A stretch of 7,299 nucleotides of DNA, taken from IMG/VR virus record IMGVR_UViG_2778261449_000001; one strand, given 5' to 3'. The stretch is from a virus (taxonomy: Duplodnaviria > Heunggongvirae > Uroviricota > Caudoviricetes). A program made the position numbers and the translations under genes. Under the pieces are notes generated by a model. The model was not told where the DNA came from, searched no databases, and saw only the letters and a program-made list of their open reading frames with translations. Shown here piece by piece: positions 1 through 7,299 of this stretch. How positions within the stretch are numbered: position 1 is the stretch's first letter; each line of letters starts with the position of its first letter.

Positions 1-125
1 TGAAAGTTGGGAAAGTGTATATCGATTACGACTATACCCCCGTCCCGCCGCTGGAAAACCTGAGCCTGCGCCAGCGCATCACCGATACCTATCTGGCGAA
101 CCTGTCGGACTCGGTCAACAGCTAA
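1..125 (+). CDS. FI: 3' end of tail sheath gene (P2 gpFI-like), partial, runs off the window start
   Basis: Open frame from the window start to TAA at 123-125 (…[10 protein letters not shown]). It sits immediately upstream of FII in the conserved P2 order FI-FII-E-T-U-D. The FII Shine-Dalgarno (AAGGAG, 123-128) overlaps the stop. Assignment is by synteny only, as the fragment is short. Confidence 0.6.
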
Positions 126-137
126 GGAGCTCTGAGC

Positions 138-656
138 ATGGCGTTACCCCGCAAACTGAAATACCTGAATATGTTCAACGATGGCCTCAGCTATATGGGC
201 GTTGTTGAATCCGTCACCCTGCCAAAACTGACCCGCAAGCTGGAGAAATATCGCGGCGGCGGGATGCCGGGGGCGGTGTCGGTTGACCTTGGCCTCGATG
301 ACGATGCGCTGTCGCTTGAGTGGACGCTCGGCGGTCTGCCTGACATTGAATTGTGGGCGCAGTACGCCTCACCGGGTGCTGACAGCGTGCCGCTGCGTTT
401 TACCGGCTCTTATCAGCGTGACGACACCGGCGCGATTTCTGCCGTCGAGGTGGTGATGCGTGGCCGTCATAAAGAATACGACGGCGGTGAAAACAAGCAG
501 GGCGAAAGCGGTACAACCAAAATGGCGACCGAGTGCGCCTATTACCAGCTCACGATCGACGGCAAAGAAGTCATCGAGATTGACGTGATCAACATGGTGC
601 TGAAAGTCGACGGTGTCGACCGTATGGCAGAGCACCGCAAGGCGATTGGCCTGTAA
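138..656 (+). CDS. FII: Phage major tail tube protein (P2 gpFII family)
   Basis: 172-aa ORF starting MALPRKLKYLNMFNDG…, which I recognise as the P2 FII tail tube N-terminus, with the same length as P2 FII. Strong SD (AAGGAG) 9 nt upstream of the ATG. Position matches the P2 tail cluster. Confidence 0.9.
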   Translation: MALPRKLKYLNMFNDGLSYMGVVESVTLPKLTRKLEKYRGGGMPGAVSVDLGLDDDALSLEWTLGGLPDIELWAQYASPGADSVPLRFTGSYQRDDTGAISAVEVVMRGRHKEYDGGENKQGESGTTKMATECAYYQLTIDGKEVIEIDVINMVLKVDGVDRMAEHRKAIGL

Positions 657-710
657 TCCTTCAACCGGTCAGTGAGGCTGGCCGGTCATTTACCCTGATG
701 AGAAATTCGC

Positions 711-1025
711 ATGAAAAATATCAATGAGACTGCTGTTGCTGACACTGAGAACGTCAATCCGAATGTCGTTATTTTTGACACCCCGCTGATGCGCGGTGAG
801 CAGAAAGTTGAGCAGGTCACCTTAACCAAACCGAATGCGGGAACCCTGCGCGGGGTGTCGCTGGCGTCGCTGGCAAATTCCGACGTTGATGCGCTGATTA
901 AGGTGCTGCCGCGCATGACATATCCGGCACTGACCGAGCACGAGCTCGCGCGTCTGGATGCGTCAGACCTGATTTCACTGGCCGGTAAGGTGGTCGGTTT
1001 TTTGTCACCAGCTTCGGGTCGCTGA
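711..1025 (+). CDS. E: Tail assembly chaperone gpE (zero-frame product)
   Basis: 104-aa ORF (MKNINETAVADTENV…) lying between the tube and tape measure genes, the conserved position of the chaperone. It contains the slippery run GGTTTTTTG at 996-1004 near its 3' end. Confidence 0.85.
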   Translation: MKNINETAVADTENVNPNVVIFDTPLMRGEQKVEQVTLTKPNAGTLRGVSLASLANSDVDALIKVLPRMTYPALTEHELARLDASDLISLAGKVVGFLSPASGR

Positions 1026-1180
1026 CCTTCCCGGAAAAACTGTCGGTCGATGACCTGATGGCGGATATTGCGGTGATCTTCCACTGGCCGCCATCAGAGC
1101 TAAATTCCCTGAGTGTGACCGAGCTCCTGACATGGCGCGATAAGGCGCTGCAACGAAGCGGAAGCCATCATGAGCAATAA
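711..1180 (+). CDS. E+E': Tail assembly chaperone gpE+E', made by programmed -1 ribosomal frameshift at T6G (996-1004)
   Basis: After the slippery site, the -1 frame (codons from 1004) is open for 59 codons (VTSFGSLTFPEKLSVDDLMADIAVIFHWPPSELNSLSVTELLTWRDKALQRSGSHHEQ*) and stops at TAA 1178-1180, overlapping the T start at 1170. This is the conserved G/GT-like arrangement known for P2 E/E'. Confidence 0.75.
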
Positions 1181-3611
1181 CGTCAGAATCGAGGTGCTGC
1201 TGAACGCAGTTGACCGGGCAAGCCGCCCGCTTAAAGCGATTCAGAACGCCAGCAAATCCCTGTCTGGTGATATCCGCAATTCACAAAAAAGCCTGTGCGA
1301 ACTTAATGTGCAGGCGTCCCGTATTGACGGATTCCGCAAAGCCAGCGCCCAGCTTGCCGTGACCGGTCATTCGCTTGAGAAAGCGAAACAGGAAGCGCAA
1401 GCCCTTGCCACACAATTTAAAAACACCGAGCGCCCGACGCGCGCGCAGGCGCAGGTGCTTGAATCGGCAAAGCGTGCCGCCAACGGGCTGCAGACGAAAT
1501 ACAACAGCCTCACTGAGTCTGTTAAGCGCCAGCAACGTGAACTCGGTGCAGTCGGTATTAATACCCGTAATCTGGCAAATGATGAGCGGGGGCTTAAATC
1601 GCGCATCAGTGAGACTACCGCGCAGCTTAATCGGCAGCGTGAGGCACTGGCGAAAGTCAGCGCACAGCAGGCGAAGTTAAGCCGGGTGAAAGCGCGGTAT
1701 CAGGCCGGTAAATCACTGGCCGGAAACGCGGCGGCGGCTGGCGCAGCCGGTGTTGGTATTGCGACGGCGGGAACCCTCGCCGGGGTTAAGCTGCTGACGC
1801 TTGGTTATGAATTTGCACAGAAAAACTCAGAGCTGCAGGCCGTGCTCGGTGTCGACAAACAGTCGCCTGAAATGCAGGCGCTGCGTAAACAGGCGCGCCA
1901 GCTCGGTGATAATACCGCTGCCTCTGCCGATGATGCGGCGGGTGCGCAGATTATCATTGCCAAAAGCGGCGGCGATGCGGCGGCCATTCAGGCGGCGACG
2001 CCGGTCACACTGAATATGGCGCTGTCGAACAAGCGCACGATGGAAGAAAACGCTGCGCTGCTGACAGGCATGAAATCTGCTTTTCAGCTCTCTAACGATA
2101 AAGTCGCGCATATTGGTGATGTTCTCTCGATGACGATGAACAAAACCGCCGCCGACTTTGATGGAATGAGTGATGCGCTGACCTATGCCGCGCCAGTGGC
2201 GAAAAATGCCGGGGTAAGTATCGAAGAAACCGCCGCAATGGTGGGGGCGCTGCACGATTCCAAAATCACCGGCTCGATGGCGGGTACAGGGAGTCGTGCC
2301 GTTCTGAGTCGCCTGCAGGCGCCAACCGGTAAAGCGTACGACGCCATCAAAGAGCTCGGTATTAAAACGTCAGATAGCAAAGGCAATACGCGCCCGATAT
2401 TTTCCATCCTGAAAGAAATGCAGCGCAGTTTTGAGAAAAACAATCTTGGAACGGGTCAGAAATCCGAATACATGAAAACCATTTTCGGTGAAGAGGCCAG
2501 CTCGGCGGCCGCCGTGCTGATGGCCGCCGCATCAAGCGGCAAGCTCGACCAGCTCACCGCCGCGTTTAAAGCCTCAGACGGTAAGACTGAGGAACTGGTT
2601 AAGGTTATGCAGGATAACCTCGGCGGCGACTTTAAAGAGTTTCAGTCAGCCTATGAGGCGGTCGGCACTGACCTGTTTGATCAGCAGGAGGGCTCACTGC
2701 GTAAGCTGACGCAGACGGCCACGCAATATGTGCTCAGGCTCGACGGCTGGATCCAGAAAAATAAAGGGCTGGCGACCACCCTCGGCGTGGTGGTTGGTGG
2801 TGCGCTGGCGCTGATCGGTGTGATGGGCGGGATTGGCCTTGTCGCATGGCCGGTGGTGATGGGGATTAATGCCATCATTGCGGCGGCTGGCGTGCTCGGT
2901 GTGGTTTTCAGTACGGTCGGCGGCGCGATTGTCACGGCCATTGGCGCAATCAGCCTGCCGGTGCTGGCGGTAGCCGGTGCAGTGGTGGCCGGTGCATTGC
3001 TGATCCGCAAATACTGGGAGCCGCTCGGTGCATTCTTCTCGGGCGTGGTGGAGGGACTGAAAGCCGCCTTTGCACCGGTGGGGGACATGTTTACCCCGCT
3101 CGCGCCGGTGTTTGACGCCATCGCTGAAAAGCTGGGTGTCGTCTGCCAGTGGTTTAAAGACCTGCTTGCGCCGGTGAAAGCCACGCAGGACACGCTCTCC
3201 AGTTGCAAAAATGTCGGCGTTACTTTTGGCCAGGCGCTGGCTGATGCGCTGATGATGCCGCTCAAGATGTTTAACAGCCTGAGCGGCAAGGTCGGCTGGC
3301 TGCTGGAGAAACTCGGCGTTATCAAAAAAGAATCCAGCGACCTCGACCAGACCGCAGCGAAAGCGAATAAGGCGTCCCCGAATGGCGGGTATATCCCTGC
3401 GACCGCAGGTTATGGCGGGTATCAGGCGTATCAGCCGGTCACAGCGCCCGCAGGCCTGTCTTATATCGACCAGAGCAAAAGCGAATACAACATCAACCTG
3501 CAGGGCGGAGTCGCACCGGGCAGTGACCTTGACCGCCAGCTCCGTGACGCGGTCGACAAACTTGACCGCGAGAAACGTGCGCGTCAGCGATCCAGTATGA
3601 GACTCGACTGA
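1170..3611 (+). CDS. T: Tail tape measure protein (P2 gpT family)
   Basis: 813-aa ORF directly after the E/E' chaperone. The N-terminal half is coiled-coil-like and rich in Q/A/K/R. There is a long Gly/Ala/Val/Ile-rich hydrophobic segment (LGVVVGGALALIGVMGGIGLVAWPVVMGINAIIAAAGVLGVV…), typical of tape measure proteins. RBS-like GGAAG precedes the ATG. Confidence 0.9.
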   Translation: MSNNVRIEVLLNAVDRASRPLKAIQNASKSLSGDIRNSQKSLCELNVQASRIDGFRKASAQLAVTGHSLEKAKQEAQALATQFKNTERPTRAQAQVLESAKRAANGLQTKYNSLTESVKRQQRELGAVGINTRNLANDERGLKSRISETTAQLNRQREALAKVSAQQAKLSRVKARYQAGKSLAGNAAAAGAAGVGIATAGTLAGVKLLTLGYEFAQKNSELQAVLGVDKQSPEMQALRKQARQLGDNTAASADDAAGAQIIIAKSGGDAAAIQAATPVTLNMALSNKRTMEENAALLTGMKSAFQLSNDKVAHIGDVLSMTMNKTAADFDGMSDALTYAAPVAKNAGVSIEETAAMVGALHDSKITGSMAGTGSRAVLSRLQAPTGKAYDAIKELGIKTSDSKGNTRPIFSILKEMQRSFEKNNLGTGQKSEYMKTIFGEEASSAAAVLMAAASSGKLDQLTAAFKASDGKTEELVKVMQDNLGGDFKEFQSAYEAVGTDLFDQQEGSLRKLTQTATQYVLRLDGWIQKNKGLATTLGVVVGGALALIGVMGGIGLVAWPVVMGINAIIAAAGVLGVVFSTVGGAIVTAIGAISLPVLAVAGAVVAGALLIRKYWEPLGAFFSGVVEGLKAAFAPVGDMFTPLAPVFDAIAEKLGVVCQWFKDLLAPVKATQDTLSSCKNVGVTFGQALADALMMPLKMFNSLSGKVGWLLEKLGVIKKESSDLDQTAAKANKASPNGGYIPATAGYGGYQAYQPVTAPAGLSYIDQSKSEYNINLQGGVAPGSDLDRQLRDAVDKLDREKRARQRSSMRLD

Positions 3612-3624
3612 GGGAGGGATAAAA

Positions 3625-4089
3625 ATGTTAATGGGGCTGGGCTTTTTCGTGTTTGAACGGCGCACCCTGCCGCATCAGTCAATGCAGTATTCGAAGGACT
3701 ACCGCTGGGTGTCAAATGACCGTATCGGAAAACCCCCGGCTTATCAGTATCTCGGGGAGGGGGAAACCTCGCGTACCCTGTCGGGCACGCTTTACCCTGA
3801 AATCACCGGCGGGCGTCTGTCACTGATGGCCATCGAACTGATGGCCGATGAGGGGCGCGCATGGCCGCTGATTGACGGAACCGGCATGATCCACGGGATG
3901 TATGTCATCGATAAAGTGACTCACAACCACACCGAGTTATTCAGCGACGGCGCGGCTAAAAAAATCGAGTTTAGCCTGTCGCTTAAGCGGGTGGATGAAT
4001 CCCTCGCGGCCATCTACGGCGACCTGAAAACGCAGGCTGATAATCTGGTCACGTCTGCCGGTAACTGGCTCGGGGGGCTGGCGGGATGA
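3625..4089 (+). CDS. U: Phage tail protein gpU
   Basis: 154-aa ORF, similar in size to P2 gpU, with SD GAGGGAGGG 6-8 nt upstream of the ATG. It sits between T and D, and its stop overlaps the D start (ATGA at 4086-4089), indicating translational coupling. Confidence 0.85.
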   Translation: MLMGLGFFVFERRTLPHQSMQYSKDYRWVSNDRIGKPPAYQYLGEGETSRTLSGTLYPEITGGRLSLMAIELMADEGRAWPLIDGTGMIHGMYVIDKVTHNHTELFSDGAAKKIEFSLSLKRVDESLAAIYGDLKTQADNLVTSAGNWLGGLAG

Positions 4090-5249
4090 TAACGGGAATG
4101 ACTATTCAGGCCGGGGCGCGCATTGCTCCTGATTTTATGCTCACGCTCGGTGGCGCAGATATCACACAGAATTTCAGCGACCGGCTTATCGGGCTGACCA
4201 TGACCGACAATCGCGGATTCGAGGCTGACCAGCTTGATATCGAGCTCGATGATACCGATGGACTGGTCGAGTTGCCGCCGCGCGGGGCATCGCTGACCCT
4301 GTGGCTGGGCTGGCAGGGCTCGGCGCTGATTAACAAAGGGAGTTTTACGGTTGACGAAATCGAGCACCGGGGCGCGCCTGACAGGCTGACTATCCGGGGA
4401 CGCAGTGCGGATTTTCGCGGGACGCTGAACTCGCGCCGCGAGCAGTCATGGCACGACACCACGCTCGGGGTGATTGTCGAGACTATCGCGCAGCGTAACA
4501 AACTGACGGCCAGCGTGGCTGATACCCTGAAAGCTGTTGCTGTGCCGCATATTGACCAGTCTCAGGAATCCGACGCGGCGTTTTTGTCCCGACTGGCGGA
4601 TCGCAACGGGGCAACGGTTTCGGTCAAGGCCGGGAAATTGTTATTCCTGAAAGCCGGTAGCGCGATGACGGCCAGTGGTAAGGCCATCCCGCAAATGACC
4701 GTCGAACGCGGCGACGGCGACCGGCATCAGTTTGCCATAGCCGACCGCGAGGCATACTCCGGCGTAACCGCTAAATGGCTGCACACCAGAGACCCGAAAC
4801 CGCAAAAGCAAAAGGTGAAGCTCAAGCGCAAACCCAAAGAGCAGCACCTGCGTGCGCTGCAGCACCCGAAGGTTGCTAAAACATCGGCAAAGGCTAAAAA
4901 GAAGAAGGTGCAGGAAGCGCGGGAAGGTGAGTATATGGCCGGTGAGTCCGACAATGTTCTGGAACTCACGACCATCTACGCGACAAAGGCGCAGGCCATG
5001 CGCGCAGCTCAGGCAAAGTGGGACAGGATACAGCGTGGGGTGGCGGAGTTTTCGATCACGCTCGCCACTGGCCGCGCTGATTTATTTCCTGAAACGCCGG
5101 TGGCAGTGAAAGGCTTTAAGCGCGTTATAGACGAGCAGGCGTGGATAATCAGTCGTGTGGTACACAGCCTCAACGGGAGCGGCTTCACGACGGGCTTAGA
5201 GCTTGAGGTTAAGGTTTCTGATGTGGAGTATGAAAGCGAGGAAGTTTAA
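4086..5249 (+). CDS. D: Phage late control gene D protein (gpD tail protein)
   Basis: 387-aa ORF, the same length as P2 gpD, in the conserved position after U and before ogr. It contains a lysine-rich low-complexity stretch (KPQKQKVKLKRKPKEQ…AKAKKKKVQ). Confidence 0.85.
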   Translation: MITGMTIQAGARIAPDFMLTLGGADITQNFSDRLIGLTMTDNRGFEADQLDIELDDTDGLVELPPRGASLTLWLGWQGSALINKGSFTVDEIEHRGAPDRLTIRGRSADFRGTLNSRREQSWHDTTLGVIVETIAQRNKLTASVADTLKAVAVPHIDQSQESDAAFLSRLADRNGATVSVKAGKLLFLKAGSAMTASGKAIPQMTVERGDGDRHQFAIADREAYSGVTAKWLHTRDPKPQKQKVKLKRKPKEQHLRALQHPKVAKTSAKAKKKKVQEAREGEYMAGESDNVLELTTIYATKAQAMRAAQAKWDRIQRGVAEFSITLATGRADLFPETPVAVKGFKRVIDEQAWIISRVVHSLNGSGFTTGLELEVKVSDVEYESEEV

Positions 5250-5329
5250 CGGCGTGTGTTGTTTATGTGTTTGTTTTATAAGTAAAAATTAGTAAAATTA
5301 ACACATTGAATACGCCGGAGACCCTCATC

Positions 5330-5551
5330 ATGTTTCATTGTCCGAAATGCCATCATGCCGCCCACGCCCGCACGAGTCGCTATTTTACTGATACCACAAA
5401 AGAGCGGTATCACCAGTGCACAAACATTAACTGCAGCTGCACGTTTGTGACCACTGAAACAGTCGAGCGTTTTATCGTGTCGCCGGGGGAAGTAGTACCC
5501 GCGCCGCCGCATCCGACATCATCAGGTCAGCAACAAATTCACTGGATGTGA
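5330..5551 (+). CDS. ogr: Ogr/Delta-family zinc-finger late transcription activator
   Basis: MFHCPKCHHAAHARTSRYFTDTTKERYHQCTNINCSCTF… carries the C-x2-C-x22-C-x4-C zinc finger and closely matches my recollection of the P2 Ogr N-terminus (MFHCPLC…). I prefer the ATG at 5330, with GGAG 9 nt upstream, over the TTG at 5306 used by the ORF track. An AT-rich promoter-like region lies at 5255-5305. Confidence 0.9.
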   Translation: MFHCPKCHHAAHARTSRYFTDTTKERYHQCTNINCSCTFVTTETVERFIVSPGEVVPAPPHPTSSGQQQIHWM

Positions 5552-5558
5552 CAAACGA

Positions 5559-5586
5559 GAAAGCCCCGCGAATGCGGGGCTTTTTG
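5559..5586 (+). terminator. Rho-independent terminator downstream of ogr
   Basis: AAAGCCCCGC-GAAT-GCGGGGCTTTTTG: a perfect 7-bp GC-rich stem (5563-5569 / 5574-5580) with a 4-nt loop, followed by T5. Confidence 0.85.
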
Positions 5587-5857
5587 CAACTTTTAGATCA
5601 GTTATGTTAAGTACATTTCCGTCGGCAAAGTGCCAGGAGCGGGTTCTAGAGAGTGACTAACGTTAGTTATATGTGTAAAATTCCTTAAAAATAAGAAGGA
5701 TATATATCCATGACAGCAATTGCATATTGGATTAACTGAGAATCAATTGAGAAATTTTTGGGGGGGCAAAAAATAAACTAGCTAATTAAATTTTTATAAA
5801 TAACGAATATAAGACTGCAAGCCATTTAACAAAAGTTTATAAATAAAGGAGTCAGTT

Positions 5858-6709
5858 TTGAACAATATCCCCATATCTACTCAATGGACTTTAGACGCTA
5901 CGGGTGAAGTTGGACGCTCATCAGTAAATTCTGTTTATATGATTATATGTCCTGCGACAGGCTCGAAAGGATCTGGTTTTTTAATAGATAATGGGTTAAT
6001 AGTAACGAACGAGCATGTTATCACTGGATGCTCTACAAATCAGATTTTCGCAATTTCAGCTTATGGACAGAAGATTCCAATTTCTCAAAAATGGATAGAT
6101 TCTGATCGCGATTTAGCTGTGCTGAGACCTGCCATTACCCAGACTGGTGGGCTAAGTATTGTTAAGGATAATGATCTTAAAGTTGGTGAATCAGTAACAA
6201 CTTGGGGATACCCATTAGGATACAACGGTCCTGCACCGTTACTATCCGTTGGTTATCTAGCAGGATTTAACTCATACCAAACCGCCAAGGGACAAAAAAA
6301 ACATCTAGTGGTAAATGGGGCATTTAACTCAGGAAATTCTGGTGGAGCTCTTTTAAAAGCTTCAGATAATAAAGTAATAGGTATTGTAGTGAGTAAGCAT
6401 GCTCCTATCAGTCAATACCATCAATCAGCTATTGAAGCTTTGTCTGAAAATATGAGTGGCGTCACCTATACCGCTACTAATGACGCTGGAGAAACTAAAA
6501 GTTTTGTAGAATCTCAAATTGTAGCAGAATTATTGATTCATATGAGAAGTCTAACTCAAGTTATGATTGGAGAAGCAATTGCAGCAGAGGAATTACTTTC
6601 GATGCTTAGCGAAATTGACTTGAGTCCACCACAATCTATGTCAAGAAATGCCTTATGTCATTGCGGGAGTGGAAAACGCTTCAAAGAATGTCATGGAAAG
6701 ATATCCTAG
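5858..6709 (+). CDS. Cytoplasmic trypsin/chymotrypsin-like serine protease with a C-terminal SEC-C zinc-binding motif; prophage cargo (moron) gene and candidate defence effector
   Basis: 283-aa ORF with a TTG start at 5858 and SD AGGAG 6 nt upstream. Motifs read directly from the translation: GSGFLIDNGLIVTNEHV (His box), DSDRDLAVL (Asp) and NSGNSGGALL (GxSGG serine box) form a trypsin-like catalytic triad. The C-terminus NALCHCGSGKRFKECHG matches the SEC-C metal-binding motif found at the SecA C-terminus. There is no N-terminal signal peptide or transmembrane segment. The gene is markedly AT-rich compared with the flanking phage genes. Confidence 0.8.
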   Translation: MNNIPISTQWTLDATGEVGRSSVNSVYMIICPATGSKGSGFLIDNGLIVTNEHVITGCSTNQIFAISAYGQKIPISQKWIDSDRDLAVLRPAITQTGGLSIVKDNDLKVGESVTTWGYPLGYNGPAPLLSVGYLAGFNSYQTAKGQKKHLVVNGAFNSGNSGGALLKASDNKVIGIVVSKHAPISQYHQSAIEALSENMSGVTYTATNDAGETKSFVESQIVAELLIHMRSLTQVMIGEAIAAEELLSMLSEIDLSPPQSMSRNALCHCGSGKRFKECHGKIS

Positions 6710-6854
6710 TAAGTACTTATATCAGTCTGATAATGGCTCTTCCAATACAAAAGACTTCACTTACTCTGCCGTCATCTCTGCTCCTCGCTTATTGCAGACG
6801 GTCAAAAGCTTACAAGCTGTTGACTAGATGTGTTCTTACATTGTCAGTTAAAAC

Positions 6855-6882
6855 AAAAGCCCCGCAAATGCGGGGCTTTTTG
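6855..6882 (+). terminator. Rho-independent terminator downstream of the cargo gene; near-identical copy of the ogr terminator
   Basis: AAAGCCCCGC-AAAT-GCGGGGCTTTTTG: stem 6859-6865 / 6870-6876, then T5. It differs from the 5559-5586 terminator at a single loop base. Confidence 0.85.
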
Positions 6883-6947
6883 TATCGATGTGGTCAATGT
6901 GTGGACATTGATAGAAATAAATCCATTTATTTCAGTAAGTTACATGC

Positions 6948-6974
6948 AAAAAATAAGCCCGTGTAAGGGAGATT
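6948..6974. other. att: P2-type attachment core (prophage-host junction)
   Basis: AAAAAATAAGCCCGTGTAAGGGAGATT matches the 27-bp P2 att core as I recall it. It lies where attP sits in P2 (just after ogr) and overlaps the terminator of the minus-strand sRNA gene. No integrase ORF follows, consistent with host DNA beyond. Confidence 0.7.
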
Positions 6975-7034
6975 ACACAGGCTAAGGAGGTGGTTCCTGG
7001 TACAGCTAGCATTTTATGGGTTATGTTTTTCAGC
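6948..7034 (-). ncRNA. cyaR: Hfq-dependent, CRP-activated small RNA CyaR (RyeE)
   Basis: The reverse complement reads GCTGAAAAACATAACCCATAAAATGCTAGCTGTACCAGGAACCACCTCCTTAGCCTGTGTAATCTCCCTTACACGGGCTTATTTTTT (87 nt), which matches my memory of E. coli CyaR. It ends in an intrinsic terminator (stem CCTGTGTAA / TTACACGGG, then T-run) that coincides with the P2 att core. In E. coli K-12 cyaR is known to lie next to the cryptic P2 remnant (ogrK). Confidence 0.7.
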
Positions 7035-7041
7035 GAAACGG

Positions 7042-7084
7042 ATGATAACCTTAATAAATACAGCTGTATGTGATCGGTTTCTAA
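7042..7084 (-). promoter_or_regulatory. Putative cyaR promoter: -10 element plus class II CRP-binding site
   Basis: In minus-strand orientation, TATCAT (complement of 7042-7047) lies about 7 nt upstream of the inferred transcription start at 7034. A TGTGA-N6-TCTAA-type CRP half-site pair spans 7069-7084, centred about -42 from the start, as expected for a class II CRP promoter. Confidence 0.45.
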
Positions 7085-7299
7085 GAATTTTCCATCCGGG
7101 AAAAATAATCGAAATTAATCACTTACCGTGGGGATTACGCGCTGAGAGATCCCCTCATAATTTCCCCAAAGCGTAACCATGTGTGAATAAATTTTGAGCT
7201 AGTAGGGTTGCAGCCACGAGTAAGTCTTCCCTTGTTATTGTGTAGCCAGAATGCCGCAAAACTTCCATGCCTAAGCGAACTGTTGAGAGTACGTTTCGA

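Follow-up and report, generated by a model that had tools for sequence, protein, structure and literature searches.

Two hairpins, T1 and T2, that enclose a slot for cargo genes at the right end of a P2-like prophage are probably two copies of the phage's own bidirectional intrinsic terminator, produced by an old duplication and acting as an insulating pair. The window, by which we mean the whole 7,299-nt stretch of DNA analysed, is the right end of such a prophage, integrated at cyaR in E. coli; it is a 100% match to E. coli WP2-S18-ESBL-07, where yegQ lies beyond the prophage end. The tail genes FII, E/E', T, U and D are found to the left of ogr (5330..5551, + strand), the late-gene activator with an Ogr/Delta zinc finger (Pfam PF04606, E=1.7e-20), whose product is 74% identical to P2 Ogr and 96% identical to the Ogr of the Enterobacter phage ENT4. 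RefSeq annotates the window ogr as a DNA-binding transcriptional regulator, and it is the last conserved phage gene ahead of the attachment site. On the other side of the cargo lie the Int arm-type (P-arm) binding repeats of attR, TGTGGTCAATGTGTGGAC (6889..6906, + strand), with the sequence and spacing of the annotated P2 Int P-arm site and conserved directly 3' of the hairpin in 52/52 surveyed loci. They are followed by the att core AAAAAATAAGCCCGTGTAAGGGAGATT (6948..6974), which is identical to the annotated 27-bp P2 attP core and overlaps the 3' end of the host sRNA gene cyaR (ryeE; 6951..7036, − strand; Rfam RF00112, 100.7 bits, E=7e-20, full length). The sRNA gene is convergent with the cargo gene, and its 3' end is 69 nt from T2. 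Integration of P2-like phages at cyaR is an already known kind of site, represented by the window and by the ogrK remnant of K-12.

T1, the ogr-proximal copy (5560..5586), reads AAAGCCCCGCGAATGCGGGGCTTTTTG, that is AAAGCCCCGC-GAAT-GCGGGGCTTTTTG, and T2, the att-proximal copy (6856..6882), reads AAAGCCCCGCAAATGCGGGGCTTTTTG, that is AAAGCCCCGC-AAAT-GCGGGGCTTTTTG. A repeat search places their starts 1296 nt apart; each is 27 nt long and 26/27 bases are equal (96%), the sole difference being the first loop base, G5570 in T1 versus A6866 in T2. The first-pass annotation had described two near-identical direct repeats differing at one loop base, which is borne out; its right-hand ends (5586 and 6882) are correct and its starts (5559 and 6855) fall one base early. 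A pattern search allowing up to 3 mismatches finds no hairpin copies in the window besides T1 and T2, and the number of matches expected by chance at that threshold is 0 (200 dinucleotide shuffles). As RNA, both form 10-12-bp stems with a 4-nt loop. Folded from the + strand, T1 has an energy of -21.5 and T2 one of -20.8 kcal/mol; the − strand gives -19.1 for T1 and -20.4 for T2, and the z-scores range from -4 to -6. Both are flanked by an A-tract and a T-tract, which gives them the shape of a bidirectional intrinsic terminator: on the + strand TTTTTG directly follows the stem, and on the − strand the tail is TTTTGTTTT after T2 and the weaker TTTCTCGTTTG after T1. A consensus scan calls both copies terminator-like, and each has the stable GC-rich stem-loop followed by a U/T tract that characterises intrinsic terminators. 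Terminator activity of T1 and T2 is predicted in this way, as is promoter activity, and the only experimental anchor is the annotation of the corresponding hairpin in P2.

But what does the locus look like in relatives that carry no cargo? P2 has one hairpin, AAAGCCCCTCAGTCGAGGGGCTTT, which begins 10 nt past ogr, with the Int P-arm site starting 4 nt further on; the P2 annotation (NC_001895 24265-24288) gives this hairpin as a rho-independent terminator for both the ogr transcript and the F operon. The K-12 ogrK remnant has the same single-hairpin order. In the cargo-less ENT4 the ogr stop codon is followed by 7 nt, by AAAGCCCCGCAAATGCGGGGCTTTTTT and by the P-arm, and T2 equals this single terminator over the first 26 of its 27 nt. 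The same 24-mer lies 3' of ogr in ENT4 and in six surveyed loci (L027, L103, L111, L124, L134 and L149). All 14 of the cargo-less loci in the survey have one hairpin, flush with ogr and with the P-arm, so that the contiguous order ogr, terminator, att proposed beforehand for phages without cargo is found in 14/14, and none of the 14 has two copies. When the window is compared with P2, K-12, ENT4 and the 11 further cargo-less loci, the flanks of the single-copy state are seen to be divided, the left one with the ogr stop being retained at T1 and the right one with the P-arm at T2, and T1 sits at the same position relative to ogr as the single terminator does. The suggestion that the repeats are a duplicated ogr terminator is thus supported by the single copy in cargo-less relatives and by the one ancestral flank that each window copy has kept. 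The same comparison bears on whether T1 and T2 could be unrelated GC-rich terminators that resemble each other by chance or convergence. Matches of 22-27 nt do occur after lambdoid lysis genes and in more than 120 viral contigs, and the stem is common among enterobacterial phage terminators; but the 26/27 identity spans the loop and both homopolymer tracts, shuffles predict no such match, and the anchoring of each copy in a flank homologous to the single-copy state effectively refutes this reading, which we regard as extremely unlikely.

Is the hairpin simply a repeat that is scattered over enterobacterial genomes? A ubiquitous REP-like element had been named as the observation that would speak against a duplicated terminator. 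With a 41-nt query, partial matches to the hairpin turn up in 1764 of the 5426 E. coli genomes; a genome that has any match has it at a median of one place and at no more than 4, and the three places inspected are all terminators after lysis genes of lambdoid prophages. A dispersed repeat of the REP/BIME kind is therefore ruled out: REP/BIME elements are likewise GC-rich imperfect palindromes in intergenic DNA, but they are dispersed and the window hairpin is not. Among the first 120 matches listed in viral contigs there was no further exact double copy of the hairpin.

The DNA between the hairpins has a G+C content of 30-43%, as against 52-58% in the phage genes to the left, and the extra DNA relative to cargo-less relatives corresponds exactly to one hairpin copy plus 5587-6855, so the repeats do bracket the AT-rich insert as had been noticed. 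Its gene (5858..6709, + strand) encodes a 283-aa trypsin-like serine peptidase with a C-terminal SEC-C motif (Pfam Trypsin_2, 1e-19; SEC-C, 3.6e-7). On the question of a role in anti-phage defence, PADLOC matches of the peptidase are at the domain level only (the retron XI protease domain and PDC-M35A), the best being the protease domain of the retron type XI RT-protease (7e-21). The gene travels with an AT-rich leader of 223 nt (5635..5857, + strand), which is 83-87% identical to the DNA upstream of the protease homologue in Klebsiella chromosomes and in which a consensus scan alone places candidate sigma-70 promoters at 5653-5681 and 5747-5774. Of 5426 complete E. coli genomes, 35 have the cargo, in each case at this site and together with this ogr allele; it is absent from P2, ENT4 and K-12, and this patchy presence together with the deviant G+C is what is expected of a moron. 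Outside E. coli, homologues with 82-90% amino acid identity are found in Klebsiella chromosomes between yedK and umuDC, at the end of a Mu-like prophage and in a Yersinia prophage. Nucleotide homology of these outside modules to the window covers 5634-6711 or 5780-6802, and the homology to the Klebsiella module begins only at 5634/5635.

Did one of the terminators come in with the protease gene? T2 (or T1) might belong to the moron and have come in with it from a related phage, in which case there was no duplication at all. Morons classically bring their own promoter and terminator (PMC3594210), and in several relatives (for example L014, L128 and L140) the att-side hairpin is unlike the ogr terminator. 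What argues against it is the module elsewhere: the GCCCCGC hairpin is missing from the protease homologues in the 3-4 contexts traced, Klebsiella, the Mu-like prophage and Yersinia included, where other 3' hairpins are found instead, which implies that T1 and T2 are phage-derived and contradicts the arrival of either together with the protease. The window still has the native 3' hairpin of the module, in degenerate form, at 6774-6800. The module has its own leader with promoter-like sites; the effective terminator downstream of it, T2, comes from the phage. Moreover, T2 corresponds to the terminator resident in ENT4 and borders on the P-arm just as that one does, and att-side hairpins also accompany cargo ORFs on the opposite strand, which they would be unable to terminate. 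Import of a terminator is for these reasons improbable, and duplication of the resident one is the reading that we follow.

How old is the duplication? The inner edges of the slot offer an answer. Immediately inside T1 lies a 56-nt left border (5587..5642, core CCGTCGGCAAAGTGCCAGGAGCGG; alignment, blastn) that is kept in P2-like phages with other cargos and is missing from cargo-less phages and from the protease module elsewhere; its motif is found at +64 to +82 nt past ogr in L097, L100, L106 and L109. Inside T2, the right border (6774..6855; alignments, blastn) is the 3' flank of the protease module and opens with a conserved hairpin, TCTGC..GCAGA in the window and GTCCGCT..AGCGGAC in Klebsiella. 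From ogr through T1 to about 5642 the window is 78-83% identical to L100, L193, L097, L099 and L109, and from about 6775 through T2, the P-arm and att it is 78-83% identical to L100, L121 and L193. The cargos of these border-sharing relatives differ (an EAL protein, a 4.9-kb insert and others). With 56 nt inside T1 and 82 nt inside T2 common to relatives with other cargos, the variable part is narrowed to about 5643-6773. L100, L121 and L193 hold other cargos now, yet they keep the 3' hairpin of the protease module, and this retention indicates that the protease was in the slot before their present cargos. As the flanks of the slot-sharing lineages have diverged by about 20%, remaining about 80% identical, the double-terminator site is old by this measure of sequence.

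These borders also decide how much of the insertion-scar proposal can stand. One could suppose that it was the entry of the protease cargo into the ogr terminator that duplicated a 27-bp target, the near-identity of the copies reflecting a recent event. ENT4 shows the empty site that such an entry would require, the hairpins mark the start and end of the AT-rich tract, the copies agree at 26/27 positions, and the right border is the protease 3' flank, whose remnant in L100, L121 and L193 means that the protease may be an early, even the founding, cargo of the slot. Yet the 48 nt at 5587-5634, shared with phages that carry other cargos, belong neither to the protease module as found elsewhere nor to cargo-less phages, and the divergence of the slot-sharing lineages by about 20% in their flanks makes the event an old one. 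Nor does the 26/27 identity speak for a recent event: each copy lies near the family consensus, and in a permutation test over 34 loci T1/T2 pairs within a genome were no more alike than hairpins of different genomes (p = 0.13), leaving concerted evolution or a recent duplication with no signal. The first-pass annotation was consequently right about the duplication of the terminator, and its picture of a clean scar left by the entry of the present cargo does not hold in view of the older shared borders; we consider a fresh scar unlikely. The resemblance to a transposon target-site duplication is of the same kind, with direct repeats of recipient sequence around the insert and one copy in the empty site, but typical target-site duplications are far shorter than 27 bp, the window has no transposase and no element ends at the junctions, and the 48 nt of older border sequence part T1 from the present module. 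A target-site duplication was accordingly rejected.

The layout is not peculiar to the window. Our survey started from 160 loci encoding Ogr relatives, 52 of which have a P2-type P-arm downstream; it leans towards close relatives of the window ogr allele, and its loci are phylogenetically non-independent. Cargo of 430-4946 nt lies between ogr and the P-arm in 38 of the 52. These 38 loci hold at least 24 mutually unrelated cargo families, including ApeA/HEPN, an OLD-like ATPase, DUF4238, an AbiC-like protein and an EAL/CSS phosphodiesterase, and the ogr-to-P-arm interval is a cargo slot rich in defence-like genes. When a T-like hairpin is defined as one with each arm at no more than 1 mismatch to GCCCCGC/GCGGGGC, the commonest layout among the 34 non-redundant cargo loci is a T-like hairpin on both sides (14/34). 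Five loci have one on the att side only, or six if A15 is counted, whose hairpin is displaced by a group II intron; another five have one on the ogr side only, and 9 or 10 have other hairpins or none. Different cargos between the same kind of hairpin pair in other P2-like prophages, which had been put forward as a check, were thus found. Two copies are not obligatory: about a quarter of the cargo loci lack a T-like hairpin and 10-11 are one-sided. The window pair is the best preserved, and it is the only one of the 34 in which both hairpins reach -20 kcal/mol or lower.

Further features of the surveyed hairpins fit a terminator. Across 20 post-ogr hairpins 95.5% of cells are paired and double changes occur in 9/10 pairs as against 4.0 in shuffles, a count made on sequences pre-selected for folding; within that pre-selected set, structure is conserved over sequence as in an intrinsic terminator. 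A strong ogr-side hairpin is present in 17/18 loci in which the main cargo ORF converges on ogr, compared with 8/16 in which it is co-directional. This pattern is suggestive of selection for a terminator where transcription would otherwise collide, with the reservation that the loci are non-independent. No known RNA family was detected within the slot, where terminator-like matches stayed below threshold.

Do the repeats themselves move the cargo? The first-pass annotation had proposed that they could mediate its deletion or swapping. Among 5426 E. coli genomes there is no cargo-deleted derivative of the prophage and no sign of repeat-mediated deletion: the cargo is present in every one of the 35 genomes whose ogr allele is at least 99% identical to that of the window, and the more distant alleles of A15 and KV7 go with another one. 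Homologous exchange of cargo does not need 27-bp repeats, since the conserved flanks are much longer. Mobile elements do hit the hairpins. A group II intron lies 3 nt past the T-tail in A15, KV7, L091 and L092, and IS150 is inserted in the T1 loop of WCHEC005784. In addition, several independent cargo families have their junctions at the edges of hairpins, and the cores of the left and right borders form an imperfect inverted repeat of 22-24 nt, CCGTCGGCAAAGTGCCAGGAGC ... GCTCCTCGCTTATTGCAGACGG. One might conclude that the hairpins or these inner repeats are sites at which a recombinase, a transposase or a retroelement exchanges cassettes, with the terminator role being incidental. But the slot encodes no recombinase, the cargo families have no common end sequences, the hairpin lacks attC-like features and its P2 counterpart is annotated as a terminator. 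When long terminal inverted repeats were looked for around the cargo, the similarity of these cores (17/22 in the window, 18/24 by eye in L100) proved marginal (shuffle p about 0.02), and it is confined to three loci. Cassette exchange of this sort is thus highly improbable. An integron cassette was likewise rejected on reading the sequence, which has no integron integrase, a perfect short stem in place of an attC site and no ends common to the cargo families.

The arrangement is best accounted for, in our view, by an old duplication of the resident terminator whose two copies most likely work as insulating terminators. T1 would stop transcription of ogr and the late operon, and the protease gene would then rely on its own promoter in the leader. 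T2, which lies 6 nt upstream of the Int arm-type sites, would end the protease transcript 6 nt short of those sites and 69 nt short of the convergent cyaR and, read in reverse, might back up the cyaR terminator. We infer these functions from structure, position and the P2 annotation. That T2 insulates cyaR, as was suggested early on, is possible from its position between the cargo and the convergent sRNA gene; with only 6 nt between T2 and the Int arm sites, stopping transcription short of attP/attR is the better description of its ancestral job. As to how the second copy arose, we infer that the terminator was duplicated when DNA was first inserted into it, in an old founding event, possibly through a staggered break or a replication template switch across the hairpin, with both junctions in A and T tracts. 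A second route could give the same order: two phages might have recombined, one with its cargo ahead of the terminator and the other with its cargo past it. A15-type prophages, in which the cargo lies between ogr and the terminator and T1 is missing, represent the first of these parents. After the founding event, illegitimate recombination would have replaced one cargo by another within the slot, with the left border and the protease module's 3' end as remnants, and homologous recombination in the long conserved flanks would have carried cargos from phage to phage. On this view, purifying selection on a consensus terminator, and not a recent event, would account for the match at 26/27 positions. 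A more ambitious reading holds that the terminator pair and its inner borders form a dedicated landing pad for cargo in P2-like phages, the hairpins being the actual entry points for foreign DNA via breaks, template switching or hairpin-recognising recombination. If true, it would supply a general mechanism for the entry of morons into phage genomes, but we hold it to be a long shot.

How does the locus compare with known systems? Its closest counterpart is the terminator of ogr and the F operon in P2, which likewise stands between ogr and the Int arm sites and has the same AAAGCCCC...GGGGCTTTTT frame and the same flanks; the stems differ only by a compensatory G-C to U-A change. P2 has one copy and no cargo at the site, whereas the window has two copies 1.3 kb apart with foreign DNA between them. 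No published description of an ogr-terminator duplication was found in the literature. The cargo is comparable to a moron, a concept that is said to come from Juhala et al. in 2000. Its AT-rich single gene, its own conserved leader and promoter region, its absence from related phages, its terminator-bounded form and its place at a prophage end are all moron-like. Morons have been described as independently transcribed extra phage genes with their own promoter and terminator and a deviant G+C (Cumby, Davidson and Maxwell 2012, PMC3594210); they differ in having their own downstream terminator, a role taken here by a second copy of the resident phage terminator.

P2-like phages are also known for hotspots of variable cargo, often defence genes, at gpA-gpQ (old/tin), tail Z/fun, int-att and int-primase (Rousset 2022, PMC9122126; NAR 2026, PMC13586616), and a "third hotspot between a tail protein and CI" has been described (iLund4u preprint 10.1101/2024.10.15.618418). 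The ogr-to-P-arm slot resembles them in its small size, in lying between conserved features of the phage and in the high turnover of its cargo; many of the cargos look defence-like (ApeA/HEPN, OLD-like ATPase, AbiC-like), and the same cargo is found in other mobile contexts. It is not singled out in this literature (PMC9122126, PMC13586616, 10.1101/2024.10.15.618418), and the word terminator has 0 occurrences in PMC9122126 and in PMC13586616; the slot is worth mining beside the known P2 hotspots. How morons and defence genes enter fixed phage hotspots is still largely unexplained, and a hotspot with copies of one resident terminator at both edges, recurring with many unrelated cargos, suggests that terminator hairpins are preferred junctions. 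A simple design rule is suggested as well, in which a terminator on each side isolates the cargo from the late operon and from the attachment site and host sRNA. The parts are already known, namely the P2 ogr terminator, a classical moron and a known integration site, and they do not make a new kind of element; the terminator-bracketed cargo is an interesting but fairly ordinary variant of the way in which phages carry extra genes.

Between the ogr-proximal and att-proximal terminator hairpins (T1 and T2) the prophage carries a gene (5858-6709) for a trypsin-like peptidase that bears a SEC-C motif. This cargo is a mobile module of one gene and occurs in at least four settings: the P2 slot described here, the Klebsiella yedK-umuDC interval, a Yersinia prophage and a Mu-like prophage, where it lies at the end. 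What might such a gene be doing in a prophage? In PADLOC it comes closest to the retron type XI protease domain, and the trypsin-like/SEC-C gene is a candidate for a role in defence or abortive infection. About 65 nt past its stop codon lies a hairpin (6774-6800 in the window, ~3915-3940 in locus L179 and ~11058-11085 in L100, a P2-like relative with another cargo) that is kept in all module contexts with covarying stems, GTCCGCT..AGCGGAC in Klebsiella versus TCTGC..GCAGA in the window. The same hairpin persists as a remnant beside the unrelated cargos of L100 and two further P2-like relatives, L121 and L193.

The conserved borders just inside T1 and T2 have cores (5619-5640 on the left and 6779-6800 on the right) that form imperfect inverted repeats, CCGTCGGCAAAGTGCCAGGAGC matching the reverse complement of GCTCCTCGCTTATTGCAGACGG at 17 of 22 positions, with a shuffle p of only ~0.02 and with both borders present in few loci. 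The border cores of L100 are also inverted repeats (18/24, counted by eye).

A hairpin with TTTTTTG after it (977-1005) lies close to where the gpE-like ORF ends, and an overlapping ORF is found downstream (ORFs at the site, 711-1025 and 1058-1180). This candidate frameshift element resembles the site of programmed -1 frameshifting in P2's E/E' tail chaperone pair. On the host side, a ParD/ParE toxin-antitoxin pair sits between yegQ and yegP (6334-6928 in locus L003) and is present in several other strains; it is missing in K-12 and in one other carrier of the prophage (L003 compared with L001 and L173), and is a small variable host island adjoining the integration site.

Among relatives, terminator hairpins whose stems are otherwise identical differ in the loop, which reads AAAT in some and ATTT, the reverse complement, in others (L005 4672-4690 and L116 compared with 6856-6882 in the window), a pair that template switching within the hairpin, inverting the loop, would produce. 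Many E. coli genomes also have lambdoid prophages in which a hairpin near-identical to the ogr terminator comes after the lysis cassette (L202 1500-1527; L203 1498-1523), so this terminator sequence is common to unrelated phage groups. That lambdoid position is itself another classical moron site.

How do mobile elements treat these hairpins? In E. coli WCHEC005784 an IS150 copy (L004 3772-5216, target duplication CGA) lies in the T1 loop, at the equivalent of window position 5571; the insertion interrupts the ogr-proximal hairpin, so that nature has provided the same prophage with T1 knocked out. A group II intron, matched by Rfam RF02001, RF01998 and RF00029, occupies 4683-6590 of L005 (E. 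coli A15) and is likewise present in L006, L091 and L092, all cyaR prophages related to that of the window. In all four the intron start, GTGCG, lies 3 nt past the T-tail of an att-proximal ogr-type terminator. Class C group II introns habitually insert after intrinsic terminators, and the agreement in placement suggests that a mobile element recognises the ogr-type hairpin as a terminator.

Follow-up and report, generated by a model that had tools for sequence, protein, structure and literature searches.

A P2-like Escherichia coli prophage carries at its extreme end a single-gene insert that encodes a predicted cytoplasmic HtrA-like serine protease with a SecA-type SEC-C tail. The protease-SEC-C gene is a real, undescribed candidate that corresponds as a whole to no named defence system. 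It may plausibly act in defence, although the case for this is circumstantial.

A single-gene insert at the end of a P2-like prophage

The window, the whole stretch of 7,299 nucleotides that was analysed, includes the insert at 5587-6855. A preliminary description made from the sequence had called this region strikingly AT-rich against the GC-rich tail genes, and the composition bears this out: the GC content of the insert is 0.373, compared with 0.573 for the tail genes at 1-5249. GC at third codon positions (GC3) is 0.26 in the protease ORF and 0.65-0.67 in genes T and D. The insert contains no ORF besides 5858-6709. The final core gene of the prophage ahead of it is ogr. The features of this end of the prophage are:

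5306-5551, plus strand: ogr, the P2 late-gene activator (Pfam Ogr_Delta, 2.2e-20; DNA-binding transcriptional regulator in RefSeq)
5560-5586, no strand assigned: ogr terminator hairpin copy 1, AAAGCCCCGCGAATGCGGGGCTTTTTG, left border of the insert (27-nt direct repeat D1)
5587-5857, plus strand: AT-rich 5' region (GC 0.31), presumed promoter region
5858-6709, plus strand: gene for the 283-aa predicted cytoplasmic S1C-type serine protease with a SEC-C tail (WP_001059829.1), TTG start
6710-6855, plus strand: 3' untranslated part of the insert; 6710-6802 is common to an IMG/VR prophage copy
6856-6882, no strand assigned: terminator hairpin copy 2, right border of the insert, ending the protease gene; 26/27 identical to copy 1
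6883-6947, no strand assigned: 65 nt of P2-like DNA from terminator to att, also present in insert-free prophages (alignment)
6948-6974, no strand assigned: attR core, AAAAAATAAGCCCGTGTAAGGGAGATT, overlapping the cyaR 3' end; prophage-free genomes match from here onward
6951-7036, minus strand: cyaR (ryeE) sRNA gene, the host integration target (Rfam RF00112, 100.7 bits, E 2e-20)

The insert had been thought to reach from the ogr terminator to att. The left border stands and the right border moves: the insert ends at the second terminator copy (6856-6882), and the att core lies at 6948-6974, not at about 6855. In the DNA alignment, empty relatives have one terminator copy followed by GTATCGATG, and the loop of copy 2 is the version found in the empty relative L018. 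A second copy of the att core (attL), with 2 mismatches, lies beside int, 32.5 kb from attR. With att at both prophage ends, the protease gene is inside the attL-attR-bounded element.

The gene had also been credited with its own promoter and terminator. Terminator hairpins are indeed present. The proposed promoter fared less well, as the 5' region contains 6 sigma-70-like matches and 5.7 are expected from shuffled sequences; promoter-like matches at 5653-5681 and 5747-5774 are not above this shuffled expectation. The region at 5587-5857 has no ORF of at least 40 aa. A consensus terminator scan flagged both hairpins on the minus strand only, and inspection of the plus strand indicates that the maximal stem consumes part of the T run. 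Rfam matches to leader and GcvB families at 6800-6990 were rejected, being below gathering scores and driven by the terminator hairpins. We also dismissed as chance a 19-nt inverted repeat (5697-5715 / 6689-6707), whose right arm is within SEC-C codons and whose complementarity, by sequence inspection, is not kept in the Klebsiella sequences.

A predicted cytoplasmic protease related to HtrA

The Shine-Dalgarno sequence AAGGAG at 5846-5851 is separated from the TTG by a spacer of 6 nt. The TTG start assigned in the preliminary description is supported because the N-terminal 27 residues, ahead of the first internal Met, are conserved across the whole family (at least 90% for P5, T8, W10, D13, G16, G19 and R20) and because the Yersinia homolog has a TTG start too. 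The protein contains the following parts, all on the plus strand:

5969-6385: Trypsin_2 protease domain, aa 38-176 (Pfam, 1e-19)
6014-6016, 6110-6112 and 6338-6340: codons of the catalytic triad His53, Asp85 and Ser161, the last within GNSGG
6413-6613: conserved part of the core family (aa 186-252, ...SQIVAELL..LTQVMIGEAI...), made up of an alpha/beta segment and the C-terminal helix, from the AF2 secondary structure
6644-6700: SEC-C / SecA-type metal-binding domain, aa 263-281 (Pfam PF02810, 30.4 bits; cut-off 20.4)

A Pfam search with the 283-aa protein returned Trypsin_2 (1e-19), Trypsin (4.9e-8) and SEC-C (3.6e-7), all above gathering cut-offs. The His-Asp-Ser triad had been read from the motifs TNEHV (aa 50-54), DRDLAVL (aa 83-89) and GNSGGAL (aa 159-165). 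This assignment holds: H53, D85, S161 and the GNSGG motif are invariant in an alignment of 58 homologs, and the family profile matches DegQ at 8e-17 with the catalytic motifs aligned. The AF2 model (pLDDT 85.3, pTM 0.78) agrees with the protease fold expected earlier. Its best Foldseek matches are MucD, DegP, DegQ and DegS, with E of ~1e-11, probability 1.00 and query-normalised TM of ~0.5-0.57, and the predicted structure has the chymotrypsin-like two-barrel fold by which S1C (HtrA-type) proteases are recognised. The aa 186-252 segment alone matches no Pfam family; within it, E218, Q220 and Q234-E239 are invariant in the 58 homologs. NCBIfam matches are MarP and HtrA-type, with scores far under the equivalog cut-offs for HtrA, DegS and MarP.

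The HtrA family thus named by the best sequence and structure matches (HtrA, DegP, DegQ, DegS and MucD; MEROPS S1C, Pfam Trypsin_2) has in common with our protease the fold, the His-Asp-Ser order and the GNSGG oxyanion motif. Unlike its members, the protease lacks a PDZ domain, a signal peptide and a membrane anchor, and its AF2 model shows an insertion at aa 186-232 and a conserved helix at the N-terminus. The housekeeping HtrA proteases also differ in that the present family is mobile and patchy. No PDZ domain was matched in Pfam at E<=0.1. The absence of a secretion signal, claimed before, was reproduced by a simple charge and hydropathy calculation, which is not SignalP: neither a signal peptide nor a transmembrane helix was found, with no basic n-region (no K/R in the first 10 residues) and a 19-residue hydropathy maximum of 1.17. 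Since PDZ domain, signal peptide and membrane anchor are all missing, the protease is predicted to be cytoplasmic.

The SEC-C tail

The C-terminal zinc knuckle seen in the preliminary description is a SEC-C domain by the Pfam score listed above and by similarity to the zinc-binding domain (ZBD) of SecA. The motif CHCGSGKRFKECHG at aa 267-280 follows the pattern C-x-C-x8-C-[CH], and the putative metal ligands are C267, C269, C278 and H279. Against the SecA zinc-binding domains 1TM6, 1SX0 and 1OZB, the tail has ~15/20 identical residues (E 6e-6 to 1TM6). The motif RNxxCxCGSGKxFKxCHG is common to the tail and the ZBDs of E. coli and H. influenzae SecA, among them the peptide crystallised with SecB. 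As in SecA, SEC-C is located at the extreme C-terminus behind a flexible linker. Here it is attached to a protease, whereas in SecA and YecA it is attached to a translocation ATPase and a UPF0149 domain, respectively; YchJ is another SEC-C-tailed protein for comparison. SEC-C metal-binding domains, as known from SecA and YecA, bind Zn or Fe and also SecB and/or the ribosome (10.1101/613315; PMC6620043), and SecA and YecA proteins have roles in Sec-dependent protein handling (10.1101/613315; 10.1101/2020.07.21.215244).

Only 17/58 aligned family members have the SEC-C motif, and members without it end shortly after the aa 186-252 segment. C-terminal tails in the family are modular, being SEC-C, TPR repeats or none. 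Judged from the alignment, SEC-C is a clade-specific add-on to a core family of ~256 aa, and the clade concerned here is gammaproteobacterial. Because most members lack SEC-C, it cannot be essential for the core activity of the family.

A rare family that spans Bacteria and Archaea

The family comprises 140 clusters at E<=1e-30, and ~1400 homologs are found at the looser E<=1e-3. It spans Bacteria and Archaea, and its archaeal, CPR and Chlamydiae copies are 50-57% identical. A pattern scan found a member in 104 of about 185,000 species genomes. In Acidobacteriota any common neighbour was present in 19/630 locus pairs, so the position is variable. The gene was found in only 7 of 2.9 million viral contigs, and the deposited phages (50,697 genomes) and plasmids gave no DNA or protein match.

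Variable carriage in P2-like prophages

The island is present in 35/5426 complete E. coli genomes, and the D-ogr lineage at >=99% occurs in equally many (35/5426). Among the 35 genomes with the island, several have names that identify them as NDM or ESBL isolates. The loci L018 and L019, with D-ogr DNA 87.5% identical, run straight from the ogr terminator to att without an insert, and the sampled ogrK-type prophages likewise have no cargo between these points. A sister lineage at 94.8% carries other cargo instead. The site between ogr and att is therefore usually empty in the prophages sampled. With related prophages empty or differently loaded, a core P2 gene is ruled out, and the earlier view of the gene as variable cargo is confirmed by this survey. 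The island is att-bounded and variably present, as is expected of a phage moron or P2 accessory cargo, and the ogr terminator cuts the protease gene off from the late operon.

The ogr-att site is not among the described P2 hotspots (Rousset 2022, Vassallo 2022 and a 2026 P2/P4 survey; PMC13586616, PMC9122126, PMC9519451), and those papers mention neither the gene nor the site. The same prophage holds separate cargo at the classical A-Q hotspot. The insert resembles the P2 genes tin/old (A-Q) and Z/fun (G-FI) and morons, which likewise are variable, terminator-insulated genes of foreign composition. Unlike tin/old and Z/fun, the protease gene is located at ogr-att.

Other mobile contexts and neighbouring genes

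The gene recurs as lone cargo in P2-like, K139-like and other long-tailed prophages. A copy in a long-tailed Klebsiella prophage is 87% identical at the DNA level from 5635 onward, which means that about 220 nt of the 5' region (5635-5857) travels with the gene between the P2-like and this different Klebsiella prophage. A Vibrio homolog, 72% identical, is a one-ORF integron cassette between attC sites (L004, attC-type repeats at 7860-7989 and 8858-8985), and integron integrases (TIGR02249, 328-455 bits) adjoin the homologs L035, L076, L077 and L083, from four phyla. An integron origin of the E. coli copy was rejected, as attC core sites are absent from 6690-6900. Further homologs are found in an integrase/relaxase (TrwC) island, a Cas1+PolB element and an IS91 neighbourhood. 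Homology to the E. coli insert extends over 5635-6711 in Klebsiella and up to 6802 in a viral contig, and covers approximately the ORF only in the Yersinia, Microbulbifer and Vibrio/Pseudoalteromonas/Pseudidiomarina copies. These unequal start and end points leave no common ends among the contexts, and a discrete transposable unit was therefore rejected.

Clustering of ~1000 neighbour ORFs at 78 loci revealed no conserved partner gene; the commonest neighbour family, the integron integrase, is present at no more than 6/78 loci. In the SEC-C clade, all contexts examined are mobile elements or defence or toxin-antitoxin neighbourhoods. One SEC-C clade homolog adjoins a type I-C retron (714 bits), and another has a TIR protein beside it at a prophage end. 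At the L108 locus of this clade, a Type III RM system is present, a KAP NTPase lies 39 nt upstream and CcdAB and ParDE flank the gene. The KAP NTPase occurs at L108 only and was not retained as a partner. One homolog of this clade lies in the int-cI region of K139-like Vibrio phages, which is a published phage defence hotspot (PMC9122126), and the homolog in the integrase/TrwC island belongs to the clade as well. For distant members, 144 flanking ORFs (the first of two batches, analysed with Pfam and PADLOC) are mostly housekeeping genes, such as those for tRNA synthetases, ribosomal protein L13 and queuosine synthesis; defence-type neighbours are a few methyltransferases, one retron RT and one AbiEii. 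Defence-island enrichment is therefore not demonstrated.

Comparison with known defence proteases

The preliminary description could not match the architecture to any named defence system, and our searches agree. No full-length match to any system component was found in PADLOC-DB v2. The best matches are partial and at the domain level: RT-Protease_XI (7e-21), PDC-M35A, LmuA and HamA match the protease part only, and E2 matches the SEC-C part. The best PADLOC score is no better than that of the generic Trypsin_2 model (72.7 and 72.1 bits). The match to RT-Protease_XI covers profile positions 334-495 of 506, its protease part, and Pfam found no RVT domain in the 283-aa protein. Membership in retron type XI was rejected, with no RT domain and no other ORF in the island, as was membership in Lamassu, Hachiman, Avs and PDC-M35, for which there are domain-level PADLOC matches only. 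Literature searches on the accession and on the combination of protease and SEC-C domains returned nothing relevant.

Trypsin-like proteases in defence have a fused sensor (RT, STAND or helicase) and/or an adjacent pro-effector that is cleaved (PMC7736814; 10.1101/2025.11.14.688446; PMC12799240; 10.1101/2025.09.03.673762). Retron XI, Avs1/Avs2, Lamassu LmuA, Hachiman HamA, trypsin-MBL and nuclease-protease pairs belong to the same protease superfamily as our protein and, like it, are cytoplasmic and found in defence contexts. The present protease differs from them in being stand-alone, without RT, NTPase or partner gene. A protease-effector module (trypsin-MBL, nuclease-protease, Pepco) was likewise rejected, as there is a single ORF and no conserved adjacent pro-effector. 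Rugutis from a lactococcal plasmid is also a single-gene, SEC-C-containing antiphage protein on a mobile element and so sets a precedent for SEC-C in one-gene defence, but its SEC-C is N-terminal and the remainder has no known fold or protease domain (PMC11381338).

Possible functions of the protease

We tentatively propose, at a likelihood somewhat short of even, that the insert is a one-gene moron acquired at the ogr terminator by a P2-like phage lineage, that its family spreads horizontally as a lone gene among mobile elements of Bacteria and Archaea, and that the lysogen produces the HtrA-like protease as an anti-phage or conflict effector. The protease would be expressed from the prophage and may be inactive or harmless until infection, when it would block phage development by cleaving either a conserved factor of the host or a protein of the phage. 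The outcome could be abortive infection or exclusion, by analogy with Lit of prophage e14. Lit causes abortive infection through cleavage of EF-Tu. It is a zinc metalloprotease with a fold unrelated to that of the present protease, and the analogy is that a cytoplasmic protease encoded by a prophage serves by itself as the defence effector. The variable C-terminal appendage (SEC-C, TPR or none) may be a docking or sensing module, and the SEC-C knuckle, by analogy with SecA and YecA, could tether the protease to SecB or the ribosome. A bolder form of this proposal, which we regard as doubtful, is a new one-protein immune or conflict system in which a latent protease, docked by swappable C-terminal adaptors on a universal hub, aborts infection. 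For the enterobacterial and vibrio proteins, this would mean SecB or the ribosome exit site as the hub, reached via the SecA-mimicking zinc knuckle. A near-universal target would explain how the same protein could work across Bacteria and Archaea, and why prophages, integrons, islands and casposon-like elements have taken it up without other genes.

If the protease is a defence effector, it would be a rare stand-alone protease system, since the trypsin-like proteases known from defence depend on a fused sensor or a partner pro-effector. Immunity would then be linked to the SecA-type zinc knuckle, a module that binds SecB and ribosomes, and ogr-att would be a further cargo site of P2-like phages. 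Should it have no part in defence, the protease, HtrA-like, cytoplasmic and without a PDZ domain, would still represent an uncharacterised lysogenic-conversion function that integrons and prophages have carried into E. coli lineages of clinical relevance. The protease is easily testable, since its gene moves on its own and is conserved between Bacteria and Archaea.

Several observations count against an anti-phage function. Conservation this high across domains is unusual among phage sensors, which evolve fast; if constitutively active, a protease in the cytoplasm would need control, and none is visible; the next-door partner effector of known defence proteases is absent here (10.1101/2025.11.14.688446; PMC12799240); and the gene is rare among viral contigs and absent from deposited phages and plasmids. 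The same conservation between Bacteria and Archaea would suit a universal substrate class, as expected for a cytoplasmic HtrA-like quality-control protease that acts on misfolded or mislocalised proteins and is carried because host fitness rises under stress. In the SEC-C clade, its target might be secretory precursors bound to SecB or the ribosome. Such a role in proteostasis would agree with the nearest solved relatives, which are all quality-control proteases (HtrA, DegP, DegQ and DegS), with the MarP and HtrA-type NCBIfam matches, with a tail like those of SecA and YecA, proteins of Sec-dependent handling (10.1101/613315; 10.1101/2020.07.21.215244), and with housekeeping neighbours in many MAGs. 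We nevertheless consider it unlikely. The protein has neither a PDZ nor any other known substrate-sensing domain, the NCBIfam scores are far under the equivalog cut-offs (HtrA, DegS, MarP), and members of the family are few, patchily distributed (140 clusters; 104/~185,000 species genomes; 35/5426 E. coli) and non-syntenic even inside one phylum; moreover, the SEC-C clade contexts examined are all mobile or defence/toxin-antitoxin ones.

It is distinctly unlikely that the protease benefits the mobile element itself, for example by degrading host defence proteins, the repressor of a rival prophage or host factors that limit establishment or induction. The gene is packaged with the phage genome, at whose extreme end it lies, copies are found at the ends of at least 3 phage types, and two contexts adjoin genes for a UmuD-like S24 peptidase and umuC, which are SOS-linked cargo. 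However, a phage-specific benefit would not apply to the integron cassette, chromosomal sites, islands, Cas1+PolB element and archaea in which the gene is also found, and none of the 50,697 deposited phage genomes contains the gene. Its separation by the ogr terminator and its foreign composition fit a lysogen-expressed moron better than a lytic gene. Inter-bacterial conflict or addiction, in which the protease would be a toxin restrained in cis (for example by the conserved N-terminal helix) or would degrade incoming polymorphic toxins or bacteriocins, seems highly improbable to us, given that the 78 loci have no conserved adjacent antitoxin or immunity gene and that the protein has no secretion or delivery domain. 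In its favour, the TTG start may indicate low translation, which is common for toxic products, the Vibrio integron arrays also hold SUKH/SMI1-type immunity genes and toxin-antitoxin-like cassettes, and at L108 the gene lies between CcdAB and ParDE.

Results

A cytoplasmic protease with a SecA-type tail

The insert contains a single long open reading frame on the plus strand (5858-6709), encoding a protein of 283 residues. As described previously, it begins at a TTG codon; AAGGAG precedes this codon with a 6-nt spacer. The TTG start is supported by the family-wide conservation of the 27 residues ahead of the first internal Met, and by the Yersinia copy, which likewise begins at TTG. By reading, the annotated ATG start of an 89% identical homolog (P0003 at locus L102, MKESVLNNIP...) corresponds to an ATA at 5843-5845, and the usable start in the window is the TTG that follows five codons later and has the AAGGAG Shine-Dalgarno sequence.

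Pfam searches confirmed the trypsin fold and the SEC-C motif (Trypsin_2, 1e-19, residues 38-176; Trypsin, 5e-8; SEC-C, 3.6e-7, residues 263-281), and found no PDZ domain in the 283-residue protein. With 58 homologs as input, AlphaFold2 gave a model with a mean pLDDT of 85.3 and a pTM of 0.78. Its best matches in the PDB are all HtrA-type proteases (MucD, DegP, DegQ, Deg1 and DegS; E ~1e-11). The family profile matches DegQ (8e-17), with TNEHV, DRDLAVL and GNSGGAL aligned with the catalytic motifs, and the proposed triad residues His53, Asp85 and Ser161 are invariant across the 58-sequence alignment. Extra elements in the model are an N-terminal helix (residues 6-25) and an α/β segment (residues 186-232), which is followed by a conserved ...LTQVMIGEAI strand-helix. 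The protein has neither a signal peptide nor a transmembrane helix, in agreement with the reported lack of a secretion signal. Over its C-terminal 20 residues, the protein shares ~75% identity with the SecA zinc-binding domain (1TM6, 1SX0, 1OZB), and the match includes the peptide crystallised with SecB. In SecA, SEC-C domains of this metal-binding kind interact with SecB and with ribosomes (10.1101/613315; PMC6620043). The protein is a cytoplasmic S1C protease that looks catalytically intact, has no PDZ domain and bears a zinc knuckle of the SecA type.

An insert between two terminator copies

In the window, a P2-like prophage reaches its right end and is followed by the chromosomal yegQ/trhP side.

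Features of the prophage end
138-656, FII, tail tube gene
between FII and T, E/E'
1170-3611, T, tape-measure gene
3625-4089, U
4086-5249, D (Phage_GPD, 6e-25)
5306-5551, ogr (Ogr_Delta, 2e-20)
6948-6974, attR core, exact P2-type att core
6951-7036, minus strand, cyaR sRNA gene (Rfam, 100.7 bits)

Position 6948 is the exact point where prophage-free E. coli genomes start matching. The complete genome NZ_AP021944.1 has a 100% identical copy of 5587-6885, and its element is an intact-looking prophage of ~32.5 kb with a P2-type att core at attL (beside int, 2 mismatches) and at attR (exact).

The coordinates proposed for the insert (5587-6855) were accurate. Its GC content is 0.373 versus 0.573 for the tail genes, and GC3 is 0.26 for its reading frame versus 0.65-0.67 for T and D. 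The right border, which the preliminary description placed at the att core, is instead a second copy of the ogr terminator, followed by 65 nt of phage DNA and then att. The terminator hairpin forms a 27-nt direct repeat flanking the insert (5560-5586 and 6856-6882, 26/27 identical). Related prophages without the insert have one copy, which leads directly into GTATCGATGTGG...att, indicating that the acquired unit, with one terminator copy counted in, measures 1296 bp. In its loop, the right copy matches one such relative (L018).

The insert's own promoter, also proposed earlier, was not established, since sigma-70-like matches equal the shuffled expectation. A Klebsiella prophage of another type shares the AT-rich 5' region (5635-5857, ~220 nt) at 87% identity. 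This equals the identity of the coding region, so the 5' region travels with the gene. A 19-nt inverted repeat (5697-5715 and 6689-6707, 17/19 complementary) brackets the reading frame, its right arm falling inside the SEC-C codons; by reading, the complementarity is lost in the Klebsiella sequences, and the repeat is therefore probably due to chance.

The prophage in NZ_AP021944.1 carries further cargo (locus L116, 10803-13474 and 22502-23488): a DUF3696 ATPase and a 370-residue hypothetical protein at the classical GpA-GpQ defence hotspot, and a 328-residue hypothetical gene with the virion-morphogenesis gene (P2 S position) on one side and the baseplate V gene on the other. Its Z/fun site, from the tail-fibre assembly gene to the sheath gene, is empty. 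On the host side, a ParD/ParE-RelE type II toxin-antitoxin pair lies between yegQ and yegP in one locus (L001, 8997-9591) and also beside the prophage in L019; the corresponding stretch of L018 lacks this annotation. The last ~160 nt of the window (7140-7299) correspond to the end of an IS4-family ISVsa5 (IS10-like) element, 100% identical on several plasmids. Since yegQ-side chromosomal matches end at about 7141, the source strain has an IS just past cyaR.

Lineage-specific cargo in E. coli

The island is present in 35 of 5426 complete E. coli genomes, in each case on the chromosome and with ≥99% identity. The D-ogr lineage at ≥99% comprises exactly 35 genomes, and the accessions listed overlap with those of the island carriers. 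The site is empty in L018 and L019 (D-ogr 87.5% identical), and ogrK-type prophages cross the junction without a gap in a spread sample of the 765 genomes whose match covers 80% or more of the joined flanks. The protease gene is therefore lineage-specific cargo at a usually empty site. In the closest sister lineage (L017, NZ_CP028759.1, 6031-8213, D-ogr 94.8% identical), the same place after ogr is taken up by a hypothetical ORF of 69 residues and by a group II intron that is degraded, its ltrA carrying an internal stop; the terminator region has thus been struck independently by other mobile DNA. Studies of P2/P4 hotspots name A-Q, Z/fun or tail-gene sites, int-att and int-primase; ogr-att is not among them.

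A small family on many mobile elements

A word-indexed search found 1402 homologs. In an exhaustive search of 1.84 billion representatives, the E≤1e-30 cut-off left only 140 clusters and E≤1e-10 left 344, versus 13,541 generic trypsin-like matches at E≤1e-3, which indicates a small, discrete family. Copies in Nitrosocosmicus, Pacearchaeota, Iainarchaeum and Methanosarcinales share 50-57% identity with the E. coli protein, as do those in CPR bacteria, Chlamydiae, Dehalococcoidia, Brocadiaceae and many Acidobacteriota. The family is very widespread for its identity level. Its core is ~256 residues. The SEC-C tail occurs in 17 of the 58 aligned sequences, only in the closest clade (named members gammaproteobacterial), and other members either have no tail or end in TPR repeats or a different helical tail. 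It follows that the tail is an adaptor which can be exchanged and lies outside the catalytic core.

Genomic contexts of homologs
Vibrio parahaemolyticus: one-ORF integron cassette between attC repeats
K139-like Vibrio prophage (L006): between int and cI
Klebsiella prophage end: adjoining umuDC and a TIR protein
IMG/VR contigs: contig end, with baseplate and tail-fibre genes
Pseudidiomarina: type I-C retron (714 bits) two genes upstream, a DUF2971 gene between
Metagenomic locus L108: after Type III RM and KAP NTPase, before CcdAB and ParDE
TrwC-relaxase island: beside integrase
L012 (JGI Ga0556621_000006, 5196-12453): between solo Cas1 and a family-B DNA polymerase gene
IS91-family transposase neighbourhood: adjoining the transposase
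Acidobacteria, Neomarinimicrobiota, a deltaproteobacterium and Binatia: adjoining bona fide integron integrases

Rousset et al. (PMC9122126) described the int-cI interval of K139-like Vibrio phages as a hotspot. The L012 homolog is 59% identical and lacks SEC-C; by gene order, its arrangement resembles a casposon. In L108 (4796-7882), a 721-residue KAP-family NTPase ends 39 nt upstream of the protease gene on the same strand. The two may form a two-gene variant, a pairing not found in the other loci compared by neighbour clustering (78 loci). Clustering of the ~1000 neighbour ORFs of these loci revealed no conserved partner gene. Among Acidobacteriota, 19 of 630 locus pairs have any common neighbour, so synteny is lacking there too. 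The protease gene is consistently alone on mobile DNA. It makes up a self-sufficient module of one gene, which unrelated mobile elements have captured repeatedly and which has passed between domains.

Discussion

Our analysis confirmed the anatomy of the island and its protein. The protease is real and undescribed, and is best classed as a candidate among protease-based conflict effectors and phage morons. The literature searched names neither the accession nor a defence protein combining trypsin and SEC-C. The preliminary description could not match the architecture to a named defence system. Several results temper the defence reading, as do this literature result and the absence of ogr-att from the hotspot lists. 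PADLOC gave only domain-level matches, none stronger than the generic Pfam model. Around distant members, the immediate neighbours (144 ORFs) are for the most part housekeeping genes and include only a few methyltransferases, one retron reverse transcriptase and one AbiEii. The gene was found in no deposited phage or plasmid, and in only 7 of 2.9 million viral contigs. Known defence proteases of the superfamily are sensor-fused or paired with a pro-effector (PMC7736814; 10.1101/2025.11.14.688446; PMC12799240; 10.1101/2025.09.03.673762), whereas the E. coli protease has neither a fused sensor nor a paired pro-effector.

We tentatively infer a conflict-related advantage to the carrier, most plausibly anti-phage. 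The variable C-terminal tail would serve as a docking module, with SecB or the ribosome as the putative partner in the SEC-C clade. Such strong conservation in very different hosts points to a universal substrate or partner, or else to a self-contained enzyme. A sensor specific to phages would fit this less well than a host-target abortive mechanism or general quality control. Among the rival readings, that of a mobile protease for proteostasis or stress is unlikely in our estimate. A role in favour of the element itself or in counter-defence seems somewhat less probable again. We consider a toxin, or a role in inter-bacterial conflict, improbable. The island could be lost precisely by recombination between the two ogr-terminator copies.

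Follow-up and report, generated by a model that had tools for sequence, protein, structure and literature searches.

A probable P2-family prophage attR at the 3' end of the cyaR small RNA gene

Organization of the prophage end, the att core and cyaR

The DNA analysed here, a single stretch of 7,299 nucleotides that we refer to as the window, places the right end of a P2-family prophage immediately to the left of the small RNA gene cyaR, with genes for the tail tube, E/E', the tape measure, U, D and Ogr. Open reading frames, Pfam matches and the annotation of a related prophage together give the P2 late-gene order FII-E-T-U-D-ogr, abutting attR. The late genes run uninterrupted for ~6.9 kb with their reading frames intact, and their identity to any sequenced phage is at most 82% (76-82%). 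The tail/baseplate hub gene gpD occupies 4086-5249 on the + strand (Pfam Phage_GPD; relative's annotation) and is followed by the late-gene activator ogr at 5330-5551 (+), which matches Ogr_Delta at 2e-20 and is an annotated CDS in the relative. A terminator scan and folding place an ogr terminator at 5560-5583, a near-duplicate of a second hairpin at 6855-6880. This second element is a symmetric G+C hairpin (-20.8 kcal/mol, z = -4.2) that lies after the cargo gene described next; it is predicted to terminate transcription in both directions, and its counterpart in P2 is the ogr/F-operon terminator, located ahead of the P arm.

Bracketed by these two near-identical terminators, in the interval between ogr and attP, is a cargo module of ~1.3 kb (5584-6854). 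The AT-rich gene within it (5858-6709, +) encodes a trypsin-like peptidase of 283 amino acids with a C-terminal SEC-C motif (Pfam Trypsin_2, 1e-19; SEC-C, 3.6e-7), and its GC content of 30-41% compares with 57-61% in the tail genes. A tblastn search of 50,697 phage records returned no match to this gene, and the P2 hotspot literature that we checked does not mention it. Membership in a defined defence system was considered and set aside: PADLOC gave only protease-domain matches (RT-Protease_XI, PDC-M35A, LmuA, HamA) together with SEC-C-motif matches. The placement of the junction described below shows that the cargo gene belongs to the phage and not to the host. A different insert of ~330 bp is found at the same position in Citrobacter youngae (L007 7480-7880), and for this reason the ogr-attP interval looks like a variable moron slot.

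Between the 6855-6880 hairpin and cyaR lie the elements of a P2-type attachment site. Direct repeats of the Int arm type (TGTGGTCA / TGTGGACA) at 6885-6912 align with the annotated 'Int P arm' of P2; the Int arm repeats TGTGGTCAATGTGTGGAC, at 6890-6907, stand at the same distance from the core as they do in P2, and the published consensus of the arm-type Int repeat is tgTGGaCa (PMC3448106). The stretch that links the P arm to the core (6916-6949) is A/T-rich and is the putative equivalent of the IHF site, as judged by positional alignment to the annotated IHF site of P2; over the P arm and IHF segment, 61 of 77 aligned columns are identical to P2. The window has a single copy of the 27-mer AAAAAATAAGCCCGTGTAAGGGAGATT, at 6948-6974 (+), and 200 shuffles yielded no match even when three mismatches were allowed. 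The 27-mer is identical at 27/27 positions to the annotated 'attP core' of phage P2 (NC_001895), and this attR copy of the core constitutes the last 27 nt of cyaR.

A scan of the whole window with Rfam cmscan returned one family only, CyaR_RyeE (RF00112), at 6951-7036 on the minus strand; the score of 100.7 bits stands against a gathering threshold of 47 (E = 7e-20; model positions 1-85 of 85). In an alignment with MG1655, K-12 cyaR (b4438) and the minus strand of the window from 7034 to 6948 are identical at 87/87 positions, including the CCUCCU seed loop, which establishes the 87-nt minus-strand RNA as CyaR, as a preliminary description of this DNA had proposed. The gene, also named ryeE, thus spans 6948-7034 (-), with its transcription start site at 7034; a match to it is present in 5,424 of the 5,426 complete E. 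coli genomes, and we take its product to be a CRP-activated, Hfq-dependent small RNA. The predicted fold of CyaR consists of three hairpins, as expected (-19.8 kcal/mol for the full RNA, z = -3.0). The last of the elements, an intrinsic terminator predicted by terminator scan and folding at 6956-6983 (-), has an 11-bp stem, in which 6983-6973 pairs with 6966-6956, and a 6-nt loop; the hairpin alone folds at -15.9 kcal/mol, and the U-tail UAUUUUUU follows directly after it at 6955-6948. The Rho-independent terminator with its 3' U-tail, the Hfq-binding module of CyaR, accordingly appears from the sequence to be present here.

Comparison of these coordinates with those of the attachment site shows that the att core equals CyaR nt 61-87: it takes in the whole 3' arm of the terminator (11 nt), the loop (6 nt), the tail (8 nt) and 2 nt of the 5' arm, whose other 9 nt fall outside the core. 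The preliminary description, in which the core was the reverse complement of the terminator hairpin and U-tail, therefore holds for the loop, the 3' arm and the U-tail and has to be amended for those 9 nt.

Upstream of cyaR, the sequence reads as an intact host promoter. A -10 hexamer, TATCAT, covers positions -13 to -8 (7042-7047, -), and a CRP-type site centred at about -42.5 covers 7069-7084 (-), reading TTAGA-N6-TCACA on the sense strand and TGTGA-N6-TCTAA on the + strand; both are the same in K-12 and both lie where they had first been placed. The 107 nt upstream of cyaR, which reach back into the last codons of yegQ/trhP, differ from K-12 by one base only, at -26. The cyaR loci of four other genera, represented by Citrobacter, Scandinavium, Buttiauxella and Enterobacteriaceae G50, keep the -10 element and the CRP half-sites, with drift in the spacer. 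The synteny that characterizes CyaR, namely the 3' end of yegQ/trhP followed by a promoter with a putative CRP site, is found in the window, and no integrase gene lies to the right of cyaR within it. The claim that a prophage has its right end at cyaR is thus borne out, with P2-type genes and Int arms to the left and the host promoter and yegQ to the right. An intact integrase directly to the right had been named as the observation that would speak against a host junction; the 3' end of yegQ/trhP stands there instead.

Only the last 23 nt of yegQ/trhP (..RNPHGK, stop at 7121-7119) are retained, at 7119-7141 (-), as identified by alignment to K-12 trhP and by the annotation of the relative. The rest of the window, 7142-7299 (-), is the end of an IS10/ISVsa5 element inserted in yegQ, with the 3' end of its transposase gene pointing toward cyaR; this segment matches at 100% an 'IS4-like element ISVsa5 family transposase' present at 4,896 places in 1,028 genomes. 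Counted from the insertion point, the yegQ/trhP stop codon ends after 23 nt and cyaR starts after 107 bp. The inside end of the element is proximal, the last 6-7 codons of TrhP are severed from the rest of the gene, and the IS10 end is found 57 bp beyond the CRP site. Homology to the window ends at 7141 in all 5,426 complete E. coli genomes, and the IS10-yegQ junction at 7141/7142 occurs in none of them.

Related prophages and use of the cyaR site

DNA that is 99.8-99.9% identical to positions 1-7141 of the window is located between yegR and cyaR in 39 complete E. coli genomes. In NZ_AP021944.1 it forms part of a complete prophage of 32 kb, arranged as yegR, then int through to ogr and the cargo gene, then cyaR and yegQ, with a gene set that comprises int, C, cox, A and replication, capsid, lysis and tail genes. 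The Int protein of this relative is 84% identical to P2 Int and is encoded at the far end of the prophage, beside a second copy of the core. Two further sets of accessory genes are seen in the relative: genes for a DUF3696 ATPase and a hypothetical protein separate the replication genes from the portal gene (L002 15803-18474), and one for a hypothetical protein of 328 amino acids separates a virion morphogenesis gene from baseplate gene V (L002 27502-28488). Both positions are classical P2 variable loci.

Neither attL nor int falls within the 7,299-nt window. The attL core next to int in NZ_AP021944.1 is AAAAAATAAGCCCGTGTAAGGGcGtTT, a 25/27 match to the core at cyaR (22 exact), and the core expected beside int at the far left end of the present prophage is the variant AAAAAATAAGCCCGTGTAAGGGCGTTT. 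The attL variant recurs in other lysogens of the same prophage, which differ in their host-flank polymorphisms, as well as in a second prophage lineage, whose P' arm is different; because it is common to independent hosts and to this second lineage, we read it as a property of the attP of these phages rather than as a stray mutation. On the int side of attP in the relative lineage, the core serves as both the 3' arm and the U-tail of a predicted hairpin (-23.5 kcal/mol, with no shuffle as good; L002 9273-9320). In this phage lineage, folding thus depicts attP and attB as two predicted terminators that share their descending halves. That attP might always be an int terminator was considered and does not hold in general: the int side of P2 attP has no significant hairpin (z = 0.43).

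To what extent the site is used was read from complete genomes. At least 80% of a 151-bp probe that runs from the P arm through the core into cyaR is covered in 1,197 of 5,426 complete E. coli genomes (~22%), in agreement with the earlier suggestion that cyaR is a recurring P2-family integration site. In the remaining ~4,200 unoccupied genomes the match is exactly window 6948-7034, with homology breaking at the edge of the core. A second probe, for yegR and cyaR without interruption, matches as one contiguous piece in 4,568 genomes and falls into two places in ~850. Roughly 16% of the genomes therefore carry a large insert at cyaR and a further ~6% a short K-12-type remnant; these fractions are approximate, since short remnants were joined into one place by the search and the occupancy counts overlap (1,197 + 4,568 > 5,426). 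Among the 1,197 genomes with a P arm beside cyaR, ~340 appear to be of the remnant type. K-12 itself carries such a remnant, as the preliminary description had stated: in the K-12 annotation, the final 18 nt of cyaR are also part of the cryptic prophage PR-X (ogrK, and yegZ = D', a fragment of gene D). At the left boundary of PR-X (L003 2814-2831), a truncated copy of the core, ACACGGGCTTATTTTTTT, is fused directly to the D' fragment, which suggests that the remnant arose by a deletion with one end in the attL core.

The same site serves P2-like phages beyond E. coli. A P arm followed by the same core is found in 12 phage records, P2 included, and many other P2-like phages share the arm and have a different core. 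In a survey of 80 P2-like gpD loci outside E. coli, with one genome per species, cyaR lies directly downstream of the prophage end at five, in Escherichia ruysiae, Citrobacter youngae, Scandinavium sp., Buttiauxella sp. and Enterobacteriaceae bacterium G50. In each of these five cases outside E. coli, the core matches the cyaR terminator of the host concerned.

Inspection of the 'empty' E. coli sites revealed a degenerate P2 P arm, TCGATGTGGTCAATGgaaGACgGTtACCAGA, just beyond the core (L006 2430-2500, strain DA33133; also L003 2832-2880 and L002 9195-9264). Its alignment score was reached by none of 2,000 shuffles, and such an arm was seen in every E. coli examined, 'empty' sites included; the flank of the E. 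coli attB therefore looks like the fossil attR of an older P2-like prophage. By extension, an ancient P2-like integration may have left the species-wide 3' end of cyaR as its scar. A separate peculiarity occurs in strain HS-01 (L005 ~2690-3000), where an almost cytosine-free insert of ~310 bp splits the core after AAAAAATAAGCCCGTGTA and moves the 3' arm and U-tail away from the rest of the cyaR terminator. An assembly artefact or a small element could account for this insert.

Strand exchange, the junction and competing explanations

The segment exchanged on integration is identical in phage and host in the present strain, and the origin of its bases was read from other lysogens. A scan of viral contigs for a P arm joined to a Citrobacter-type core found 21 junctions, all with cyaR, and four of the 21 with an E. 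coli-type cyaR body and promoter. Among complete E. coli genomes the same type of junction is present in ~49 records (~1%), including the type strain ATCC 11775, APEC O1, S88 and O25b:H4. In ATCC 11775, attR (L110 38923-38949) reads AAAAAATAAGCCtGcGTAAGGGAGATT, is joined to E. coli cyaR and bears the phage bases T13/C15; attL (L110 3100-3126) reads AAAAAATAAGCCCGTGTAAGGGAGATT, is joined to a P2-type P' arm and bears the host bases C13/T15. This arrangement is direct proof, at the site in question, that the phage supplies the 3' arm: the junction next to cyaR received its two polymorphic bases from the phage, and the junction next to int kept those of the host. It places the exchange to the right of core position 15. 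In AP021944, AR_0137 and 2011C-4251 (the cGtTT lineages) the polymorphisms lie at core positions 23 and 25, and place the exchange to the left of position 23. The exchange is therefore confined to positions 16-22, GTAAGGG, which correspond to 6963-6969 of the window and which, by this reciprocal segregation in other lysogens, form the putative Int overlap region. Seven base pairs is the usual overlap length of tyrosine recombinases. The accessible literature gave nothing usable on mapped P2 Int cleavage sites.

Transferred to the window, this map would assign 6948-6962 (CyaR nt 73-87) to the phage, 6963-6969 to the exchange region, and 6970 onward (CyaR nt 1-65) to the host. The phage would then supply at most the last 22 nt of cyaR, and certainly only the last 15 nt. 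The statement that the att core supplies the terminator of the small RNA can be kept for these 15-22 nt, and does not extend to the terminator as a whole.

The lysogens with a Citrobacter-type core carry a distinct allele of CyaR as a result. Its two substitutions, A73G and G75A, move a G-U wobble within the terminator stem and leave stability unchanged (-16.2 versus -15.9 kcal/mol); a phage suited to a cyaR terminator of the Citrobacter type appears to be the source of the altered 3' arm. We lean, if only slightly, toward the broader view that P2-family prophages do more than sit beside cyaR and rewrite its last 15-22 nt. The segregation of core polymorphisms, with ~1% of genomes expressing a phage-derived 3' arm, the fossil P arms, and the use of cyaR in at least five genera all point in this direction.

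We interpret 6948-7084 as the attR of a P2-family (Peduovirus-like) prophage that was integrated by Int at the last 27 bp of cyaR, the preferred P2 site in E. coli, which older literature calls locI; we put the probability of this reading at about 93%. By this account the attP of the phage would carry a copy of the loop, 3' stem arm and U-tail of the cyaR terminator, and recombination would take place within that copy, most likely in GTAAGGG at 6963-6969. The last 15-22 nt of cyaR would be swapped for phage DNA of the same sequence, so that the gene, its terminator and its Hfq-binding U-tail would be restored unaltered and the promoter would stay on the host side. CyaR would, we infer, still be expressed and terminated normally in this strain.

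Two other origins of the junction have to be weighed against integration of a complete prophage. The DNA might be a decayed remnant like K-12 PR-X (ogrK-D'), in which the core would be a scar and no recombination-competent element would be left. Such remnants are common at cyaR (the ~340 remnant-type genomes noted above; K-12 keeps 629 bp of P2 DNA there), a fossil P arm persists even at 'empty' sites, and the window ends short of int and attL; set against this, ~6.9 kb of uninterrupted late genes with intact reading frames lie in the window, and nearly identical DNA belongs to a complete 32-kb prophage in 39 genomes, which makes decay quite improbable here. The adjacency of phage genes to a small RNA would also be seen if the DNA came from a phage genome in free or circularised form, or from a phage with its own copy of cyaR, and that adjacency is all that speaks for such an origin. 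In sequenced P2-type phages the 27-bp core is followed by the P' arm and int, without a cyaR body, whereas here it is followed by a complete cyaR, the host promoter and the 3' end of yegQ in chromosomal synteny, and cyaR is itself an almost universal gene of E. coli. We consider this origin refuted, its residual probability being negligible.

A further question is whether an attR of this kind leaves CyaR output untouched. Integration could be non-neutral if read-through from the cargo gene ran antisense to cyaR, or if the IS10 upstream altered transcription, with a consequent rewiring of the CRP-CyaR regulon. The layout gives some reason to consider this: the cargo gene and cyaR are convergent, as first described, with 238 bp from the cargo stop (6709) to the CyaR 3' end (6948), and on the other side the IS10 end comes to within 57 bp of the CRP site with its transposase gene directed toward cyaR. 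Yet two terminators lie between the convergent genes, the strong symmetric hairpin predicted at 6855-6880 and that of cyaR itself, and not one as the preliminary description had it; the proposed mutual interference, which may occur, is for this reason not favoured by the anatomy. The same convergent arrangement of ogr terminator and cyaR is present in P2 and in K-12 PR-X, moreover, and the CRP site, the -10 element and the whole 107-nt upstream region are intact. An effect on CyaR output is thus unlikely, and we retain the reading of an attR at which cyaR would be rebuilt unchanged.

Comparison with known attachment sites

The arrangement described here is already known as a frequently used phage site; what is particular to the window is the phage lineage, the cargo gene and the IS10 insertion. 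According to Table 2 of the E. coli W genome paper, three P2-type elements are inserted at 'cyaR RNA': Wphi2 in E. coli W, ogr-D' in K-12 and P2*B in E. coli B (Archer et al. 2011, PMC3032704). In the open-access literature we found this table alone to name the cyaR site, and no running text that equates the P2 core with the terminator of CyaR. The finding leaves the present picture of CyaR and of P2 as it was, and its value lies mainly in annotation: the right boundary of the prophage is 6948, to within the core, and cyaR is intact. Modest and testable additions are the map of the exchange region, the finding that ~1% of genomes carry a CyaR allele of phage origin, the fossil P arm seen at 'empty' sites and the use of the site in several genera. 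The allele offers a natural example of a prophage that alters two bases of a core-genome small RNA.

Compared with P2 attP/attB and K-12 PR-X, the junction has the same 27-bp core, the same order and spacing of P arm, IHF region and ogr-type terminator, and the same cyaR 3' end beside yegQ/trhP. It differs from P2 in its late genes, whose 76-82% identity to any sequenced phage marks a separate lineage; in the attP core of this lineage, which departs at positions 23 and 25; in its P' side, which is predicted to fold into a strong int terminator on the core where that of P2 does not; and in the 1.3-kb cargo module between the ogr terminator and the P arm. With Wphi2 of E. coli W and P2*B of E. 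coli B it shares the insertion site and the phage family, and differs in lineage and cargo; the P-arm/core/cyaR junction of E. coli W is the same at 92% identity.

The 3' ends of other RNA genes serve in the same way, as is well described for phages of the P2/186 type. Phage 186 uses tRNA-Ile, Fels-2 and SopE-phi use ssrA, P2-type prophages use rybB, and sdsR is a further such locus in Salmonella (PMC3448106, PMC3032704, PMC3333887). As in integration at the 3' ends of tRNA, tmRNA and small RNA genes generally, attP here copies the 3' end of a small structured RNA gene, and the gene is rebuilt. In contrast to integration at tRNA genes, the target is the intrinsic terminator of an Hfq-dependent small RNA rather than a tRNA acceptor/T arm, and the core is short (22-27 bp). 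The terminators of small RNA genes, like the 3' ends of tRNA genes, thus act as attachment sites for phages and are restored when the phage integrates.
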